From: Candidatus Peregrinibacteria bacterium
GTDB taxonomy: Bacteria > Patescibacteriota > Gracilibacteria > UBA1369
Assembly: GCA_963708185.1 (NCBI GenBank)
Contig: OY970195.1
Span: forward strand, 640,001 to 704,000
Reading direction: 5' to 3'
Length of the DNA: 64,000 nt
Shown here: piece after piece, positions 1-64,000 of the stretch
How positions within the stretch are numbered: the stretch's first letter is position 1
Layout: the number at the start of each line of letters is the position of its first letter
The notes under the pieces: generated by a model
Database searches by the model: none
The model's input: the letters and a program-made list of their open reading frames with translations, nothing else
What the model was told of the DNA's origin: nothing
Made by a program: the position numbers and the translations under genes

Positions 1-560
1 GACTGGAAGGATGTTGTTGCTGTCGTCGCGGCCGTTGAAGTAGACGTTGTTGGTCGAAGCAGCCGTTCCGGTATTGGAGATGGTGCGGCGAACGTTGTTG
101 TTACTGTCCAGAATCTGAACCATGGCCGACGTAGCGACTTTGTCCAGAGTATAATAAATGGTCGTGCTTTCATTGTTCGACGGATTGAAGCTTGAAGGGC
201 TGGCGTACACGTTCGACACCACCGGAGCGTTATTGTTTGATCCATTATTGGTGATGGTGACGGAAGTGGTGTTTGTACCTGTTCCGTAGGCGTTGGATGC
301 ACTAACTTTCACGGTGTATGTTCCGACAGGAAGAATGTTGCTGCTGTCGTCGCGGCCGTTGAAAGATGTCGTATTGGTGGTTGTTGAAGATGTTCCGGTA
401 CCGCTGATGGTTCTGCGGACATTGTTGTTGCTGTCCAGGATCTGAACCATAGCGGATGTTGCCGCTTTATCGAGGTTGTAACTGATCGTCGTGGTTTCGT
501 TGTTGGACGGATTGAAACTTGAAGGATTGACGGTCAAAGACGTGACAACCGGAGCGGTGT
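1..560 (-). repeat. Near-duplicated coding repeat (~325 bp unit) of FlgD-Ig domains
   Basis: ctgtcgtcgcggccgttgaa occurs at ~20 and ~344; cggattgaa..ttgaagg and accggagcg recur at ~325-bp offset. Confidence 0.85.
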
Positions 561-1731
561 TATTGGAAGATCCATAATCAACGGCAAACGGTGAAGACTG
601 TTTGCTGTCGACGACGGTTGAAGATCCGTTGGTGAGTTCGATCTTCGCGGTGTAGTTTCCAGCAGGGACCAAGGCGTTGCTGTCGCTGCGGCCGTCCCAG
701 TTGGTGAAGTAATCATAACCGTTGGTAACGCTGGAAGAACCGAAGGTTCGAACAACGTTGTTCGAACTGTCGAGAATTTTTACGACTGCCGTTGAGCTGC
801 TATCAACAGCATAATGGATCCGGTCTGTCGTCGTGTTCGGATTGAACGATGCGTTCTCGGCATAAACATAAAGAACTTTTGGATTGTTGGTCGTGGTACC
901 GTAATCGACGGTCACCGGGACGGTTGTTACATAGGCAACCGGGGTTGCGTCGTTCTTTCCCGTAAAACGGATATAATAGGTTTTTGCTGCAACATTGGTT
1001 GAACCGACTTTTCCGTTCCAGCTGATCTGGTAGGTTCCGGCATTCTGGGTGAACGGAGAAGCACCGAGCTGGGTCAGCACGGTGTTGCCGTCGACAACTT
1101 CAATGTTGAGGTTTGCCTGGGTGTTGAGCGTATAGCTCACATAGGTTTGCTGGCCGAGGCTTGGATTGAAAGGGTTTGGGGAAGCGTTCCCGGTAGTAAT
1201 AACAACAGGCTGTGCTGCGGAATTGGAAGTGACAACGATGTTATCCTGGGCAGTGTAGGTTGCCTGGGTGCTGTCCAATTTTGCAGTAATAAGAAACTGG
1301 TATGTTCCGTCATTGACGAGCGTCCCAGTGCCATCAAGACCGTTCCACTGAGTATCATAAGCGCCGCCGTTCATGTGGATGCCGGCAGTGTGATACAGAC
1401 GATTCACTGTTGAACCGTTCTGCATGATATCGAGCCAAACCGTGGCGGGAGCGGCCAGTTCAAAATGAATGGTCGTCTGTTCGCCGTTGCTCGGTTTGAA
1501 AGTGGACGGAGTGGCCTTGGCATTGTTAATAACCCCGGTCGTGGGGCTATAAATGGCAGCCAACAGAGATGGATCTACCGTTGAGGTCGGAGTCACCGTT
1601 GAAACTCCACCGTTTGTACCGTTCACGACGGTAAAAGCGGATACGGTTTGGACCGAAGAAGAAACCACCGTAAGTACCAATGTCATGACGGTTGCCGTTT
1701 TCTTCAGCCATTGAGAAGCATATTGCAGCAT
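1..1731 (-). CDS. Large secreted surface protein with tandem FlgD-type Ig-like repeats (3' partial, runs off window)
   Basis: Manual translation from ATG at 1731 (MLQYASQWLKKTATVMTLVLTVVSSSVQTVSA, signal peptide) is open to base 1. Repeated 'PSSFNP..TTI.Y.L...V.ILDS.NNV.RT...W/FNGRD....LP.G.Y' units. Missing from the ORF track because no stop lies in the window. Confidence 0.85.
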   Translation of the reverse strand, partial: MLQYASQWLKKTATVMTLVLTVVSSSVQTVSAFTVVNGTNGGVSTVTPTSTVDPSLLAAIYSPTTGVINNAKATPSTFKPSNGEQTTIHFELAAPATVWLDIMQNGSTVNRLYHTAGIHMNGGAYDTQWNGLDGTGTLVNDGTYQFLITAKLDSTQATYTAQDNIVVTSNSAAQPVVITTGNASPNPFNPSLGQQTYVSYTLNTQANLNIEVVDGNTVLTQLGASPFTQNAGTYQISWNGKVGSTNVAAKTYYIRFTGKNDATPVAYVTTVPVTVDYGTTTNNPKVLYVYAENASFNPNTTTDRIHYAVDSSSTAVVKILDSSNNVVRTFGSSSVTNGYDYFTNWDGRSDSNALVPAGNYTAKIELTNGSSTVVDSKQSSPFAVDYGSSNNTAPVVTSLTVNPSSFNPSNNETTTISYNLDKAATSAMVQILDSNNNVRRTISGTGTSSTTTNTTSFNGRDDSSNILPVGTYTVKVSASNAYGTGTNTTSVTITNNGSNNNAPVVSNVYASPSSFNPSNNESTTIYYTLDKVATSAMVQILDSNNNVRRTISNTGTAASTNNVYFNGRDDSNNILPV

Positions 1732-2050
1732 GTTGTTGTAAAAAATGGGATAAAATTATTTACATTTTGTAGAAGGTAACCAGTACGGCTCTGCTGCCGT
1801 CAACTTCCTTAATCATTTTGGCGCTTTTTCATTACAAAAATCTTCACTCTTTTCTTTTTCAAATTGTTGAGAAAGGCTGTTATGGTAATGTTTATTGTTT
1901 ATTTTGTCAAGTTTGTTTTTTAATTTCCAAGAACTATATACACCACCTGTCGGGAAAGAAAAGTATTTCAAAGGAGTTTAATGTTGACAAAGGCGCTGAG
2001 CTTCCATATATTTGTTGAGCTTTTGATCACAATATTACAGAAAAATATTT

Positions 2051-2311
2051 ATGCCAATTATTAAGTCAGCCAAAAAGAAAGCCCGCCAGACATTGCGCCA
2101 TTTTGAACGCAATCAGGCCACAAGAACCAAGGTAAAAACCTACATGAAAAAAGTTCTTACCCTGAGCAAATCCAAACCAGAGGATGCAAAGAAACTTTTG
2201 GACGAGGCGTATTCCGTGATCGATACCGCCTGCAAGAAACATATTCTCCACCCGAACAATGCCGCCCGCAAGAAGTCCAGGCTGGCTCGTGCCGTTTCTC
2301 CGACGAAATAA
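2051..2311 (+). CDS. rpsT: 30S ribosomal protein S20
   Basis: MPIIKSAKKKARQ...IDTACKKHILHPNNAARKKSRL, typical S20. Confidence 0.97.
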   Translation: MPIIKSAKKKARQTLRHFERNQATRTKVKTYMKKVLTLSKSKPEDAKKLLDEAYSVIDTACKKHILHPNNAARKKSRLARAVSPTK

Positions 2312-2335
2312 AACTGATGGTTGTCTTGAAATCCC

Positions 2336-2364
2336 ACTGCCGCTCTGCGCGGCAGTTTTTGTTT
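2336..2364 (+). terminator. Intrinsic terminator of rpsT
   Basis: actgccgc-tctgc-gcggcagt followed by ttttgttt. Confidence 0.75.
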
Positions 2365-2478
2365 GTAAAAAAAACCTGCGCGAGTCTTTCTGATTGTGGG
2401 ATCGGACCCGCTGTATTAGAATCGTGAAGGTGTTTTGAAAAGGCCTGTAGCCTAAACTGCAGCCTTGCATCCACTCCC

Positions 2479-2554
2479 GGGCCTGTAGCTCAGTGGTTAG
2501 AGCAGTCGGCTCATAACCGATTGGTCGATGGTTCAAGTCCATCCAGGCCCACCA
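2479..2554 (+). tRNA. tRNA-Ile2 (CAT anticodon, lysidine type)
   Basis: 76-nt cloverleaf, GGGCCTG/CAGGCCC acceptor, CTCATAA loop, encoded CCA. Paired G1-C72 and ileX-like body argue against initiator Met. Confidence 0.9.
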
Positions 2555-2562
2555 GTTCATTT

Positions 2563-3024
2563 TTAATCTTCTTCGTCGATTGCCAGAAGAGCTTTCAACG
2601 GGGGCAGACCCCAGTTTTTGCGGTGTTTGTTCACTGCTTCCAGGTTGTGGACCTCGGGCATTTTGCCCAACGGTTGTGGCGGAAATCTTGATTCGACAAG
2701 CTGGCGTACTTTTTCGACATCAGTCAGGTCGATGTCATGAGGAGCGTACTCTTTTCTGCCAAAGAGAAAGGTCAGTACGTTTTTCTGCAATTCCGGGTCA
2801 TGGTCCGCAGCCAAGGCGATTTGTACGGCAGCATCGTAGCCCTTTTTTCCAACCTTGCTTATGGTGGGCCAGCCGATCTGTTTAATGATTTCGCGAAGTC
2901 GTCCGGCATCTCCCCCCTTGATTCCGTCATTTTTCATGCGCGTGAGCTCTTCCCCCAGTTCAGGATGGGAACAGTTCATGGGCTGATTTTCAATTTCCGG
3001 TTGCACGTTTTCATTCATAGCCAT
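2563..3024 (-). CDS. DUF6624-like hypothetical protein
   Basis: RLREIIKQIGWPTISKVGK...ADHDPELQ...VNKHRKNWGLPPL pattern. Confidence 0.65.
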   Translation of the reverse strand: MAMNENVQPEIENQPMNCSHPELGEELTRMKNDGIKGGDAGRLREIIKQIGWPTISKVGKKGYDAAVQIALAADHDPELQKNVLTFLFGRKEYAPHDIDLTDVEKVRQLVESRFPPQPLGKMPEVHNLEAVNKHRKNWGLPPLKALLAIDEED

Positions 3025-3140
3025 ATGAAAATTTTTGAAAGGAGCCGATTGTATAAATAAGGCCCAATGTTGTCAAGCGGGCTCATTCTTCAACTTCATA
3101 TAATTTATTGGGCGATGCTCCATAAAATTTGTCATGAAAA

Positions 3141-3168
3141 TTGACAAATTTTTAAAAATTCTTATGAT
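3141..3168 (+). promoter_or_regulatory. sigma70-type promoter
   Basis: TTGACA-16 nt-TATGAT; predicted TSS ~3173-3176. Confidence 0.7.
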
Positions 3169-3172
3169 TCGA

Positions 3173-3311
3173 TGCGACTGGATGTTTTGACTGGTAGTTA
3201 CCTATTCCGCACTGCCTGCGAGTAAAAGGGTGAAACGGACTGGTGCCGTTTCTTTCTTTTCCGTTTGCCGTTGCGAGGTAGGTAGGCTGTCAGTTTGAAG
3301 CCTATGTTGCA
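3173..3311 (+). ncRNA. Candidate structured RNA / 5' leader: ~139-nt rod-like hairpin rich in G-U pairs
   Basis: Manual pairing: 3173-3211 with 3272-3311 almost continuously; 3224-3238 with 3246-3260 (gaaacgg/ccgtttc apex). Confidence 0.65.
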
Positions 3312-3341
3312 GTTCAACCAACGTGATTCCGGAGGTAGAGC

Positions 3342-3533
3342 ATGTCGCGAAGGATGGTAGAAGAGCTCGAAGAGGTATTGCCCGAGGGTAGGAATTCGGT
3401 ACCGAAGGATCGTCGGGGGAAATCCACGACGGCCCATCATCGTGCCAGCCGCGGGGGACGCGATCGTGCGAAGGTGAAGGTTCACCGTCTCAAGGCCATG
3501 AAGGCCTGCTGCTACATCGCCCGGAGCCGCTAG
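3342..3533 (+). CDS. Small basic (Arg/Lys-rich) 63-aa protein of unknown function
   Basis: GGAGGT 5 nt before ATG; promoter upstream; strong stem-loop downstream. Confidence 0.65.
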   Translation: MSRRMVEELEEVLPEGRNSVPKDRRGKSTTAHHRASRGGRDRAKVKVHRLKAMKACCYIARSR

Positions 3534-3561
3534 ACTCCGTCGCGGCTTCAAGCCAGCTTAC

Positions 3562-3595
3562 ATATGCGGCCCGGGAAACTTTCCGGGCCGCATAT
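3562..3595. terminator. Strong stem-loop between convergent genes
   Basis: atatgcggcccgg...ccgggccgcatat, 13-bp perfect stem; U-tract weak. Confidence 0.7.
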
Positions 3596-3623
3596 CCATT
3601 TCATTCACATAAAATCTGTAAAA

Positions 3624-5621
3624 TCAGGCTACAGCGATGTTCTTTTTTTGAGGTCCATAGTCTTCAGGACCGCTTAATGCGACGAGCATTTCCGCAACCC
3701 CAAAATTCCTGTCCCAGACGTTGGGATTATAGGGTCCCCGATCCGTCGTGATGAGTCCTCCCTGGTAAATATTCGTTCCGGAGTAGACATAAGGGCTGAC
3801 GTATCCCCTGTTGCGGTATCCCAATCCGTTATATTGTTCGGCAAAGGTCATCAGTTTTCCCGGATCCGTGGTGTCAGCTTTGATGCCCAATTTATCCCTT
3901 AATCCCGTGAACATACCCAGTGCGTCGATGGCTCCCGATTCCCAATCCGGAAAAGGTCCTCTCCCGGCAGGCACGTGCGTCGTTACTTTGTCCAATGGAT
4001 CGCCGTTGCCGAGGTAACGGTCAAAACGTTGTCCTGATTCACGCTGATGGATTGCCGCGATGAGCATCCATGGGATTCCAGTGGCATTTGCGACTCTTTG
4101 ATAACGCTCACGGTTGGCAAGCGTACGTTCACGAAACTCTTTCAAACGTTTTTGGTCTTGAGGCCTGATGCTCAGTTTTTCAAAATTAGAGCGGTGATCT
4201 TCCGCGATTTTTTCGTAATTTCTCGTCTTGCTGTTCGAAATGCCTTCAGGAGATTCCAAACTTCCGTTTGAAGCGTAAGCTTTATTGGTTTCGGAGGGCT
4301 TCTTGAGAGGATCGAGCATGGCAATCCTGTACTTCCTCCCCTCATCGGAAGTCAGGAGGGACGTTGAGGTGAGCGGGTTGATTCTGGAAAACTCAAAGTG
4401 CATCGAATCCGGCTTATTGGTCCATCTGCCTCCCCATTGAAACCCCACGGCTTCCATGGCATCCACGAATGCTTTGGGGACTCTCGTTTCCGGATTCAAA
4501 TTTGTCCATTGCTGATACTGAGGATTTTTTCCGGGATCAAAATCCATGGCCACGCCCCAAGTATGGTAACTCGGCGTGTTGGTTCCGGCGATGGGACGGG
4601 GATTGAAACACTGGATGACGTCAGGATCGAATTTGTATCCTTTGGCTTTCATCCGTGCTTCAGCCTCCTTAAGATACGGATAAATGAGCGCATTGATGCT
4701 GGGAATGGGCGTTCCCATAAAGTTCAACGGCCCTCCCGTGACAGGATCGACCGTGATGAGCCTTGCTCCGACCTGTTCCCAAAAATGGCGGTCGATGGCT
4801 TCATACCTTTGTCCGTTGATTTCCGTTCGTTCTTTCAACTGCGGAGGCGTATTGATACCGTATGGAGAAATGACCGGTACCAGGGGAGCACGGCGAGGCA
4901 CTTCCATCCTCCCGCCGTATCCCGTCGAGGCTGGGACCGCTCTTTTCGGAGGGTTGTAGATTTCCATATTTTCCGCGAACATACGTCGTTTCACGGCGAG
5001 ATCATCCGCAGCCTGCGTTTCGAGAATATCGATGGTCGTTCCGGTAAAGACCGGCACGTATTTGTAGACGCCTCTCTGCAACTCATTTTCGTCATAGTAG
5101 CCGATGCGGCCGTTGGCCGGGTTGATGGCGCGAACCGCTCTTTCAATGATTCTTCCGTCAGCATACTGAACGCGAATGGCCTTTGCAGAAATCGGGAGCA
5201 AATCGCCCGCCCCGACTTTACGTTCAGCGAGGTCGTTGCCTTTGAAGTCTACTTTGAAAGACATTTTTCCTTTCGCTTTCTGATCCCTGTCCAAGAAAAG
5301 AGCTGAGAGTAATTCATGTTTCTTGAGAGGATCTTTTTCGTTGACCGCTTCTTCAACGCCGGCCCTTCGGATTTCAGCGATGTTCTCGGTCTGGTCCCAT
5401 TGCGCGGCTTTTTTGGCGAACTCCGCTTTTTCTTTTGGATCAGCCTTTTCGAAACCTTCGATGAAGCCTTTCAGATCGGCACCGATTTCGCTCAGTTTTT
5501 TCCTTCCGGGCTCTACATCCGGAGACTGCGCAGCACCGGCAAATTTTTCTTTGCCTTTCTCTCCTTCGTCTTCAGGTTGCGGCATGATGTACCAGACAAA
5601 TCTCATGATTTTCCAAGACAC
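3624..5621 (-). CDS. Bifunctional peptidoglycan hydrolase: M15 peptidase plus lysozyme-family (COG5526-like) domain
   Basis: SYHTWGVAMDFD and WGGRW..PDSMHFE (M15 Zn motifs); IPWMLIAAIHQRES...LGNGDP...VPAGRGPF...EQYNGLGY...SPYVYSGT (lysozyme family). Confidence 0.85.
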   Translation of the reverse strand: MSWKIMRFVWYIMPQPEDEGEKGKEKFAGAAQSPDVEPGRKKLSEIGADLKGFIEGFEKADPKEKAEFAKKAAQWDQTENIAEIRRAGVEEAVNEKDPLKKHELLSALFLDRDQKAKGKMSFKVDFKGNDLAERKVGAGDLLPISAKAIRVQYADGRIIERAVRAINPANGRIGYYDENELQRGVYKYVPVFTGTTIDILETQAADDLAVKRRMFAENMEIYNPPKRAVPASTGYGGRMEVPRRAPLVPVISPYGINTPPQLKERTEINGQRYEAIDRHFWEQVGARLITVDPVTGGPLNFMGTPIPSINALIYPYLKEAEARMKAKGYKFDPDVIQCFNPRPIAGTNTPSYHTWGVAMDFDPGKNPQYQQWTNLNPETRVPKAFVDAMEAVGFQWGGRWTNKPDSMHFEFSRINPLTSTSLLTSDEGRKYRIAMLDPLKKPSETNKAYASNGSLESPEGISNSKTRNYEKIAEDHRSNFEKLSIRPQDQKRLKEFRERTLANRERYQRVANATGIPWMLIAAIHQRESGQRFDRYLGNGDPLDKVTTHVPAGRGPFPDWESGAIDALGMFTGLRDKLGIKADTTDPGKLMTFAEQYNGLGYRNRGYVSPYVYSGTNIYQGGLITTDRGPYNPNVWDRNFGVAEMLVALSGPEDYGPQKKNIAVA

Positions 5622-5658
5622 TAAAAATATCTCAATATTTTAGCATATTTTTGGCTTA

Positions 5659-6090
5659 TTGACCATGTTTTTAGTTCCTGAGACAATGTGCTTGCGCGCA
5701 ACCACACCTGAAAAAGGTAAAAAAGTCGCGTTTTCCTTTATTTTCTCATCGAATCCCATGTTCAAAAAAGTACAAATTTTTCACCAGTTCATGGAATCTT
5801 TCATAAAAATCTTCAATTTTACTTTTTTTGTGGCCTCGATCACGTTCTGGATTATTATCACCATCAAGAATATCTCCACCCAGCCGTTTGAAATCGGGCT
5901 GCTGTGGAGTGCTTTCAATGAGATGTATGGCCAGTTGTCTTTTAAAATCGGCTGTATTTTCCTGATTATCTTTAACGGATTCGCTTCGATCCGGGGGATT
6001 TTGCAGCAATATATGGACCTGGCCGAACAGGTTCAACACACCAACCGCATCAAGAGATTTCTCACGACACTTTTTTCAGGAAAGAAGTGA
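5659..6090 (+). CDS. Hypothetical membrane protein (2 TM; true start probably 5758)
   Basis: Two hydrophobic stretches; fills the intergenic space. Confidence 0.55.
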   Translation: MTMFLVPETMCLRATTPEKGKKVAFSFIFSSNPMFKKVQIFHQFMESFIKIFNFTFFVASITFWIIITIKNISTQPFEIGLLWSAFNEMYGQLSFKIGCIFLIIFNGFASIRGILQQYMDLAEQVQHTNRIKRFLTTLFSGKK

Positions 6091-6111
6091 TCTTAGAATT
6101 GATTTTTTAGT

Positions 6112-6140
6112 TTGACATTCTCTGTTTTTTCGCTTAATTT
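6112..6140 (+). promoter_or_regulatory. sigma70-type promoter of suf operon
   Basis: TTGACA-17 nt-TAATTT. Confidence 0.55.
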
Positions 6141-6170
6141 AGGGCCACTCTAAATTAAGACCGCCAAGGT

Positions 6171-6662
6171 ATGATATCAGGACTGCAACCATTCTCAAGA
6201 GAGCAAAAACACGGATTCCTCCAGTTCTCTCAAAAATTGGATTACGGGCTTTTCCTGCTTATGGAACTGGCGAGGAAACAGGTTAAAGATTCGGGTTTGA
6301 AAACTCTTGCCCCCCTTTCAATCAGGACTTTCTGTGAAGAAAACGGCATGTCTTTTTTCTTCATGCAGAAGGTCGCTTTTGAGCTCCGCAAAGCTGATAT
6401 CGTTCGCGCGGCTCGCGGAAAAAACGGCGGGTACGTCCTGGCAAAAGCCGCTTCCTCTCTTCCATTGAAAGACATCATCGAGGTTCTGGAAGGTCCGCTG
6501 ACCGTCATGCATTGTCTGGTCAGCGAAACCTCAAACTGTTCACGTCAGCCGCGCTGCCAGATGCGCCACGGGCTGGGAACCATCAATCAGGCCATCATTG
6601 ATATTTTTACTAATACGACATTATATAATTTACTTCATTCACCATGGAAACAAGCCGTATAA
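6171..6662 (+). CDS. Rrf2/IscR-family transcriptional regulator
   Basis: DYGL..L..LA, RGKNGGYVLAK, DIIEVLEG, three C-terminal Cys; heads the suf operon. Confidence 0.9.
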   Translation: MISGLQPFSREQKHGFLQFSQKLDYGLFLLMELARKQVKDSGLKTLAPLSIRTFCEENGMSFFFMQKVAFELRKADIVRAARGKNGGYVLAKAASSLPLKDIIEVLEGPLTVMHCLVSETSNCSRQPRCQMRHGLGTINQAIIDIFTNTTLYNLLHSPWKQAV

Positions 6663-7516
6663 ACCAAACTGCGCACAAAAAAATTGTTCAAACCGGAACG
6701 AATCGCGGTTTACCCCAAACTTTTTACAAAGACGTAACGCTCGAGATAAAAAATCTGAGTGTCGCCGTGGAAGGCAAAGATATCCTCAAAGACTTTTCTC
6801 TGACGATCAAATCAGGAGAAATGCATATCATCATGGGTCCGAACGGTTCAGGAAAAAGTACGCTCTGCAATGCGCTCATGGGCCATCCGAAATATGAAAT
6901 TACGGGAGGTGAAGCGTTGCTTAACGGCATTAACATTGTCGATATGGATCCGGACAAGCGTGCACAGCTCGGCATGTTCCTGGCGTTCCAGTATCCGCGT
7001 GAAATTCCCGGCATCACCTTCGGCAACTTTTTGCGCCACGCGGTAAACGCCATCCAGAAGGCCAATGATCCCGACGCCAAACCTTACGGTCCGGCAGAGT
7101 TCGTCCCGATCGTCCGACAACAGTTTGATGTCGTCAAAATGAACAGCCAGTTCATCGGACGCAGCGTGAACGAAGGATTTTCCGGTGGTGAGAAAAAACG
7201 TGCTGAAATCATCCAGATGGCCACACTTCAGCCAAAAATCGCCATGCTCGACGAAATCGATTCCGGACTGGACATTGACGCGCTCAAAATTGTCGCCGGC
7301 GGAATCCAGGAAGTTTTCGAAAGGATCAATATGGGAGTCCTGCTCATCACGCACTACCAAAGAATTTTGAACTACCTGAAACCGCAGTTCGTGCACATCA
7401 TGGTCAACGGCAAAATCGTTAAATCCGGCGGAAGCGAACTTGCGACGGAACTTGAAAAGAACGGCTATGAAAAGTTTATCGCCGCAGCCGCGAATGCCTG
7501 CGAGATCAAGCGTTAA
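6644..7516 (+). CDS. sufC: Fe-S assembly ATPase SufC
   Basis: GPNGSGKST, FLAFQYP, VNEGFSGGEKKR, LDEIDSGLDIDAL, ITHYQRIL. Confidence 0.97.
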   Translation: METSRINQTAHKKIVQTGTNRGLPQTFYKDVTLEIKNLSVAVEGKDILKDFSLTIKSGEMHIIMGPNGSGKSTLCNALMGHPKYEITGGEALLNGINIVDMDPDKRAQLGMFLAFQYPREIPGITFGNFLRHAVNAIQKANDPDAKPYGPAEFVPIVRQQFDVVKMNSQFIGRSVNEGFSGGEKKRAEIIQMATLQPKIAMLDEIDSGLDIDALKIVAGGIQEVFERINMGVLLITHYQRILNYLKPQFVHIMVNGKIVKSGGSELATELEKNGYEKFIAAAANACEIKR

Positions 7517-7546
7517 TTTCCTCTTTACACTCTAATTTTTACGACC

Positions 7547-8959
<1,413 letters not shown>

Positions 8960-8979
8960 TATTCATTTATTTTTCAAAC

Positions 8980-9699
8980 GTGAAAGGATTTCTAACGAAA
9001 AATCTGGAGACGGGAGCAACACAAACTTTTGAGGATATCGGGGAAGCGTTCGTTGTTCCAGCCGATACGAAGATGATCTGCATGGTTTCCGCCGCCAAAA
9101 CATGCAACGTCGTACTTCAGCAAAATTCGCAACTGACCTTTGTTCTTTTTGCGACAGAGGGTTGGGATGGTACGCCGAAAATCACTTTCGAATTCGCCGG
9201 GAAAAACAGCGAACTGCAATGTCTCGGCGTCATTGTCGGGACAAAGGAGATGAAATTTTCTTTTGAAACGATTTCACGCCACATCGTTCCGGAAACAAAA
9301 GCTTCATACCGTATCCGTGCCGCGATGTTTGATCGTTCCCTCGTCGATTACAAAGGCAATCTCATCATCACGAAGCCGGCGCAACTGACCGACACTTATC
9401 TTTCCCATGACACGCTGCTGCTTTCGGATTATGCACGTGCGAAAACGGTTCCGGCATTGGAAATTGAAGCTGACGACGTGAAGGCCGGCCATGCCGCGAC
9501 GATCGGAAAAGTCGATGAAGAGCTGATGTTCTACCTATTGAGCCGAGGCATCGAAAGCAAGGAGGCCGGACAGATGCTCATCAACGGTTTTTTTGAAAGC
9601 CAGCTGGCGCTGATTCCAGATGAAGAGATACGCGAAGGCCTTCAGAAAGCGATTGCCCAGGCCCTGCCTCTTCCGTCATTAGAATATGCAAATGTTTGA
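8980..9699 (+). CDS. sufD: SufD-like protein (short)
   Basis: PALEIEADDVKAGHAATIGKVDEELMFYLLSRGI. Confidence 0.92.
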   Translation: MKGFLTKNLETGATQTFEDIGEAFVVPADTKMICMVSAAKTCNVVLQQNSQLTFVLFATEGWDGTPKITFEFAGKNSELQCLGVIVGTKEMKFSFETISRHIVPETKASYRIRAAMFDRSLVDYKGNLIITKPAQLTDTYLSHDTLLLSDYARAKTVPALEIEADDVKAGHAATIGKVDEELMFYLLSRGIESKEAGQMLINGFFESQLALIPDEEIREGLQKAIAQALPLPSLEYANV

Positions 9700-10924
9700 G
9701 GTTCCAACCATAAAAAAAAGTTTTCCCATTTTTTCACGGCAGGTGAACGGAAAACCTTTGGTCTATCTGGATAACGCTTCGACGACCCAGAAACCGCAAG
9801 CAGTCCTTGATGCTCTGACAAACTACTACACCACCATCAACGCTAACGTGCACCGCGGCGTCCACACACTTTCGGAAGAAGCGACGGAAGCCTACGAAGG
9901 GGTACGGGCGAAGACCGCGGAATTTATCGGGGCGCGGGAGCCGGCCGAGATTGTTTTTACCCGCAATGCGACCGAGGCGATCAACCTTGTGGCTTATACC
10001 TGGGGGGAAAGGAACATCGAAGCCGGCGACGAAATCGTGGTGAGTGCGCTGGAACACCATTCCAACCTGGTGCCGTGGCAGGAACTTTGCCGCAGGAAGA
10101 AAGCTGTTTTGAGGGTTCTTCCCCTGGACGGAGATGCGGCGTTTGCTGACGGAAACATTGATGTTTCACGGCTTGGAGAGTTTGTCGGCGAAAAATGCAA
10201 ACTGGTCGCGGTAACGCAGATGTCCAATGTTCTGGGAACGATCGTTCCGCTGGAAAAAATTATCGAAGCCGCTCACAAGGTCGGAGCAAAAGTTCTCGTG
10301 GACGGAGCTCAGGGCGTTCCGCACCTCGGCATTGACGTCCAGAAACTCGACTGTGATTTTCTTGCTTTTTCAAGCCATAAAATGTTCGGGCCGACCGGCA
10401 CGGGCATTTTGTACGGCAAACGGGAACTGCTCGAAGCGATGCCTCCGTTTTTATTTGGCGGAGACATGGTGAAAGAGGTCGGCCCTTACCAGGCCAACTG
10501 GAACGAACTTCCCTGGAAGTTCGAAGCCGGCACGCCGAACATTGCCGACGTCATCGCGTTTGGTGCGGCCATAGATTTCGCGAAAAGTCTGGATGTTGAA
10601 GCGGTAAGACTGCACGATGAACAACTCGTAACCTACGCACGCCAAAAACTTTCAGGGTTTGCCGGTATGACGGTTTACGGCCCGGCCCGGTCGGGAGGGA
10701 TTGTTTCATTCAACGTTCCCGGGGTTCATCCGCATGACGTGGCGTCTATTCTGAACGAAGCCGGGGTTGCCATCCGGGCCGGCCATCACTGTGCTCAACC
10801 ACTGATGCAAAGGCTGAAAGTCCCGGCCACTAGCAGAATAAGTTTTTCGGTCTATAATAGCGAAGCCGACGTCGACGCGGCTTGTGAAGGACTCAACAAC
10901 GTTTACAAAATTTTCAAACTCTAA
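9686..10924 (+). CDS. sufS: Cysteine desulfurase SufS
   Basis: YLDNASTTQKP, ANVHRG, SSHKMFGPTG, RAGHHCAQP. Confidence 0.97.
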   Translation: MQMFEVPTIKKSFPIFSRQVNGKPLVYLDNASTTQKPQAVLDALTNYYTTINANVHRGVHTLSEEATEAYEGVRAKTAEFIGAREPAEIVFTRNATEAINLVAYTWGERNIEAGDEIVVSALEHHSNLVPWQELCRRKKAVLRVLPLDGDAAFADGNIDVSRLGEFVGEKCKLVAVTQMSNVLGTIVPLEKIIEAAHKVGAKVLVDGAQGVPHLGIDVQKLDCDFLAFSSHKMFGPTGTGILYGKRELLEAMPPFLFGGDMVKEVGPYQANWNELPWKFEAGTPNIADVIAFGAAIDFAKSLDVEAVRLHDEQLVTYARQKLSGFAGMTVYGPARSGGIVSFNVPGVHPHDVASILNEAGVAIRAGHHCAQPLMQRLKVPATSRISFSVYNSEADVDAACEGLNNVYKIFKL

Positions 10925-10925
10925 G

Positions 10926-11306
10926 ATGGATCTCTACGGCGAAATTATTCTGGACCACTACCAAAACCCCCATCATCACGGGAGGCTGGAATTTGCGACT
11001 CTTTCGGGCCGGGATTCCAATCCTTTATGCGGTGATCAGATCCAGCTGGACCTCATCACCGACCGTGACGGAGTCATCACCGACGCCGGTTTTACGGGCC
11101 AGGGTTGCGCCATCAGCCAGGCCAGCGCTTCGATGCTCACCGATGAACTCATCGGCAAAACGCTCTTCGAGGCCGTCCAGATGAACAGTGAAGATATCTA
11201 TAAAATGCTCAACGTTCCTCTGACCACAGCCAGGGTCAAATGCGCGCTGCTCTCTTTGGCCACTTTGAAAAAAACCATTACTTTGGAAAAACTTCAACAA
11301 TCATGA
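10926..11306 (+). CDS. sufU: SufU/NifU-type scaffold
   Basis: MDLYGEIILDHY, NPLCGD, GCAISQASAS, RVKCALL; start corrected to ATG 10926. Confidence 0.95.
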   Translation: MDLYGEIILDHYQNPHHHGRLEFATLSGRDSNPLCGDQIQLDLITDRDGVITDAGFTGQGCAISQASASMLTDELIGKTLFEAVQMNSEDIYKMLNVPLTTARVKCALLSLATLKKTITLEKLQQS

Positions 11307-11734
11307 GCGACATGAAACCAATTTTACCGCAGCAGGGACCTTCGTTTGGCATCCCCCACTATGATCCGCCAAAAGATGCATCATCCGGCGATGGGATCAA
11401 AACTCCGCAGATGGAAGCGGCGAAACGAGATTTTGACCAAACCAACCCCTACTACACTATTCTCAACATGGTCGTCGATCCCGAAGTCGGCGTGGGCATC
11501 GTGGACATGGGCCTCATTTACCACGTTGAAGAGCATGACGGCATCGTTGTCGTTACGATGACACTGACGTCAATGGGCTGTCCCGCCGGTCCCCAATTAA
11601 CAACCGATGTTGATGCCGTTTTACGGATGCAGGAAGGCGTGAAGGACGTTGAAATCGAGGTGGTCTGGGATCCGCCATGGAATCCGGACATGATGAATCC
11701 GGAAATCCGCCAGATGCTCTTTGGCGGATTCTAA
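11303..11734 (+). CDS. sufT: DUF59/SufT metal-sulfur cluster biosynthesis protein
   Basis: VVDPEVGVGIVDMGLIY, TLTSMGCP, VWDPPWNP; ATGA overlap with sufU. Confidence 0.9.
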   Translation: MSDMKPILPQQGPSFGIPHYDPPKDASSGDGIKTPQMEAAKRDFDQTNPYYTILNMVVDPEVGVGIVDMGLIYHVEEHDGIVVVTMTLTSMGCPAGPQLTTDVDAVLRMQEGVKDVEIEVVWDPPWNPDMMNPEIRQMLFGGF

Positions 11735-11751
11735 CGTCGGCCCATGAATCT

Positions 11752-12369
11752 CTATGCCGCGTCGGCGTAAGGAATTTCGCCGTCGGGTTCTTTTTTATTC
11801 ATGACTTTCTTTTCCTTTCCTTCGGTCTCTTTTTCTATTTTCAAAGTATCGAGATGATGGCGGACGCTTTCAAGAACGTTGCTTTTGGCGTTCCTGAGTT
11901 TTTCGATCGGTTCAAGAAAAGGAAGGATCGCTTCCACCTCGGGCTGGAAAACGCTCGCAATATAGACGCTCCATTTGGTTTTCTTCTTGTCCCATTCGTG
12001 CTTTTCGTTGATCTTTTCGTCGCGGTCTTCCGGCGACGCGTGTCCTTTGTATTGTAAGAGTCCCATTTCGATGAGTGTATTGAACCAGGCCGGCATCATC
12101 GGGACGGTCTCTTCGCCTTTGAGTACAGCCCACTGGACTGAATGCGGTAGCTTGTCCCAGCCTTTCCTGAAGGCTTTAAAAGCTTTGTTCTGGTTCAGCC
12201 ATTCACCGAATTTCTGCGCTTCGCGCTGGAGTGTTTTGTCATCACTGATGGATTCGAGATGTTCGGCCACTTTCTTCATCTTTTCAAGATCTTTGTCGTT
12301 TCCGTCTGCAGAAGTTTGTTCTGGATTTTTCATAATCATGGAACTTATGGATTGATCTTTTGGTTTCAT
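11752..12369 (-). CDS. Hypothetical protein (Lys/Glu-rich)
   Basis: 205-aa ORF translationally coupled to the ABC transporter stop. Confidence 0.75.
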   Translation of the reverse strand: MKPKDQSISSMIMKNPEQTSADGNDKDLEKMKKVAEHLESISDDKTLQREAQKFGEWLNQNKAFKAFRKGWDKLPHSVQWAVLKGEETVPMMPAWFNTLIEMGLLQYKGHASPEDRDEKINEKHEWDKKKTKWSVYIASVFQPEVEAILPFLEPIEKLRNAKSNVLESVRHHLDTLKIEKETEGKEKKVMNKKEPDGEIPYADAA

Positions 12370-14243
12370 TATACACCCGTTTGCGGTTCAAGATTACTTG
12401 TTTCCGGGACCGTCGTCTCTGGAACAGACATCATGACGTGCTCAATGGAAGGTCCGGTTATTTCGTCTTCGTCGCTCAGGAATCCTCCAACCTGCATTTC
12501 GTAGAGTTTTTTATAGACTCCTCCTTCTTTTCGGACGAGATTGCGGTGCGTACCTTCTTCAACGATTTTCCCTCCGGCAAACACCAAAATTCTGTCAACG
12601 GATTTGATAGTACTGAGACGATGAGCGATGATGATGGACGTTTTGTTTTTGAGAAGATTTTTGAGAGCTTCCTGGATGAGTGATTCTGAATGTGAATCCA
12701 GTGAACTCGTGGCTTCATCCAAAATAACGATGGGACAGCCGGCAAGAATGGCTCGAGCAATGGCCACGCGTTGGCGTTCGCCGCCGGAAAGTTTCACTCC
12801 TCTCTCTCCCACAAGCGTTTCATATTTCCGGGGAAGCGTTTCTATAAACTTCGAAGCGTAAGCAAGGCCGGCGGCTTGTTCAATTTCCGTTGTGGTCGCG
12901 TCAGGTTTTCCATAGGCAATGTTCTCGCGCAGAGAACGGTGGAAGAGGATCGGGTCCTGGGGAACAAGTGCAATGTTCCGGCGAAGACTGGACTGAGTCA
13001 CTTTGGAAATGTCCTGTCCGTCGATAACAATGGCCCCGCTCTGGATGTTGTAGAGTCGCTGGATGAGTCTTACCAGTGTAGATTTTCCGCTGCCGCTGTG
13101 TCCGACCAGCGCGATTTTTTCACCGGGGTTGATGGTCAAAGTAAATTTCTTAAAAATATGATCCTTGTGAAACGGATAATGGAAATTCACATTTTTGAGC
13201 TCAATTTTTCCCCGATCGATTTTGAGCTGTTTCGCTCCCTTCGCGTCTTTGACTTCGATCGGCGTTTGTTGGAATTGCACGACGTCCTCGATATCGCTCA
13301 TGGCTTCCTGTAGATCACGAATGCGGTCGCCGATCGGACGGAAATATCCGGTGAACACCAGATAGCTTGAAAGGACGAACACAAAGTCGGCAATAGTAAG
13401 CATGCCTTTGTACCAAAACCAGATGGCTCCCGCGAAAAGGGAAAACTTGAGGATCATGATGAGAACGTTCTGAATGACGGCCACGATGTTGGAGCGGATC
13501 CAGGCCGTACGCGCGGAAATCCGCCATCGGTTGACGACTTTTTTGTAATATCCGAGTTCGCGTTTTTCACCGCCGAACGATTTGACGGTTGCGTTGCAGG
13601 AAATGGCATCGGCTAACGTGGCCCCGATACGATTGTCGTCCTTATTGGCCCGGCGGCGCTGCGGTGCAACGTAACCAAGCGCGAGGCTCACGCTGGTCGT
13701 TACGTAGACTGCGGTAAAAATTGCAAAGATGAGTCCAAGGAGCGGGTTCTTGAACGAAGTCATGAGGACGAGACCGATGACGACGCCCACCGCTGGATAG
13801 AGGTCGTAACAGACGATGTCGTAAAAGATGTGAGCCGAGCGCATGCCTCTCTTTATTTTTGTAACCGTTGATCCGGCAAAGCTGTTGTTGTGCCAGTCGG
13901 TGGAAAACTTTTGCACTTGATCGAGCGCTTCCGTGGATACTAGGGACTGGACCCCGGAATCCGTATAACAGTTAAAAAAGTTGGCAACACGGTAACTTAC
14001 ATGGAAGATGACCCCCTGCACCGCGATCATGAAAACCCAGAAAATTGCCTGCTGGAAACGTAAATCAACGCTCAGCTGGTCGTTCTGAATCACTCCGACG
14101 ATCTGCCCCATAATGAAAGGGTTCATCAGGTCCGCCACGTAGCTGAGCGTCACAAAGAAATATGCGGCAAAAACCATCCAGGGTCTTCGACGGAAATAGC
14201 TCCAAATAAACTGAATAATCTGTCTGTTCGAGACGGTCTTCAT
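12369..14243 (-). CDS. ABC exporter, fused permease plus ATPase
   Basis: N-terminal TM domain; GHSGSGKST, LSGGERQR, ILDEATS. Confidence 0.95.
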   Translation of the reverse strand: MKTVSNRQIIQFIWSYFRRRPWMVFAAYFFVTLSYVADLMNPFIMGQIVGVIQNDQLSVDLRFQQAIFWVFMIAVQGVIFHVSYRVANFFNCYTDSGVQSLVSTEALDQVQKFSTDWHNNSFAGSTVTKIKRGMRSAHIFYDIVCYDLYPAVGVVIGLVLMTSFKNPLLGLIFAIFTAVYVTTSVSLALGYVAPQRRRANKDDNRIGATLADAISCNATVKSFGGEKRELGYYKKVVNRWRISARTAWIRSNIVAVIQNVLIMILKFSLFAGAIWFWYKGMLTIADFVFVLSSYLVFTGYFRPIGDRIRDLQEAMSDIEDVVQFQQTPIEVKDAKGAKQLKIDRGKIELKNVNFHYPFHKDHIFKKFTLTINPGEKIALVGHSGSGKSTLVRLIQRLYNIQSGAIVIDGQDISKVTQSSLRRNIALVPQDPILFHRSLRENIAYGKPDATTTEIEQAAGLAYASKFIETLPRKYETLVGERGVKLSGGERQRVAIARAILAGCPIVILDEATSSLDSHSESLIQEALKNLLKNKTSIIIAHRLSTIKSVDRILVFAGGKIVEEGTHRNLVRKEGGVYKKLYEMQVGGFLSDEDEITGPSIEHVMMSVPETTVPETSNLEPQTGV

Positions 14244-14266
14244 TGGTGATCGATGGTGTTAAACGT

Positions 14267-14821
14267 TTACGCTTTTTTTTCGTAAGTCAGGAACTCGAAA
14301 TCGATGTCGTTTTCGTGTTTTTTGCCGCTTCGGTCGATAATTTTGAAAAGGTGTTCGTCGATTGGAGGAAAGAAAGCATCACACTCAAAATGCTGATCGA
14401 GGCGGGTAAGGTAGATGGTCTGGCAATCGGGATGTTCAATGGCTTCGGCGTATACACGCGCGCCGCCAATGACGAAGACGTGTTCAATGAGTTTGGAATT
14501 GCAAATCTCCAAAGCCATTTCCAGAGAGTTTGCCCAAGCGGGAGCGGTCAAAGCGTTGGTGGTTTCTTTGAGAGGAGGTTGTTCGGCGGCAGCTTCCCGT
14601 GAAAGGATAATATTGTAACGGTCTTTGAGCGGCCGGTGTTTTTCCGGTATCGATTCCCACGTTTTCCTGCCCATGATGACGGCGTTTCTACAATAGGGAT
14701 CGTGCGTTTTGGTTGTTATCTCCGCAAAGTATTTCATGTCTGCAGGAAGCTTCCACACAATCGTGTTGTTTTTTCCGATTCCATTACGGCTATCCGCGGC
14801 TGCGATCAAAGAAAATTTCAT
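14267..14821 (-). CDS. folA: Dihydrofolate reductase
   Basis: MKFSLIAAAD, NAVIMGRKTWESIP..RPLKDR, FVIGGA, CDAFFP. Confidence 0.96.
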   Translation of the reverse strand: MKFSLIAAADSRNGIGKNNTIVWKLPADMKYFAEITTKTHDPYCRNAVIMGRKTWESIPEKHRPLKDRYNIILSREAAAEQPPLKETTNALTAPAWANSLEMALEICNSKLIEHVFVIGGARVYAEAIEHPDCQTIYLTRLDQHFECDAFFPPIDEHLFKIIDRSGKKHENDIDFEFLTYEKKA

Positions 14822-14856
14822 TTTTCGTATAAAAATTTTATACAACCATTGTAAAA

Positions 14857-15714
14857 CTAAACGGCAACTTCAAACTTGATGAAAGGATGATGTTGGTAGT
14901 TTTCCAGTGTAAAGTCTTCATACTTGAGGTCCCAGAAAGGTTTCTTGGCGATTTTCAATGTGGGCAAAGGAAATTCGGTTCTTTCCAGCTGCTTCTTCAT
15001 GCCTTCAATGTGGTTTAGATAAATGTGAGTGTCCCCCATGGTGTGAGTAAAAATTCCAGGTTGGAGGTTGCACTCCTGCGCAACCATCATGAGCAGCGCC
15101 GCGTAACTGGCGATATTGAAGGGTACTCCCAGGGCAACGTCGGCGCTGCGCTGGTAGAGTTGAAGATCCAGCCTTCCGTTTATCACGTAAAACTGGAAAA
15201 AAGCATGGCATGGCGGCAGTTTCATCCGGTCGATGTCCGCAACATTCCAGGCACTTACAATAATGCGACGTGAGTTGGGATTTTTTTTTATGGTGTCGAT
15301 GGCCTGCTGAATTTGATCAATATGGGTTTTGGTATACATTCCGGTTTCGCCGGCCCGGCCTTTGGTATCCGTGAATTGAAGAGCTTCGGATTTCATTGGT
15401 GTGAATTTTCCCCACTTTCTCCATTGATAGCCGTAGATCGGTCCAAGCTCGCCGTCGGGATCCGCCCAGGCGTTCCAGATCGGTGTGTACTCGGCAAGCT
15501 CATCGTTAATGTTGGTCGATCCGCGCAAAAACCACAACAGCTCCCTGAGGATGCCGTCGAAACGGACTTTTTTGGTTGTGAGTAAAGGGAAGCCGTCACG
15601 AAGATCGTATTTTCGCTGGGTTCCAAAAACCGAAATGGTGCCCACTCCCGTCCGGTCCTTTTTTTCCGCTCCGTTTTCGAGAATTTCACGCACTAAACTG
15701 TGGTACTGCTCCAT
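14857..15714 (-). CDS. thyA: Thymidylate synthase
   Basis: [37 protein letters not shown]. Confidence 0.98.
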
Positions 15715-15822
15715 ATTCAAAACTTAAAAGCATCCGCATTGTATGGGAAATTTTTGCAAATGTAAATTTGGGGGTTTTATGGTATAATAATGAGATAATT
15801 TGATATTTTTAACTTGCCCCGA

Positions 15823-16525
15823 CATGGACAATATGCACTCCGGCCAGGAATCAGAAAATTCCGAAGCGGCCGTTCCACAACACGAACATTCCGAATCAAC
15901 AATTGATCTTCAAGAAGAACTGGAAGAGGTTCTTGGAAAACTTTCCTACGGCGAACGTTCAGCGCTCGAACATTCCACATGGGAAGACTCCCGCAAAAAA
16001 TGGAAAGACGGTTTTCTGGATTTTCTCAAAAGAAACGAACTTCGGGGCAAAAACGCCGCGGTGAGCCTGCTCAAAGCTTACGTCAAAAACGTGAAAAAAA
16101 GTTACGAAGAAACCAGCTACAGCGAGGATCCTGAAACTAAAAAACTCTACAAGACCCAGCTGGCGATCGCCGAAAAGATGCTCGGCCTCTACTCTCCCGA
16201 AACAAAGAAAAATAAGGAGCTGAGCCATAAGGAAAAGGTCAAAAGCATTTACAGCAAAGAAAACGTCCTCTTCACTCTGCGCAATATCCGCAGGCAGATC
16301 TTCGAGCTCGTCGGCCTGAAAGATCCATGGTTCGATTATTCCCAGCTTCAACAGGGAACGTCGGAACTTGAAGGGCAAATGGGAGGAAAAGGGCAAAATG
16401 CTTCGCAGCTGCCTGTTCCTCGCCAAAACGAAACTCCGCCAATGGCCAAGCCTTCGCAAGAGCCGGCAGTTCCCGAACATGCCCCTCCAGCTACTGACGA
16501 AGGCGGAGAAGAAAAAGCAGCCTGA
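15823..16525 (+). CDS. Hypothetical protein
   Basis: Charged ORF; ATG 15823 preferred over TTG 15800. Confidence 0.7.
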
Positions 16526-16548
16526 ATCAGACGTGATATAATGGTTTC

Positions 16549-17457
16549 ATGAGTCCTGCGTTCGAACAGCAAAAAGAGGCCTTCAACCAAGCGCTTCAAC
16601 AAACGTACACTGCGTGTATTTTCGATATCGACGGCACGCTGACCGTCCGCGGTGACGAGTTTATCCCGGCATATCTGCAACCGAAACTTGCTGAGCTTTC
16701 GATGTCTGTTCCGATGGCCGTCTGTACCGCGAGGAGGCTCGATCATGCCCGTGAAAAACTTGCTCCGCTTTTTATCCACGCCGTGGATCCGCTCAAAAGC
16801 GAAAGCAACTGGGTGTTGATCTGCGAAAACGGAGCGATCGGTTATTTTTTTGACGCCCAACAGAAAAAGTATCTTGAACTTTACCGTGAAAAATATCCTT
16901 ATCCGGAACAGGTGAGAGTGGCGCTGTTCCAGCACCTCAACGAACGGCTCAAAGACAAACTCGGAGTTTCCTTCATGAACGTCGTCAGCATGATCTTCCG
17001 TCCTCCCTGGGAAGGTTTGCCCAGAGAAGAAATCGCAATAAAAAGCAGAGAGATCGCTCTTATCATCGCCCGGGAACTTCTTCCTTTCGACCCCAAGGGA
17101 CTGCTTGCCGTCGGCGATTCCGGCATCGGCGTGAATGTTTATCCGATGCAGAGCGATAAAGAACGCGGCATCGTCGAGTTTGCGAAACACATTGTCTCGA
17201 CCAGGGGGTTGAAAATTTCACAGGATGCCAAAGAAATCGTCGCGGTCGGAGACCAGCCTGGCCCGCTTGGAAACGACGAGCAGTTCTTGAACGGAAAGTT
17301 TGGAACGCCTTTTACCGTCGGCGAAACCCATCCACAGAACGTCCTGCCTTTACCCGTTTTTGACAACGACAAGATCCTGCAAGGCCCGGAGGCCACACTT
17401 TTTCTGCTCGATCGGCTCAATTTTCGTGAAGGTCTCGGCTTGAGGTCGAAAGCCTGA
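16549..17457 (+). CDS. HAD-superfamily hydrolase (IIB-like)
   Basis: IFDIDGTL, ICENGA, K, VGDQPGPLGND motifs. Confidence 0.85.
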   Translation: MSPAFEQQKEAFNQALQQTYTACIFDIDGTLTVRGDEFIPAYLQPKLAELSMSVPMAVCTARRLDHAREKLAPLFIHAVDPLKSESNWVLICENGAIGYFFDAQQKKYLELYREKYPYPEQVRVALFQHLNERLKDKLGVSFMNVVSMIFRPPWEGLPREEIAIKSREIALIIARELLPFDPKGLLAVGDSGIGVNVYPMQSDKERGIVEFAKHIVSTRGLKISQDAKEIVAVGDQPGPLGNDEQFLNGKFGTPFTVGETHPQNVLPLPVFDNDKILQGPEATLFLLDRLNFREGLGLRSKA

Positions 17458-17518
17458 ACAACTTGGCCTTTGGTATTTGGGGTTTTCGCCGTATGATATG
17501 TATAAATAACAATCTTCT

Positions 17519-18106
17519 ATGAATGAACCAACCGTAAAAAAAAATTCTTCCCAGCTCCGTCATCCCTATCAGCGGGTCGGGATTTTTATCGATACGCAAA
17601 ATCTCTACCATTCGGCGCGTTCTCTTTTTAACAGCAACGTCAATTACAAGAGTCTCGTTGACGGTGCCGTCGGCGAACGACGGCTCATCAGGGCTTTCGC
17701 CTACGTTATCAAGTCCGAAACAAACGATGAAAGTAAATTCTTTGAGGCGTTGACCGATCTCGGCATCGAAACCCGCGTCAAAGACCTCCAGATTTTTTAC
17801 AGCGGAGAGAAAAAGGCCGACTGGGACGTGGGGATCGCCATGGACATCGTGCGCCTGAGCGAAAAGATCGACACTGTTGTCCTGGTCAGCGGCGATGGTG
17901 ATTTTCTTGAAGTGCTGCGTTACGTGAAATCACGCGGCATACGGGCGGAACTGATGGCTTTCAAAAAAACCACTTCAGCGAAGCTCCTCGAAGAAGCCGA
18001 TGATTACATCGACCTCGGCGGATCCGGAGGAAAATTCCTCATACCGCTCGGTAAAACCGCGAGAATGAACCAGCGACGGCCTTCGACAAAATGGAACGCC
18101 CGTTAA
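17519..18106 (+). CDS. NYN-domain (LabA/DUF88) protein
   Basis: IFIDTQNLY, KADWDVGIAMD, LVSGDGDF. Confidence 0.93.
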   Translation: MNEPTVKKNSSQLRHPYQRVGIFIDTQNLYHSARSLFNSNVNYKSLVDGAVGERRLIRAFAYVIKSETNDESKFFEALTDLGIETRVKDLQIFYSGEKKADWDVGIAMDIVRLSEKIDTVVLVSGDGDFLEVLRYVKSRGIRAELMAFKKTTSAKLLEEADDYIDLGGSGGKFLIPLGKTARMNQRRPSTKWNAR

Positions 18107-18136
18107 TGTGAACGCGTGCCCAAGCCTCAATCCGGT

Positions 18137-19021
18137 TTATTTCCGGCGTTTTTTGTTTGGTTTTTTGGAGTTTGATTTCTTGTAGAGATCGTTCAACGTC
18201 TTCTTCGGAACATGCTTGAGAATGTCACGGAGGCGCATGTCGACGGAAATCAGCAAGCCTGTCAGGATGGCGATGATGATCCAGAACCACCAAAAATAGT
18301 CCTGGCACACGTATCCGAACCAGAAATTGAATTCGTCGTTGAGGGTTTGTTCGACTTCAGCGGCTCCTTTGAGGATTTCGTTTCCTGAAGGTTTGGTCGG
18401 CGTCGGCGTGATCCACGGATTTTGACCATTGTTTTGAGGCTGTTCCTGAGGGTTTGTCTGCAGGACATTCCCCTGAAGTTCCTGGGTGTTTACTCCCGGA
18501 AGGGTCGGGGTTGGCGTTGGTGTTGGTGTTGGGGTTGGTGTTGGTGTTGGGGTTGGGGTTGGGGTTGGCGTTGGTGTTGGGGTTGGCGTCGGCGTCGGCG
18601 TGGTTTGCTGCGTCGGCTGTTGCGTTGCCCCAGGTGGAACAAATAAACCTGGAGGATAACTTCCGCCTGTTCCACCTCCCCCCCCTCCTCCTCCTCCTCC
18701 TGGTGGTGGTGGTGGCGGTGGTGGTGGTGGCGGTGGTGGCGGTGGTGGCGGGGTTGTGGGCGTACAGTCTCCGTATGCTTCCTGGATAAATCCCGTACAA
18801 AGTGAATAATCTGTACTGGATGATGTCCCGGGGACGCTGTCGCCAACGGCGCCGTGCAATCCGTAATCTGCTGAAGAACCTTTCGCCGCTGAGTTGGTAA
18901 GCGCGGTAAAATCCAGAGAATAGCTGGTACTTGTTCCGGCAACGGCCGACGCCGTCGAGATCGAACAGATCATTCCGACGACAAAGGCGAGCGGCAAACT
19001 CTTGTATAAGCTTTTGAACAT
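18137..19021 (-). CDS. Secreted, C-terminally membrane-anchored Pro/Thr-rich surface protein
   Basis: Signal peptide MFKSLYKSLPLAFVVG..ASA, poly-Pro, poly-Gly, (TP)n stalk, C-terminal TM and basic tail. Confidence 0.8.
   Translation of the reverse strand: MFKSLYKSLPLAFVVGMICSISTASAVAGTSTSYSLDFTALTNSAAKGSSADYGLHGAVGDSVPGTSSSTDYSLCTGFIQEAYGDCTPTTPPPPPPPPPPPPPPPPPGGGGGGGGGGTGGSYPPGLFVPPGATQQPTQQTTPTPTPTPTPTPTPTPTPTPTPTPTPTPTPTPTLPGVNTQELQGNVLQTNPQEQPQNNGQNPWITPTPTKPSGNEILKGAAEVEQTLNDEFNFWFGYVCQDYFWWFWIIIAILTGLLISVDMRLRDILKHVPKKTLNDLYKKSNSKKPNKKRRK
18502..18760 (-). repeat. Low-complexity coding repeats: (TP)n hexamers, poly-Gly, poly-Pro
   Basis: gg[g/c/t]gtt hexamer array and ggt/ggc, cct trinucleotide runs. 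Confidence 0.95.
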
Positions 19022-19133
19022 ATTTTTTTGTTTTTTGTTTTTTCTTGTTATTATAGCATTTTTTTTACTGTCCGTCACTCCCCTTTTTGATTCATTTTGT
19101 TATCATATATGGGCTACTTTTTGATGAAACTTT

Positions 19134-20084
19134 ATGGATGAACCACAAATCTACGATCTGATCATTATCGGTGCGGGCTGCGCGGGTGCAAGCGGAGCCA
19201 TGTACGCTTCCCGAATGAACCTTAAAACGCTCATGATCGCCGAACTCCCCGGAGGATTGATTACGACGACCCACCTGGTTGAAAACTGGCCGGGCATCAA
19301 AAGCATTACCGGACCCGACCTTGCTTCAGCACTTGTTGACCATGCGACATCGTTCGGTGTCCCTCTTGCTAACGAAAAGGTTACGGAGGTCACACGCATC
19401 AATGAGAACTCCCCGGAAGGCAAGCAGTCGGGGTACATCGTTAAAACGGCCTCACATACGTATAAAACGAAGACCGTCCTTTTCGCTACAGGTACGAAAT
19501 ACCGTAAAATGGGCGTCCCGGGCGAAGAAGAGTTCGCCAATAAAGGCGTTTCATACTGCGCTCTCTGCGACGGAGCCTTCTTCAAGGGAAAAACGGTTTG
19601 TGTGGTGGGAAGCGGCGATTCTGCCGCCAAGGAAGCACTGCTGCTTTCCGAGCACTGCCCTAAGGTTTATATCTTCATCCGCGGGGACAAACTGAAAGCC
19701 GAACCGGTCAACTTTGACCGTGTCATTGCGAAGGGCAGCGATAAAATCGAACTCCGCTACAAGACGCAGATTACAGAAATCACCGGCACGAAAAGCGTCG
19801 AAAAGGTTAAACTTGATAACGGGGAAGAACTTCAGATGCAAGGGGTTTTCGTCGCCATCGGGCACATCGCTCTTTCAGACATCGCCGGGAAACTCGGCGT
19901 CGCGCTGGATGCAAAAGGCGAAATCATCATCAACCGGAAGTCGGAAACCAACCTTCCGGGGGTTTACGCCGCTGGCGACGTCGCGGACACGGTCTTTAAA
20001 CAGGCTATTACCGGCGCGGCTGAGGCCGTTACCGCAGCGTATTTTGCTTTCGATTACATAGGCAAGACACCCATTGAATGCTAG
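19134..20084 (+). CDS. trxB: Thioredoxin reductase
   Basis: IIGAGCAG, VENWPG, GVSYCALCDG, GVYAAGD. Confidence 0.93.
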   Translation: MDEPQIYDLIIIGAGCAGASGAMYASRMNLKTLMIAELPGGLITTTHLVENWPGIKSITGPDLASALVDHATSFGVPLANEKVTEVTRINENSPEGKQSGYIVKTASHTYKTKTVLFATGTKYRKMGVPGEEEFANKGVSYCALCDGAFFKGKTVCVVGSGDSAAKEALLLSEHCPKVYIFIRGDKLKAEPVNFDRVIAKGSDKIELRYKTQITEITGTKSVEKVKLDNGEELQMQGVFVAIGHIALSDIAGKLGVALDAKGEIIINRKSETNLPGVYAAGDVADTVFKQAITGAAEAVTAAYFAFDYIGKTPIEC

Positions 20085-20769
20085 GAGTACAACGAGCGCC
20101 GGCCCGAAAAAAATCGCCCTTCGTTTCAGTACGTTGATATTGGCCACGCTTTTTTCTTCCTGCATCCTGGGGTTCAGGATTGTTTACGCGGGTCCGACGG
20201 GATACATTTTCCTGTTTTGGAATCTGTTCCTGGCGTGGGTCCCGTTTTTGTATGCACTGGCTGCGGAATATTTCCACCGCAAAAAAAGAAGCGTCGCGTG
20301 GTACTGGATCTTCATTTTCTTATGGCTGATGTTCTTCCCCAATGCGCCGTACATCATCACAGATTTTGTTCACGTCAGTCCATGGGCTTCGATCGGCGTT
20401 CCTTTATGGTTCGACGTTCTCATGATCGCCAGCTTCGCGGCGACCGGGCTCTTGCTCGGGCTTTGTTCGTTGAAAATCATTGAACGCATCACTGTGGAAC
20501 GTCTCGGTATTGTTTGGAGCTGGGTCTTTACGGTTATTGTCTCTCTACTTGCGGGATTCGGCGTGTACCTCGGCAGATATTTACGCTGGAACAGTTGGGA
20601 TCTCATCGTTTCCCCGAACGAACTTTTTCAGGATATCGGCGAAAGGGTCGTACAACCGATGGTTCACTCGTATACCTGGTTTGTTTCGGTCGTTTTCGGA
20701 GCGCTCATTATTTTTCTCTATCTTGGATTCAGCCGTTTTTGCGATTATCACAGAAGCCGGAGAGCCTAG
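20077..20769 (+). CDS. DUF1361 membrane protein
   Basis: WNLFLAWVP, FFPNAPYIITD, GVYLGRYLRWNSWD. Confidence 0.9.
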   Translation, partial: NARSTTSAGPKKIALRFSTLILATLFSSCILGFRIVYAGPTGYIFLFWNLFLAWVPFLYALAAEYFHRKKRSVAWYWIFIFLWLMFFPNAPYIITDFVHVSPWASIGVPLWFDVLMIASFAATGLLLGLCSLKIIERITVERLGIVWSWVFTVIVSLLAGFGVYLGRYLRWNSWDLIVSPNELFQDIGERVVQPMVHSYTWFVSVVFGALIIFLYLGFSRFCDYHRSRRA

Positions 20770-22241
20770 CGCAGTTTTTCCAGAAACTCCACGAAAAGCC
20801 TGACGCCGAAACCCGTTCCCATCGGTGATTCGTACTGTTTGGGATCTTTCACGAACGCCGGGCCGGCAATATCAAGATGAGCCCACTTTGCGTTCCCGAC
20901 GAACTCTTCCAAAAAGGCGGCTCCTTTTGAAGCTCCCGCCGTGGACACTTCGTCCCAGTTGCGCAAATCAGCGATTTTGCTTTTCATTTTGGCGCGATGG
21001 TCGGGATGGATGGGCATGGGCCACGCGAACTCATCCGTACTTTCTCCCGCCTCCCGAAGTTTTTCGATCAGCGCAGCATCGTTGCCGAAGAGTCCGGCGT
21101 AGCGGCTCCCGAGGGCAACCATGCACGCGCCGGTGAGTGTGGCAACATCAATGACGTATCGTGGAGAGAATTTCTCTACGGCATAGCTGAGAGCATCGCA
21201 AAGTACCATCCTTCCTTCAGCGTCGGTATTGACGATTTCAACGGTTTTTCCGGAATAGGTCGTCACGATGTCCGACGGTTTCTGCGCCGACGGACCGATT
21301 AAATTGTCGGTCAACGGAAAAATCCCGATGACCTTCTGCTTGATTCCCAATTTTTTGAGCAGCAAAAACAGTCCTATGACAGTTCCGGCTCCGGCCATAT
21401 CGAGTTGCATGTCGGCCATGGAGTGTCCCGGTTTGAGGTTATATCCTCCGCTGTCGAAAATAATGCCCTTTCCGACGAAGGCGACCGGGCTCTTGTTCGA
21501 CATTCCTCTGGGCGAGTATTCCATGATCACCAGTTTTGCTCCGAACTCGCTTCCGCGATTGACGCCCAGTATTCCGAACATTCCCATTTTTTCGAGTTCG
21601 GTTTTCCCGATGACCTTGATGGAATATCCGTTTTTATCAGCGATCTTCCGGGCTTTTTTCGTGATGTATTCAACGTTTTTCAGCGACGGTCCGGCATTGA
21701 CGAGATCGCGGACCTCTCCGACCGCTTCGGCGATGGTAACTCCCTTTTTCACCGCAGAGTCAAACCTTGAATTTTTTTTCCGCACGACCAGGAAAACTTT
21801 TTTGATGTTCTGGTGGCCAAGATCTTCCTTCTCTTTGCCGGTTTTGAATTTGGCCAGGGTGTAATTCCCGAATGCCAGGCCTTCCCCGAGTTCCTGTCCG
21901 TGATCAATGATCTTCGTTGAACACCACAACGTCATTTCCCCTTTTTTGAGCGGACGGACGGATTTGACGATGAGGGCGGCAAGTTCACGGAGTTTTTGCG
22001 GAGTGAATTTTTTCATTTCACCGAGCCCGAACAAGACCACTTTCCCCGGCAACGTTTCGTCATCGGGAATGACGAGAAGGGTTTCACCTTCCCTACCCAG
22101 AAAATCTTTTTGTTTCTCGCGTTTCTTCAAAAAACTCTCCAAAATCTTCGGCGCGTTTGCGCTCAGTGAAGCCTCCTGAAACAGGGGGACGATCAAAACG
22201 CCCGTTTTTGGACGGACGGAATTTATAACGGATATTTCCAT
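20766..22241 (-). CDS. pepA: Leucyl aminopeptidase (M17)
   Basis: VGKGIIFDSGG, DMAGA, NTDAEGR, DVATLTGA, WAHLDIAG. Confidence 0.95.
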   Translation of the reverse strand: MEISVINSVRPKTGVLIVPLFQEASLSANAPKILESFLKKREKQKDFLGREGETLLVIPDDETLPGKVVLFGLGEMKKFTPQKLRELAALIVKSVRPLKKGEMTLWCSTKIIDHGQELGEGLAFGNYTLAKFKTGKEKEDLGHQNIKKVFLVVRKKNSRFDSAVKKGVTIAEAVGEVRDLVNAGPSLKNVEYITKKARKIADKNGYSIKVIGKTELEKMGMFGILGVNRGSEFGAKLVIMEYSPRGMSNKSPVAFVGKGIIFDSGGYNLKPGHSMADMQLDMAGAGTVIGLFLLLKKLGIKQKVIGIFPLTDNLIGPSAQKPSDIVTTYSGKTVEIVNTDAEGRMVLCDALSYAVEKFSPRYVIDVATLTGACMVALGSRYAGLFGNDAALIEKLREAGESTDEFAWPMPIHPDHRAKMKSKIADLRNWDEVSTAGASKGAAFLEEFVGNAKWAHLDIAGPAFVKDPKQYESPMGTGFGVRLFVEFLEKLR

Positions 22242-22326
22242 GGCAACTCAATAAAAAAAATCTGCAGACATCTTAACAGAATTTTTTACGAAAACAAAAA
22301 TTTCCCCGTCCGTACGGCGCGGATTC

Positions 22327-22755
22327 TTATTGCTGGCTTTCCGATTTCGACAAGAACTTCTCGGCTTTCTTGAGAATGTCTTTTGCGGTCTGGAACGTGA
22401 CTTTCTCCAGAGCCGGCTCATAGGGAAGCCAGAGGTATCCTTTGTGTTCGAACGACAGCGTGACTTTCTTTTGCGTCGTTCTGGCCAAAAAGAAAATGAC
22501 GTTCTTGGACATCAGTTCCGCTCCCCGATGGTAGAAGTAATGGATTTTATGGCGGAATCCTTCGATCCAGACTATTTTTTTTATGCTCGTTTCCTCCTGG
22601 AGTTCCCGGTAAGCGGTTTCATGTTCGGATTCGTCTTTTTCGACGTGTCCTTTGGGGAAATCGAAATGCCCGCCCGGGTAATGCAGCAGCAGATACTCCC
22701 TTTCATCCTTGAGCTGACGGAAGATCACAATCCCGGCTGATGTTTCATGAATCAT
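22327..22755 (-). CDS. NUDIX hydrolase (Ap4A hydrolase-like)
   Basis: SAGIVIFR, FPKGHVEKDESEHETAYRELQEETS, LSFEH. Confidence 0.9.
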   Translation of the reverse strand: MIHETSAGIVIFRQLKDEREYLLLHYPGGHFDFPKGHVEKDESEHETAYRELQEETSIKKIVWIEGFRHKIHYFYHRGAELMSKNVIFFLARTTQKKVTLSFEHKGYLWLPYEPALEKVTFQTAKDILKKAEKFLSKSESQQ

Positions 22756-22778
22756 ATGTTACATTATAGAAGCTCTTT

Positions 22779-23768
22779 TTGGATTTGACTATGTTGACTG
22801 GCCAGGAAACAGTTCGCCACATCTTCGACCGCTATCCGGAGGCGGTCCCCGTTCTGCATAAGTATGGCATAACCCTTGAAGCCGAGGAACATTTCCGTTT
22901 CAAAAATCTGGCACATGCCGCAATCGTTTTACGGATTCCGTTGAGGAAGATTCTCGACGAACTTTCTTCGGTCACCGGGGAACCGGTCCTCGAAGTGAAG
23001 GTCAAAGGCGTCGAAGCGATTCACAAACCCGGCGTCCGGACGGGGGGGCTGGAAAACATCAAAAGAATCATCGCCGTCCACAGCGGCAAGGGCGGGGTCG
23101 GAAAAACTTTCGTGGCCGTCAATTTGACGGCTTTTCTGGTGCAACAAGGCTTGAAAACCGGCTTGCTCGACGCCGACGTCGACTGCCCCAACGTTTTGCA
23201 TATGCTCAAATGCGAAGGAAAACTTGAAGCCAACGAAGACAAGCTCATCGTCCCTTTGGAAAAGTTCGGCATCAAGCTCGTATCGATGGCTCCCTTGCTG
23301 AACACCCGGGATGAAGCGCTTCTCTGGAGAGGACCGATCGTTTCAAGAGTCCTGGAGCAGTTTCTCTATGACGTTGCCTGGGGAGATCTGGACGTTCTGA
23401 TCGTGGATCTTCCGCCCGGGACTTCCGACATTCCACTGACGCTTTACCACATGCTGCCGAGAACGGAAGTTTTACTGGTAACAACACCTCATGAGCTCGG
23501 GCTGTTGGATGCCAAAAAGGCGGCTGCAATGGCAAAAAAGCTCCGCATCAAGATTCTCGGACTCATGGAAAACATGGGAGGGGATGTTTTCGGCAATGAA
23601 ACGAGTATTGATGTCGCGAAAACGCTCGGTGTCCCCTTTCTGGGATCCATAGGGCTTCATACCGCATATGCCCAGCTTTCCGCCGACGGCAGCCCTCACC
23701 TTTTTGACTCCAAAGAGCTGCAAAATCTTTATCAAAAGGCCTGGGAGCGGATCAAGAAGACGTCGTGA
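22779..23768 (+). CDS. Mrp/ApbC/NBP35-family ATPase with N-terminal DUF1858-like domain
   Basis: SGKGGVGKT, LLDADVD, LLWRGP, DLPPGTSD, ENM. Confidence 0.88.
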   Translation: MDLTMLTGQETVRHIFDRYPEAVPVLHKYGITLEAEEHFRFKNLAHAAIVLRIPLRKILDELSSVTGEPVLEVKVKGVEAIHKPGVRTGGLENIKRIIAVHSGKGGVGKTFVAVNLTAFLVQQGLKTGLLDADVDCPNVLHMLKCEGKLEANEDKLIVPLEKFGIKLVSMAPLLNTRDEALLWRGPIVSRVLEQFLYDVAWGDLDVLIVDLPPGTSDIPLTLYHMLPRTEVLLVTTPHELGLLDAKKAAAMAKKLRIKILGLMENMGGDVFGNETSIDVAKTLGVPFLGSIGLHTAYAQLSADGSPHLFDSKELQNLYQKAWERIKKTS

Positions 23769-23807
23769 TTGCATTTTTTCGGGCATTGAGTAGAATACAT
23801 CGTGCCC

Positions 23808-23894
23808 GCGCGAGTGGCGAAACTGGCAGACGCGCTACCTTCAGGAGGTAGTGGCCGCAAGGTCGTGGAGGTTCAAGTCCTCTCTCGCGCACCA
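23808..23894 (+). tRNA. tRNA-Leu (CAG)
   Basis: 87-nt type II cloverleaf, GCGCGAG/CTCGCGC acceptor, TTCAGGA loop, long variable arm, CCA. Confidence 0.97.
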
Positions 23895-23929
23895 GGATCA
23901 TACCCTTCTTCACGAAAGGTTTTTTGCTG

Positions 23930-23957
23930 TTGACTTTTTTCCTGTTCTAAATACAAT
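23930..23957 (+). promoter_or_regulatory. sigma70-type promoter
   Basis: TTGACT-16 nt-TACAAT; TSS ~23964. Confidence 0.6.
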
Positions 23958-23963
23958 AGTGTT

Positions 23964-24042
23964 GCACTCTATAATGCAATATTGTTGCATTGCTCGTAGA
24001 GAGGGTTAGGTAACAACTTCGATTATAGAGTGCTTTTCTTTT
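23964..24042 (+). promoter_or_regulatory. Promoter-proximal long hairpin followed by U-tract (leader, attenuator or sRNA candidate)
   Basis: gcactctataat (23964-23975) is the perfect reverse complement of attatagagtgc (24022-24033); inner gttgc/gtaac and ctc/gag pairs; then ttttctttt. Confidence 0.6.
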
Positions 24043-24045
24043 CCC

Positions 24046-24876
24046 ATGTATACATTGACATATTTTAAAATGAATTATAAAAAGGACCACGTCGACGAAT
24101 TTCAGGAAAATTTTGCAGCTCAATCACATGAGGTTTTTCGCGAAGAAGGGGAAACTTTTCACGAAACCTCCCTTCAAAAAATACGTCTCGGCACTCTTCT
24201 GGCCGCACTCGTTGCCGTGGGGGCCAGCGCGACCGTCACGGAGACATGCCTTGCGGACTGTTCAGATCATCCAAACGACTGCAGTGGCACCGCCCAGTCG
24301 GAAAATTCACGGCACGAGCACCATCCTTTTGAATTCAAAGCCGGTTTTGCCCTGACGCCGGACCATCAAAGCGCCGAATACGGTTTTGACGCTCACCTCA
24401 GCTGGAGTCCTGAAACGGGCGCAGCTTCGTCGCCGCACTTTGAGCTTGCGTTCGTCGACCTCGGCGTTTCTTTCTACAGCATTCCCATCAACGTCCAATT
24501 CGCTCATCCAATCCATACAAGCATCATGGGGACCGAATTCCATATTGGTTCGGTTGCTTCGGTGGGCATTCCAGCAGGTGATGTTGTGGAGTTTGGTTTA
24601 GGGGCCGGCATGGCTCTTGGAATTCTTTATCATTCGTTTTCCAAAATCGGACAGGACAACCATTATAATTATTACGGCGTGGACGCGAACACCCAAGTTG
24701 TGCCGCTTGCCATGCTGGAAGGCGAAATCACCTTTCACGTCCAGGACAGGCTTCTCGTTTTTGCAGCCTACAATCCGCACTTTACCCTTCAACCCGTCAG
24801 CAAAGAAATTCCAGGCACCTACAAACATTATGAAGTGGACCACACCATCGTTGCCGGCCTGGGAACAAACTTCTAG
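24046..24876 (+). CDS. Putative outer-membrane beta-barrel-like protein (start may be 24070)
   Basis: Internal signal-like segment KIRLGTLLAALVAVGASA; alternating amphipathic strands; C-terminus HTIVAGLGTNF ending in Phe. Confidence 0.6.
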   Translation: MYTLTYFKMNYKKDHVDEFQENFAAQSHEVFREEGETFHETSLQKIRLGTLLAALVAVGASATVTETCLADCSDHPNDCSGTAQSENSRHEHHPFEFKAGFALTPDHQSAEYGFDAHLSWSPETGAASSPHFELAFVDLGVSFYSIPINVQFAHPIHTSIMGTEFHIGSVASVGIPAGDVVEFGLGAGMALGILYHSFSKIGQDNHYNYYGVDANTQVVPLAMLEGEITFHVQDRLLVFAAYNPHFTLQPVSKEIPGTYKHYEVDHTIVAGLGTNF

Positions 24877-24960
24877 TGACGTTTTGATATGAAGAAGCTT
24901 CACATTCGCGTCAATTTGATTTAGAATTGACCTGCATACATTTTGTCATAGTTTCCGCTT

Positions 24961-25968
24961 ATGAAAAAAAGATCAAAAAAAACCACGAAAAGTAAAAAGG
25001 ATCTCACCTCCGTCTATATTGCACTTCTGGCACTCATCGTCATTATCGTCGTCTTCTTTTTGGCGTATCTTTCAAAGATGAGCAAGATGTCACCCGGAAC
25101 GTCAACGAGCACCGGCGCCCCTCTGATGAACGGACAACAGACCGCGACGATCACGATTCTTCCTTCCGGCGGCGTGAGTTCGCCAGCCAGTGAAGTGGCC
25201 TCCAACGATGCATCGGGGTCGCAGCAGACTTCCGTCCAAAACCATATGAACATGGTTGAAAACAGCGGATCCGTTCCGGCAAACGGCCGCGTCAAATTCA
25301 AGATCGACCATTTCAAAAAACTCGCCCTCCAGCCTTTGCAGTTTGATATTCTTGATGAAAACGGTAAAGCCTATACTCCCGACGACCTTCAGGAGGTTTT
25401 CGGACAGAAGGTGCATTTTATCGTCGTCTCTTCGAATCTCAAGGAGTTCCAACACCTTGATCCGACCTACACCAACGGAAAATGGAACACCCTGGCCTAT
25501 ATGCCGACACCGGGAACGTACTATGCCTATACCGACGTGACGCCGGTCAAAGGTCAGCGCGTCGTTTTGCGAAGCGACCTCATCGTCCAGCATGAAACGA
25601 CCGATCCGATTACCTATCCGGGATTGACCCCTGATCTTTTCGCCATCTCCAAAACCTTCAAGGCCCAGTTGGCTTTGAGCCAGGCGCTTGTCCTGCAGCA
25701 AAGTGTCCTTTCCTACCATGTTACCCAGGGTGACCAGCCGACCACACTTCAACCATACCTGGGCAATCTGGGGTCCGTGATTATTTTCCGACAGGGAAAC
25801 ATCGACAGTTATACCCGCGCCAATCCTCTGAATTCAAACGATGCGCAGAAAGGTCTCGCCGAATTCCTGACTACCTTCGTAAAAGGCGGTCGCTATACGG
25901 CCTTTGCCGAGTTCAAACTCGGATCAAAGGTGTACACCTTCCCGATCACTTTTGACGTCAGCGGATAG
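24961..25968 (+). CDS. Membrane-anchored protein resembling secreted heavy-metal-binding two-repeat proteins
   Basis: N-terminal TM; HFIVVSSNLKEFQHLDP, PGTY, LQPYLG, GRYTAFAEFK. Confidence 0.65.
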   Translation: MKKRSKKTTKSKKDLTSVYIALLALIVIIVVFFLAYLSKMSKMSPGTSTSTGAPLMNGQQTATITILPSGGVSSPASEVASNDASGSQQTSVQNHMNMVENSGSVPANGRVKFKIDHFKKLALQPLQFDILDENGKAYTPDDLQEVFGQKVHFIVVSSNLKEFQHLDPTYTNGKWNTLAYMPTPGTYYAYTDVTPVKGQRVVLRSDLIVQHETTDPITYPGLTPDLFAISKTFKAQLALSQALVLQQSVLSYHVTQGDQPTTLQPYLGNLGSVIIFRQGNIDSYTRANPLNSNDAQKGLAEFLTTFVKGGRYTAFAEFKLGSKVYTFPITFDVSG

Positions 25969-26002
25969 AACCTAGAGCAGAAGCTCTTTAAGAGCGTACG
26001 TT

Positions 26003-26779
26003 ATGCTGTTTCTCGTTATTACTTTTCTCGTCGGACTGGCCAGCGCTTTCGTGCCGATTTTTCTTCTGAGATTTCTGGTGAAAAAGTGGCATATCCAGCC
26101 GAAAATTTTCTGGAAAGCCGGTCTTGCCGGACTCATGGTCTCCCTCCTTGTTTTCGGAGTCACGCTGAATATTGACGGAGCTTTTCCGGCATTTGATCAA
26201 CTTCCGGTGATCATTCAGGCTTTGACCCTCGGTTTCGTGAACGGACTTTTCATCGAACTCGGAAAGTTTCTTGTCCTGGACAGGTTCATGCACTCGATCC
26301 GGAGCCGCGAAGCGGGCATGTTGTTCGGGTTCGGATGGTCCGGGTTGAGCATTATCATCATGGGATTTTTCCTGGCCGTTGGCGTTTTTGGCATGTATAA
26401 CCTTTTAACAACCAAGGATCTCGCATCGACGCTTCCCAACGCCGATGCCGACCAGATGCAGTTTCTTCAGGAAAGCCAAAAACAGATTCAGGATCTCGTT
26501 GCCGGGTCTCCTCTCAATGCTTTGACGCCTTTGCTGGAGAGCATGGGGACCCTCATGATCGATATGGCGATGGCGCTTTTGATTATTCTCGGGCTTTCTC
26601 AAAAAAAAACGCGATACGTCTGGTTCGCGGTGGGCATCAGAACGATTCTGGCGACGATTTTATTTTACGTTTCGCAAACCGACCTCATTCCTGTTGAGAT
26701 CATTTTCGGGGCCTGGATGATCGTGGGCGGTACTTTGATCTTCTATCTGCAGAAGTCCCTCAAGCACCATGTGGCCTAG
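26003..26779 (+). CDS. YhfC/PrsW-like intramembrane protease homolog
   Basis: Multi-TM; GLFIELGKF and GMLFGFGWSG align with YhfC GLFEExGR and GxGHGGxE. Confidence 0.7.
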   Translation: MLFLVITFLVGLASAFVPIFLLRFLVKKWHIQPKIFWKAGLAGLMVSLLVFGVTLNIDGAFPAFDQLPVIIQALTLGFVNGLFIELGKFLVLDRFMHSIRSREAGMLFGFGWSGLSIIIMGFFLAVGVFGMYNLLTTKDLASTLPNADADQMQFLQESQKQIQDLVAGSPLNALTPLLESMGTLMIDMAMALLIILGLSQKKTRYVWFAVGIRTILATILFYVSQTDLIPVEIIFGAWMIVGGTLIFYLQKSLKHHVA

Positions 26780-27528
26780 TCCTCCTTGGCGGCGAGCTGA
26801 TAATTTTCCCACTTCTTCTTTTTGAGTGCTTCAGCTGCAGCTTCCTGTTCGGCTTTTTGTTTGCTGGAACCTTTTCCCTCTGCGACGAACTCTTCCCCGA
26901 CGTACGCTCCCATGATGAAGGTTTTGTTGTGATCGGGACCTTCTTCTTTCATCAGTCTGTATTCGGGCGTAACCCCCAAGACCTCCTGGGCAATTTCCTG
27001 GAAATGGGATTTTGAATCGATGTGAAGTCCTTTTTTGAGAATTTCCTCGAGTCTGGTAAGAATGTACGAATCGATGAAGTTGTGAGCTGTCTTGTAATCC
27101 TGATCCAGGTACATGGCTCCGATGAGGGCTTCAAGCGTATTGGCGAGAATGTAATTCTTTTTGCGGCCGCCTGAACGTTCTTCTCCCCGGCTTAAATAAA
27201 GGTAAAGCCCCAGATCGAGTTCCGAGGCGATTTCGGCGAGATGTTTCCCTTTCACCAGCGCGGACCTCCAGTTGGTGAGGACGCCTTCCTCCTCTTCCGG
27301 ATATTTCCTGAACAGATAATCCGTGACTACGAGCTCCAACACCGCATCTCCCAGAAATTCCAACCTTTCATTGTGTTGAGCTTTCAAATCGCGATGTTCG
27401 TTCATGTAGGATTTGTGCACGAACGCCGTATCAATAAGATTCAGATCCTTGAAGGTGACGTCGATCTTTTTTTCGAGCGCCTCATAACGGTTCATGGAAG
27501 GCTGTTCGGATGAAGGTTTTACTGCCAT
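26776..27528 (-). CDS. rnc: Ribonuclease III
   Basis: NERLEFLGDAVL, EALIGAMYLD, dsRBD GPDH..F..G.GSSK..AEQ. Confidence 0.98.
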   Translation of the reverse strand: MAVKPSSEQPSMNRYEALEKKIDVTFKDLNLIDTAFVHKSYMNEHRDLKAQHNERLEFLGDAVLELVVTDYLFRKYPEEEEGVLTNWRSALVKGKHLAEIASELDLGLYLYLSRGEERSGGRKKNYILANTLEALIGAMYLDQDYKTAHNFIDSYILTRLEEILKKGLHIDSKSHFQEIAQEVLGVTPEYRLMKEEGPDHNKTFIMGAYVGEEFVAEGKGSSKQKAEQEAAAEALKKKKWENYQLAAKED

Positions 27529-27537
27529 GTGGAAAAG

Positions 27538-27987
27538 TTAAGATTTTTTTTGAGCTTCCTTGTGCTCTTTTATCGCCTCTTTGCGATACTTATGCATGAT
27601 GGTACTGAGCACTCCGTTAACAAACTTGGGGGAGTTCGTATCGCCGAAACTTTTGGCGACCTCCACGGCTTCATTGATGGCGACGATCGGAGGGACGTCT
27701 TCAGAAAACAAAATTTCATAACAGCCGAGTTCCAAAATAGCCCGGTCCACCGGAGCGATCTTGTCGACCGGCCATTCCGGCGCCTCTTCCTGGATGACCT
27801 TGAGGATTTCCTTCTTTTCTTTCAAAACGCCGTGCAAAAGACTTTCGGCAAAACTAAAATCCTTGATTTTCGCGCTGTATTCTTCAAGGTTATACTTCAA
27901 AATATCCAGCGGTTCCCCACCCCGGAATTCAAAAGCGAAGAGGGTTTGCATCACTGCTATTCTGGCAATGTGGCGGTAGCTGGCCAT
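27538..27987 (-). CDS. nusB: Transcription antitermination factor NusB
   Basis: RHIARIAVMQTL, VDRAIL, VAINEAVEVAKSFG, FVNGVL. Confidence 0.97.
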   Translation of the reverse strand: MASYRHIARIAVMQTLFAFEFRGGEPLDILKYNLEEYSAKIKDFSFAESLLHGVLKEKKEILKVIQEEAPEWPVDKIAPVDRAILELGCYEILFSEDVPPIVAINEAVEVAKSFGDTNSPKFVNGVLSTIMHKYRKEAIKEHKEAQKKS

Positions 27988-28090
27988 AATTATTTTGGCT
28001 TGGAATTGACCATTTCGCACACAAACGGTGGATGATGTTCAATTCCCGCGCTGGTTGTTAAAATTTATTCTCCCGGTTACGTCCGGAGTT

Positions 28091-28327
28091 TTACGCCTTG
28101 ACCTTGGTGATCTTTTCAACGGCTTTGTTCATATCCAGGATCTTCTTTCCGTTATATTGGCCGCAATTCTGACACACATGGTGGTTCAGTTTCTTGGTCT
28201 TGCAGTTCGGGCAATCAACCAGATTCACAATTCCCTGAAGTTTGACCTGGGTTTTGTGTGTAAAGGAATGGTAGCGTTTTGCTGAACGGGATTTGGATTT
28301 TTTATACTTGGGTACTGGATGTTTCAT
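28091..28327 (-). CDS. rpmF: 50S ribosomal protein L32
   Basis: PVPKYKKSKSR, CPNC..HHVCQNCGQYNG. Confidence 0.96.
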   Translation of the reverse strand: MKHPVPKYKKSKSRSAKRYHSFTHKTQVKLQGIVNLVDCPNCKTKKLNHHVCQNCGQYNGKKILDMNKAVEKITKVKA

Positions 28328-28345
28328 AGGGTCGTTCGGATATGA

Positions 28346-28882
28346 TTAAATGAGTTTTTTGAGGTCTTTAAAGGGCTTATATGTGTCTGGGCCCTGTTCC
28401 TTGACCTCGACGCATTTGCATTTGACCGTGTTGCGATCCTTTCCGCACACAGGGCAAAGCCCTTTACAGCTCTTAGAGCATACTGGAATAAGTGGAAAAT
28501 GCAAGATAATTTCCTGACGGACCATCTCGTTGAGATTGATCGTCATGGGCTTCTTGTCGATGAAGAAAAGGTCGTCCAGATCGTCGCTTTCAAAATCGGG
28601 GTCGCCATAATAATACTGCCGCTCAGCCGCAGCGATTTCTATGGTTTTCTTGAAAGTCTTAAGGCAGCGGTTGCAGGTAAAAAGCACCTCGATACCGGCA
28701 TCGTTGAGTAACGCGCAGACTTCGTTTTTCAAACGGATGAAGGTCAGCTTCCCGCTGAAGTGGGAAGAGAACTCAAGGTCTTTGTCTTCCGGGTAAACGA
28801 TTTTCTCGTCAATATCATATTGTTCGCTTGACCCCATGGGTTTTCCCCAGAGTTTTGCGACTTTGTAGAGTAACTGTGACAC
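28346..28882 (-). CDS. yceD: YceD/DUF177 protein
   Basis: CNRCL, CSKSCKGLCPVCG; upstream of rpmF; start uncertain (GTG). Confidence 0.9.
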   Translation of the reverse strand: MSQLLYKVAKLWGKPMGSSEQYDIDEKIVYPEDKDLEFSSHFSGKLTFIRLKNEVCALLNDAGIEVLFTCNRCLKTFKKTIEIAAAERQYYYGDPDFESDDLDDLFFIDKKPMTINLNEMVRQEIILHFPLIPVCSKSCKGLCPVCGKDRNTVKCKCVEVKEQGPDTYKPFKDLKKLI

Positions 28883-28892
28883 GGCGATTGAA

Positions 28893-29591
28893 TTAACGTG
28901 AACGGGAAACACCCGCTATGAGACGTAGAATAAACAGGAACAGGTTGAATATGTCAAGATACAGCTGGAGCGCCGCGTCAATGTAACGGTCGTGGGGGTA
29001 AACTTTGAGCCGCTGAACGTCGTAGAGCGTGTAGCCGGTAAAAAGGAGTACGCCGATTCCGGAAAAAATCATCTCAAAGGTATTGCTCCAGGGAATGAAG
29101 ATTCCGATGACGGAGACGATGATCATCCCGATCAGGCCGATCATGAGAAAACCTCCCAGTCCCGCAAAACTGCGCTGGCTGACGGCTCCGATGGCCGCGG
29201 CTGCGGTGAAAGTAAGGGTCGTCGCAAGAAAAGCCTTGATGATGATGCCCGGCCCTCCGAATTCAAGAATCAAACTTGCCAGGAGCGGAACGATCGTCAC
29301 TCCGGTGACAAAAGCGAACGCCGCGAAAAGAACATAATTGATCGGGCGTTTGGTGCTCCAAAATCTGGCGGTAAAAACCAGGATCAATTCAAGCGCGAAG
29401 AAAACCCACATCCAGGCCGGGTTTTCTATAAAAAGCGGGCCGAGATACTGGAAGCCCGTAAAGGTTCCGGCGGCGGAAACCAGGATGGCGAGGCCGAAAA
29501 AGAACATGACCTTGCTTAAGAACGATGATGTTCTTACGGCTGCCAGACCGTCGTTCTGATCGTAGGTAAAATCTTGTGTCGTATTCGTCAT
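28893..29591 (-). CDS. Bax inhibitor-1/YccA membrane protein
   Basis: 7 TM; YTLYDVQ, AALQLYLDIFNLFLFILR; start corrected to ATG 29591. Confidence 0.93.
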   Translation of the reverse strand: MTNTTQDFTYDQNDGLAAVRTSSFLSKVMFFFGLAILVSAAGTFTGFQYLGPLFIENPAWMWVFFALELILVFTARFWSTKRPINYVLFAAFAFVTGVTIVPLLASLILEFGGPGIIIKAFLATTLTFTAAAAIGAVSQRSFAGLGGFLMIGLIGMIIVSVIGIFIPWSNTFEMIFSGIGVLLFTGYTLYDVQRLKVYPHDRYIDAALQLYLDIFNLFLFILRLIAGVSRSR

Positions 29592-29745
29592 AGATGTGAG
29601 TTTATAAGTGAGTTCGTGTTGAGTTTGCATTGTAGAAGGTTTTGCAAATTTTGACAAGCTGGGCATTGCAGAAATTATGACGTCCGGCTCAGACTGGCCA
29701 TGCGGGTATTGTTGGTATATGATGTGACCCACTGAGTTTGTTTTT

Positions 29746-30888
29746 ATGGACCACCGTCTCACCTGGATCGAAATTTCCCGTTCAAATCTTGACCATAACG
29801 TCAAGGTTTTCCGCGACCTTGTCGGAAAAGATCGTATTCTCTGCCCTGCGGTCAAAGCCAACGCCTATGGCCACGGGCTTACGGTTTGCGGACCTTTGAT
29901 GGTGGAGTCGGGCGCGGACTGGCTGGGAGTGAACGCCCTTTTTGAAGCTTTGGATTTGAGGCAAAGCGGTGTTAACGCGCCCATTTATATTATGGGGTAT
30001 ATTCCTCTGGAAGAACTGCCCGTGGCCGTTGAAAACGGTTTTCATTTTGTTGTCTACAATACTGAAACCCTCCACGAACTGGCACTTATTACCAGGAAAC
30101 TTCAGCGTCCGGCGCTGACGCATTTGAAAGTCGAAACCGGCATTCATCGCCAGGGCGTCCATGCAGACGAACTTGATGAAGTTCTGGATCTTTACCGCAA
30201 TAATCCTTTGATAACAATGGAAGGAGTTGCCGCTCACTTCGCGAACATTGAAGATACCACTGACCACAGTTTTGCTGAACTCCAGCTCAAAAATTTTGAA
30301 AACATCACGGAGAGCATCCGCAAGGAAGGGTTTGAACCGAAATATATCCATACGGCGAACACCGCCGCCACGATCCTATTCCCCAAAACCCATTTCACCA
30401 TGGTGAGAACGGGTGTGGGCAACTACGGCATGTGGCCTTCGAATGAAACCTACGTTTCCGCGCTCCAGGAAGGGAAAAAGATTGTATTGAAACCCGTGAT
30501 GACCTGGAAAACTAAAGTGGCTCAGGTCAAAAAAGTGAAGGCAGGTTCCTATGTCGGTTACGGCTGTACGTATAAAACGGGGAGAGATTCAAGAATCGCC
30601 ATTCTTCCTGTGGGCTATTATGACGGCTATGACCGAAAACTTTCCAATAACGGTTACGTTCTTTTACGCGGGAAACGCGCTCGCTTATGCGGACGCGTAT
30701 GCATGAACATGATCATGGTCGACGTGACGGATATTCCTGAAGTTCGGATTGAAGATGAAGCCGTACTGCTGGGACGCCAGGGGGAAGAAGAGGTTTCAGC
30801 AGAACAACTGGCCCAGTGGATCGGCACCATCAACTATGAAGTGACGACCCGAATCAACGAAGGTATCCTGCGAAAAGTGGTGCGTTAA
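29746..30888 (+). CDS. alr: Alanine racemase
   Basis: AVKANAYGHG, HLKVETG, VGYYDG, GRVCMN, GTINYEV. Confidence 0.97.
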   Translation: MDHRLTWIEISRSNLDHNVKVFRDLVGKDRILCPAVKANAYGHGLTVCGPLMVESGADWLGVNALFEALDLRQSGVNAPIYIMGYIPLEELPVAVENGFHFVVYNTETLHELALITRKLQRPALTHLKVETGIHRQGVHADELDEVLDLYRNNPLITMEGVAAHFANIEDTTDHSFAELQLKNFENITESIRKEGFEPKYIHTANTAATILFPKTHFTMVRTGVGNYGMWPSNETYVSALQEGKKIVLKPVMTWKTKVAQVKKVKAGSYVGYGCTYKTGRDSRIAILPVGYYDGYDRKLSNNGYVLLRGKRARLCGRVCMNMIMVDVTDIPEVRIEDEAVLLGRQGEEEVSAEQLAQWIGTINYEVTTRINEGILRKVVR

Positions 30889-30981
30889 CTCTCTTTGAAA
30901 AAACCGGTCTTTGTGGTGTGGCTTTTTCCTTGACGCTGAGAGGAGTTTTCACTAGAATTGTAGGGCTTTTTTAGCTGTTTT

Positions 30982-32232
30982 ATGCCATTTTTTAGACGTT
31001 TACCTCAAGCGCGGGGGAATTATTACGTAGCTCTGGATATCGGTACTGAATTTGTGAAAGCGCTTCTGTGCAAGGCTGAAGGGACCAAAGGAAGGGTTTT
31101 GGGCGTGGGCAGAAAACGTCAGCGACTCGGCGATATGCAAAGCGGCGCGGTGACCGACATCGCTTCCGTTATCAACAACTGCCAGGAAGCCATCCGTGAT
31201 GCCGAAAAGATGGCCGGTGCAAGCGCTTCCAAACTGATCATGGGCATTGCCGGAGAACTGGTCAAGGGTGCCACGACCACCATCAGCTACACGCGCCGCG
31301 AACCGGATACGAAGATCGATCTTTCTGAATTGAAGAACATCGTGCATAAAGTGCAATGGAAGGCTTTCGATGAAGTCCGATCACAACTCGCTTTTGAAAC
31401 AGGATACAACGAAATCGACGTCAAACTCGTCAACGCCGCGATCGTCGGCGTGTTCATTGACGGATATAAAGTGGCCAATCCGCTGGGGTTCCAGGGCAAA
31501 GAAGTGACGATTTCAATTTTCAACGCGTTCGCCCCGCTCGTGCATTACGGTGCCCTGCAGACGATCGCGGCGGAACTCGATATGGATCTGCTGGCGATCA
31601 CCGCCGAACCTTATGCCGTTTCCCGCTGCATGGCGTACGAAGACGGAGGAAATTTCAGCGCTATTTTTGTAGACATCGGAGGCGGAACCACCGACATCGC
31701 CGTGGTTCGCAATGGCACAGTGGAAGGCACAAAAATGTTTACGCTTGGCGGACGGACCTTCACCAAGCGCCTCGCACAATCTTTAAATATCTCTTTTGAA
31801 GAAGCCGAGGAAATCAAACTGGCTTATTCCAATGAACGGCTTGAAAAGCAATCGCACAAAATAGTCCGTGAAGCCATGAAAAGCGATTGCGAAGTCTGGC
31901 TTTCCGGCGTGGCCCTGACGCTTAGTGATTTTGAAAACGTCGACATTCTGCCTTCAAAAATTCTTCTCTGCGGAGGCGGCTCACATCTCCCCGAAATCAA
32001 GGAAGTGCTGGAAACGAGAGAATGGACGCAAAAACTCCCCTTCCCCAAAAAACCACACATTACGTTCATGCAGCCGAAAATGATCATGAACATGTCCGAT
32101 GAAACGAAAACCCTCAAAGACATGGAGGATGTCACACCCCTCGCGCTTGCAAATATCGCCCTTGAATATATCGGCGAAGAACAGATTCTGGCAAAACTTC
32201 TCAAGAAAGTCGTCCGTTTGATTCAAATTTAG
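30982..32232 (+). CDS. FtsA-like actin-family ATPase
   Basis: ALDIGT, G.VTDI, VDIGGGTTDIA, AEEIKL, LCGGGS; no ftsZ adjacent. Confidence 0.85.
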   Translation: MPFFRRLPQARGNYYVALDIGTEFVKALLCKAEGTKGRVLGVGRKRQRLGDMQSGAVTDIASVINNCQEAIRDAEKMAGASASKLIMGIAGELVKGATTTISYTRREPDTKIDLSELKNIVHKVQWKAFDEVRSQLAFETGYNEIDVKLVNAAIVGVFIDGYKVANPLGFQGKEVTISIFNAFAPLVHYGALQTIAAELDMDLLAITAEPYAVSRCMAYEDGGNFSAIFVDIGGGTTDIAVVRNGTVEGTKMFTLGGRTFTKRLAQSLNISFEEAEEIKLAYSNERLEKQSHKIVREAMKSDCEVWLSGVALTLSDFENVDILPSKILLCGGGSHLPEIKEVLETREWTQKLPFPKKPHITFMQPKMIMNMSDETKTLKDMEDVTPLALANIALEYIGEEQILAKLLKKVVRLIQI

Positions 32233-32234
32233 CT

Positions 32235-34127
32235 ATGACGAAGGACAACAAAAAAAATCCGAAATCATCCAAAAGTGATGGCGACAAGAAGTTCGCCACC
32301 AAGCGTATTGGTGATACGGAAGAGCTTGAAGAGGTCGTCGAGGACGAGAAAAAAACAAAAGCCGGCAGAGCCAAGAAAGTCCTCTACACCGAAATAGACG
32401 ATGAAGTCACTTCCATTTACGACAAGCTCAAGCAGCTGAAAATGAAAAACATCTACATCGTGGTCCCCCGACGGGCGATCGTTTTTCAAAGTATCGTCAA
32501 TCTGAAAATTCTCAAACGTAAAGCAGAAGATCTCGAGAAAAATATTTATATCATCACCAACGATCCCAACGGCATCAAACTGGCAAAACAGGTCGGACTG
32601 GTGGTCTACGACAAACTTGAAGGGCATGAACATCCGAGTCTGGTTTCCGGAAAATTCCTGGAGGACCAGATGAACATCAGTCCGCTGAAAGCCAGCGTGA
32701 ACGCGCTTGAAGATGAACGCCCTATCCGCCAGACGGAGAAAAAGTTTTCGATTTCCGACCTCATCCGGAAGGGGAAAAAACATGGCATGCGACTTTTACC
32801 GAAAAATCTTCCGTTGAAGAAAAACAAAGTTGGTGAAGGGAAGAAGAACGAATCCGACAAAGGCCGGCTCGTTCTTGAGGCTCCGAACCGCCAGGCACTG
32901 GTGGCCTTGGTCGTCGTCAGCATCATCATCCTTCTGACCATCACCTATATCGCTCTTCCCGGGGCAACGATCAAGCTGGTCCCGAATTCCGACGTGCTTC
33001 AGACGTCGGTCAACATCACCCTGGCCGACAATGACGCCAACCGCGGAGAACTCGACACCCACCCCCTCCACGAAATTGCCAGCTACACCATCACGACGAC
33101 GATCAAGCGTCCGCTGCAGTACGCCGCGACCGGCAAAGATTTCCAAGGAGAAAACGCCAAAGGCGTCATCACCATCATCAACACCAGCAACCAGGACTGG
33201 CCGCTGCTTCCTCACACCAGATTCCAGACCTCCGACAACCTGATTTTCCGCAGCAACGACTATATTACGGTTCCAGCCCAACAGGGTGATACTCCAGGGA
33301 CCATCGACGTCCCCGTGGAGGCCGACCAGCTCGATGCGGTGGGGCAGGTCGCGGGTGACCGTGGAAACATCGGTCCGGCGAAATTTTTCCTTCCAGGACT
33401 TTCGGCAGAAAATCAGAAAAAACTTTACGCTGAGAGTAAAAATCCAATGACTGGCGGAAAAACCATCGTCACGAAATTCATTACGAAAGACGATATCAAC
33501 GCGGCCAAGGATAAGCTTCAGACCGATTTGAAAAACTCGGCCCAGGCCGAACTTCAGGCAACGGTGACCAAGCGTAATGATACCGATAAAACCAACCTCG
33601 TGCTCCTGGTCGGAGACAATGCGTTCCAGACCACCCAGCCCAAAATCACCGTCCCCGCCAATCTGGAAAACCAGAAACTGGACAGTTTTGAGATCCAGGG
33701 AGAACTTGTTGCCACGGGAATCGCTTACAACCGCGACGAGCTCATGAACATGCTCAAAACCGAGCTGAAACTCAAGCAAAACCCGGAAAAGAAACTGGTG
33801 CATATTGACGAGGATTCTTTGACCTATCGCATCGTTGATACCGACGCAACGGCCAAGAAAGTAAAAATTACGGCTTCGATCAAAGGGATTGAAGAGTTCG
33901 AAGTCGATCCTGAAAAAGAGAATGGCGCGAGGATCGTCCAGAAGATCAAAGACCACGTTGTGGGTCATCAGATCAGTGAAGCCCGCGATTATATTCAGAA
34001 CCTTCCCGAGATCAATAAAGTCACCATCGACAGCTGGCCGGCCTGGGCTCCGACGATGCCGAACGTTCCCGACAATATCAAGATCGAAGTCGAGAGCGAC
34101 GTCAGCGGTGATAACACCACCAATTAA
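32235..34127 (+). CDS. Single-TM protein with extracellular baseplate-J-like domain
   Basis: N-terminal DDEVTSI..K..NLKILKR domain; TM+LPGATI; ATG..AKG.ITI.N, TRF, V.V.A...G..GNI, MTGG. Confidence 0.8.
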   Translation: MTKDNKKNPKSSKSDGDKKFATKRIGDTEELEEVVEDEKKTKAGRAKKVLYTEIDDEVTSIYDKLKQLKMKNIYIVVPRRAIVFQSIVNLKILKRKAEDLEKNIYIITNDPNGIKLAKQVGLVVYDKLEGHEHPSLVSGKFLEDQMNISPLKASVNALEDERPIRQTEKKFSISDLIRKGKKHGMRLLPKNLPLKKNKVGEGKKNESDKGRLVLEAPNRQALVALVVVSIIILLTITYIALPGATIKLVPNSDVLQTSVNITLADNDANRGELDTHPLHEIASYTITTTIKRPLQYAATGKDFQGENAKGVITIINTSNQDWPLLPHTRFQTSDNLIFRSNDYITVPAQQGDTPGTIDVPVEADQLDAVGQVAGDRGNIGPAKFFLPGLSAENQKKLYAESKNPMTGGKTIVTKFITKDDINAAKDKLQTDLKNSAQAELQATVTKRNDTDKTNLVLLVGDNAFQTTQPKITVPANLENQKLDSFEIQGELVATGIAYNRDELMNMLKTELKLKQNPEKKLVHIDEDSLTYRIVDTDATAKKVKITASIKGIEEFEVDPEKENGARIVQKIKDHVVGHQISEARDYIQNLPEINKVTIDSWPAWAPTMPNVPDNIKIEVESDVSGDNTTN

Positions 34128-34258
34128 TTTCTTATTTTCGTTTGTTTTCGAAACCATTGATCATGGGTCTTTTTGTGTACGCTTCGAGCCTGAAGCGTTG
34201 ACAAAAGTACTTTTTTATGATATAAAGATTCCCTTCGTTTTTTCATTTTTCCATTTCA

Positions 34259-35422
34259 ATGTTTTTCGGCATTTTTTCTTCTCCTACAAGCCAAAAGGCG
34301 CTAAAAAAAACGCAGAAACTGCTCGTTGGATTTTTCGTTGTGGGATTCAGCTTCTTTGGCGGCCAACTGGAGCCGGTTTTTGCCGAATTCAACAGCATGC
34401 TCGCCCCAACGGATTACACGCCTTCAAGCTATATTCCTCCCAATTACGATGCCTTTGACCACGACTATTACCGTCCTCCGGTGTATGATGAGGTTCCCAA
34501 TACGCCTCCCGAAGCCGATTTCACCATCTACAACGACCAAAACGGATTGCAGAGCCAGGCCCGTGGCACCACCTCGACCCGCTTTACTTTCGACGCCAGC
34601 AACTCCAGCGACAACGAAACCGACATCAGCGATCTAGAAGTCCGCTGGGATTTTGAAAACGACGGTGTGCTCGACAGCTATTTTTCGAGGACAAAGACGA
34701 TCGAACATACTTTCAAAACGGCGGGCGTTTATACGGTCAAACTTCAAGTCCTGGATCCTGCCGGCAACATTTCAAGCACCACCCATACCGTAACGGTCGC
34801 CAACAATACCCCCCCGGAGGCGTACTTCGTCGTTGAACCGACCAGCGGAACGGAACAGACCATTTTCCATTTCGACACTTCCCGTTCAAGAGACGACCAA
34901 TACATGCCGTATTCCCTTGTGTACCGTTTTGACTGGAACGGCGACGGAACATGGGATACCAGCTACCAGGACAAGACCGACTGGAATCACCGCTTCAATA
35001 CCTCCGGAACATTCAAAGTCATCATGGAAGCCAAAGATCCGGAAGGTGCAACCGGGCAATATTCAGCCGTTGTGAGCACCGCCCCGAACACTCCGCCGTT
35101 TGCCAATTTCAGCCTGCAAGCCATTCCAAACAGCCAGGGCGTTGGTTATGAATTCAATGCGTCTTCAAGTACCGATGCGGAAACCGCCCACAACAACCTG
35201 CTCTATCGTTGGGATTTCAACTACAACGGGCCAGATGATATCGTGTACGACACCGACTGGAGCAGTTCCGACCGTTACAGCGGATACTACAGCATTCCAG
35301 GAACCAAAGTCATCAAGCTTGAGGTAAAGGATGAAGACGGGGCGATCAGCCGAGCCTATGCCCAGATCAACGTCAGCTGGACCGAAACGATGGCCAAACA
35401 GTTGATGACGGGCTTGAGATAG
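34259..35422 (+). CDS. Secreted PKD-domain protein (3 PKD repeats)
   Basis: Three NTPP.A.F...F.FDAS.S.D.E...L..RWDF..DG repeats. Confidence 0.9.
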   Translation: MFFGIFSSPTSQKALKKTQKLLVGFFVVGFSFFGGQLEPVFAEFNSMLAPTDYTPSSYIPPNYDAFDHDYYRPPVYDEVPNTPPEADFTIYNDQNGLQSQARGTTSTRFTFDASNSSDNETDISDLEVRWDFENDGVLDSYFSRTKTIEHTFKTAGVYTVKLQVLDPAGNISSTTHTVTVANNTPPEAYFVVEPTSGTEQTIFHFDTSRSRDDQYMPYSLVYRFDWNGDGTWDTSYQDKTDWNHRFNTSGTFKVIMEAKDPEGATGQYSAVVSTAPNTPPFANFSLQAIPNSQGVGYEFNASSSTDAETAHNNLLYRWDFNYNGPDDIVYDTDWSSSDRYSGYYSIPGTKVIKLEVKDEDGAISRAYAQINVSWTETMAKQLMTGLR

Positions 35423-35540
35423 AGATTTTTGACTTTGCTCGACGGATTCACTTTTCATCTCTTGATGGGTTGGTTTTTTTGCAGTTTTATGGTACAATAA
35501 TATGAAATAAAAATTTCTAACAAATTTTAAAAACAAAATT

Positions 35541-37154
35541 ATGAAAAAGTTTTTTCATTTCAAGGTCGCTGCTCCATCAATCGCAGCCCTCGCCGTCGTG
35601 GCGCTCACAACATTTACGGTTTTCGCACAGCCGTCCTCGACTCCTACAGGAGGAAATGTTGATGCACGTTTCGATACTATTGGTGTTGGTGTATTGGGTT
35701 CTGAGAATCTTCTGATTGATTCAAGCGGTTATATTTCTAACCCGGGTACAAACGCAGGAGGTACGGTGGGGTTCAACGATCCAGATGGTGTAACAAGTAC
35801 AACGACATCCTCTACTGCTATAAAGGGAATATCTACAGATGGTGTCGGTGTTGCCGCTAATTCTACAAATGGAAACGCTATTTCTGGGAATTCAACCAAT
35901 GGAATTGGTGTTTCCGGTTCTTCTACCAACAGCAACGGGGTTCAAGGTACAGCCTCAGGCAGTGGTTACGGTGTGATGGGTAGCGGTAGTACTGGAAGTA
36001 TCGGTTATCTCGGTGCTCCACACTATGGCGTTTATGGTTTGGGCGGTGATGTTGGTGTTTGGGGAGGAAGCAATGCCGTAAGTGGTGTTGGCGTAAGTGG
36101 TGTTGGGAGTACTAATGCGATAGCTGGTGTTCAAGGAACAATTAACGTTTCGAATGGATTTGGAATAATCGGACACGCTTCCGCTATCAATAGTACAGCC
36201 ATAAAAGGACAGGTTGATGTTGGTGAAACCGGCAGTAGTGCCGGGTATTTTGCTAACATTCCTTCAAGTAATTCAGTGAGTCTTGGTACTGATACGAATT
36301 CTATCGTTGCTAATGGAAATACATTGGTTAACGGACTGGCGCAATTCCACAGGACTACCGCCTCTCAATGTGACAGCAGAATCAATGGAAGTAATATGAG
36401 TCTGACAAACTGTCCTGCCTCGGATAACGCTTTCCATTTTTTAAGCATGATTGATGCTTTTGGGGGAATCGGCAGTCAAAATTCTGGTGGGACCGACACA
36501 GCTCCACTCGCCGTCAAGGATGACAGTGGTCTGTCTGTTGGAAATGCTGCAGGAACTGTCGGGCTCGATATTGCCGCAGATGGGACGATCTTAAATCCCT
36601 CAACTTATACTAATTTCAGAGGTACTTTTGACAATCCCACGAAAATAGATGACAACCTGGATGTTACGGGATCTACGTCAACCGATTTTTTATCTGCTTC
36701 AGGAGGCGATTTCGGTTCGTATCTGCGCGCACATGGTGATTTTGTTGTCAGTCATATTTACCCGGCAGATTTTGATACTGATACACGTTTTGAAAACGGA
36801 GGTATTATTGTGAGTAACTCTGCCACCGGCGGAGGACCTGACAATATTAGTCTGTCAAAGGATGGACATGCAAAAGCTGTGAAAGGGTTCGGACAGATTT
36901 ATACGAAAAATGCATCATCAACAGTTAATATTGCAGCAAATACGTATTCTTTGGTTGGGAGTATTTCTTGCAACTCTTCAAATGACAGACTTATCAATGC
37001 TTACGTTACGGCGAGTGCAAATGTCTCTGTTGCAGACTGGTATAGCGTGACTCCATATTCGCTTTCACTCTACGCAAGGAACAATGGTTCCACTACTATC
37101 AACGGAGTTCAAGGACATATTATCTGTTGGAATCCTAACGGCAGTACTTGGTAG
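35541..37154 (+). CDS. Secreted Gly/Ser/Asn-rich fibre/adhesin-like protein (module 1)
   Basis: Signal peptide, PSSTPTGGNVD, GVxG repeats, ends ICWNPNGSTW. Confidence 0.8.
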   Translation: MKKFFHFKVAAPSIAALAVVALTTFTVFAQPSSTPTGGNVDARFDTIGVGVLGSENLLIDSSGYISNPGTNAGGTVGFNDPDGVTSTTTSSTAIKGISTDGVGVAANSTNGNAISGNSTNGIGVSGSSTNSNGVQGTASGSGYGVMGSGSTGSIGYLGAPHYGVYGLGGDVGVWGGSNAVSGVGVSGVGSTNAIAGVQGTINVSNGFGIIGHASAINSTAIKGQVDVGETGSSAGYFANIPSSNSVSLGTDTNSIVANGNTLVNGLAQFHRTTASQCDSRINGSNMSLTNCPASDNAFHFLSMIDAFGGIGSQNSGGTDTAPLAVKDDSGLSVGNAAGTVGLDIAADGTILNPSTYTNFRGTFDNPTKIDDNLDVTGSTSTDFLSASGGDFGSYLRAHGDFVVSHIYPADFDTDTRFENGGIIVSNSATGGGPDNISLSKDGHAKAVKGFGQIYTKNASSTVNIAANTYSLVGSISCNSSNDRLINAYVTASANVSVADWYSVTPYSLSLYARNNGSTTINGVQGHIICWNPNGSTW

Positions 37155-37183
37155 TAGAAAATCTGGCTTTACTTGTTAAACAT

Positions 37184-37214
37184 AAAAAGCTGTGTGAAAA
37201 TCACACAGCTTTTT
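37184..37214. terminator. Bidirectional intrinsic terminator
   Basis: aaaaagctgtgtga-aaa-tcacacagcttttt between convergent genes. Confidence 0.9.
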
Positions 37215-37255
37215 CGTTATCTCACTTTTTTATTTATCTCTCTATTGTTCGACCA

Positions 37256-37954
37256 TTATGAAGCCGGATTGCTTTTCTGATATGTTGTTTGACAGCTTGA
37301 TTTTGCATCGGCAAGCGTCGCTTTGTCGCACCATGTTATATCTTTATTATCGAGCGCTTTTTGCGTAAGAATGTTTGTTTCACAATCCATCTGATCACCA
37401 TAGATTGTCAATTCGCTACATCGACTGTAATCACCGCTTGAAATGATTTGTCCGGTCATTTTTTGGTCAGAAGCGAGTTGAGCCTGTTCCTGACTTTTTT
37501 GCTGTTCAGCAGTTTGCTGTTGTTGAATTTGAGCTTCAACCTTGATTTTACAGGCATCCTGGAGATCCTTTGTTGACATTTTTTCGCACAGTGAAGCATC
37601 AGGTTTTTGCAAAGCTTCCTGTTCGGCCATCTGATCAGACACTGCGGTTTTGCACTGATTCTTATAATCAGTAATGGTAATTTTATCGCAATAACTTGCA
37701 TCATTGAGTTGAAGAGCGGCATTATATGCAGCTTGATCTCTGGCATTTACGGTATTAATATTTTGCTGGGTTCCGGACACCTCCAATGATGCCGTGGAAC
37801 TTGCAGTATTCTGATTATTCTGAGTGGTTGCCGTTGTATTGGTCACCGGAGTATTTGTTCCCGCTGCGGGCGTTCCGGTTGTCGGGGTTTCCGCCGCACA
37901 TCCAAAGAGTGTAAGTGAAGCTGCAAGACATGTTGCTACAATTATTTTTTTCAT
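37256..37954 (-). CDS. Lipoprotein with Cys-pair repeats (module 1)
   Basis: MKKIIV...LFGC lipobox; four C-x10-C repeats (CDKI..NQC, CEKM..DAC, CSEL..MDC, CDKA..SSC). Confidence 0.85.
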   Translation of the reverse strand: MKKIIVATCLAASLTLFGCAAETPTTGTPAAGTNTPVTNTTATTQNNQNTASSTASLEVSGTQQNINTVNARDQAAYNAALQLNDASYCDKITITDYKNQCKTAVSDQMAEQEALQKPDASLCEKMSTKDLQDACKIKVEAQIQQQQTAEQQKSQEQAQLASDQKMTGQIISSGDYSRCSELTIYGDQMDCETNILTQKALDNKDITWCDKATLADAKSSCQTTYQKSNPAS

Positions 37955-38084
37955 AAATTGGTTTTATAAAATCTACATGTTATTTTAGCCGTTTCTTTCT
38001 TTCTTCTCAAGGATTTTGTTTCGGTTTAGGTTTTGTGGTAAATTATGTAAAGGTCGAAGGTTTACATTTCTTCGTTTTAATAAT

Positions 38085-38852
38085 ATGAAAAACAAATTTT
38101 CAATTTCGAGTTCAACTCTTGCCGCACTTCTTGTGGTCGGATTCACCGTTCTGCCCGTTTTGGCGACGGGACCTTCCGGTTCGCCGGTGAGCGGGAATGT
38201 TGACCCGCACTTCTCAACCATGACGGTGGGTACGGGTTCACCGGTCGGGTTCAGGATCGATTCTTCGGGCATCCTTTCCAATCCGGTGGCGACGCAACCT
38301 TTAACCATCAGTGACGCCCAGGGACTTCTGGTGACCGCCGGCGGAGGCAATCTGACCGTCTCCAACGGAGGCAACGTCAGCAACAGCGGAACCCTGAATG
38401 TGGGAAGCGACGCCAATGTGAGCGGGGACGCAACTGCTTTCGACCTCAATGCCTGGATCAACGTCAAAGCGCCGTTCGTGACGGGCACCTCCCATGTAAA
38501 GGGAGCTGAAATCGGCGCATATACCTGGTCAAAATTCATTTACGCCACCATCAATGCCGGAGCCGCGAAAAACTATCCGAGTGCGCTACCGAGCAGTTTC
38601 CTGACCTGTCCAAACGGCAACATCGCCATCGCCTGCAATTACGAAGCTTTTTCCGATGTCGCGAACTGTGGATCCGGAACAGCGAGTGTCCAATCCAACA
38701 ACGTGATTGCCACCAAGATCATGCTGGAACCGCAAGGCGGCGGATGGGGCGTTCCGAAATCGGGGGGATGGTGCAACGCTACGCTCAAAAATACCGGCGG
38801 ATCGCAGATCTGCGGAATGGTCTCTGTCGAATGCTGGGATCCTAACGGTTAA
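38085..38852 (+). CDS. Secreted adhesin-like protein, paralog of 35541 (module 2)
   Basis: Signal peptide, PSGSPVSGNVD, IDSSG..SNP, ends ECWDPNG; start corrected to ATG 38085. Confidence 0.8.
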   Translation: MKNKFSISSSTLAALLVVGFTVLPVLATGPSGSPVSGNVDPHFSTMTVGTGSPVGFRIDSSGILSNPVATQPLTISDAQGLLVTAGGGNLTVSNGGNVSNSGTLNVGSDANVSGDATAFDLNAWINVKAPFVTGTSHVKGAEIGAYTWSKFIYATINAGAAKNYPSALPSSFLTCPNGNIAIACNYEAFSDVANCGSGTASVQSNNVIATKIMLEPQGGGWGVPKSGGWCNATLKNTGGSQICGMVSVECWDPNG

Positions 38853-38864
38853 AACAACCGCCCC

Positions 38865-39284
38865 CTATTGTTCAAAGTTGATGCAGTTTTGAACGCCGTT
38901 TTCACTGGTCGTTGTTTTCTGACATTTTTCCTGCGTCGGAGTGGTTTGCAGGAGCGGCGGACTGTTTTTATCGCTCGCCTGCTGCACACAGAATTTCTTG
39001 TAGGCGTCGACCGTGATGGCGTCACAGAGTTTCGGATCTTTCGCCGCGTCAGCTTTCATGAAGGCATCCTGGTCAGCCAAAGAGACGTCTTCAGGTTTGA
39101 TGATCTTTTGCTCTGTCATCGTTCCACCGCCAAGGTCGGTGGTGTTCTGGATGGTAACGGTTGACGTCGACTGCGCGGTCGGTGAAGGCGTGGTCTGGTT
39201 TCCCTGCTGTGTCTGGCAGCCAGCCAGTACGGAAAGAGCCAGCGCCGTCATGGAAACGGCAAGGATTTTTTGTGTTTGCATCAT
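38865..39284 (-). CDS. Lipoprotein with Cys-pair repeat (module 2)
   Basis: VLAGC lipobox; DQDAF..A...KD.KLCDAITVDAYKKFC matches the module 1 repeat. Confidence 0.82.
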   Translation of the reverse strand: MMQTQKILAVSMTALALSVLAGCQTQQGNQTTPSPTAQSTSTVTIQNTTDLGGGTMTEQKIIKPEDVSLADQDAFMKADAAKDPKLCDAITVDAYKKFCVQQASDKNSPPLLQTTPTQEKCQKTTTSENGVQNCINFEQ

Positions 39285-39306
39285 AGGATATTTGTTAAAA
39301 ATTTTT

Positions 39307-39795
39307 TTAACCTAGACCAAGTTTCTTGCGGATCTCTTCCGCCTGCGCTTCGTCGGCGCTTTTCTTTTCTTCAGCCTTCTGGCTGAGTTCGATGTCCTGC
39401 CAGTCGTGCAAATGCTGGTCTTCAAGTTTCTTGAGCTGGTCCACGTGTTTCACGGAAAGTTCGGCGAATTTTCGGCGTTCCTCCTCAAAAATGCGGATCA
39501 ATTCATCGATTTGAGCCTGTTTGAGTTTGGGAACGGATTCGATGATGCGCTTTTTTTCTTCTTTGGTCAGAGAAATGGAACCCGCAAGAAGGTGCAGAAA
39601 ATACTGCTCGTCGAACTGAAGATTATGCGCGGGAATTTTTACGTTAATCGCTTTGGGAAGCTTTGAGCCGATCTGATAGTTCGCCGGGGTGGTGTCTTCC
39701 TGTTGTTGGGCAGGCGGGTTCGCGCCGGGAGGAAATCCAAACGGATTATCGTCCCCAGCTCCCTGTGCCGGCGGTGGGAAGGGTCCTTGTTGCAT
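39307..39795 (-). CDS. Conserved hypothetical helical protein (paralog of 55164)
   Basis: ATG 39795 downstream of tRNA-Val; Pro-rich N-terminus plus helical domain. Confidence 0.8.
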   Translation of the reverse strand: MQQGPFPPPAQGAGDDNPFGFPPGANPPAQQQEDTTPANYQIGSKLPKAINVKIPAHNLQFDEQYFLHLLAGSISLTKEEKKRIIESVPKLKQAQIDELIRIFEEERRKFAELSVKHVDQLKKLEDQHLHDWQDIELSQKAEEKKSADEAQAEEIRKKLGLG

Positions 39796-39810
39796 GATGT
39801 TGCGTTTATA

Positions 39811-39887
39811 TGGTGGAGATGAGAGGAGTCGAACCTCTGACCTCAACAATGTCAATGTTGCGCTCTAACCAACTGAGCTACATCTCC
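39811..39887 (-). tRNA. tRNA-Val (GAC)
   Basis: GGAGATG/CATCTCC acceptor, CAACA-TTGACAT-TGTTG arm, CCA. Confidence 0.97.
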
Positions 39888-39971
39888 TTGATTTTATACG
39901 AAAATTTTAAGTGGCGATCATTTCTTTAGGGCATGCTGTATTGTAGCAGATTGTCCTTATGAGTAAAGACC

Positions 39972-40718
39972 ATGCCGTTTTTTTATGAAAAGGTGAAGCA
40001 GCTCCTGCTGGACTGCGTTTTTCCCGTTTTCTGCCTGGGTTGCAAGGCCGAAGGCAGCTTTTTGTGTCAAAAATGCCTCACAACGATTCCCGGATTCGAA
40101 GAACAGGTCTGTCCCTGGTGCTACCGCCCGAACGTGACGGGGTCACCATGCCAGGACTGCCGAAGATCGGACCGTTTCTTGGACGGAGTTCTTGCCGGAA
40201 GCAGGTTTTCCGAACGTTCGCTCCTTCAAACGGCCATTCATCATTTCAAGTATGATTTTGCCGAAGAGCTTGCCGTGCCGCTCGGGGAGTTCCTGTTCGA
40301 AAAAACTTTCCCGTTCATACCGTTCTTTTCCGGTGAACGTTTGCTCTTCTGTCCGATCCCGCTTCATCCGAAACGTCAGCGTTGGAGAGGATTCAACCAG
40401 TCCGAACTTCTCTGCCAGGTCCTTGAAAAAATGTTCCGGAATAAGGGATTCAACAATCCTCAATCGGAAACGCTGCTTGAACGCGTTCATTTTTCAACCC
40501 CACAAATGGAGTTAATGAGGAAGCAAAGGCTCGTCAACGTTGCAGGTGCTTTCCGTTTGTCGCCTCAAATTTCCAAAAAAAAATTTGAAAAAAATTCTTC
40601 CGTGTTTCTCGTGGACGACATCGCGACGACGCTCGCGACGCTCAACCACGCGGCGGGAGCGCTCAAAAAGGCAGGGTTCGGACGGGTTTACGGATTAGTA
40701 CTGGCGCGTGTTTTTTAA
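39972..40718 (+). CDS. comF: ComF competence protein
   Basis: Double zinc ribbon CxxC, PIPLH..R..RGFNQS, LVDD..TT.AT. Confidence 0.93.
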   Translation: MPFFYEKVKQLLLDCVFPVFCLGCKAEGSFLCQKCLTTIPGFEEQVCPWCYRPNVTGSPCQDCRRSDRFLDGVLAGSRFSERSLLQTAIHHFKYDFAEELAVPLGEFLFEKTFPFIPFFSGERLLFCPIPLHPKRQRWRGFNQSELLCQVLEKMFRNKGFNNPQSETLLERVHFSTPQMELMRKQRLVNVAGAFRLSPQISKKKFEKNSSVFLVDDIATTLATLNHAAGALKKAGFGRVYGLVLARVF

Positions 40719-40755
40719 TGCGCTATAATGACCTCCTTGAATTACAATCCTCCTC

Positions 40756-41871
40756 ATGGTTGTCGGCATCGACGCATCAAGATACGGGCATAAGGAAGCC
40801 ACCGGCGTGGAATGGTATTCATACCATCTCCTCAACGAACTTATTCCTCTTTTAGGACGCGAGCACAATACGGAAGTCCGTCTTTACGCTCCCGCCGATT
40901 TCAAAATCAAAGTGGACCTTCCTTTCAACGTTCGCAAACGCATTATCCCGTTCCCGAGATTCTGGACGCTGCTGCGACTTTCCATGGAAATGATTTTTCG
41001 CAGGGTGGACGTGCTGTTCGTCCCGTCGCACACTCTCCCGGTGTTCGCTCCCAAAAAATCCGTCATCACCATTCATGATGTCGCTTTCCGACATTTGAAG
41101 AGTTCATATTCGCGGTTCCAGATGTGGCTGCTCAACCGTTCGACGAAAAAAGCCGTCAAAAAAGCCTGGAAACTGGTAGTTCCCAGCGAAGCTACCAAAC
41201 AGGACCTTCTAACGTTTTACGGGTGTGACCCTGCGAAAGTCGTGGTCATTCCCCACGGGGCTCCGGAAATTCAGCCTTTTCAACGCTGGACGGAGGCCGA
41301 AATAAAAAAATACCGCGAGTTGTTTTTTCTGAGTGATCGCGACCTTTTCATCCTCTACATCGGCAGACTGGAAACAAAAAAAAATCTTCAACGTCTCGTT
41401 GAGGCTTTTGCCAGATTTTCCGTTGAGTTTCCGGGTTGGAAGCTTTTGCTTGCCGGGAAACGCGGCTTGGGATTTGAAGAAATTTGGAAAAAGGTTCTGG
41501 AACTCAAACTGGAGCAAAGTGTTTTTGCTCCCGGCTACGTGACCGAACGGGAAAAATCTTTCCTGCTCGAAAACTGCCGCATTTTTGCTTTTCCTTCGTT
41601 GTATGAGGGGTTCGGACTTCCGGTCTTGGAAGCTTTTGCCCATCGCAAACCGGTTTTGACTTCCAAGACTTCGTCGCTTCCGGAGGTCGCAGGGAAAGCG
41701 GCGTTCCTCGTAAATCCCGAAAAAGTCGAAGAGATCGGCGTGGGTCTGAAAAGACTGGCCTCGGACGGGGTTCTTGTTTCGCAGCTCATTGGAAAAGAAG
41801 AGGCGCAACTTGAAAAATTCTCATGGGAGAAAGCGGCAAATGCAACGTATGAGGTGCTCTTCGGGTTCTGA
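40756..41871 (+). CDS. Glycosyltransferase family 4
   Basis: TIHD, FPSLYEGFGLPVLEA, SSLPEV. Confidence 0.95.
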   Translation: MVVGIDASRYGHKEATGVEWYSYHLLNELIPLLGREHNTEVRLYAPADFKIKVDLPFNVRKRIIPFPRFWTLLRLSMEMIFRRVDVLFVPSHTLPVFAPKKSVITIHDVAFRHLKSSYSRFQMWLLNRSTKKAVKKAWKLVVPSEATKQDLLTFYGCDPAKVVVIPHGAPEIQPFQRWTEAEIKKYRELFFLSDRDLFILYIGRLETKKNLQRLVEAFARFSVEFPGWKLLLAGKRGLGFEEIWKKVLELKLEQSVFAPGYVTEREKSFLLENCRIFAFPSLYEGFGLPVLEAFAHRKPVLTSKTSSLPEVAGKAAFLVNPEKVEEIGVGLKRLASDGVLVSQLIGKEEAQLEKFSWEKAANATYEVLFGF

Positions 41872-41909
41872 AGGGGGAGGTTCAGCTTGACATTTTGTTA
41901 TGATTTTGT

Positions 41910-42983
41910 TTGAATGTGAAACTAAAAAGGGAATTAACCCCATTCCCAATGGACACCAAAGGTTCTCGTCATCCAGATGGTGGAGAAGCTCAAGAACTTC
42001 ATGAAGAAACTGCCCAGCCGGCAGAGCTGAATGAAGCGGTTTTTTTGAACAGGCATCAATCCGAAGTGGTTCCGGCGAGACAGTCCGTGGTTATCCCGAA
42101 AAGCATCGCTGATGTCCATCGTTCCATCGCTGAAACGGCCATGGGCGGCATTCAGGAATTATCTTCCGACGGCCCGGACTCTTCCCCTGCCAATTCCGAT
42201 CTGAGCGACCTCAAAGTATTAAGGCACGAACTGGCTAACCCGGCGACCACCGCGTTAAACGCCGTTACGATTTTACGGCGCGAGTTCAGCCGGCGGAACT
42301 TCCCTGAAACGGATCAGATATATCCGATTCTCACCATGGTTGAGGAATCGATTGAACAGATGATCGGCCTGCTGAAAAGCGCCACCAAGAGCCAATCGGA
42401 CCTGCCCCCCATGGACCCGCAGGAAAACCCTGACTTCGCCAGAATCGATTTCAGTGGATTTCTCCGGAAAATGATGGTGATGTGGCAGACTTTTGCCGAA
42501 AACGAAGGCATTGCATTTCACGGGGAGGTTGCGGATGACGTTTCGATCCGCGGTGAAAACGTCAAGACGTACGAAATCCTTTCCAATCTGATGAGCAACG
42601 CCATTGAGATCCTGAAACTTGAAAAAAAACATCGTCCGCACTCGTTTGATGCATCCCAACCCGCGATATCCCTGACGATGCGCGTTCACCCGAAAATCGA
42701 CGGGCTGGTTCAAGTTTTTATCAGAGATAACGGACCGGGCATTCTTCAGGAACACCGCGTCAAAATATTTTCCAAAGGGTTTTCCCGGAAAGCAGGCGAA
42801 GGCATCGGCCTTTGGCGTTCGAGAAAACTGGCCAGGGAAATGGGAGGGTTGTTGTTCCTCGTCAACAATGAAGAATGCGATGATTTTATAGAAGGTGAAA
42901 CCGGAAAAGGAGCGACGGCGATCTTTGAACTTCCGCTTTACCCTGAAGAGGAAGCTTCTTCGGAAGATGGGATGGAAGGTTAG
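41910..42983 (+). CDS. Orphan cytoplasmic histidine kinase (start probably 41949)
   Basis: H-box RHELANP, N-box NLMSNA, DNGPGI, F-box, GEGIGL; no TM or sensor domain. Confidence 0.85.
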   Translation: MNVKLKRELTPFPMDTKGSRHPDGGEAQELHEETAQPAELNEAVFLNRHQSEVVPARQSVVIPKSIADVHRSIAETAMGGIQELSSDGPDSSPANSDLSDLKVLRHELANPATTALNAVTILRREFSRRNFPETDQIYPILTMVEESIEQMIGLLKSATKSQSDLPPMDPQENPDFARIDFSGFLRKMMVMWQTFAENEGIAFHGEVADDVSIRGENVKTYEILSNLMSNAIEILKLEKKHRPHSFDASQPAISLTMRVHPKIDGLVQVFIRDNGPGILQEHRVKIFSKGFSRKAGEGIGLWRSRKLAREMGGLLFLVNNEECDDFIEGETGKGATAIFELPLYPEEEASSEDGMEG

Positions 42984-43585
42984 ATGAGGACTTTATAAAC
43001 AGGCCCTTTCATTTGAGGCTCCATGCTTACCTTGAGTCCGATTTCAGAACCTTTCTTGGCGATTTTCACAGGTTTACGGTTGATCTGCATGGAGTCGACC
43101 GGCTGCTGGAAAAGCATGTCGTCGGCCGTAATCTGAATGATGTCGCCGAGGCGGAGCGGTTTGGCAAGTTTGATGACCGCTACCTGGATTTTGTCGAAGT
43201 AGGCGGTGATATGTCCGATCGGGATGATTTCGACGCAGCCGGTCGGCGCTTCGTGGAGAGGTTTTTTCTGCACAGGTTCGTCGTCAACGGGGAGCAGACG
43301 TCTCATGAACGAATTTTTTTGTGATATCGTCGGCTGCGGTGACGTATGGTTCGCGGGAAATGACGTGGCCTTCGCTTTCTTAACTGCAGCTTTTCTGGTG
43401 ACGTTGGAATAAGTTTTTTCTTTGACCTTTATCGGAGCGAGAGCCCTCTGCGAATGCACGTCCAAACCCGCCTGTTTGCGATCAAGCGCGGTGAGGATGA
43501 GTTTTTGCCTGGACTGGCGAACAATGGCCTTCTTACGGAGGTATGCCGGTATTTTGAGTTTTTCCGGATCGAGGTTGTTGTTCAT
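42980..43585 (-). CDS. Protein with C-terminal EF-Tu-like/U32-C beta-barrel domain
   Basis: IGHITAYFDKIQVAVIKL..L.LGD.I...Q.V.SMQI..V..A..G..IGLK. Confidence 0.75.
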   Translation of the reverse strand: MNNNLDPEKLKIPAYLRKKAIVRQSRQKLILTALDRKQAGLDVHSQRALAPIKVKEKTYSNVTRKAAVKKAKATSFPANHTSPQPTISQKNSFMRRLLPVDDEPVQKKPLHEAPTGCVEIIPIGHITAYFDKIQVAVIKLAKPLRLGDIIQITADDMLFQQPVDSMQINRKPVKIAKKGSEIGLKVSMEPQMKGPVYKVLI

Positions 43586-43644
43586 GGCTTTATTATAGTG
43601 TGTTAGAATATTAATGACAACTTTCAGGAACGTTTCTCACCCCC

Positions 43645-45465
43645 ATGGACAATCAAAGGATTGCGCAAATTTTTCAGGAAATCGGTGATATTCTTGATAT
43701 CAACGGAGAGAACCGTTTCCGTGTTTTGGCTTATCAAAAAGCCTCGCAGAATATCCTCAATCTTCCGAGGGAGCTGCGCGACGTCTACAATGAAAATCCA
43801 AAAAAACTTGAGGAGATTCCCGGTATCGGCAAAGACCTTGCGTCGAAGATCGTTGAAATGATCACAACGGGAAAGTGTACATACCATCAGGAGCTTCTGA
43901 AAAAGTTTGATAAAGGACTTCTGGATATTTTACGAGTCCGCGGCGTCGGTCCCAAAAAAGTGAAACTGTTTTATTCCGAGCTGGGCATCGACTCAATTGA
44001 AAAACTGCGCAAAGCCGCGGAAGCGGGTAAACTTCGCGAGCTTCCCAAAATGGGCGAAAAGAGTGAGACGGAAATCCTGGCGGCGCTCAAGGACTACGAA
44101 AAACATACCGAACGCATGATGCTCTCGGAAGCGCTGCATCAAGCAAAAAAACTCGTTACCTACATGGAAAAAGCTCCGGGCGCGGAAAAGGTGCAGTACG
44201 CCGGGAGTTTGCGCAGGATGAAAGAAACCATCGGCGATATCGACATCCTGGTATCGACGAAAAATCCTTCCAGGTACACCGCGAAGATCATGGAGTATTT
44301 CCTGAGGTATCCTGAGACGGAAAAAGTACTCGCGAACGGAGAGACCAAGTCTTCGATTCTTTTGCAGTCAGGGATACAAACGGATCTGCGCGTTCTGGAT
44401 TCCAAAATTTTCGGCGCGGCCATGCATTATTTCACCGGCTCCAAAGCCCATAACATCGTGATGCGCGACCGTGCAAAAAAAATGGGGCTCAAGATCAACG
44501 AGTACGGCGTGTTCAAACTCAAGAAAGTCCGCGGGAAAAAAGAACCAGCTGAAGTTTTCCTGTGCGGCGCCACCGAAGAGGAGGTTTTCAAGAGCGTGGG
44601 CGTCCCCTACATCATTCCGGAAATGCGAGAGGACCGCGGCGAGGTTGAAGCAGGACTGAAGCACACCCTCATCACACCTATTGAACGAAAGGACTTACGC
44701 GGAGATCTGCACGTCCACAGCAAATGGAGCGACGGCACCCAGGAGATCCAGGAGGTGGCCCGCGCCTACTACGAAGCCGGGTTCGAATATTTCGCGCTCA
44801 CGGATCATTCCCCAGCCGTGACGGTGGCACACGGTTTGACCCCTGATCGTTATAAACTGCAGTGGGGAGACATCGACGAGATCAATAACGATTATGAAAA
44901 AGCTTTCACAGCAAAAAAATACGTCAAGGAACTTCACGGTTCACGAAAAGTGGTGAAGCCTTTCAAGATCCTGAAAGGGACGGAATGCGATATCATGCCG
45001 GACGGCTCGATGGATCTGCCGGACAAAGTCCTGGCCACAATGGATATCGTGGTGGCTTCCGTTCATTCACGTTTCAAGATGACCGAGGCCGAGATGACGG
45101 CGCGCGTGGTCAAAGCGCTCAAAAATCCATATGTCACAATCTGGGGACATCCCAGCGGCCGCCTTATCAACGAGCGCGAACCGTACGCCATCGACATGGA
45201 ACAAACCATCCGTACGGCCATTGAACATCATGTGGCGCTGGAGATCGACGGACAGCCGGCGCGCCTTGATCTTTTTGATTATTACTGCAAGATGGCCAAG
45301 GACAGGGGCGCGAAATTTACCGTGGATTCGGACGCGCACCATACCCTGCAGATGGAGTATCTCAACTACGGCATCGCGGTGGCGCGCCGCGGTTGGCTGG
45401 AAAAAAAGGATGTTTTGAACACCCTCCCGCTGAAGGATCTGATGAAGTACTGGGAGAAAAAATGA
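43645..45465 (+). CDS. polX: DNA polymerase X with PHP domain
   Basis: AGSLRR.KETIGDIDIL, YFTGSKAHN, GDLHVHS.WSDG, TDHS, SDAH. Confidence 0.96.
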   Translation: MDNQRIAQIFQEIGDILDINGENRFRVLAYQKASQNILNLPRELRDVYNENPKKLEEIPGIGKDLASKIVEMITTGKCTYHQELLKKFDKGLLDILRVRGVGPKKVKLFYSELGIDSIEKLRKAAEAGKLRELPKMGEKSETEILAALKDYEKHTERMMLSEALHQAKKLVTYMEKAPGAEKVQYAGSLRRMKETIGDIDILVSTKNPSRYTAKIMEYFLRYPETEKVLANGETKSSILLQSGIQTDLRVLDSKIFGAAMHYFTGSKAHNIVMRDRAKKMGLKINEYGVFKLKKVRGKKEPAEVFLCGATEEEVFKSVGVPYIIPEMREDRGEVEAGLKHTLITPIERKDLRGDLHVHSKWSDGTQEIQEVARAYYEAGFEYFALTDHSPAVTVAHGLTPDRYKLQWGDIDEINNDYEKAFTAKKYVKELHGSRKVVKPFKILKGTECDIMPDGSMDLPDKVLATMDIVVASVHSRFKMTEAEMTARVVKALKNPYVTIWGHPSGRLINEREPYAIDMEQTIRTAIEHHVALEIDGQPARLDLFDYYCKMAKDRGAKFTVDSDAHHTLQMEYLNYGIAVARRGWLEKKDVLNTLPLKDLMKYWEKK

Positions 45466-45493
45466 TGACGCAGCTTTGCAATTGCAATGCGGG

Positions 45494-46339
45494 CTAGAAC
45501 CAGCTTTTCACGATTTTAATGTCGTCCAGATGGTTTTTCCCGTCTTTCTCGGGCGTTTCAAGGATGAAGGGAATAGACTTTTGCTCTGCGAATTTGGCGA
45601 TCGCTTTAAGCCCTTTGATGCCGACTGTTCCGGCACCGATATTATCGTGACGGTCGACACGGCTGCCCAAAGGTTTCTTCGAGTCGTTGAAGTGAAAGCA
45701 GGACAGCGTATCGACACCGATGAGTTCGTCGTACTCCTTGAGTGTCTGTTCGACGCCCTTTTGTGTTGAGATGTCGTAGCCCGCGGCCCAGATGTGCGCG
45801 GTATCAAGGCAGGACTTGATGCGCGGGCTGAAAGGTTTGAGCTCCTTCCAGATTTGTCCGAGTTCGTCGAGACGGAAACCGATCTCGCTCCCCTGCCCGG
45901 CGGTGTTTTCCAGAATGTACTGGAGTCCGGTTTTCGCCGTGAGGTCAACAATTTTCTTGGCGTTCTCGATAACGTTCCTGACGGCTGGTTCGCGTTCGCC
46001 GTCCAAAGATTTCCCGATGTGGACGACCACGCCGTGTCCGCCGAGCATATGCAGACGTTCGAAATCCAGCGTAATGTCTTTGACCGCCCAGGGCACCTGG
46101 CCCGCCGGTTTGCCGAAGTTCAAAAGGTACGAACTGTGGGCCACCACGTGTTTGATCTGGTATTCTTTGCAGTATTTTTTGAACAATTCGGCGTCATCAG
46201 GATCAATAGGTTTGACCATTCTGCTCCGCGGAGACTTGGTAAAAATCTGCATGGCGTTGCAGCCGAACTCTTTTCCGGTTTTCTCGGCAGCCTGGGCGAA
46301 TCCCCCGGCAATCGACATGTGGGCTCCAAAAATCAGCAT
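45494..46339 (-). CDS. nfo: Endonuclease IV
   Basis: GAHMSIAGG, HSSYLLN, LENTAGQG, DTAH, HFNDSK..DRH, ETP. Confidence 0.96.
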   Translation of the reverse strand: MLIFGAHMSIAGGFAQAAEKTGKEFGCNAMQIFTKSPRSRMVKPIDPDDAELFKKYCKEYQIKHVVAHSSYLLNFGKPAGQVPWAVKDITLDFERLHMLGGHGVVVHIGKSLDGEREPAVRNVIENAKKIVDLTAKTGLQYILENTAGQGSEIGFRLDELGQIWKELKPFSPRIKSCLDTAHIWAAGYDISTQKGVEQTLKEYDELIGVDTLSCFHFNDSKKPLGSRVDRHDNIGAGTVGIKGLKAIAKFAEQKSIPFILETPEKDGKNHLDDIKIVKSWF

Positions 46340-46448
46340 GATTTGATTATAGGTTGGTTTTTGATCCGTGAAACCCTTGTTTGACAGCAGGCATTGACAA
46401 TTTTTATATAAGTGGTTTAATTAATGCCTAATTTTTCATTTTTATTGT

Positions 46449-46694
46449 ATGGAAATCACCAATGACCTTCGCAGCGGCGACAAAGATCCTTCCCTGCAGG
46501 AAACGATCAAACGCAGACTCACTTCCGCAGAATACCAGGAGTTTCTTCTTGATGCCGGACTGAACGAAGCCATCCTGGCCGGGATCGAGGCCAAACAGGG
46601 CGAAAGCCGCGAAGAACTCAACAGGTTTCTGCGTACACTCGGCGTGAATTTTGATCCGCACTACGTCTTCGGAAAATTTGAGCAGCGACGATAA
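46449..46694 (+). CDS. Small hypothetical protein
   Basis: 81-aa ORF behind a TTGACA promoter-like element. Confidence 0.6.
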   Translation: MEITNDLRSGDKDPSLQETIKRRLTSAEYQEFLLDAGLNEAILAGIEAKQGESREELNRFLRTLGVNFDPHYVFGKFEQRR

Positions 46695-46745
46695 TCACCT
46701 TCCGCAGTCGTTTACAGCGGGGTCTGGTTTCAGTACAATGTTGGC

Positions 46746-47843
46746 ATGAAAATTGCCCTTGTCCACGATTTTTTAGTGAAGCTCGGAGGCGCCGAACGCG
46801 TGTTGAAAATACTTGCCGACATGTATCCGGAAGCCCCCATTTACACGCTTCTTTACGATGAGGATATATGCGGAAAAGTTTTCCCCTCCTCAAGAGTGAG
46901 GCCTTCTTTTTTGCAAAAGTTGCCGAAAGCTCTGCGAAAACGACAGAAGTATCTGCTTCCTCTGATGCCGCGAGCCATCGAGTCTTTCGACCTGAGCGGG
47001 TACGACCTCATCATCAGTTCCAACAGCGCCTACGCCCACGGCATTCTGGCTTCATCATCGTCGCAGCACATTTGTTACTGCCATTCCCCTATGCGCTACG
47101 CCTGGGACTACACACACGAATATATGCAGGAACAACATGCCGGGCGTTTCAAAACCTACATGGCCAACCGGATGATTCATAATATCCGGCTGTGGGACCA
47201 GCTCGCCGCGGACCGCGTGGACACATACATCGCCAACTCCAACCACGTGCGTAAACGCATCAGAAAATACTACCGAAAAGAGTCGGTGATCCTGTATCCG
47301 CCGGTGGACACGCGGCGTTTTAAACCGCAAAAGGAACATAATAATTATTATCTGATCGTTTCGACGCTTTCGCCGTATAAAAAAATCGACCTGGCGGTCC
47401 AGCTTTTCAACAAGATCGGCAAAGAGCTCATTATTATCGGCAGCGGGTCACAGTATGAATACCTCAAGAGCATCGCCGCGTCCAATGTTCACGTGATGGG
47501 GTTCAAGGACGATGAAACCGTCAAAAAATACATGGAAGGATGCAGAGCGCTCATTTTTCCGGGTGAAGAGGATTTTGGTATTACCCCCGTCGAGGCCATG
47601 GCATGCGGAAAACCCGTACTGGCTTACGGGAAGGGCGGGACTTTGGAAACCGTTGTTCCCGGCGTCACCGGAGAGTTCTTTTACGAACCGACCGTGGAGT
47701 CGATGGAAGACGGCCTGGGGAGGATGATCATCAACGAACCGAACTACAGCCCCACCAAAATTCACAAGCACGCCGTGCAGTTTTCCACCCAGAAGTTCGA
47801 GGAAAATTTCCGAGAGTTCATCAAGAAAAACGTTTTGGCCTAG
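46746..47843 (+). CDS. Glycosyltransferase family 4
   Basis: MKIALVHD...GGAERV, YCHSPMRY, EDFGITPVEAMACG. Confidence 0.95.
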   Translation: MKIALVHDFLVKLGGAERVLKILADMYPEAPIYTLLYDEDICGKVFPSSRVRPSFLQKLPKALRKRQKYLLPLMPRAIESFDLSGYDLIISSNSAYAHGILASSSSQHICYCHSPMRYAWDYTHEYMQEQHAGRFKTYMANRMIHNIRLWDQLAADRVDTYIANSNHVRKRIRKYYRKESVILYPPVDTRRFKPQKEHNNYYLIVSTLSPYKKIDLAVQLFNKIGKELIIIGSGSQYEYLKSIAASNVHVMGFKDDETVKKYMEGCRALIFPGEEDFGITPVEAMACGKPVLAYGKGGTLETVVPGVTGEFFYEPTVESMEDGLGRMIINEPNYSPTKIHKHAVQFSTQKFEENFREFIKKNVLA

Positions 47844-47911
47844 CCATTCCAGCTTTTCGTTGCCAGCAGCCTTTTCGCTTTGCTACAATGGTGACCTGTT
47901 AAAGATTTGTT

Positions 47912-49480
47912 ATGTCGCTCTATCGTAAATACCGGCCGCAAAGTTTTGCCAATCTGGTGGGGCAGGACCACATCCGCACGACGCTCATGAACGCCCTCAA
48001 GAACGGCAAAGTGAACCACGCCTACCTTTTTACCGGTCCGCGCGGTACGGGAAAAACTTCCACGGCCCGCCTCGTGGCGAAAGCCGTAAACTGCCTCAAC
48101 CTGAAGGATGCGGAACCGTGCGAAGAGTGTGACATCTGCCGCGAGATCACCGACGGCAGGCTGATTGATCTCATCGAGATCGACGCCGCCTCCAACCGCG
48201 GCATCGACGAAATCCGCGACCTGAGGGAGAAAATCAATTTTTCCCCGACCAGAGCCAAAAACAAGGTCTACATCATCGATGAAGTCCACATGCTGACGAA
48301 GGAGGCTTTCAACGCTCTCCTCAAAACGTTGGAAGAACCGCCGGCCCATGTGTATTTCATCCTCGCGACGACGGAAGTCCACAAGATTCCGGAAACTATT
48401 TTGAGCAGATGCCAGCGTTTCGACTTCAAGAGAATCGAACTTGAAACGTTGATCGCCCGCCTCCAATTCATCGCGGAACAGGAAAAAATCGAAGCCGAAC
48501 CCGAAGCTTTGGACGCCATCGCCAGGGCAGCCCAGGGCGGGCTCCGCGACGCCATAGGTTTGCTGGAACAGCTCAGCGTCGGAGGAAAACTTACTTTTGA
48601 ACACGTCCGCGAAGTCCTGGGGATAAGCGGCAAGGCCAGCCTGGAAAAACTCTACGCTTTTTTGCAGTCCGGCGACGTTCAACACGGCATCGAAGAGATC
48701 ACGTCACTGTACAATGAAGGATACGACCTCACGCAGTTCAGTAAAGATTTTCTCGAACTGCTCAGGCAGAAAATGCTTGAACAGGTCAAAGGCGAAAATA
48801 CCGCCGAGATCGGCAAAGTTCTTGCCTGGATCGAACATTTCCAACAGGCTTACGACGGCGTGAAATACGCCACCATCCCACAGCTTCCGCTGGAAGTTGC
48901 CGTCGTGCAGTCTTGCCTTCCCTCAACTCCAGCGACACCCGAAAACAGCAGTGGAGAAGACCGCAGACACGGTTCGCTCCAATTGCATCAACCTCAACAA
49001 ACCGCCATCCAGAAGGGCGCGCCTTCGGCGACGGCTCCGCGTAAAAATGCGGGGATAGAAGCTTCGGCGGCCATGGAAACCTCGTCCAACGGGATTGTCG
49101 ACCGCAGCCACCAGACGCTCCAAAAAACCGCATTGCTTTCACTCGAAGTCCTCCAGAAGCAGTGGCCAAACGTCGTCAAAGCCATAAAAAACGTTACCGC
49201 CAAACGAACGCTGACCACCGGAAAACTTCAGTCCTTTGAAGGAAAAACCGTCCATATCGTTTTCAGCACCCAGTTTCATGCCGCCAAGATGAACGAGTTC
49301 GTCAACCGTCTGGCCGTCGAGGAAGCCCTCTTCACGGTTTTCCAGGTCCCGCTCAAGGTGGTCACTGAAGTCGACGCGGCCACCGATCAAGCTTCCAATG
49401 CGCAAGAATCGTCATCGGGACATGTCGATGAAAAGACATCGCAGCTTCTTGCGATGATGGGCGGAGAACTCATTGAGTGA
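47912..49480 (+). CDS. dnaX: DNA polymerase III gamma/tau
   Basis: LYRKYRPQSF, GPRGTGKTS, EIDAASN, DEVHML, LKTLEEPP, SRCQ. Confidence 0.98.
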   Translation: MSLYRKYRPQSFANLVGQDHIRTTLMNALKNGKVNHAYLFTGPRGTGKTSTARLVAKAVNCLNLKDAEPCEECDICREITDGRLIDLIEIDAASNRGIDEIRDLREKINFSPTRAKNKVYIIDEVHMLTKEAFNALLKTLEEPPAHVYFILATTEVHKIPETILSRCQRFDFKRIELETLIARLQFIAEQEKIEAEPEALDAIARAAQGGLRDAIGLLEQLSVGGKLTFEHVREVLGISGKASLEKLYAFLQSGDVQHGIEEITSLYNEGYDLTQFSKDFLELLRQKMLEQVKGENTAEIGKVLAWIEHFQQAYDGVKYATIPQLPLEVAVVQSCLPSTPATPENSSGEDRRHGSLQLHQPQQTAIQKGAPSATAPRKNAGIEASAAMETSSNGIVDRSHQTLQKTALLSLEVLQKQWPNVVKAIKNVTAKRTLTTGKLQSFEGKTVHIVFSTQFHAAKMNEFVNRLAVEEALFTVFQVPLKVVTEVDAATDQASNAQESSSGHVDEKTSQLLAMMGGELIE

Positions 49481-49519
49481 CGTATTGGAAACCTGTGCGA
49501 ATGATCCGTTTCGCGCAAT

Positions 49520-51592
<2,073 letters not shown>

Positions 51593-51607
51593 TTACCACA
51601 GTTTTCC

Positions 51608-52887
51608 GTGCACACGAAAGTACATCTCGACAAAAAACACATTGTCATTCTGGGCGGCGGATACTGCGGTCTTCGCGTCGCGAAACTTTTGGCGAAGAAG
51701 CTGGAAAAATATGAAGATTACCAGGTTATCCTCGTCGACAAGAAACCCCTCCATCTTTACGCCGCAGACCTTTATGAGATCGCAACGGCTTATTACCCGC
51801 AAATCAACCAGGCCTGTCTGCGGGAGCTTTCGGACAGCATCACCATCCCTTTCCCGGAAGTTCTCAAAGGAACCTCTGTCTGCTTTTTGAGAGATACCAT
51901 CGAACGGATCGATTATCCCAAAAAGTCCGTCAGGCTGAAAAATTCCGGAGAGGTGTCATTTGAATATCTTGTCGTGACACTCGGCGCGGCTTCCAACTTC
52001 TACCAGTTCCCTGGTGTTGAAGAAAACGCTTTTCCCCTGAAAACCATTGAAGACGGACTGGCTTTGGAATGCCATTTTGAGCAGCTCTTCCGCGAACGCA
52101 AAGAAAAAAACATCCACACTCCCCTTCACGTTGTGGTCGGCGGCGGGGGGTTCACCGGCGTCGAGTATGCCTGCGAACTTCCCGGTTTTATCAAAAAATT
52201 AAGTAAAAAATATTCGTTCGATCCCCTGGAAGTCAAAATACAGGTCGTCCAGAGCGGATCAGAACTGGTTGGCTCGGACAGGCCGTTTCATCATTCACCA
52301 TGATGCGCTTCGAAAAACTCGGCGTTGAAGCGTTCTGCGACTCACGCATCTGCGGTTACGCCGATAACAAACTGGAAATCATGGCCAAGGACGGCTCGAA
52401 TAAACGTCAGATTCCAGCGGACGTTCTGATCTGGACCGCCGGCATCATGCCCAATCCGCTGCTCAAAAATTTTCCGGTCCTGCACGAAAGCGGTTGTCTG
52501 GACGTTGAACCGAACCTTGAGGCGACACACTATCCGAAAGTGTACGCCGGTGGCGACAATGCAGCGGTTTTCGACATGCAACACCATGGCATGCTGCCAA
52601 AACTCGGGGAAATTGCAGTCCAGGAAGCTCCGGTCATCGCCTATAACATCTGGGCGGACATCGCAAAACAGCCCCAGAAGGCCTTTGTTCCGAAATTCAA
52701 GGGATTCATCATCTCGCTGGGAGGCAAGTTTTTCCTTTACCATAAAGAAAACAGGACCTTTACGGGATTCATTCCCTGGATCAAACGGCGCATGTTCGAC
52801 CTGTGGTATTTCTCCTCCGTGCTTCCTCTGAAAAAGGCCATCCGCAAATGGTGGAAAACCGAGAATATTTTCCTTCAGAACGACTAG
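51608..52887 (+). pseudogene. ndh: Type II NADH dehydrogenase-like flavoprotein, split by a 1-bp frameshift near 52270
   Basis: GGGYCG and GGGFTGVE in the first ORF; IWTAG and YAGGD in the second; adding one base restores ELVGLGQAVSSFTMMRF. May be a sequencing error. Confidence 0.85.
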
Positions 52888-52960
52888 GTTTTTGCTCTTT
52901 GTTGACTGGTAATTCCAGTTTTTTTGTGCTATAATTTACAGATATTCTCAACGTGAACGT

Positions 52961-53389
52961 ATGGACCAGCAGAAAACACCACAGGATAAGAAGAAACCGC
53001 AGGGAGCTTCCAAACTCCTTGCCTACGAAAACCAGGACATAAGTCCCGATACCCAAGCCATGCTCAACAAACCCACGGAGCATCCCAAAGAGCTTGATCC
53101 AAAAGATACCGAGTTCCTTACGATGTTGATGGACAAGATTGAAAAAGGGGAAATCGACCTTTATCGTCCCGATACGCTCGTCAACCATCCGGTGTACGAC
53201 AAGCTTGATGAAAATGCCAGAGGCAAGGCCGATTTTGACGCCCTGAATCTGCTCGGAACGATCCGCACCATTCGCAAACTCTGGCAGGCTGGCGACCGAA
53301 ACACCTATCAGATTGAAAACCTCACGCACCAGATCAGGCTGACCAAGGAACGTCTGGAAGAACTGGGCGGAGACATTTACATCATTTAG
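52961..53389 (+). CDS. Hypothetical protein
   Basis: 142-aa ORF with normal codon pattern. Confidence 0.8.
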   Translation: MDQQKTPQDKKKPQGASKLLAYENQDISPDTQAMLNKPTEHPKELDPKDTEFLTMLMDKIEKGEIDLYRPDTLVNHPVYDKLDENARGKADFDALNLLGTIRTIRKLWQAGDRNTYQIENLTHQIRLTKERLEELGGDIYII

Positions 53390-53396
53390 TTTTACC

Positions 53397-55091
53397 ATGG
53401 CGGGAGAACAGCCGAATCAGGCTCCACAATCAGCTCCTTCTGATGTCGAAAAACAGTTCGGCATCGATCAGATCCAAGATCAGGAAAAACGCGAAATCGT
53501 CAAAACGTATTTCGAGAAGACGCTCACTCCCGAACAACGCGAGAGTCTTGTTCATGAAAAATCGAAAACCGAACTTTCCAAATTGAAACAGGAAATCCAG
53601 TCGCTCAATGAACGCCACGCGACGGCCGAAGAGTTCGTCCAGCAGATTATCAGCACGATGCAGAAAAATGTGCTCGAGCGCGACATGACCGAGGGGTACC
53701 TCGACGTCAACGGCGAAGAGCCGAGTTACGTCGACTACTTTTTGTCTCTGACGGGAACGAGTGATAATTTCTGCCCGCCGGGCATGGAAAAGTACAAGGG
53801 TAAAGGGTTCTCCATGGACTGGGACGATTATCAGACCGGAGAATACTGCGTCAACAAAGTTAAGTCTGTCATCAGGTCCGTTCCCGCAAACGTCAAACGC
53901 GAGATCCGCCACCAGTTCGCCAAAGATTTTATCGTAGCCTATTCCGCAGCCATCGACAGCTTTGACGCGCCTTTTGAAAATTTCGACATGGGAGAAGTTA
54001 CCGATCCGGAACAAAAATTGATAAAAGAGCAGCCTTACGTGATGAGTTTCAATGCATGGATTGCCCAGAAAGGGATGAAGCTCGAAGATGTGACGTACCA
54101 GTACAGCAAGCTTGATACCAAGGCTATTCTGGACACCAAATCCCGTCTTGAAACCGATAAAAACAGCCTTTCGGCCTTCCCGAAATCACAGCAGGAATAC
54201 TATTCGCAACAGTTGAAGAACATCGAAGGGTTCGCTCTCAACAATCCTTCTCAGGCACAGGAACAATTGGGAACCCTGGAAAAGGAAATGGCTTCCTATA
54301 AAACTTTTTTGGCATTTTCCGAAAACATCAAGGGGCTCCGCGATTCATATAACGAAAAGAAAGGAAAATATTCCGATTTTGACACGAAATTCGACGGGCA
54401 GATCAACGATCTCCAGAAAAAATACGATGATCTTACAAAACAGCTCGAAGCTGAAAAAGACCCTCAAAAACGCCTCGTTCTTATGGATAACATCAGCAAT
54501 CTTACCAAGGCCAGGGACGAGATCGATTTTAACATGACCAAGGCTTCCGAAGATCTTGAAAAAAAGAAAGAAGAGGCTCAAAAAACCGCAGACGAAACGG
54601 CTGCTGCCAATCCGGAAAACGCCGAAGAAGAAGATAAGCCCGGTTTTCTGGACAGCGCGGTGCTCGGCGATTCAAAACTGGCGAAGATCGTCGTGGATAT
54701 GGCCAAAAACGTTCCGCTCATCGGAGGATTTATTTTGAGCGCGTTCCTGGCGCCGAGCACGCTGAAGAAACTTGGCATCAACGCCCCGACCGGACTCGGC
54801 GATTTCCTGAAAGCCAACGGCACGCCGAAAACTCCCGAACAGTTGAAAGAAACCGAAACGAAAGCAAAAAAACTCCTGAAGGAACAGTTCAAGATCGAAA
54901 AAGTTGAAGAACTGGATGCCCTCTCAAAAATGGAGGTCAAAGATTTCCTCAAGAAAAAGCCCGATGATTTTGACCAGGAACGCTATGACAAATTTGTGAC
55001 CGCCCTCAAAAAGAACGGGGCAAACGATTCGACCGACAAGAAGGTATTTGAGTATGTTCTGAGCAAAATCGATGACTGGAAATCCTCGTAA
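53397..55091 (+). CDS. Hypothetical coiled-coil protein with C-proximal hydrophobic segment
   Basis: 564-aa K/E/Q-rich ORF; VPLIGGFILSAFLA segment. Confidence 0.85.
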   Translation: MAGEQPNQAPQSAPSDVEKQFGIDQIQDQEKREIVKTYFEKTLTPEQRESLVHEKSKTELSKLKQEIQSLNERHATAEEFVQQIISTMQKNVLERDMTEGYLDVNGEEPSYVDYFLSLTGTSDNFCPPGMEKYKGKGFSMDWDDYQTGEYCVNKVKSVIRSVPANVKREIRHQFAKDFIVAYSAAIDSFDAPFENFDMGEVTDPEQKLIKEQPYVMSFNAWIAQKGMKLEDVTYQYSKLDTKAILDTKSRLETDKNSLSAFPKSQQEYYSQQLKNIEGFALNNPSQAQEQLGTLEKEMASYKTFLAFSENIKGLRDSYNEKKGKYSDFDTKFDGQINDLQKKYDDLTKQLEAEKDPQKRLVLMDNISNLTKARDEIDFNMTKASEDLEKKKEEAQKTADETAAANPENAEEEDKPGFLDSAVLGDSKLAKIVVDMAKNVPLIGGFILSAFLAPSTLKKLGINAPTGLGDFLKANGTPKTPEQLKETETKAKKLLKEQFKIEKVEELDALSKMEVKDFLKKKPDDFDQERYDKFVTALKKNGANDSTDKKVFEYVLSKIDDWKSS

Positions 55092-55163
55092 TCTCCTTTC
55101 CGCCCGGTTTGCGCAAATCGACGGAATGCGGTATAATTATATAAGATCCATAAGCCGAAAACC

Positions 55164-55793
55164 ATGGCTGATGACATCAAAATTAGCGGCATGAACAATC
55201 CCCAAACTCAAGGTGGACAAAATTCGGGCGCTCAGCAACCGGCCGGCGACAAACTGAAACCGGTTATTGACCTGCGTGACGCCGACAAAAAAGCCACACC
55301 GACTCCGGGAAGCTCGACTCCGGCAGCCGCTCAACCGGCCGCTGCGGCAAGTGCCCAGGGCGTTCCTTCCGCAAAACGAACCAACGCGATCCTGCTCTCC
55401 GAAGACGAAGAATCGATGCAGGCGCCGGTCCAGGAAAAATATTCCATCCCGGCACTGGTGAAGGAAAAATTTCCCGACCTTATCCAGCTCATCAAGGAGA
55501 CCGAGTCGATGAACGACGAGGAACGCGACTACTGGTTCCAGATTCTCCCGATCATGACCGAGGAACAGATCAAAAAATTCCGCGACATTCTGGTGAACGA
55601 AAAAGAACAGCTTTCCAATCTTGACCAGGATTACGAAAACGAGCTGACGAAACTCAATGAGAAACACATGATCGAATGGAAAGAGTTCGAATCGAAGGAA
55701 AAACGCAAGACGCTCACGGCTGCAGAAAAAGTTTCGCAACAGAAGGAACAGAGCGAAGAGGAGGCTTTGCTGAAACGCCTGAGCCAGGTCTAG
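55164..55793 (+). CDS. Conserved hypothetical helical protein (paralog of 39307)
   Basis: Disordered N-terminus plus LI..TESM.DEER.YW...LP.M..EQI domain. Confidence 0.85.
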   Translation: MADDIKISGMNNPQTQGGQNSGAQQPAGDKLKPVIDLRDADKKATPTPGSSTPAAAQPAAAASAQGVPSAKRTNAILLSEDEESMQAPVQEKYSIPALVKEKFPDLIQLIKETESMNDEERDYWFQILPIMTEEQIKKFRDILVNEKEQLSNLDQDYENELTKLNEKHMIEWKEFESKEKRKTLTAAEKVSQQKEQSEEEALLKRLSQV

Positions 55794-55821
55794 TCTTCAA
55801 TCCGTATGGAAACCGTGCGGT

Positions 55822-56706
55822 CTAGTTGCCGCTCCCCGTCGGTCTGGCAAAGACGATGAGGCGTTTTAAGTTTGTGCCGACCGGGGTACAGGTAATGAGC
55901 GTGAGCCGGTTTTCTCCCGCCTGCGCCAACACGTCGACCTGGTCGGGAGTGACGACTTCCGTTTTGTAGACCTGATAATAGTATTTTTTCTGATTGTGGT
56001 AGACGATGACGGTATCGCCGATGACGACTTCGTGCAGTAAGGCGAAAACGTCCTTGAATCTTCCGGGATCCCAGCTGAAATATGAACTGTGTCCGGTGAT
56101 GACGACATTGCCGTTATCTCCCGGTTCTGCCGTTCCCGGATAGTGGACGACTCCGTCCTGGAGCGCCTGCTGGATGTCTTTTTCCAGGGCACCCCAATCG
56201 CGCTTGATGAGGTTTTCGGTGCTTACTTTCACGATGGGAACGTTTCTGTTGATGCGGGGAATGATGACGCGGTCGTCTGGCGGAGCCACCTCAAGATTCA
56301 GATATGGAATCTGTTTTTTGCTTTGATCCGATGTCGCTGTGATCGGCAGCGGTTGCTGGGTCACTCCCGCGGGATGGGTCAGGTTCTGGACTACGGGATT
56401 GGCTTGGATCGTCCCGCGAAGCTGGTTGAGTTTGTCCACGAACAGCGTGCTGTAGGCGTTGTAGTTGATGATGAAAAACAGTACCATAAAAATGAGCGCC
56501 GAGGTCGCCAGCCATTCCAGTGTGTTCCAGATTTTCGTACCGACGGAAACGCCGGTCGTTTTTTTCTGGAGCGGAGCAGGCTCTTCCTTGGTACTTTTCT
56601 TTTGGGCGAAAGCAGGGAGTTTCCCATTGTTTTTGAGCACTTCATTGGCGCCATGAGGAACAGCGACGTTCAACCGGAAAGCTTCGTCCTGCTGTTGTTT
56701 CGTCAC
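55822..56706 (-). CDS. Sortase (class E/D-like); N-terminus possibly extends to 56825 across a frameshift
   Basis: TM anchor; HYPGTAEPG.NGNVVITGHSS, LTLITCTP.GT..KR catalytic H/C/R. Confidence 0.93.
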   Translation of the reverse strand: MTKQQQDEAFRLNVAVPHGANEVLKNNGKLPAFAQKKSTKEEPAPLQKKTTGVSVGTKIWNTLEWLATSALIFMVLFFIINYNAYSTLFVDKLNQLRGTIQANPVVQNLTHPAGVTQQPLPITATSDQSKKQIPYLNLEVAPPDDRVIIPRINRNVPIVKVSTENLIKRDWGALEKDIQQALQDGVVHYPGTAEPGDNGNVVITGHSSYFSWDPGRFKDVFALLHEVVIGDTVIVYHNQKKYYYQVYKTEVVTPDQVDVLAQAGENRLTLITCTPVGTNLKRLIVFARPTGSGN

Positions 56707-56885
56707 TTTCAGGAGCGGGTCGGGTCGCTGGACCTGCTCTGGACCGGGTCGGCTGACGCCGCATTGATGGCGACCTCTTTGGTGCGCTGCGGACCCTTTT
56801 TCTTCGGTGTTTTTTTAGGAGGCATCTGGTGTTTTGAGCTTTCTTTCACTTCATTATAGCCTATATAAGCCCGTGAAACAACGTT

Positions 56886-58025
56886 TTACCGATCAATGAT
56901 TCCGCCTCCGGCAATTTTTTCGCCATCGTAAAAAACGATAGATTGCCCCGGGGTCACGGCACGCAGCGCAAGGTCAAAATCCACGTCAACAACGCCGCTC
57001 CTGCGCAGTACGGGGCGAATCTTTACCGGCTGGAGCAGCGAACGGTATCTAATCCGGGCGGTGTAGTTTCGTTCACCATCGGGATTTACGCCCTCAATGA
57101 AATTCAGAGAGTGCGCTCTGCATTTTTTGACCAATAGATCCTTGGCTTTCCCCACAATGAGGGCGTTCTTTTTTTTATCGAGCTTCACCACGTACCATGG
57201 ATTTCCTTCCTGATCGGGCATACCCTTGATGCCGCCGATTTCCAGACCTTTGCGCTGACCGATGGTGTAGATGGGAAGCCCTTTATGGGTTCCGATGATC
57301 TTGCCTTCGGCGGTCATGATTGGGCCGGGTTCAAATTTCTTATTTTCAAGATATCGCTTGAGGAAAGGGCCATGGTTTCCTTCGGGAAAAAAGCAGAGAT
57401 TCTGGCTTTCCTTTTGTTCGTTCACCTCCGGAATGCCGTACTTTTTTGCCATGGCCCGCACTTCGGTTTTGGTGAAATCTCCGAGAGGGAAAAGAATATG
57501 TTTCAGTTTCTCCTGGGTCAGCACGTAGAGGAAATAACTCTGATCCTTGGTCTTGTCTTTGGCCGTCCAGAGTTCATAGCGTTCGCCGGATTTCTCTTTC
57601 ACGGTCACTTTTCTGGCATAGTGGCCGGTGGCAACGTAATCCGCGCCGAGTTCCTTCATTTTCTGGAGAAAAAGTCCGAATTTCACGTTGCGGTTACATT
57701 CGACGCAGGGGTTCGGTGTCAGGCCTTTGCCGTATTCCTCAACGAAAAAATCGACGACTTCATGCTTGAAAGCCTCCTCGAAGTTCAACACGTAAAAAGG
57801 AATACCGATCTTCGCCGCCAGCTGGCGGGTCCTGGTCAGGCCTTCCAGGGTGCAGCATTTGTTTTGAGGGAATTTGAGACTGTCTTCTTCGCTAAAAACC
57901 GTCGGATCGGTCCAGAATTTCAAGTGAATCCCTATGACGTCGTACCCCTGTTCTTTCAGGAGACAGGCCGTGACCGATGAGTCCACGCCTCCTGACATTC
58001 CCACTAAAACTTTCTTCTTGGTCAT
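56886..58025 (-). CDS. mnmA: tRNA 2-thiouridylase MnmA
   Basis: GMSGGVDSS, TPNPC..CN..KF, ATGHY, KDQSYFL, TIGQRKGL, TPGQ. Confidence 0.98.
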   Translation of the reverse strand: MTKKKVLVGMSGGVDSSVTACLLKEQGYDVIGIHLKFWTDPTVFSEEDSLKFPQNKCCTLEGLTRTRQLAAKIGIPFYVLNFEEAFKHEVVDFFVEEYGKGLTPNPCVECNRNVKFGLFLQKMKELGADYVATGHYARKVTVKEKSGERYELWTAKDKTKDQSYFLYVLTQEKLKHILFPLGDFTKTEVRAMAKKYGIPEVNEQKESQNLCFFPEGNHGPFLKRYLENKKFEPGPIMTAEGKIIGTHKGLPIYTIGQRKGLEIGGIKGMPDQEGNPWYVVKLDKKKNALIVGKAKDLLVKKCRAHSLNFIEGVNPDGERNYTARIRYRSLLQPVKIRPVLRRSGVVDVDFDLALRAVTPGQSIVFYDGEKIAGGGIIDR

Positions 58026-58107
58026 CGTTCTGCCAAAAAAATTGACTTTGCTATGTTTTTATGCCATACTTCACGCACTCTCGCAAGGGGTATTTTAGGG
58101 AAAGCTT

Positions 58108-60498
58108 ATGGAACAGAAACAAGCTCTCATTACCGCCCTCCGCAACGACTATGGACTCGACATTGACGCGATGGTCCATGACGTGGAGCGATACGCTCCA
58201 CATTTTAACGAAAAAAAATTCCGCGAAGCCTTCTATTTTGCCGCACGTGCCCATGAGGGCCAGTTCCGCAAAGAAAACAAGCCTTACATCGTCCATCCCG
58301 TCGAAACGGTCAGGATTTTAATTTCACTTCACGCCGACGAGGACACGGTCATTGCGGCGTTCATGCACGACGTTCCCGAAGACACTCCCCACACCATTGA
58401 TGAGATTGAAAAGAAGTTCGGCAAAAAAATCGCTTTTCTCGTCAACGGGGTGACCAAACTCGCCAAGGTCCATTACCGCAACGACATGGCGACGCGCCAG
58501 GTCGAATCGCTCAAAAAACTTTTCATCTATACGGCGGAGGATCCCCGCATTATTTTGATCAAACTCGCGGACAGGCTTCATAACATGCGAACGCTCCAGT
58601 ACATCGACAAGCCCGAAAAACGCATGCGCATCGCCCGCGAGACTCTTGAAATTTTCGTGCCGGTGGCCAACCTGCTCGGCATCGAAGAACTGAAATCCGA
58701 GCTTGAGGATCTGTGCTTCCGCTATTTGATGCCGGACGAGTATGAAAGCATTTACGACCGCATGCAACGAAGCCGGGAGAAGAACAAAAAAGTCATGGAC
58801 GAAACGCTCGACCTCGTGCATCGTGAACTTGAAAAGGCTCACGTCAAAGCCGTACTTTACGGTCGCCAGAAAAATCTCTACGGCATTTACAAAAAAATCG
58901 TTTCCCAGGGAAAGCGCATGGACGAATTTGATGATTTCATCGCTTTGCGCATTCTGGTGTCGGAACGCGAGGACTGTTACAAGGTCCTCGGCATCCTGCA
59001 TACTCTTTTCAAACCAAAACCGGGTAAATTCAAGGATTACATCGCCGTTCCGAAAGTGAACGGTTACCAGAGTCTCCACACCACCGTGTTCGGTTTGAAG
59101 GGTGTTATCACAGAATTCCAGATCCGCACCCATCAAATGCATCTTGAAGCGGAATACGGAACTGCCGCCAGATATTTTGAACAGCAGGGAAAGAATACCG
59201 AAACCGACGACCGGCGATCGGGGTGGATGGAGAAGATCCGCGACATGGAAAAATCGCAGCGTCCGCAGGATTCTTTCATCGACACGCTCAAGGGAGATAT
59301 TCTCCACGATAGAATTTTCGTCTTCACTCCGCGAGGCGAACCGATTGATCTTCCCCAGGACGCCACGTGCGTTGATTTCGCCTATGCCATCCATACCCAG
59401 GTCGGGCACCGGGCGCTGAAGGCCGATGTCAACGGAGAAATCGTCCCCATTACCAGCACGCTCAATACCGGAGACACCGTCCGCATCATCACTTCGGACC
59501 GCCAGAAAGGTCCGAATCGCGAATGGCTTTTCTTCGCCAAGACCAACAGCGCAAAAAACAAGATCCGCGAATATTTCCAGAAAGAGTCCAAGGAATCAAA
59601 AATCCAGCTTGGCCGGCAGCTTCTCCAGAAAGAGTACGACCGAGCGGGTCTCGGAATCGTGCGTCCGATTCCCCAGAAGAAAATCGATGATTTTGCCAAA
59701 AAATTCACTGAACTCCGTCTGAAAAATTTTGACGACGTGTTGACGTCGATCGGTGAGGGGGCGCTGAGCACTCTCGACCTGATGCACCTGCTTTTCCCCG
59801 TGCGGGACGCCATCAACGGTTCCCAGCATTCCGTGCTGGAATTTCTGCGATTAAAGCCCCAGATGCAAAAAACCCACGTCAACGTCAAAGTCAGTTTTAA
59901 CCAGGATCACCCGGGCCAGCTGCAGAGTCTTCTCAACATCATTTCCAAATTCAACATCAACATTTTAAAAACTGAGGGTTATCTTTCGCTTTTCCGCCGG
60001 GTGTTTTTGTGTAAATTCGTGCTGGAAATTGAAAATTTCCAGCAGCTTTCGGAGCTTTTTGAAAATTTTGAACACGTCCCGGGCGTCCAGCACGTCGAAA
60101 GACAGTTCTGGAAGCGGAAGCTGTCGTTCCTTTTGGTGAGCATGCTCAGCTTTTCGGTGTGGGTCGTCCATCCGTTCATCATGAACCTTGCCAAAAGCGA
60201 ACTGATCCTGAACCCCAACGCCCTGCTCCCAACGCTTTTCCAGTACTTCAGCTTTTTGATGCTCTTCCTCGGAGTTTTTCTCCTGAAGTCGCTCAGCCGG
60301 CGCAGTTTCCCTGAACTTCGCGAAACGACCGCCTACTGGATCATGTCGTTTCTCTTAACGGCCTTCTCGACCGTCACCTTTTTCGGCGAAATTTATTTTC
60401 TGAAGTTAAGTTTCAACTGGGTGTTCATTTTCGGTATGATACTGTTGATCGTGGCCTATCAGATCGCGGAATACATTTACGCGAATGATCGAAGCTGA
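58108..60498 (+). CDS. Long RelA/SpoT homolog with C-terminal transmembrane domain
   Basis: HD (MHDVPED, KLADRLHNMRT), synthetase (KDYI..PK.NGYQSLHT, EFQIRT), TGS, ACT-like, then ~4 hydrophobic helices. Confidence 0.93.
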   Translation: MEQKQALITALRNDYGLDIDAMVHDVERYAPHFNEKKFREAFYFAARAHEGQFRKENKPYIVHPVETVRILISLHADEDTVIAAFMHDVPEDTPHTIDEIEKKFGKKIAFLVNGVTKLAKVHYRNDMATRQVESLKKLFIYTAEDPRIILIKLADRLHNMRTLQYIDKPEKRMRIARETLEIFVPVANLLGIEELKSELEDLCFRYLMPDEYESIYDRMQRSREKNKKVMDETLDLVHRELEKAHVKAVLYGRQKNLYGIYKKIVSQGKRMDEFDDFIALRILVSEREDCYKVLGILHTLFKPKPGKFKDYIAVPKVNGYQSLHTTVFGLKGVITEFQIRTHQMHLEAEYGTAARYFEQQGKNTETDDRRSGWMEKIRDMEKSQRPQDSFIDTLKGDILHDRIFVFTPRGEPIDLPQDATCVDFAYAIHTQVGHRALKADVNGEIVPITSTLNTGDTVRIITSDRQKGPNREWLFFAKTNSAKNKIREYFQKESKESKIQLGRQLLQKEYDRAGLGIVRPIPQKKIDDFAKKFTELRLKNFDDVLTSIGEGALSTLDLMHLLFPVRDAINGSQHSVLEFLRLKPQMQKTHVNVKVSFNQDHPGQLQSLLNIISKFNINILKTEGYLSLFRRVFLCKFVLEIENFQQLSELFENFEHVPGVQHVERQFWKRKLSFLLVSMLSFSVWVVHPFIMNLAKSELILNPNALLPTLFQYFSFLMLFLGVFLLKSLSRRSFPELRETTAYWIMSFLLTAFSTVTFFGEIYFLKLSFNWVFIFGMILLIVAYQIAEYIYANDRS

Positions 60499-60527
60499 TA
60501 CTCCCGTCTTATCCTTAAACTCCTGTC

Positions 60528-61520
60528 ATGATTCGGACTTCCAAGCTGTCGGGTTATAGCGCCGGACTTCTCGCTTCTTTTTTCTGGGGAATCCATTCCG
60601 TCATCATCCGGTCGCTTACCGAACAAGGCATCAGCCCTTACCTCATCGCGGGTCTTAGGTTATACATCGGGACCATCACCCTGTTTCTCATCATTGCCCT
60701 GCAGAGGATTTTTACCTTTAAGAAAGCACGCCAAGAAAAGGTAAAATTCAAGTTCAACCAATTCTTCTGGATCGCGGCGATAAGCCTTGGCATTAATTTC
60801 CTTTTTTTCCAGAGCGGACTTGAGTATACCCTGGCTTCGGACGCGAACCTCATCCAGAATTTCTCCCCGGTCGCGGTGCTCATCATCAGCACGATCTTTT
60901 TAACGCATCGCATTAAAGAGATCGCGCCGAACAAGGTTTTCTGGACCAAAGTCTTCCAGATCGTGCTTGTCGGTTCGATCGGCGCTTCGCTGGTTCTCGT
61001 CAATGATTCCAACAACAAGATCGTGAGCGACGACCTGAAGTTTCTCGGTGATTTCCTCGAATTCGCGGGAATGATCTTCTTCTCCATTTTCGTCATTTGC
61101 AGCAGCGAATATTCAAAACTCGAAAAGAAAATTCCAAGTCTCTACGTGACGATGGTAACGTTGGCGGTTGCCGCCATCCCCGTCACCCTCTTCGTTCCTT
61201 TTGGTGACCTCGTGAAACTCACGGCCGAACAGTGGGGCCTGATTATTTTCATCGGTGTCTTTTCCACCGGCGTAGCGTACTGGCTCTGGCACGTCGCCTC
61301 CAAGCGTCTGAACGTCATTCCTCTCACCCTGAACCTTGTCTATATCGGAATTATCACGGTTTTGAGCGAGGTTCTTTTCCTGCATATTGCCCTGGACTGG
61401 AAATTTGTTTTTGGAGGTATCTTAATGATCATCGCTTCAGTTGCGGCCGAAATCATCAATCTGAAAGCCAAAAACTACCGCCGGCAGCGCATCGACGGAG
61501 AGCTGGGACCGTTGTCCTGA
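60528..61520 (+). CDS. DMT/EamA transporter
   Basis: ~10 TM in two EamA repeats (FWG, LR, GLEYT.AS.A, STGVAYWLW). Confidence 0.92.
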   Translation: MIRTSKLSGYSAGLLASFFWGIHSVIIRSLTEQGISPYLIAGLRLYIGTITLFLIIALQRIFTFKKARQEKVKFKFNQFFWIAAISLGINFLFFQSGLEYTLASDANLIQNFSPVAVLIISTIFLTHRIKEIAPNKVFWTKVFQIVLVGSIGASLVLVNDSNNKIVSDDLKFLGDFLEFAGMIFFSIFVICSSEYSKLEKKIPSLYVTMVTLAVAAIPVTLFVPFGDLVKLTAEQWGLIIFIGVFSTGVAYWLWHVASKRLNVIPLTLNLVYIGIITVLSEVLFLHIALDWKFVFGGILMIIASVAAEIINLKAKNYRRQRIDGELGPLS

Positions 61521-61648
61521 ATTTCCTCTCTTTTCACCCTATTGTCACAAGTGGACGTTTCATTTGATACATGCTAATTTGTAGATAACAGTTAGCTTGA
61601 CAAAAATTAAATTTATCATTAGAGTTTGCTACCCGGTGTTATATAATA

Positions 61649-63604
61649 ATGAGCTCTTACCGACAAACTATGGGAGTTGAAGTGTCACAACCAGATTCTC
61701 AAGGTGAAACAACAATCCCGCGTTCCGCGAAATTGACGGCAACGTCTCCGAAAATTTTAAGAATGCCCGAAGGGAGGAAGGATCTGCAAAAACTTGTCAG
61801 GAAAAGTAACCCTGAAAGGGTGAAAAAGACGGTTACCAGAAATGTTGAAGGCAGGAGAAGGTCCACCCACGGCATGGTTCAGGAATGCATGCCCAAAGAG
61901 TTGTTTTTGGGAGGGAGAGTCCGTGTGGGAACATCCTCGGTCAGTTTTGCCATACCCAATAAACCGAGCACGCTCAGTAGCGCAACAAGCACGCCAATTC
62001 CCGGAAGCGGAACCATGGAGGGAGGAAGCGGACAAGGAGGAGGGAACGGCGGCGACGGCAATGGGAAGAAGAAAAAACCGTCGGGAGAACATCCGGCCGT
62101 GACCGAAGACCTTGAAGGAAAACTTTTACCGAGCCCCGATGTCGAGGAAGCCAAACAGCTCCTCGCAAAAAACCATAATATTTTCGTCGAAGCGGTCCAT
62201 TTACATCCGACCACGGACAACCAGCAGGAATACCGCAAAAGACTTTTTAATAAACCAGAGTTCCTGCAGACGATCCATGAACTCCAACAGCGCCGAGATC
62301 TGAAAGACGTGGAGACGCTGGATTCGGCTGAACGGGTCAGAAAATACTATGAACTCCAGGCAGCCGCCGACGCTTATAAAGCCGGCGACATTCCCGAAGA
62401 AAATCTCGGAGCGATGTTCGGTCTTGAAGGTGATGATCTCATGGACCTTTTCTGCTCGCTCGAAGGCGACGATATCGTGAGAAAGAAAAGCGCCGAGTTT
62501 GCCATCGGCAACGGAGAGATCAGCCGTACACTGCGCGACGCCGTCAACAAATACATCGGCCTTGCCTACATGCGCTACGGAGCTCCGGAAAAAGGCGCCA
62601 TCCCACGACGCATCTGGAACGCCATGTACACCAACGGTTTTGCAGCTGCCAAAGGTCCGCGCAGCATGGATCCAAACATCACCGGCATTGATTTCGTGGG
62701 CAAATTCGTCGACAAGGCCAGCAAGAAACTCATCAACGGCATTCAGGCCGACATCTGTTCCCCTCCCGAAGACTTTTTCGAAAAAATGTGGAAGGCCGAA
62801 TACGGCCTGGAACCGAACTCCCTTGATTTCATTTTCATGAACCTGGCGCTCGACCGCCTCAGCGACATCCACGCCACGCTCAAAATCATGAAACTCCTGG
62901 CTAAAACTGACGGATCCACCCAGTTCATGTTCGGATTTTACGCCCCGTTTTCCCCGGAAACGATCAGTTTCTCCAAGAACGACAACATTCCCGAATTCGA
63001 CTGTTTCGATCCCGCCAACGATTTCCGCAGCCGATGGATGAACCGCGACCGCGCCGAAACGATCTACCAGATCGTCCGAGATTTGAATATGATGTATGGC
63101 TTCAACACCAAACGCATCGCCGAACATGAATACGAGGTGTACAGCGCCCACTGCATCGCGGAACCCGCCGGCGTGCTGCGCAAAGACCCCAAGTACGCAT
63201 TTCTCCGCACTTACGATTTCCGCGACAGCGAGCTCAACGAACGCCGCGACGCGGTGTTCAGCGGAAAGATTGCCGACGAAGACATGGTCGGATTCCCGGA
63301 ACGAGAAAACATCATCCTCATCGCCGGCAACATTACGCTTCCCGAAGAAGGCAGCGTCTACGGCAACATCGAGGTCACGGATAAAAAACGAGGACAGGGA
63401 CAGCGTTTGATCATTGAGGATCCCAAAGATCCAAAATACGCCTTCTTGCGCGACTTTAACTTCGGCAAAAAGAGACTGAACAATCTGAGAGACCAGATTT
63501 TCGAAGGTAACCAGCCAGGCCGCATTCCTTACCGCCAACGGATGAAAGCGCAAATGGCCGCTCAACGGAAAGCATACCTGAAAAACCTCAAAAAGACCGC
63601 CTAG
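61649..63604 (+). CDS. Hypothetical protein, possible degenerate SAM-methyltransferase-like domain
   Basis: 651-aa ORF; GIDF...QADI...PNSLDFIFMNLALD...L..MK.L.K.DG weakly resembles a class I MTase core. Confidence 0.7.
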   Translation: MSSYRQTMGVEVSQPDSQGETTIPRSAKLTATSPKILRMPEGRKDLQKLVRKSNPERVKKTVTRNVEGRRRSTHGMVQECMPKELFLGGRVRVGTSSVSFAIPNKPSTLSSATSTPIPGSGTMEGGSGQGGGNGGDGNGKKKKPSGEHPAVTEDLEGKLLPSPDVEEAKQLLAKNHNIFVEAVHLHPTTDNQQEYRKRLFNKPEFLQTIHELQQRRDLKDVETLDSAERVRKYYELQAAADAYKAGDIPEENLGAMFGLEGDDLMDLFCSLEGDDIVRKKSAEFAIGNGEISRTLRDAVNKYIGLAYMRYGAPEKGAIPRRIWNAMYTNGFAAAKGPRSMDPNITGIDFVGKFVDKASKKLINGIQADICSPPEDFFEKMWKAEYGLEPNSLDFIFMNLALDRLSDIHATLKIMKLLAKTDGSTQFMFGFYAPFSPETISFSKNDNIPEFDCFDPANDFRSRWMNRDRAETIYQIVRDLNMMYGFNTKRIAEHEYEVYSAHCIAEPAGVLRKDPKYAFLRTYDFRDSELNERRDAVFSGKIADEDMVGFPERENIILIAGNITLPEEGSVYGNIEVTDKKRGQGQRLIIEDPKDPKYAFLRDFNFGKKRLNNLRDQIFEGNQPGRIPYRQRMKAQMAAQRKAYLKNLKKTA

Positions 63605-63620
63605 CGAGAAGGCATTTATT

Positions 63621-64000
63621 TCAATCTTTCACCGCTTCCTCGGCTTCCTCAATGGAAAGCTTTCTTTCGTAAAAGGCTTTACCGATAATGGCACCCGATG
63701 CGCCTATTTTCTTGAGCAGTTTGAGCTGTTTGGCTTCTGAAATCCCTCCTGAAACGTAGATTTTGAGATCTTTTCCGGTGATCAAAAACAGACGATCGAC
63801 TTCGTCGTAGTTGGGCTGGATCATCGTTCCCTCGCTGTATTCGTCTTTGTAGACGATCTCTTTCACTCCCATCGGAACGATTTTTTCGGCAAAATCCACG
63901 ACGTCGACAAGGTCTCCGTCGGGTAAAATGCCGTCTCCCACCACGCCGCTGCCTTTGGCCTGAATTTCCACGATGACTTTTCCCGGACCGAACATCCGGA
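63621..64000 (-). CDS. HisA/HisF-like TIM-barrel protein (5' partial)
   Basis: EGTMIQPN, VSGGIS...L, GAIIGKAFYE. Confidence 0.8.
   Translation of the reverse strand, partial: RMFGPGKVIVEIQAKGSGVVGDGILPDGDLVDVVDFAEKIVPMGVKEIVYKDEYSEGTMIQPNYDEVDRLFLITGKDLKIYVSGGISEAKQLKLLKKIGASGAIIGKAFYERKLSIEEAEEAVKD

Follow-up and report, generated by a model that had tools for sequence, protein, structure and literature searches.

The locus described here raises the question of why a bacterium whose ordinary genes start without Shine-Dalgarno (SD) sequences should carry a small gene preceded by a perfect SD and a long leader hairpin, and of how such a gene would be read. It lies in a 64,000-nt stretch of contig OY970195.1 (hereafter the window) from an uncultured Candidatus Peregrinibacteria bacterium. 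An earlier note on this DNA had listed a promoter, a long hairpin, a GGAGGT motif 5 nt before an ATG, a 63-aa open reading frame (ORF63) and a 13-bp stem, and every one of these elements was recovered where it had been placed (Table 1). The sequence, together with its comparison with related loci, supports the description of a self-contained transcription unit with structured ends. Judged by these comparisons, the cassette is a real and old single-copy gene, which encodes a tiny basic protein predicted to be disordered and is equipped with a conserved leader hairpin and a classical SD.

Table 1. Features of the ORF63 cassette, with positions numbered from the first letter of the window
Feature	Positions	Strand	Remarks
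Sigma-70-type promoter, TTGACA-16 nt-TATGAT	3141-3168	+	11/12 consensus matches
Conserved AUG followed by UUU, just 5′ of the hairpin	3182-3190	+	here a two-codon mini-ORF, ATG TTT TGA
Conserved long leader hairpin, G-U-rich	3190-3294	+	lower stem, middle stem and apical hairpin with CUGGU-type loop
Apical hairpin followed by T-rich run	3232-3262	+	7-pair stem with 4 G-C, then TTTCTTTTCC
Block GGTAGGTAGGCTGTCAGTTTGAAGCCT	3277-3303	+	3′ arm of the hairpin and unpaired tail; near-invariant within the genus
Shine-Dalgarno sequence GGAGGT	3331-3336	+	5 nt before the ATG at 3342
ORF63, 63 aa, Arg/Lys-rich, predicted disordered	3342-3533, stop codon included	+	
3′-UTR element GGCTTCAAGCCAGCTTAC	3544-3561	+	complementary to the leader block; tentative
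G+C-rich, terminator-like stem-loop separating the ORF from the convergent peptidase gene	3562-3595	+	15 pairs, 9 G-C, loop of 4

Two promoter-like sites were detected between positions 2900 and 3800, against 1.1 expected from shuffled sequences. Across the eight cassettes compared (genomes are designated by G numbers, G000 being the present one), promoters matching 10-12 of the 12 consensus positions, all with a 16-nt spacer, were found upstream of the leader in five, the one in G013 reached 9/12, and the cassettes of G001 and G007 presented no promoter upstream of the leader by the same scoring rule. The terminal stem comprised 13 perfect base pairs (15 pairs by the count of the tool) and was followed by a weak T-run, CCATTTCATT; equivalent GGCCCGGG...CCCGGGCC stems were placed 3′ of the ORF in four other genomes of the genus, and the U-runs after the stem were better in relatives such as G003 and G004. 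Other open frames in the stretch included a 117-aa antisense ORF here and an 82-aa ORF in the +1 frame of G001.

The SD-poor background that the earlier note had described was borne out at the scale of the genome. No SD peak was observed upstream of 1142 long ORFs, and pairing with the anti-SD at –8 kcal/mol or below occurred at 56 of the 1142 starts (taken as longest-ORF starts, some of them misplaced) versus 116 of 1142 mock windows, indicating that SD-like sequences are depleted before starts. Guanine represented only 5-18% of the bases at positions –16 to –1 of 804 ATG starts, and the 3′ end of the 16S rRNA preserved the canonical anti-SD, GATCACCTCCTTTCT. Against this background, the predicted pairing of the ORF63 SD with the 16S tail was moderately strong (–11.1 kcal/mol; all SD energies were calculated with ViennaRNA duplexfold and a 15-nt tail, not with free_scan), a value that is not unique, being reached at 13/1142 long-ORF starts and 24/1142 mock windows (~1-2%). 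What places it above chance is its conservation: an SD-like site was present in all eight orthologous cassettes, at –8.3 to –16.3 kcal/mol, that of G003 being atypical, long and imperfect. The initiation signal of the cassette does therefore differ from the norm of the genome, as had been proposed.

The strongest SD of the genome, AAGGAGGTGA at –21.0 kcal/mol, preceded rpsU. An extended SD was found at 29 of 30 rpsU loci of the family (–12.7 to –22.9 kcal/mol), one locus lacking an SD, and the divergent rpsU product was identified as bS21, since 22 of 25 members matched PF01165 and their profile matched solved bS21 chains. A bS18 gene was also present. Since the rpsU SD reaches –21 kcal/mol, the organism's own ribosomes appear to use SD pairing for selected genes, making an SD-using host, to which the earlier note had speculatively assigned translation of the transcript, unnecessary.

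The related proposal that the gene was recently acquired or is mobile fared no better in its genomic context. The order rpsT, cassette and convergent M15 peptidase gene was preserved across the genus, where five species carry the cassette at a shared chromosomal position, and three further genera retained the convergent peptidase gene opposite it. Searches of the region against the whole genome by blastn and tblastn returned only the locus itself, and a genome-wide leader scan gave one match, so that the further cassettes of the same architecture expected by the earlier note were not encountered in this genome; rpsU shares with the cassette only the layout of promoter, SD, small basic ORF and putative terminator, without the hairpin. 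In a genome collection, a 20-nt leader pattern recovered six stretches, four from the known relatives of the genus and two from other organisms, the latter two inside unrelated coding genes and devoid of cassette features; in a metagenome collection it recovered two stretches, both copies of the first of these. A recent or mobile origin, or a transcript destined for the ribosomes of a host, could be read into the SD in an SD-poor genome, the coding G+C of 0.61, a GC3 of 0.70 versus a gene mean of 0.585 (95th percentile), an inverted-repeat-like pair flanking the ORF, and language-model look-alikes that were short transposase-family fragments (score 0.90, with recognition below usual; weak and treated as noise). 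However, the shared place and neighbours, the single copy per genome, the scans that yielded no real relatives outside the lineage, the far stronger SD of the cell's own rpsU and a protein start devoid of a hydrophobic segment make it extremely unlikely. By its single-copy, syntenic distribution in four genera, the cassette is best described as vertically inherited and not acquired.

Homologues of ORF63 were found in the same neighbourhood in 5/5 genomes of the genus and in 0 of 31 other genomes of the family searched. Pairwise dN/dS ranged from 0.12 to 0.81 in eight of ten genus pairs, dS being saturated in the other two. Conservation and dN/dS, both raised by the earlier note, came out on the side of a protein-coding gene. 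Moreover, third-position changes were the commonest in 9/10 pairs, all coding lengths were multiples of three, and the motif PKDRR.K...RAGRGGR was conserved across nine sequences, metagenomic ones among them. The protein itself contains 18 Arg or Lys among its 63 residues and has a pI of 11.1; by reading of the sequence, it starts without a hydrophobic segment. No Pfam or NCBIfam family was retrieved for the window protein at E ≤ 1, one of the nine family members matched DUF3602 (E 4.6e-4), and a profile search of the PDB produced only a 15-residue match of RAGRGGR to a helicase (E 1.1). AlphaFold2 returned a mean pLDDT of 58.3 and a pTM of 0.13. An SD and a basic ORF of 55-82 aa (pI 10.1-12) lay downstream of every leader (8/8), and those in the other three genera presented no detectable homology to ORF63, hhalign giving probabilities below 1%, so that constraint may act on the RNA rather than on the peptide. 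A peptide of this make-up, basic and predicted to be disordered, would fit the nucleic-acid or ribosome binder suggested in the earlier note, and we infer that the ORF63 protein most likely binds RNA or the ribosome.

It could be objected that the locus specifies a non-coding RNA and that the 63-codon frame is open by chance, since stops are rare at 61-66% G+C and the antisense and +1 frames mentioned above are open as well; the whole 436-nt stretch also folds better than shuffled sequences (z –3.0), and the protein has neither a known family nor a predicted fold. The conserved motif, the length differences in multiples of three, the third-position excess, the dN/dS below 1 and the correctly spaced SD in 8/8 cassettes render this objection improbable. 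The earlier note had also listed a type-I-toxin-like or stress/dormancy mRNA among its options; in a reading of this kind, the mRNA of a toxin-like or other toxic stress peptide would be silenced by its structured ends. In many type I toxin mRNAs a small ORF is preceded by an extended, structured 5′ UTR and followed by a stable stem at the 3′ end. The small orphan ORF and the two structured ends do recall such mRNAs by analogy, but the peptides are hydrophilic and basic and lack a hydrophobic segment, the GRAVY being –1.08 for ORF63 and between –0.98 and –1.98 across the eight cassettes. Within positions 2900-3800, a scan that recognises the sigma-70 consensus only found a single promoter-like site on the minus strand (3076-3048), pointing away from the cassette, and none reading into it. 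Together with the single-copy, syntenic occurrence over four genera, these features make a toxin very improbable.

The leader is the better conserved part of the cassette, with a nucleotide identity of 68-76% in the hairpin versus ~55% in the coding sequence (the latter value being that between G000 and G002). The segment 3170-3345 folds at –65.3 kcal/mol (z –3.6), a stability attained by 0 of 200 shuffles, and the hairpin is present in the fold predicted from the single sequence. RNAalifold on five sequences returned 44 pairs, 12 of them with compensatory changes; in a seq­uence alignment of seven leaders, 95% of the cells pair and 29 of the 44 pairs change on both sides, which 0 of 500 shuffles reach, and slid controls of the same alignment gave 43-47% paired. 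The hairpin was assigned to the plus strand because of its many G-U pairs. A covariance model located the motif in eight genomes of four genera, one copy in each. The core GGTAGGYTGTCAGTTTGAAGCCT was common to all five genomes of the genus, the positions just 5′ of it being variable (GGAGG in G003, AGTAGG in G004), and the unpaired tail of the leader was not conserved in the other three genera. Rfam detected only three tRNAs in the whole window at the gathering score, none of them at the leader; the best match between 3050 and 3650 scored 19.9 bits (E 1.6), where the gathering score is 104, and five related loci contained only a tRNA at E ≤ 0.1. This covarying hairpin is a new leader RNA motif. 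RNase P RNA, suspected from short similarities seen by eye, was rejected, as Rfam gave no match at the locus and the RNase P RNA is encoded elsewhere in the genome.

Several details of this leader would be compatible with regulation in cis. Upstream of P1, seven of the eight cassettes (all but that of G004) contain an AUG followed by (AUC/UUC/UCC)UUU, which opens mini-uORFs of 2-45 codons whose peptides begin with MIF, MFF, MLIF, MSF or MF. The apical hairpin with its T-rich run has the appearance of an intrinsic terminator within the leader and might serve as an attenuator; a U-rich run was recognised by eye after the apex in 6/8 cassettes, and in the full hairpin it pairs with an upstream A-rich strand. 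Sequestration of the SD by the hairpin was considered and was not supported by the predicted folds, which displayed no clear switch, the SD being neither sequestered nor strikingly open (unpaired probability 0.30-0.65). The complementarities of the leader to 16S rRNA were limited to 8-9 nt, with 3.75 complementary 8-mers expected by chance.

A partner for the leader may exist in the 3′ UTR. Pairing was evaluated by a longest-match test, the statistic based on mononucleotide shuffles being set aside as inflated by the terminator sequence. A perfect Watson-Crick match of 8 bp between TTGAAGCC and GGCTTCAA was found in G000 and G001, and one of 7 bp in G002; G024 presented a different pair of 8-mers, GCTTGAGG with CCTCAAGC, and G003, G004, G007 and G013 had no match between leader and 3′ UTR above chance within 50 nt of the stop codon. 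Among between-genus control pairs, 1 of 36 reached 8 bp. A second 8-bp stretch seen in the sequence, GTAGGCTG with CAGCTTAC, would compete with the 5′ arm of the hairpin. In a matrix of duplex energies, cognate and non-cognate pairs of leader and 3′ UTR were not separated, except partly for G024. Pairing of the two regions as an alternative fold is therefore proposed tentatively.

Taken together, such details open the possibility that the main function of the cassette resides in the leader RNA, either as a cis-acting sensor or attenuator that responds to a metabolite or protein, to temperature or to translation of the uORF, or as a stable RNA in itself, and that the ORF is a fast-evolving, largely interchangeable passenger. 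The hairpin surpasses the coding sequence in identity and is retained across four genera, over which the downstream proteins no longer show any detectable similarity; its terminator-like apex, the mini-uORF ahead of it in 7/8 cassettes and the 3′-UTR element that can pair with its 3′ arm are further points in this direction. On the other hand, an ORF with start codon and SD is kept in 8/8 cassettes and every product is basic, dN/dS within the genus is below 1, the leader has no evident ligand-pocket-like junction and no Rfam relative, and the SD is unsequestered in the predicted ground state. A leading role for the RNA thus has a minor, though appreciable, chance of being correct. It is compatible with, and does not exclude, the explanation preferred here, namely a monocistronic, SD-led gene with a hairpin leader, read by ribosomes whose anti-SD is exposed, to which a probability of about one half is assigned.

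To our knowledge, sequestration of the anti-SD is documented in Bacteroidota only. According to the publications on that phylum, the anti-SD is masked by bS21, bS18 and bS6, and SD-led mRNAs are read efficiently only by ribosomes that lack bS21, by which the SD-led rpsU of Flavobacterium johnsoniae and other Bacteroidota is autoregulated (PMC7797042, PMC9976891, PMC13000453). The extended SD of rpsU lies below –13 kcal/mol in one of these reports, whose conclusion, for Flavobacteriales, is that SD-dependent control is limited to rpsU (PMC9976891). The present lineage resembles that system in combining an SD-depleted genome with a canonical anti-SD and in the extended SD of its own rpsU, and the cassette likewise encodes a small, very basic protein behind a conserved SD, with a promoter and a putative terminator of its own. 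Unlike Bacteroidota rpsU, ORF63 does not encode bS21, and its product falls into no known family of ribosomal proteins. Compared with rpsU in this genome, it has a shorter SD (6 nt and –11.1 kcal/mol versus 10 nt and –21.0 kcal/mol), and it possesses a long structured leader, which rpsU lacks. The phylum also differs (Patescibacteria/CPR), and anti-SD sequestration would hold here by analogy.

Other known systems share parts of this architecture. The mRNAs of many ribosomal proteins are controlled autogenously through structured 5′ UTRs bound by the encoded protein or a partner ribosomal protein, and many of these leaders are represented in Rfam. Similarly, a covarying hairpin precedes here the gene of a small basic protein of RNA-binding type and is better conserved than many coding positions, but it has no match among Rfam leaders and no clear rRNA mimicry; moreover, conservation between genera extends to the RNA but not to the protein, which argues against the product being the ligand. 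The rmf gene of Escherichia coli is monocistronic and encodes a basic protein of ~55 aa whose site of action is the anti-SD region of 16S rRNA, and its mRNA is reportedly unusually stable owing to UTR structure. The cassette is comparable by analogy in its monocistronic layout, small basic protein and structured UTRs; however, ORF63 has no Pfam match at E ≤ 1, RMF included, the lineage is another one, and a long HPF-type factor is already present. The presence of that hibernation factor gene also led to rejection of the idea that the cassette makes up for a missing one. The leaders of erm and cat, finally, are leader-peptide attenuators. As in these, a short uORF whose start is conserved (MIF, MFF, MSF) extends into the 5′ arm of a hairpin ahead of an SD-led gene; in contrast to them, neither the length nor the sequence of the uORF is conserved, the predicted folds do not sequester the SD, and no resistance gene follows.

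An SD together with a hairpin in an SD-avoiding bacterium points to a special mode of switching on translation. According to the preferred explanation, we infer that this monocistronic gene of an uncultured Peregrinibacteria/Peribacteria-type (CPR) bacterium is expressed from its own promoter as an mRNA of ~420 nt, in which a 5′ UTR of ~165 nt would contain the conserved hairpin of ~105 nt and be followed by the SD, the ORF and a stable terminal stem-loop. The ordinary genes of the lineage would start without SD pairing, the anti-SD being retained, and the small protein would be made mainly by ribosomes with an exposed anti-SD, tying its level to the state of the ribosomes. The leader hairpin may add stability, a second layer of control, or both, through the attenuator-like apex, the mini-uORF or pairing with the 3′ UTR.

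A broader and rather doubtful proposal extends the preferred explanation to a whole system of SD-blind ribosomes like that of Bacteroidota, either evolved or persisting in the CPR. A hidden, divergent bS21, with an SD of 10-12 nt, would autoregulate, and a small SD-led regulon, of which the cassette would be the second member, would be translated exclusively by ribosomes whose anti-SD is free. The 44-bp hairpin, the mini-uORF and the 3′-UTR partner would constitute a new class of riboregulator gating this SD-dependent translation, with the fast-evolving basic peptide as a ribosome-bound factor specific to the lineage. If the reading holds, specialised ribosomes switched by bS21 would not be confined to Bacteroidota but would also occur in the candidate phyla radiation, which makes up a very large share of bacterial diversity and is mostly uncultured. 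CPR genomes would then hold a small and definable group of genes gated by an SD, with products that may signal or modulate the state of the ribosome, and a new covarying leader RNA motif would have a testable job. On the distribution of bS21 itself, a published survey describes it as frequently absent from Peregrinibacteria (PMC9297842), whereas 35 of the 36 family genomes carry a divergent bS21 gene, so that annotation thresholds appear to miss it.

The cassette (window 3141-3595, plus strand) contains every element that the earlier note had claimed for it: a promoter, a long hairpin, GGAGGT placed 5 nt before an ATG, a 63-aa ORF rich in Arg and Lys (ORF63) and a 13-bp stem. The segment 3170-3345 had a predicted folding energy of -65.3 kcal/mol, compared with -50.6 on average for its shuffles (z -3.6), and none of 200 shuffles equalled it. 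The promoter forms a divergent pair with a second site, TTGACA-17-TACAAT (11/12 matches; window 3048-3076, minus strand), which faces away from the cassette and towards a 153-aa ORF (window 2563-3024, minus strand) with a weak DUF6624 match under the cut-off (E 8.3e-5).

Elements of the cassette, in window positions
Feature	Position	Strand	Description
Sigma-70-type promoter	3141-3168	+	TTGACA-16-TATGAT; 11/12 matches
Long leader hairpin	3190-3294	+	predicted fold
Shine-Dalgarno (SD) sequence	3331-3336	+	GGAGGT; 5 nt, then ATG at 3342
ORF63	3342-3533	+	63 aa; Arg/Lys 18/63 residues; pI 11.1
Terminal stem	3562-3595	+	13 perfect pairs (15 by the tool's count); weak T-run

The genome harboring this cassette, a single contig of 1,437,033 bases with a G+C of 0.50, proved to be as poor in SD sequences as had been proposed. 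In a public collection, the nearest relatives bear the names Candidatus Peregrinibacteria, Peribacteria or 'Gracilibacteria'. The starts used were the longest-ORF starts of 1142 ORFs that do not overlap and have a minimum length of 120 aa. Upstream of them, SD core words formed no peak (0.4-0.9% per position, not above the level at -40), and SD-like sequences are under-represented before starts, since predicted pairing to the 15-nt 16S tail at -8 kcal/mol or lower was reached by 56/1142 SD windows versus 116/1142 mock windows farther upstream. Moreover, G made up only 5-18% of the bases from -16 to -1 at the 804 ATG starts, and the start context, in which a T-rich run spans -16 to -12, A peaks at -11 and both -2 and -1 are C or T, resembles that of SD-independent initiation. 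Despite these SD-poor starts, the 16S rRNA retained the canonical 3′ end GATCACCTCCTTTCT, which answers the question that had been raised about its anti-SD. The ORF63 SD (-11.1 kcal/mol) is not exceptional by strength alone, because 13 of the 1142 starts and 24 of the 1142 mock windows reach this value; its weight rests on conservation.

The strongest SD of the genome (-21.0 kcal/mol) was that of rpsU, the gene of bS21. The bS21 family model gave a single, sub-threshold match in this genome, outside the window (G000:356388-356594, plus strand; L043:1501-1704 in the stretch around this locus), corresponding to a 68-aa ORF that has its own promoter and a terminator and is preceded by the 10-nt SD AAGGAGGTGA. 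A divergent bS21 gene was found in 35/36 genomes of the family, and an extended SD (-12.7 to -22.9 kcal/mol) preceded it at 29 of the 30 rpsU loci examined, the remaining one having no SD. At E <= 0.01, 22/25 members matched Pfam Ribosomal_S21, and solved bS21 chains were among the matches of the family profile (best E 2.6e-6). bS21 has been described as frequently missing from Peregrinibacteria (PMC9297842); the sequence matches suggest that this reported absence reflects score thresholds.

As described for Bacteroidota in PMC7797042, PMC9976891 and PMC13000453, bS21, bS18 and bS6 sequester the anti-SD, the rpsU SD is exceptionally strong, and SD-led mRNAs are translated faster by ribosomes without bS21. 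The rpsU of the family studied here shares this exceptionally strong extended SD, a parallel tested on this genome and its family only, and text searches on SD usage in Patescibacteria or CPR returned no account of such a pattern. In the mechanism that we infer in all its functional steps, the cassette would be a private transcription unit whose mRNA is translated via SD/anti-SD pairing in a cell that normally does not use such pairing. By analogy with Bacteroidota, ORF63 translation would hinge on ribosomes whose anti-SD is exposed, such as those without bS21; its disordered, basic product may bind RNA or the ribosome, and the leader may supply control or stability. The earlier note had also proposed, speculatively, an mRNA meant for translation by an SD-using host, an idea that is not needed, since rpsU of the cell itself relies on a stronger SD.

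When 40 relatives were searched at the DNA level, the matches fell mainly on the hairpin, with 68-76% identity in the four genus genomes, while the ORF63 coding sequence was ~55% identical between the window genome and G002, another genome of the genus; judged by identity, no part of the cassette is better conserved than the leader. RNAalifold applied to five leaders yielded one long hairpin of 44 pairs, with compensatory changes in 12. The covariance model built from it detected a single copy per genus genome, this one included, and full-length matches in two more genera (genomes G007 and G024), and a fourth genus (G013) emerged once the model was rebuilt; under stricter filters, no match was obtained in 151 genomes from the order's 18 other families. 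In the 7-sequence alignment, 95.0% of cells held standard pairs and 29/44 pairs showed two-sided changes. Fitting to the model biases this alignment towards the structure, but the margin over the controls was large: 0/500 shuffles reached the leader covariation, and sliding the partners by 1-3 columns left 43-47% paired and at most 12 two-sided pairs. The frequency of G-U pairs places the structure on the strand of ORF63. Neither this leader nor those of five related loci matched an Rfam family.

The motif is built from a lower stem whose arms are conserved, then a middle stem and finally an apical hairpin, whose loop reads (G/A)CUGGU in 7/8 sequences and which carries an extra small apex hairpin in 5/8. 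The sequence shows three candidate levers for control. The first is the apical hairpin itself, which together with a U-run resembles an intrinsic terminator. The second is a putative mini-uORF: an AUG followed by (AUC/UUC/UCC)UUU is conserved just 5′ of the hairpin (3182-3190 in the window) in 7/8 cassettes (loci L034-L041), opening uORFs of 2-45 codons that extend into the 5′ arm in the usual SD-less context of the genome, and could encode a leader peptide or merely be a conserved RNA sequence. The third is a 3′-UTR element complementary to the leader tail and 3′ arm, with an 8-bp perfect match in the window genome and G001 and 7 bp in G002, both of the same genus; G024 presented a different 8-mer pair, and nothing above chance was found in the remaining four cassettes (8 bp occurred in 1/36 control pairs). 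In the 3′ UTR of G003, also of the genus, the leader tail recurs in direct orientation (CCTGTCAGTTTGAAGGCC) and is followed by its near-complement (GGCTTGAACACAGCC; L007:1165-1205, minus strand), so that the 5′/3′-UTR helix possible in other species could form locally there. A simple SD-occlusion switch was unsupported, the ORF63 SD having an unpaired probability of 0.30-0.65 in the predicted folds and not being hidden.

In this genome the cassette is unique, and the same order of leader, SD and small basic ORF recurred in three more genera. In G007, G013 and G024, the leader preceded a strong SD (-12.0 to -16.3 kcal/mol), which led an ORF of 55-76 aa, the products being basic and hydrophilic (pI 10.1-10.6) with Arg-rich tails. 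Although hhalign gave a probability below 1% for ORF63 against each of these three proteins, a convergent M15-peptidase homologue lay downstream in 3/3, so that the small ORFs are positional orthologues: the RNA persisted, but the peptides are no longer recognizable as related. Between cassette and peptidase, G007 and G013 carry a second SD-led ORF (L039:917-1189 and L041:830-1267, both minus strand), with GGAGGG or GGAGGT before the start, a basic N-terminus and no counterpart in the window. The main rival explanation, which assigns the functional constraint to the RNA and a secondary role to the peptide, fits this conservation pattern and can coexist with SD-led translation.

ORF63 homologues (43-60% identity) were found in all four other genus genomes, and a 9-sequence profile detected the protein in 5/5 genus genomes and in 0/31 other genomes of the family. 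Of the 205 genomes searched in the order, the rest gave one weak match with an in-frame TGA; large protein collections added four further relatives (3 matches in one search, 4 representatives in another). The core P.GR...PKDRR.K.S.A..RAGRGGR was conserved, with a C-terminal ..ARR in most sequences. Frame openness is weak proof of coding, because this G+C-rich stretch has further open frames. Coding under moderate constraint within the genus is nevertheless supported by coding lengths in multiples of three in all five genomes, an excess of third-position changes in 9/10 genus pairs and, in the dN/dS check proposed earlier, Nei-Gojobori values of 0.12-0.81 in the 8 pairs with unsaturated dS. A purely non-coding locus is unlikely, given the conserved peptide motif, SD and start codon. 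ORF63 matched no Pfam or NCBIfam family at E <= 1, one of nine family members matched DUF3602 (E 4.6e-4), and a PDB profile search yielded nothing beyond 15 residues matching a helicase motif (E 1.1). AlphaFold2, run with a 9-row alignment, predicted no fold (mean pLDDT 58.3, pTM 0.13). Two observations contradict the suggested likeness to a type I toxin: the peptide is hydrophilic and basic, and no antisense promoter-like site was found.

Acquisition or mobility of the gene, another option of the earlier note, is contradicted by its single copy and by a position kept among relatives: rpsT precedes the cassette in G004 and G002, an M15-peptidase/SLT gene is convergent downstream in G004, G003 and G001, all of the genus, and the peptidase gene adjoins the cassette in all four genera. 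The coding G+C of ORF63 (0.61) and its GC3 of 0.70, the 95th percentile among the genome's genes, stem in large part from Arg, Gly and Ala codons. The cassette resembles the SD-led rpsU of Bacteroidota in genomic logic and an r-protein leader in RNA anatomy; it is a member of neither family, as its protein and RNA have no known relatives. What is new is a covarying leader motif tied to an SD-led small orphan gene across four genera, together with a near-universal extended SD on the hidden bS21 gene of the family.

In the window, the convergent neighbour (3624-5621, minus strand) encodes 665 aa that include a Peptidase_M15_4 domain (E 7.2e-18), besides an SLT-type match that is weak. A large ORF (window 1-1731, minus strand) runs off the window; its 5′ part (577 aa seen) is rich in Thr, Ser and Asn and contains tandem repeats of ~90 aa, such as ...NAPVV...SPSSFNPSNNE.TTI.Y.LDK.ATSAMVQILDSNNNVRRTIS..., its product looking like a surface protein. 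Outside the window, a putative giant gene comprises one open frame of 6068 aa (G000:C1, ~1.31-1.33 Mb, minus strand).

What the first reader, a model, noticed from the sequence alone, without database searches (positions are those of the whole stretch)
3173..3311. 139-nt G-U-rich rod-shaped RNA starting right at a predicted TSS
Seen: 3173-3211 pairs with 3272-3311 nearly without interruption and 3224-3238 with 3246-3260. More than ten pairs are G-U, so it folds well only as + strand RNA and is not a DNA palindrome. It begins within a few nt of a TTGACA-16-TATGAT promoter. It lacks the signature motifs of SRP RNA, tmRNA and RNase P and the large central bubble of canonical 6S. Inference: an undescribed structured ncRNA or 5' leader (stabiliser, RNase III substrate or divergent 6S).
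Basis: partly seen in the sequence, partly recalled or inferred. Interest (0 to 1): 0.72.

Follow-up and report, generated by a model that had tools for sequence, protein, structure and literature searches.

The report
Conserved rod-shaped leader RNA, Peribacteria
A long, strand-specific RNA hairpin sits at the front of the messenger for a tiny, very basic protein in a few genera of ultra-small Peribacteria; it matches no described RNA family, and what it does is still unknown.

Summary
The hairpin is real. Window 3173-3311 folds to -54.9 kcal/mol (z -4.33, 0 of 200 shuffles as good), with 58 pairs, 13 of them G-U. The opposite strand folds much worse. No Rfam family matches it or its 8 homologous copies.

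Its core (3191-3293, plus an invariant 10-nt tail to 3303) recurs in 8 of 36 genomes of one Peribacteria family (4 of 25 genera, 9 copies). It was found in 0 of 128 genomes of 18 sister families. On an alignment fitted to the model, 29 of 43 pairs show changes on both sides. The outer 18 bp that reach the predicted transcription start are specific to this genome.

Every copy lies 38-61 nt upstream of a strong ribosome-binding site and a 55-95 aa hydrophilic ORF; 8 of 9 ORFs have pI 10-12. In this genus the unit is promoter, rod, 63-82 aa Arg/Gly-rich disordered protein, terminator. The RNA is recognisable across genera but the proteins are not.

It is not 6S RNA or SRP RNA: the models do not match and there is no central bubble. 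The genome also has no match to either Ffh/FtsY domain. My best reading is a new cis-acting leader, probably a protein-binding or RNase III platform, possibly fed back by its own product. That mechanism is inferred, and no expression data were available.

The parts
3141..3168 (+). Sigma-70-type promoter, TTGACA-16-TATGAT. The predicted start is about 3174-3177.
   Evidence: 11 of 12 positions. Similar near-consensus promoters lie upstream of the homologous leaders in G002, G004 and G003 (read). None is evident in G001.
3173..3190 (+). 5' half of the outer stem. It pairs with 3294-3311 and is specific to this genome.
   Evidence: It is not conserved in relatives.
3191..3293 (+). Conserved rod core. 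P1 is 3191-3211 with 3272-3293 (about 21 bp, one 1x1 mismatch and one bulged base). P2 is 3214-3230 with 3254-3268. The apical hairpin is 3232-3238 with 3246-3252.
   Evidence: Covariance models R1-R3 and covariation counts.
3239..3245 (+). Apical loop containing CUGGU. The loop sequence is kept in genera g1, g4 and g21 while its stem covaries.
   Evidence: Alignments.
3294..3303 (+). Tail UUUGAAGCCU. It is invariant in all 5 genomes of the genus and unpaired in the consensus structure. In this genome it forms part of the outer stem.
   Evidence: The motif has no other copy in a hairpin context in the genome.
3331..3335 (+). Shine-Dalgarno GGAGG, 6 nt before the ATG.
3342..3533 (+). Gene for a 63-aa Arg/Gly-rich basic protein (pI 11.1) with no known family.
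3544..3553 (+). 3'-UTR stretch GGCUUCAAGC, complementary over 10 bp to 3293-3302 of the leader.
   Evidence: 3 of 2000 shuffles as good here, 0 of 2000 in G001 and 21 of 2000 in G002. It is not significant in G003 or G004.
3562..3595 (+). Terminator hairpin (15 bp, 9 G-C) shared with the convergent M15 peptidase gene.
   Evidence: Homologous hairpins follow the ORF in the four relatives.

Best explanation
The rod is the conserved 5' leader of a self-contained, strongly promoted, single-gene transcript: promoter, rod of about 105-170 nt, 38-61 nt spacer, strong ribosome-binding site, small hydrophilic and mostly very basic ORF, terminator. It does not hide the ribosome-binding site. I read it as a cis-acting recognition and processing platform. 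It offers a nearly continuous 21-bp helix with a conserved single-base bulge, a sequence-conserved apical loop (CUGGU) and an invariant 3' tail, all available to a specific binder. The most economical binder is the Arg-rich, disordered protein encoded just downstream. That would give negative feedback on translation or stability, with the long duplex also a plausible RNase III substrate. This logic resembles ribosomal-protein leaders or the phage lambda N leader. Shown here: the structure, its strand specificity, its conservation and covariation, its fixed position before small ORFs, and the absence of any known family match. Inferred: transcription, the identity of the binder, feedback, and cleavage.
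For: - **Fold:** z -4.33 against shuffles.
- **Strand specificity:** the + strand is more stable than the - strand in all 10 rows tested (9 copies plus the full G000 rod), with 5-17 G-U pairs per copy.
- **Conservation in the genus:** the rod is the best-conserved stretch of the locus, 68-76% identity in 4 of 4 relatives, while the flanks barely match.
- **Covariation, unfitted alignment:** RNAalifold on a plain MAFFT alignment of 5 sequences gives 17 of 55 pairs with changes on both sides.
- **Covariation, 8 model-aligned sequences:** 94.9% of cells are paired against 43-48% when partners are slid. 29 of 43 pairs change on both sides against 12.9 +/- 2.4 in shuffles, 0 of 500 shuffles as high.
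- **Position:** all 9 copies precede a GGAGG-like site 5-12 nt from a start codon. The spacer is 38-61 nt and the site's unpaired probability is 0.22-0.68, so it is not occluded.
- **ORFs:** 8 of 9 have pI 10.1-12.0 and all 9 have GRAVY <= -0.98. G007, G024 and G013b end in Arg-rich runs, and the five genus ORFs end in a short ...RR/RSR/RRK.
- **The genus ORF is coding:** differences by codon position are 275/243/361, with 150 synonymous codon differences in frame against 66 and 42 in the shifted frames.
- **The product is predicted disordered:** pLDDT 58, pTM 0.13.
- **RNase III is encoded** at window 27052-27441, minus strand.
- **Sequence-level conservation** of the bulged P1, the loop and the tail goes beyond what pairing requires.
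- **Lambda N precedent:** a structured leader, N-dependent translational repression and RNase III modulation, taken from passages of PMC5725501 and its references 28 and 29.
Against: - No expression data exist. No sequencing run could be listed, so transcription, RNA ends and processing are unknown.
- The downstream proteins of different genera show no detectable homology to each other. One, G013a, is acidic with pI 4.7. This weakens the idea that each protein recognises the shared RNA.
- The covariation alignments A6 and A7 were fitted to the model and lean towards it.
- There are only 9 copies from 8 related genomes.
- No sequence mimicry of the organism's rRNA was found. The best shared word is 11 nt at E 0.31, and it lies in the non-conserved part.
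- RNase III needs no sequence conservation, and a plain stabiliser needs none either.
Confidence: 0.4

Rival explanations
1. The rod is a passive 5' stabiliser. It is a long stable hairpin near the 5' end that protects a highly expressed small mRNA from 5'-end-dependent decay, with no specific binding partner.
For: In this genome the rod starts within a few nucleotides of the predicted start. It does not touch the ribosome-binding site. The promoter and terminator are strong.
Against: In the relatives the predicted start lies 14-61 nt upstream of the conserved core, so the rod is not 5'-terminal there. The invariant loop, bulge position and unpaired tail are not needed for protection.
Confidence: 0.2
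2. The RNA is a dual-function or trans-acting RNA. The rod itself is the functional gene, released or acting within the mRNA, and uses its conserved loop and tail to bind another RNA or a cellular protein. The small ORF is secondary.
For: The RNA is recognisable across four genera while the ORFs are not (against 45, 103, 104). G013 carries two copies before unrelated ORFs, and in both the rod is followed by a run of 7-8 U. The loop has no consistent partner within its own transcript: ACCAG is present in only 3 of 7 transcripts.
Against: There is no terminator or U-run after the rod in the genus of the window. The motif has no other copy or obvious target in the genome. The fixed distance to a strong ribosome-binding site in all 9 copies argues for a link in cis.
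Confidence: 0.17
3. The transcript is a fold-back-controlled mRNA like the type I toxin hok. The 3' UTR pairs with the leader tail to keep the full-length mRNA inert until it is processed.
For: There is 10-bp complementarity between 3293-3302 and 3544-3553. It is better than shuffles in G000, G001 and G002 (3, 0 and 21 of 2000). G013 has tandem copies.
Against: The complementarity is not significant in G003 or G004 (650 and 761 of 2000). The proteins are hydrophilic with no membrane-type segment. No antisense promoter lies within the unit; the only minus-strand site points away, from 3076 to 3048. The comparison with hok is recalled, not tested.
Confidence: 0.05
4. The rod is a divergent housekeeping RNA, either 6S RNA or SRP RNA, that the standard models miss.
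For: The complete genome has no match to the 6S, small-SRP or large-SRP models. The RNA is rod-shaped.
Against: Neither model matches the region even at E<=10. There is no central bubble. The genome has no Ffh M domain and no SRP54-type GTPase domain at all, so no SRP RNA is expected. The absence of SRP subunits in many CPR bacteria is in print (passage of PMC8080830). The rod occurs in only 8 of 36 family genomes and in 0 of 128 genomes of other families, and it is always joined to an ORF.
Confidence: 0.02

Closest known systems
Autoregulatory ribosomal-protein leaders (general class, e.g. the Rfam 'leader' families)
   Same: A structured element lies in the 5' UTR of a gene for a small, very basic protein. 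It is conserved over a narrow clade, and its sequence-specific features suggest a protein site.
   Different: The protein belongs to no ribosomal-protein family. A separate S21-like gene exists elsewhere in the genome. No rRNA mimicry was found. No Rfam leader family matches. The ribosome-binding site is not part of the structure.
Phage lambda N leader (nutL, structured RNase III-sensitive leader, N)
   Same: There is a long structured leader between the transcription start and the gene of a small, disordered, Arg-rich RNA-binding protein. The structure lies too far from the ribosome-binding site for simple occlusion. RNase III is available. The lambda facts come from passages of PMC5725501 and its references 28 and 29.
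   Different: No boxA/boxB-like nut site was identified or sought. The context is chromosomal and syntenic rather than prophage. Binding, antitermination and cleavage are untested.
6S RNA (RF00013)
   Same: It is a rod-like RNA of 100-200 nt with a sigma-70-type promoter.
   Different: There is no model match and no central bubble. It is attached to an ORF and has a narrow distribution.
Earlier scan finding e1-1076099 (CPR small basic-protein gene wrapped in conserved hairpins)
   Same: It shows the same general picture in another CPR genome: a consensus promoter, a long structured leader absent from RNA databases, a small basic protein and a terminator.
   Different: It comes from a different genome with a 117-aa protein and hairpins that sequester the ribosome-binding site. 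No relation in sequence was tested here.

Membership tests
6S RNA (RF00013) | Match to the Rfam covariance model at or above 46.4 bits | tested here: not met
   There is no match in the region at E<=10 and none in the whole genome at E<=10. The control search rings in known genomes.
6S RNA (RF00013) | Large central bubble flanked by long helices (open-promoter mimic) | tested here: not met
   The minimum-energy and consensus structures show only 1-3 nt bulges and small internal loops.
6S RNA (RF00013) | Binds sigma-70 RNA polymerase holoenzyme | not testable with these tools
   This needs biochemistry.
Bacterial SRP RNA (RF00169 / RF01854) | Model match with the domain IV motifs | tested here: not met
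   Searches give no match. 0 of 41 relatives match RF00169.
Bacterial SRP RNA (RF00169 / RF01854) | Partner protein Ffh (M domain) encoded in the genome | tested here: not met
   PF02978 and PF00448 give no match in the 99%-complete single-contig genome. Controls ring in 14 of 14 known genomes.
Autoregulatory leader of an RNA-binding protein gene | Conserved structure in the 5' UTR of the regulator's own gene | tested here: met
   This is met by position and conservation. Transcription itself is not shown.
Autoregulatory leader of an RNA-binding protein gene | The product binds the leader and represses its own synthesis | not testable with these tools
   The only indirect support is that the protein is basic, Arg/Gly-rich and predicted disordered.
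Autoregulatory leader of an RNA-binding protein gene | The leader mimics the protein's primary RNA target (rRNA) | tested here: inconclusive
   There is no sequence similarity to the rRNA operon beyond 11 nt. Structural mimicry was not tested.
Intrinsic-terminator attenuator | Hairpin followed by a conserved U-run upstream of the ORF | tested here: not met
   The apical hairpin 3232-3252 with its U-rich tail was flagged. The tail pairs with an upstream A-run inside the rod, and in G003 it is replaced by an A-run.
Type I toxin mRNA (hok-like) | Small hydrophobic membrane peptide plus an antisense RNA | tested here: not met
   All 9 ORFs are hydrophilic, GRAVY <= -0.98. There is no antisense promoter in the unit.
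RNase III substrate | About two turns of nearly continuous duplex, and the enzyme encoded in the genome | tested here: met
   P1 is about 21 bp and the rnc gene is present. Cleavage itself cannot be tested here.

The most novel reading that the evidence does not exclude
The rod, not the ORF, is the conserved gene. It would be a Peribacteria-specific regulatory RNA that assembles with the small Arg-rich disordered peptides encoded next to it into a self-encoded ribonucleoprotein. That particle would act in trans through the invariant CUGGU loop and the UUUGAAGCCU tail, in a lineage where I found no match to the 6S or SRP RNA models. This would explain why the RNA outlives the recognisable sequence of its ORFs and why it duplicates before unrelated small ORFs.
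Probability: 0.12. Interest if true: 0.75.

Novelty: new variant of a known kind. Interest (0 to 1): 0.45.

Why it matters
Almost nothing is known about RNA-level control in CPR bacteria. This is a well-supported structured RNA confined to a few Peribacteria genera. It is attached to a family of tiny Arg/Gly-rich proteins: a profile search of the representatives of about 15 billion predicted proteins returned only four clusters beyond the window's own. If the RNA and protein form a feedback pair or a particle, that would be a new small regulatory module in a lineage with a stripped-down RNA and protein toolkit. If the rod is only a stabiliser, it is a minor annotation. In either case the covariance model lets the element be annotated in new Peribacteria genomes.

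Tried and rejected
- **Rfam:** the region, the window and 8 homologous loci gave nothing on the element.
- **RNA-seq:** no RNA holder was listed, and no run of any kind was listed.
- **Metagenome scan** with the 20-nt invariant motif: 4 loci, none matching model R1. I read 2 of the 4 and both were unrelated coding contexts.
- **Viral and genome-collection scans** with the same motif: 1 and 7 loci. Only 4 of these 8 match model R3, and all four are Peregrinibacteria, Peribacteria or 'Gracilibacteria' MAGs. Two have the contig lengths of G001 and G003 (3736 and 138322 bases), and all four give the same R3 scores as G001-G004. The other 4 (one virus, Xanthobacter, a Clostridia MAG, a deltaproteobacterial MAG) are chance matches.
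- **Protein identity:** Pfam and NCBIfam give nothing, except one of 5 members with a weak DUF3602 match at E 4.6e-4. The best PDB match has E 1.3. The protein atlas gave a weak S21-like lead at 0.82, a score that shuffled proteins often reach. I set it aside because a separate S21-like ORF exists, although that ORF scores only 16.9 bits, below Pfam's cut-off of 27. The AlphaFold2 model has low confidence, so no fold search was run.
- **Lower helix (P0)** extending the rod in relatives: not supported.
- **Apical loop pairing with the 3' UTR:** not better than shuffles (485 to 1456 of 2000). **Loop partner elsewhere in the transcript:** none consistent.
- **Ribosome-binding-site sequestration by the rod:** not seen.
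- **Mini-ORFs inside the 3' arm and a TTG-started upstream ORF at the tail** (and ORF lists): frames and peptides are not conserved, so I rejected them by eye.
- **Other copies of the motifs in the genome:** none in a similar context.
- **Literature:** a search for Peregrinibacteria or Peribacteria with structured-RNA terms listed no paper holding either taxon name among its top 15. I therefore found no description in print, within that one search.
- **Three weak protein hits** in other genera (E 7e-4 to 0.0098) were not examined.

Full report
**Observation.** RNAfold pairs 3173-3211 with 3272-3311 (36 bp in six short runs) and 3224-3238 with 3246-3260. There are 58 pairs in all, 13 of them G-U. 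The + strand folds to -54.9 kcal/mol against -39.0 +/- 3.7 for dinucleotide shuffles (z -4.33, 0 of 200 as good). The - strand reaches only -34.7 (z -2.36). So this is an RNA-level, strand-specific structure and not a DNA palindrome. A TTGACA-16-TATGAT promoter ends at 3168, although the scan found only 2 sites where shuffles give 1.3. No Rfam family matches the region at E<=10 with a meaningful score. The whole window gives only three tRNAs at gathering thresholds.

**Surroundings.** The rod is followed by GGAGG at 3331-3335, an ATG at 3342, a 63-codon ORF ending at 3533 and a 15-bp terminator hairpin at 3562-3595. No terminator-like site lies between the rod and the ORF. Upstream, a divergent promoter serves a weak DUF6624-like gene. 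Downstream, a convergent 665-aa M15-family peptidase gene ends at the same terminator. The window is part of a 1.437-Mb single-contig genome that is 99% complete. Record titles of the sister genomes name Candidatus Peregrinibacteria, Peribacteria or 'Gracilibacteria' MAGs.

**Conservation in the genus.** A DNA search of 61 related genomes found the locus in all 4 other genomes of the genus. The matching stretch is the rod core, window 3191-3303, at 68-76% identity, while the ORF and flanks barely register. One further hit, in G011, covers only the promoter hexamers.
- Each relative has the same unit: near-consensus promoter (not evident in G001), rod, ribosome-binding site, a 73-82 aa homologue of the ORF, and a terminator.
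- All four relatives keep the M15 peptidase neighbour.
- Within the rod, the 5'-arm block around UACCU, the apical loop CUGGU and a 27-nt 3' block ending in UUUGAAGCCU are almost invariant. Three relatives carry an extra small hairpin near the apex.
- RNAalifold on a plain MAFFT alignment gives 55 pairs, 17 of them with changes on both sides.

**Wider distribution.** I built three successive covariance models.
- R1 (5 sequences) found one copy in a second genus: 6 of 36 family genomes matched, G007 at 42.8 bits.
- R2 added genera g21 and g10, giving 8 of 36 genomes and 4 of 25 genera.
- R3 added a second copy in G013, 1.5 kb from the first.
- With R3, 4 of 151 genomes sampled across the order matched. 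All four are in this family, and 0 of 128 genomes from 18 other families matched. Searches of this size use stricter filters.
- On the model-fitted alignment of 8 sequences, 94.9% of cells pair against 43-48% when partners are slid. 29 of 43 pairs change on both sides against 12.9 +/- 2.4 in shuffles, with 0 of 500 shuffles as high. The 6-sequence version gives 95.7% and 24 pairs. These alignments lean towards the model. The relatives are few and not independent.
- All 9 copies fold better on the gene strand than on its complement, with 5-17 G-U pairs each.
- None of the 8 homologous loci has an Rfam match on the element.

**What is not conserved.** The outer 18 bp that carry the rod to the predicted start in this genome have no supported equivalent elsewhere. 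In the relatives the predicted starts lie 14-61 nt upstream of the core. The U-rich run after the apical hairpin, flagged as terminator-like, pairs inside the rod and is replaced by an A-run in G003. An attenuator reading therefore fails.

**The downstream gene.** In this genus it is a real coding sequence.
- Third-position differences dominate (275/243/361 by codon position). Synonymous codon differences number 150 in frame against 66 and 42 in the shifted frames.
- The protein is Arg/Gly-rich with an RAGRGGR-like core, has pI 11.1-12.0 and is predicted disordered (pLDDT 58, pTM 0.13).
- It has no Pfam or NCBIfam family; one member weakly touches DUF3602. It has no PDB relative.
- It is very rare. 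Three proteins were found through the word index of 5.8 billion clusters. Four were found in an exhaustive profile search of 1.84 billion representatives. In 205 genomes of the order it occurs only in the five genomes of the genus, plus three weak hits I did not examine.
- A language-model look-up suggested S21-like features at a score that shuffled proteins often reach. The genome has a separate S21-like ORF, so I do not read this protein as S21.

**ORFs in the other genera.** The ORFs behind the rod in G007, G024 and G013 are 55-95 aa and hydrophilic. Three of these four are basic with Arg-rich C-termini. None shows detectable homology to the genus family. One, G013a, is acidic. The RNA is therefore better conserved than what it precedes. 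The ORFs may be fast-evolving disordered orthologues or replacements, and I cannot tell which.

**How it may work.** The rod leaves the ribosome-binding site partly accessible: unpaired probability is 0.22-0.68 and the spacer is 38-61 nt. Direct occlusion is therefore unlikely. The rod presents about 21 bp of nearly continuous duplex with a bulge at a fixed position, a conserved loop and an invariant unpaired tail. Those features point to recognition by a specific partner.
- I commit, at about 0.4, to a cis-acting binding and processing platform. The most economical partner is the Arg-rich disordered product, giving feedback. RNase III, which the genome encodes, is a likely co-player.
- The nearest worked example is the lambda N leader. 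There N bound at nutL represses N translation across a highly structured, RNase III-sensitive leader (passages of PMC5725501 and its references 28 and 29).
- That the element is a conserved structured leader RNA I hold at about 0.9. Binding, feedback and cleavage are all inferred.

**Rivals.**
- A passive stabiliser (0.2) does not explain the sequence invariance.
- A dual-function or trans-acting RNA (0.17) fits the finding that the RNA outlives its ORFs and the two copies in G013, but it has no supporting target.
- A hok-like fold-back (0.05) rests on a 10-bp complementarity between 3293-3302 and 3544-3553. That is significant in 3 of 5 genus genomes, two of which are close kin. It is contradicted by the hydrophilic products.
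- 6S or SRP RNA (0.02) fails the model searches and the structure test. The genome has no match to either the Ffh M domain or the SRP54 GTPase domain. The absence of SRP subunits in many CPR bacteria is already noted in print (passage of PMC8080830).

**Novelty and limits.** The element matches no Rfam family. One literature search listed nothing on structured RNAs in this lineage. I class the element as a new variant of a known kind, the structured mRNA leader. It has a narrow range and an unknown function. No expression data could be obtained, and supplementary files of papers were not consulted.

Noticed in passing
whole genome G000 (window = C1:640001-704000): The genome has no match to small or large SRP RNA, to the Ffh M domain (PF02978) or to the SRP54-type GTPase domain (PF00448). 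No 6S RNA was found either. 0 of 41 relatives match the small SRP RNA model. A paper passage says SRP subunits are absent in many CPR bacteria (PMC8080830), so this is probably known.
   Followed up: partly
window 3544-3553 versus 3293-3302; also G001 (L004) and G002 (L003) 3' UTRs: The 3' UTR carries GGCUUCAAGC, complementary over 10 bp to the invariant leader tail. This beats shuffles in 3 of 5 genus genomes. No explanation so far accounts for it.
   Followed up: partly
L006 (G003), minus strand, about 1175-1195: A second copy of the CUGUCAGUUUGAAG motif, inside a small stem, lies in the 3' UTR of the same small gene.
   Followed up: no
L029 1501-1625 (-) and L031 1501-1627 (-), genome G013: Two copies of the rod lie 1.5 kb apart, each before a different small ORF. 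Two lipoprotein-like genes lie between them and a lysozyme-like gene lies downstream. In both copies the rod is followed by a run of 7-8 U.
   Followed up: partly
between the predicted start and the rod in most copies (e.g. L003, L006, L013, L028): A short motif resembling UGAUCUUUGA recurs 10-25 nt upstream of the rod across genera. Its pairing with the tail was not better than shuffles. It remains unexplained.
   Followed up: partly
window 2066-2560 (-) and tRNA-Met 2479-2554 (+): The listed 164-aa ORF overlaps the tRNA-Met gene. Mainly its C-terminal part (aa 77-163) is conserved in a relative, so the true start is probably downstream of the tRNA.
   Followed up: no
L005 754-841 (+), genome G004: There is a sub-threshold match to the Rfam Trp_leader family: 30.1 bits against a gathering score of 41, E 0.016.
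   Followed up: no
G000:C1:356388-356594 (L027 1474-1680 +): The genome's S21-like ribosomal protein (68 aa) scores only 16.9 bits against Pfam S21, whose cut-off is 27. It is a divergent S21.
   Followed up: no
window 1650-2100: This is an AT-rich stretch (GC 0.33-0.35 against about 0.50 around it) between the FlgD-Ig-repeat protein gene and the next gene.
   Followed up: no

Follow-up and report, generated by a model that had tools for sequence, protein, structure and literature searches.

A zinc-finger-less long RelA/SpoT enzyme with a predicted four-helix membrane tail, related in sequence to EamA transporters, in a Peregrinibacteria bacterium

An open reading frame of 796 aa with an ATG start (58108..60498, forward strand) was found to encode a long RelA/SpoT enzyme (RSH) that lacks the zinc-finger domain (ZFD) and carries a predicted four-helix membrane tail. 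Coordinates refer to the window, i.e. the whole 64,000-nt stretch of DNA that was analysed (positions 640,001–704,000 of contig OY970195.1, assembly GCA_963708185.1, Candidatus Peregrinibacteria bacterium). Along the protein, HD, SYNTH, TGS, helical and ACT domains are followed by four C-terminal membrane helices. Long RelA/SpoT enzymes are ribosome-coupled switches, usually described as soluble and ending at ACT/RRM, whereas here the four predicted helices come after ACT. On the sequence evidence, the window RSH is a Rel paralogue in which the zinc-finger (ribosome-intersubunit) domain was lost and the hydrolase site is invariant. The best explanation as a whole, and in our judgement a fairly probable one, is that it fills the SpoT-like role in a pair resembling RelA/SpoT, arisen independently in the Peregrinibacteria/Gracilibacteria: a membrane-tethered (p)ppGpp hydrolase working independently of the ribosome and, by sequence, still bifunctional.

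The neighbouring mnmA gene (tRNA 2-thiouridylase, identified by Pfam; 56886..58025, reverse strand) is a conserved marker of positional orthology, adjoining RSH in 19 of the 23 loci with upstream sequence, three tail-less orthologues included. Within the 82-nt divergent gap between mnmA and RSH lies a promoter-like site recognized by its consensus match (TTGACT-17 nt-CATACT with a TG; 58042..58070, forward strand), 38 nt upstream of the RSH ATG. This site is considered weak, because the region has three such sites where shuffled sequence would give 3.3; scans for terminators and promoters at the RSH region did no better than shuffle expectation. An EamA/DMT transporter gene of 330 aa (60528..61520, forward strand) begins 29 nt past the RSH stop, as a preliminary description of this DNA had stated. 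It was matched by Pfam EamA at E 6.7e-27 (94.9 bits; cut-off 28.2) over two stretches, and both repeats were re-found separately. An alternative genetic code for the RSH frame was ruled out, the frame being open under table 11. TGA-interrupted RSH copies were confined to families other than that of the window.

The hydrolase (HD) domain (residues 41–192; 58228..58683, forward strand) was matched by Pfam HD_4 at E 7.2e-42. Its catalytic-type residues H49, H63, H87, D88, E91, D92, D155, R156 and N159 are all present, and these nine hydrolase residues are invariant in the 64 members of the ZFD-less clade (motif table). The SYNTH domain (residues 252–355; 58861..59172, forward strand) was recognized by Pfam RelA_SpoT (E 6.3e-34) and by alignment to PDB 6yxa_A, which we take to be Rel of B. 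subtilis. It contains R253, K255, D276, Y320, H324, E336 and Q338, and since the five residues that were scored (R253, K255, D276, E336 and Q338) are all kept, the window RSH would be bifunctional. The roles of the RSH residues are presumed to be those described for Rel. The motif following SYNTH reads AARYFEQ instead of the usual AAHWxYK, and its Trp is gone in all 64 clade members. The TGS domain (residues 403–462; 59314..59493, forward strand; Pfam TGS, E 4.5e-20) contains His429, which is retained in 44 of the 64 clade members; in Rel, the TGS His reads the tRNA CCA end. The helical (AH) domain (residues 478–567; 59539..59808, forward strand) was matched by Pfam RelA_AH_RIS over profile positions 5–87 of 185 only, and the ACT/RRM domain (residues 591–665; 59878..60102, forward strand) by ACT_4 (E 9.3e-07, 29.9 bits). 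Both the domain order from HD to ACT and the altered AAHWxYK motif had been pointed out before and were confirmed. Among RSH subfamily models, the protein passed the curated cut-off of TIGR00691 for long RSH (583.9 bits against 499.2) and stayed below those of the SpoT equivalog NF008303 (486.5 against 947) and the RelA equivalog NF008124 (372.4 against 728). It can be regarded as SpoT-like in its mode of working, without being a SpoT orthologue.

The place of the zinc-finger/RIS domain is taken by a short Cys-free linker (residues 568–590; 59809..59877, forward strand), delimited with Pfam, TIGR00691, 8fr8_I and AlphaFold2. The RIS/zinc-finger half of RelA_AH_RIS (PF19296) was not matched by Pfam in the window RSH, and the TIGR00691 match spans only profile positions 1–522 of 687. 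From the helical domain to ACT there are 45 residues, against 119 in PDB chain 8fr8_I, presumably a Rel of the M. smegmatis type. AlphaFold2 gave a pLDDT below 50 for residues 567–586. Across the 64 clade members the linker measures 25–59 aa, with no Cys in 53 and one Cys in 11. Together, the Pfam and TIGR00691 matches, the 8fr8_I alignment and the Cys counts bear out the loss of the zinc finger claimed in the preliminary description. In the study of Takada et al. (NAR 2021; PMC7797070), removal of the ZFD abolished the activation by A-site tRNA and increased hydrolysis. By analogy with ZFD/RRM deletions, the window RSH should have lost any activation by starved ribosomes or by deacylated tRNA.

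Residues 668–795 (60109..60498 including the stop, forward strand) constitute the four-helix membrane tail, assigned from hydropathy, AlphaFold2 and conservation. Kyte-Doolittle peaks were located at residues 674–692, 706–724 and 764–782, with a weaker one at about 741–760; over residues 1–650 every window was at or below 1.12. AlphaFold2 placed helices at residues 668–701, 706–733, 741–765 and 771–795, and a model of the tail alone had a pLDDT of 86.8. The charges of 61 tails obey the positive-inside rule: K+R averages 3.7, 3.2 and 3.5 in the three segments predicted to lie in the cytoplasm, and 1.1 and 0.4 in the two loops outside. Membrane insertion of the tail, and with it the earlier claim of about four C-terminal transmembrane (TM) helices, is thus predicted by hydropathy, charge bias and AlphaFold2 alike. 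The segment that ties ACT to TM1 counts 12/12 residues in 61/61 tails, and the lengths of TM1 and cytoplasmic loop 2 are likewise fixed in all 61. W685, H688 and P689 in TM1, P735, and E761 at the outer end of TM3 are each kept in 53–55 of the 61 tails. In the cytoplasmic loop SFPELRET (residues 733–740), P735 is found in 55/61, R738 in 42/61 and E736 in 26/61. Pfam matched no family on residues 666–796, and a Pfam scan of 21 tails at E≤10 brought up nothing but weak, scattered matches to membrane families, the best being 7TMR-DISM_7TM (3.3e-4, in 3 of 21). With the tail model, VIA-align found generic helical bundles alone (best Z 8.1) and Foldseek against the PDB found none at E≤0.001 (best the SMR transporter Gdx-Clo, E 0.87); a search of the ESM Atlas with the tail gave no usable match.

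The tail was present in frame in 21 of 24 orthologues among 30 relatives, at identities down to 34%, and in a further 40 out of 40 retrieved loci; the search for related tailed loci used an alignment of 8 close tails. The 61 tailed orthologues examined come from independent assemblies, range from 87% to 34% identity and are all single open frames of about 770–875 aa, so the fusion of RSH and tail is genuine, conserved and old. A tail profile had 68 matches among 1.84 billion (1.84e9) cluster representatives, C-terminal every time, and the 31 matches of at least 700 aa all carry HD_4 and RelA_SpoT, i.e. are RSH proteins. No relative encoding the TM part as an ORF of its own was found among the tailed orthologues and the profile matches. 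The short profile matches that were inspected as candidates for a stand-alone TM protein start inside ACT with its last strand and resemble contig-end fragments. Among 401 genomes drawn from the class, 57 had a tailed RSH (48 of 65 within the own order), as did one genome outside the class. Three lineages have no tail in an otherwise intact protein, and the tail would therefore be unnecessary for catalysis.

The tail shows a likeness to the transporter encoded downstream. Aligned with the EamA neighbours by hhalign, it gave a probability of 91.5% (E 8.7e-7) and a collinear second match to TM1-2; the real alignment scored 49.1, compared to 11.5 for the reversed profile and 19.0 for the best of 40 local column shuffles. 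In a genome-wide hmmsearch with the tail over 2406 ORFs, EamA was the best non-self match (1.3e-5, the next being 0.27), and hhalign over 175 multi-TM ORFs ranked it first (38.6, next 20.6). The reciprocal search from EamA to the tail had the same outcome. The likeness is modest (22 bits, hhalign probability 77–91%), it is weak towards the EamA parts of P0042 and G019, and Pfam EamA (PF00892) did not match the window tail at E≤10. Since it is restricted to the first two (TM1-2) and last two (TM9-10) helices of EamA, the tail would be an EamA derivative and not a family member. The conserved W, H and E of the tail align with invariant residues of the EamA neighbours.

Fused RSH-tail-EamA proteins of about 1091–1163 aa were found in families f23, f24, f31 and f34 of the class, and a 943-aa RSH-EamA protein in genome G019. 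An EamA profile (A5) matched the C-terminal ~310 aa in 11/11 fused proteins, and the window EamA shares 33% identity with the EamA part of P0042. In genome G004 the match continues through tail and EamA with one stop in it. Because RSH, tail and EamA make up a single protein of ~1100 aa in other families of the class, the window gene pair would be its split form. The four-helix module is best regarded as the opening portion of a larger protein that combines RSH with a DMT transporter and occurs undivided in sister lineages. In the relatives sample, EamA lies directly downstream in all six genomes (own included) with a known EamA position. Only 7 of 63 loci have EamA next to RSH, and a search of 31 genomes (the 30 relatives and the own genome) at E≤1e-10 gave no EamA orthologue in 24 of them, so EamA cannot be the general input. 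The EamA linkage noted in the preliminary description therefore stands as far as the fusions in other families and the resemblance of the tail are concerned, but not as a conserved gene neighbourhood. A complex prediction for EamA and the tail, run without controls, scored 0.05 against a mark of 0.32 and weighs neither for nor against a contact.

In the phylogenetic tree, the ZFD-less clade (SH-aLRT 91, then 82) and a clade of ZFD-bearing Rel (97) are set apart; the basal nodes lack resolution, and either the fused or the short form may be ancestral. A second Rel, a matter raised earlier, is present in the same genome as a ZFD-bearing paralogue. The gene of this paralogue carries an apparent frameshift. 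In the own genome (G000), HD_4 or RelA_SpoT occurs at just three loci, with the intact HD set solely in the window RSH; the third locus is a short HD*-SYNTH-TGS paralogue. SYNTH was intact in 16 of 17 ZFD-bearing paralogues. Their HD was degenerate in 11/11 from genomes with a tailed RSH and intact in 4/6 from genomes without one. Of the 64 members of the ZFD-less clade, 50 retain the catalytic SYNTH Glu and 34 retain all five SYNTH residues. The 13 EamA-fused forms have an intact HD set in 12 cases and degenerate SYNTH residues in every case; their TGS is changed, with His429 lost in 13/13, and their EamA is complete with 10 TM. Judged by this distribution of intact and degenerate sites, a RelA/SpoT-like division of labour has arisen independently in this group. 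The hydrolase bias suspected before holds at the level of the clade, where HD is invariant (64/64) and SYNTH decays repeatedly. It does not extend to the window protein, which keeps all its scored synthetase residues, so that a bias is unreadable from its own sequence.

With no ZFD and with its C-terminus membrane-held directly after ACT, the enzyme would be unable to respond to starved ribosomes in the manner of Rel/RelA. It would serve as the (p)ppGpp hydrolase of the cell, and in this genus it would probably synthesize (p)ppGpp too, weakly or conditionally. The balance between HD and SYNTH would be set via ACT and the membrane module rigidly joined to it. The alarmone would be made by the ZFD-bearing paralogue, with its ruined hydrolase site and intact synthetase, and by the short HD*-SYNTH-TGS paralogue. 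Some tRNA or ribosome contact by the window RSH may persist, given that TGS His429 and the helical domain are kept. Control of the window RSH by the transporter module is plausible, and we infer that a signal might pass from the membrane or transporter to the enzyme; no observation made here pointed to the host contact suggested in the preliminary description. Most speculatively, the membrane module, either by itself or together with the EamA carrier, would report on a transported metabolite. RSH-4TM-EamA proteins could then be ‘transceptors’, in which a DMT-type carrier or its four-helix remnant relays metabolite occupancy or flux directly to the (p)ppGpp hydrolase, and the window gene pair would be the same machine in two cooperating polypeptides. 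This last proposal is put forward tentatively, as possible and not as probable.

Other readings were weighed against the SpoT-like hydrolase. An artefact, in which a lost stop codon or a misassembly fused the RSH gene to a small membrane gene, found no point in its support; the single frames of all 61 tailed orthologues in independent assemblies across 87% to 34% identity and the lack of a stand-alone tail protein among the 68 profile matches refute it on comparative grounds, and it can be dismissed with near certainty. It is somewhat unlikely that the tail is a passive anchor, its helices being the leftover of a lost transporter fusion that tether a housekeeping (p)ppGpp hydrolase/synthetase without any signal, regulation coming, as in SpoT, from cytoplasmic partners or from ligands of ACT. 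Such an anchor fits the loss of the tail by three lineages with no other visible damage, the missing EamA orthologue in most tailed genomes and the resemblance of the tail fold to generic helical bundles only. It would not, however, require W685, H688, P689 and E761 in 53–55 of 61 tails, the SFPELRE loop, or a junction, TM1 and loop 2 of constant length in 61/61, nor would it require the conserved W, H and E to align with invariant residues of the EamA neighbours.

Reverse wiring, with the RSH part regulating the DMT transporter by reading or consuming (p)ppGpp and gating transport, would make the enzyme secondary and the short tailed form a relic. A cytoplasmic domain preceding the carrier is the typical order in regulated carriers, and this order is seen here, with ~1100-aa fused forms that combine a dead synthetase and a changed TGS with a complete 10-TM EamA. 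We nevertheless consider this reading improbable: the hydrolase site, invariant in 64/64 and preserved in 12 of the 13 fused forms, argues for catalysis over mere binding, the enzyme persists in the own order mostly without a carrier, and the window RSH is the only RSH of its genome with an intact hydrolase site. Very unlikely is a sensor still dependent on ribosome and tRNA, which would sense deacylated tRNA via TGS and AH, perhaps on membrane-bound ribosomes, with no need of the ZFD. TGS, AH and ACT are indeed kept, His429 is found here and in 44/64 members, the synthetase residues of the window protein are intact and, in the study cited above (PMC7797070), Rel/RelA truncations without RRM and ZFD still contact the ribosome. 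Yet the 12-residue junction ties ACT to the membrane, many members, as well as 13/13 fused forms, have lost His429 and the synthetase, and a ZFD-bearing, synthetase-intact paralogue is available for the role.

Under the preferred reading of a SpoT-like, membrane-tethered hydrolase, the domain that docks on the ribosome would have given way, in the whole clade, to a membrane module derived from a transporter and, in sister lineages, to a complete transporter. A natural deletion series is at hand in the fused, split, tail-only and tail-less forms. If the membrane module controls the enzyme, transport would be linked directly to alarmone turnover in organisms reliant on imported nutrients. The transceptor proposal, if true, would add a ribosome-independent, nutrient-at-the-membrane entry to the stringent response in genome-reduced, probably symbiotic bacteria. 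In the literature searched, no description was found of a membrane-integral long RSH or of an RSH-EamA fusion; the word ‘transmembrane’ is absent from the main texts of Atkinson 2011 (PMC3153485) and Jimmy 2020 (PMC7229694), whose supplements may list such architectures. Relatives of the window RSH are named merely ‘GTP pyrophosphokinase’ in one source.

Among known systems, the EamA/DMT family (e.g. YddG) is represented by the neighbouring gene, an EamA protein with weak YddG-type matches; the tail differs in having 4 helices against 10 in EamA, and is unlike the other EamA paralogue of its own genome. The engineered Rel/RelA truncations of PMC7797070 share the ZFD loss with the window RSH; they lack the RRM as well, whereas the window RSH is natural, has only the ZFD deleted, retains ACT/RRM and has gained a membrane module. 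With bifunctional Rel it has in common the collinear HD, SYNTH, TGS and AH domains (residues 37–560 aligned with 6yxa_A, E 1.1e-141) and all catalytic-type residues of both sites. It differs from Rel in the missing ZFD, the replaced Trp of AAHW, the membrane tail past ACT and its position in another clade than the ZFD-bearing Rel encoded by the same genomes. In E. coli and other Beta- and Gammaproteobacteria, SpoT is the main (p)ppGpp hydrolase and, like the window RSH, is paired with a ribosome-dependent synthetase paralogue whose hydrolase site is lost. The likeness extends to a family with a conserved hydrolase site and a weak or dispensable synthetase, to the position as sole intact hydrolase of the genome and, presumably, to not being activated by starved ribosomes. 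SpoT is soluble and keeps the ZFD, whereas the window RSH, stemming from an independent duplication inside the Gracilibacteria, is without a ZFD and has four predicted membrane helices.

The gene at 58108-60498 (+) encodes a protein of 796 aa in a single open reading frame. On its forward-strand product, Pfam placed HD_4 at residues 41-192, RelA_SpoT at 252-355, TGS at 403-462, the helical half alone of RelA_AH_RIS at 478-567 (profile positions 5-87 of 185) and ACT_4 at 591-665; residues 666-796 matched no Pfam family. The NCBIfam cut-off of TIGR00691 was passed (583.9 bits against 499.2), the match being limited to profile positions 1-522 of 687, and the protein scored far under both cut-offs of the SpoT and RelA equivalogs of NCBIfam. 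Its best solved relative was 6yxa_A, which we take to be the Rel of B. subtilis (alignment over residues 37-560, E 1.1e-141). The single frame, the Pfam domain order and the presence of the tail in orthologues establish a RelA/SpoT homologue (RSH) with a predicted membrane tail and without a zinc-finger/RIS domain (ZFD) as a real feature.

The ZFD has been deleted, since only half of RelA_AH_RIS is matched, the coverage of TIGR00691 is short, the linker is short and poor in Cys and residues 567-586 are disordered. The stretch from the helical domain to ACT counts 45 residues, against 119 in 8fr8_I, and the linker holds no Cys; across 64 members of the ZFD-less clade it measures 25-59 aa, with no Cys in 53 and one in 11. 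The disorder at 567-586 was seen in an AlphaFold2 model built on a 44-row alignment (mean pLDDT 81.8). AARYFEQ stands at the position of the AAHWxYK motif, the Trp of which is missing from 64/64 ZFD-less members. The absent zinc finger and the altered motif, both part of the preliminary description, were thus found again with Pfam, TIGR00691, the 8fr8_I alignment and the linker.

Behind ACT, about four transmembrane helices had been proposed. Hydropathy peaks were located at residues 674-692, 706-724 and 764-782, with a weaker segment at about 741-760, and in the first 650 residues hydropathy never exceeded 1.12. AlphaFold2 gave four helices (668-701, 706-733, 741-765 and 771-795), and the tail modelled alone reached a pLDDT of 86.8 and a pTM of 0.73; the two predictions agree with the proposal, and the charge bias is consistent with it. 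Three stretches keep one length throughout 61/61 tails: the 12 residues preceding TM1, TM1, and the 14-residue loop that joins TM2 to TM3. Over these tails the segments predicted to be cytoplasmic average 3.7, 3.2 and 3.5 K+R and the outer loops 1.1 and 0.4, a distribution that fits an N-in, C-in topology with predicted membrane insertion. Five residues are each conserved in 53-55 of the 61 tails: W685, H688 and P689 towards the outer side of TM1, P735 within the SFPELRET loop, and E761 where TM3 ends on the outside.

From 30 relatives, 24 orthologues were extracted, the window's own included. The tail is in frame in 21 of them (own one counted), at identities down to 34%; the other three (G020, G023 and G030) have nothing beyond ACT and measure 643-681 aa, and three further genomes held the RSH as contig-end pieces alone. 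Another 40 loci, taken from the class sample, each form one uninterrupted frame (758-842 aa). A profile built from the 21 tails and searched against 1.84 billion representative proteins (E<=1e-3) matched 68, always at their C-terminal end; each of the 31 matches of at least 700 aa carries HD_4 and RelA_SpoT, and the short matches inspected start within ACT and resemble fragments. A tail encoded as a separate ORF was seen in none of the matches inspected. An artefact origin of the fusion is ruled out by the single-frame orthologues and the exclusively C-terminal matches; the window's genome is itself one contig of 1.437 Mb.

The tail is taxonomically restricted, and the relatives retrieved by it bear the names Candidatus Peregrinibacteria, Peribacteria or Gracilibacteria. 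Of 401 genomes sampled from the class 57 have the tail, 48/65 in the window's own order versus 9/336 elsewhere, and some copies outside the order are broken by TGA. In a phylum sample of 401 genomes, the sole match outside the class lay on a contig of 2,662 nt (L107, G552:C85) from a bin with 5% contamination, and a stray from binning is likelier than genuine presence in another class. In further Gracilibacteria lineages, members (P0050, P0051, P0052, P0055, P0057, P0059 and P0068; genomes G167, G257, G311, G405 and G416) are TGA-interrupted under table 11. Such members in the protein database contain 3.4-4.4% Trp and 0.1-2.2% Gly (NNWYQ for NGYQ, for example), which suggests that TGA-as-Gly genes were translated there with TGA as Trp.

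Three RSH loci are present in the window's genome. The search for a second Rel retrieved a ZFD-bearing long Rel outside the window (G000:C1 about 274221-276480; L002 802-3061), whose frame shifts within the SYNTH-TGS linker; this leaves two overlapping ORFs, one of 412 aa for HD-SYNTH and one of 351 aa for TGS-AH-ZFD-ACT that starts at an ATG of its own. In three relatives of the same genus this Rel has an unbroken frame (752-762 aa), and the break may be genuine or come from an error of assembly. The third locus, also outside the window (L001 817-2238; G000:C1 about 1346076-1347497), encodes a 473-aa HD-SYNTH-TGS protein in which the hydrolase motif is degenerate and the synthetase residues are intact; G004 and G014 have genes like it.

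A maximum likelihood tree of the N-terminal 500 residues (46 rows at first) was followed by a second, in which the long-branch row L062 was dropped and two EamA-fused proteins were added, both by quick search with SH-aLRT support alone. The ZFD-bearing proteins (17 rows, support 97) stood apart from the ZFD-less clade (support 91, then 82). Because tail-less proteins are nested within the latter, their missing tail reads as a secondary loss. A further ZFD-less, tail-less RSH of 641 aa (L050, G020:C7), whose hydrolase site is intact and whose synthetase is dead, is on a long branch near the EamA-fused forms.

With residue roles in HD and SYNTH assigned from the Rel literature, all nine hydrolase residues are invariant in 64/64 ZFD-less members. 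The catalytic synthetase Glu is kept in 50/64 and all five synthetase residues checked in 34/64, the 796-aa protein among them; one subclade (7 tree rows, support 100) has lost these residues entirely. Among the 17 ZFD-bearing paralogues, the synthetase is intact in 16 and the Trp retained in 16. Their hydrolase is degenerate in 11/11 from genomes with a tailed RSH (H49L/F, E91K, D92T/V, R156L and N159D in the window's genus) and intact in 4/6 from genomes without one. As the hydrolase residues of the ZFD-bearing and short paralogues are degenerate, the 796-aa protein is the sole RSH of its genome with an intact hydrolase set, and the RelA/SpoT split is thereby repeated independently.

An EamA gene (60528-61520, +) starts 29 nt 3' of the RSH. 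The linkage in the preliminary description holds for this genome and, as fusions, elsewhere, but adjacency is patchy: EamA adjoins the RSH in 6/23 loci of the first set and 1/40 of the second. An orthologue (E<=1e-10) occurs in 7/31 genomes, directly downstream of the RSH in 6/6 where its position is known. By hhalign, the tail profile aligned with the EamA neighbours at a probability of 91.5% (E 8.7e-7), tail TM3-4 on EamA TM9-10, and a second, collinear alignment placed tail TM1-2 on EamA TM1-2; W685, H688 and E761 align to W20, H23 and E281, invariant in the EamA neighbours. The real score was 49.1, against 11.5 for the reversed profile and at most 19.0 for 40 local column shuffles. Among 2406 six-frame ORFs of the genome, EamA was the top non-self hmmsearch match (1.3e-5, 22.3 bits; next 0.27), and over 176 multi-TM ORFs hhalign gave it 38.6, the runner-up 20.6. 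The reciprocal search returned the RSH as top non-self match, with E<=1e-3 for 17/61 tails. The genome's second EamA paralogue gave no score against the tail profile.

RSH, tail and EamA form one polypeptide in the database protein P0042 (1102 aa) and in genome G384 (1091 aa); in G019, of the own order, a 943-aa protein joins the RSH straight to a full EamA. In P0042 and G019, too, the tail aligns with the EamA portion at the same two places, though weakly. A query made of the last 471 aa of the G384 protein matched 28/401 class genomes (families f23 13/64, f34 7/12, f24 3/43 and f31 1/2), mostly within uninterrupted frames of 1091-1163 aa; the G004 match spans tail and EamA, interrupted by one stop. 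In 11 fused loci fetched, the RSH profile covers HD to tail in ten, being only weak beyond the helical domain in L112, and in all of them the ~310 aa that follow match the EamA profile (E 1.9e-16 to 4.9e-75). Of the 13 fused forms, 12 have an intact hydrolase set; synthetase residues are degenerate and TGS His429 absent in 13/13. Because the tail resembles EamA and fused polypeptides exist, the link between RSH and EamA is strong. Since the three parts form single polypeptides in other lineages, the window's gene pair is the split form of the fused protein, the base of the tree allowing either form as ancestral, and most of the own order retains the four-helix stub alone.

After EamA lies a 651-aa ORF (61649-63604, +) without a Pfam or NCBIfam family; it is rich in Gly close to residue 125 and has a repeat within it around the motif DPKYAFLR. 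It is followed by a HisA/HisF-like gene cut by the window end (63621-63998, -). At five other loci (L014, L024, L026-L028) a member of this family lies directly downstream of the RSH and convergent with it; here EamA and the 651-aa ORF intervene. The member in L024 is part of a 715-aa frame, in which it is fused to a region resembling class II tRNA synthetases. A sortase gene (55822-56706, -) adjoins two ORFs without a family, of 564 aa (53397-55091) and 209 aa (55164-55793), in the region 53397-56706, and a sortase also adjoins the RSH in G027 (L021). In G010, the tailed RSH is followed on the convergent strand by a gene with an adenylate/guanylate cyclase domain (L008 4181-4954, -), another nucleotide-signalling enzyme.

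In engineered Rel/RelA truncations (Takada et al., NAR 2021), loss of the ZFD abolished activation by A-site tRNA and increased hydrolysis. We propose that the 796-aa enzyme is the (p)ppGpp hydrolase of the cell, tethered to the membrane and independent of the ribosome, probably retaining a conditional synthetase, with its state set by ACT and the membrane module; the alarmone would be made by the ZFD-bearing Rel and the 473-aa protein. More speculatively, the membrane module, with EamA where present, might report a transported metabolite. The comparative basis comprises the ZFD loss, the constrained post-ACT membrane module, the invariant hydrolase, the complementary decay of the paralogues and the recurrent fusion with a DMT carrier. 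Against this role stand the dispensability of the tail in three lineages, the intact TGS His429 and synthetase of the 796-aa protein, and EamA itself, no orthologue of which was found in most of the 31 genomes searched.

In the literature searched, including the main texts of two RSH-superfamily surveys, neither a long RSH integral to the membrane nor a fusion of RSH with EamA was found described; relatives carry the annotation 'GTP pyrophosphokinase' in one source. Long RSHs are usually described as soluble, and the 796-aa protein departs from them in its predicted membrane helices and in missing one of their defining features, the ZFD. It would work like SpoT, yet it is not the orthologue of SpoT.
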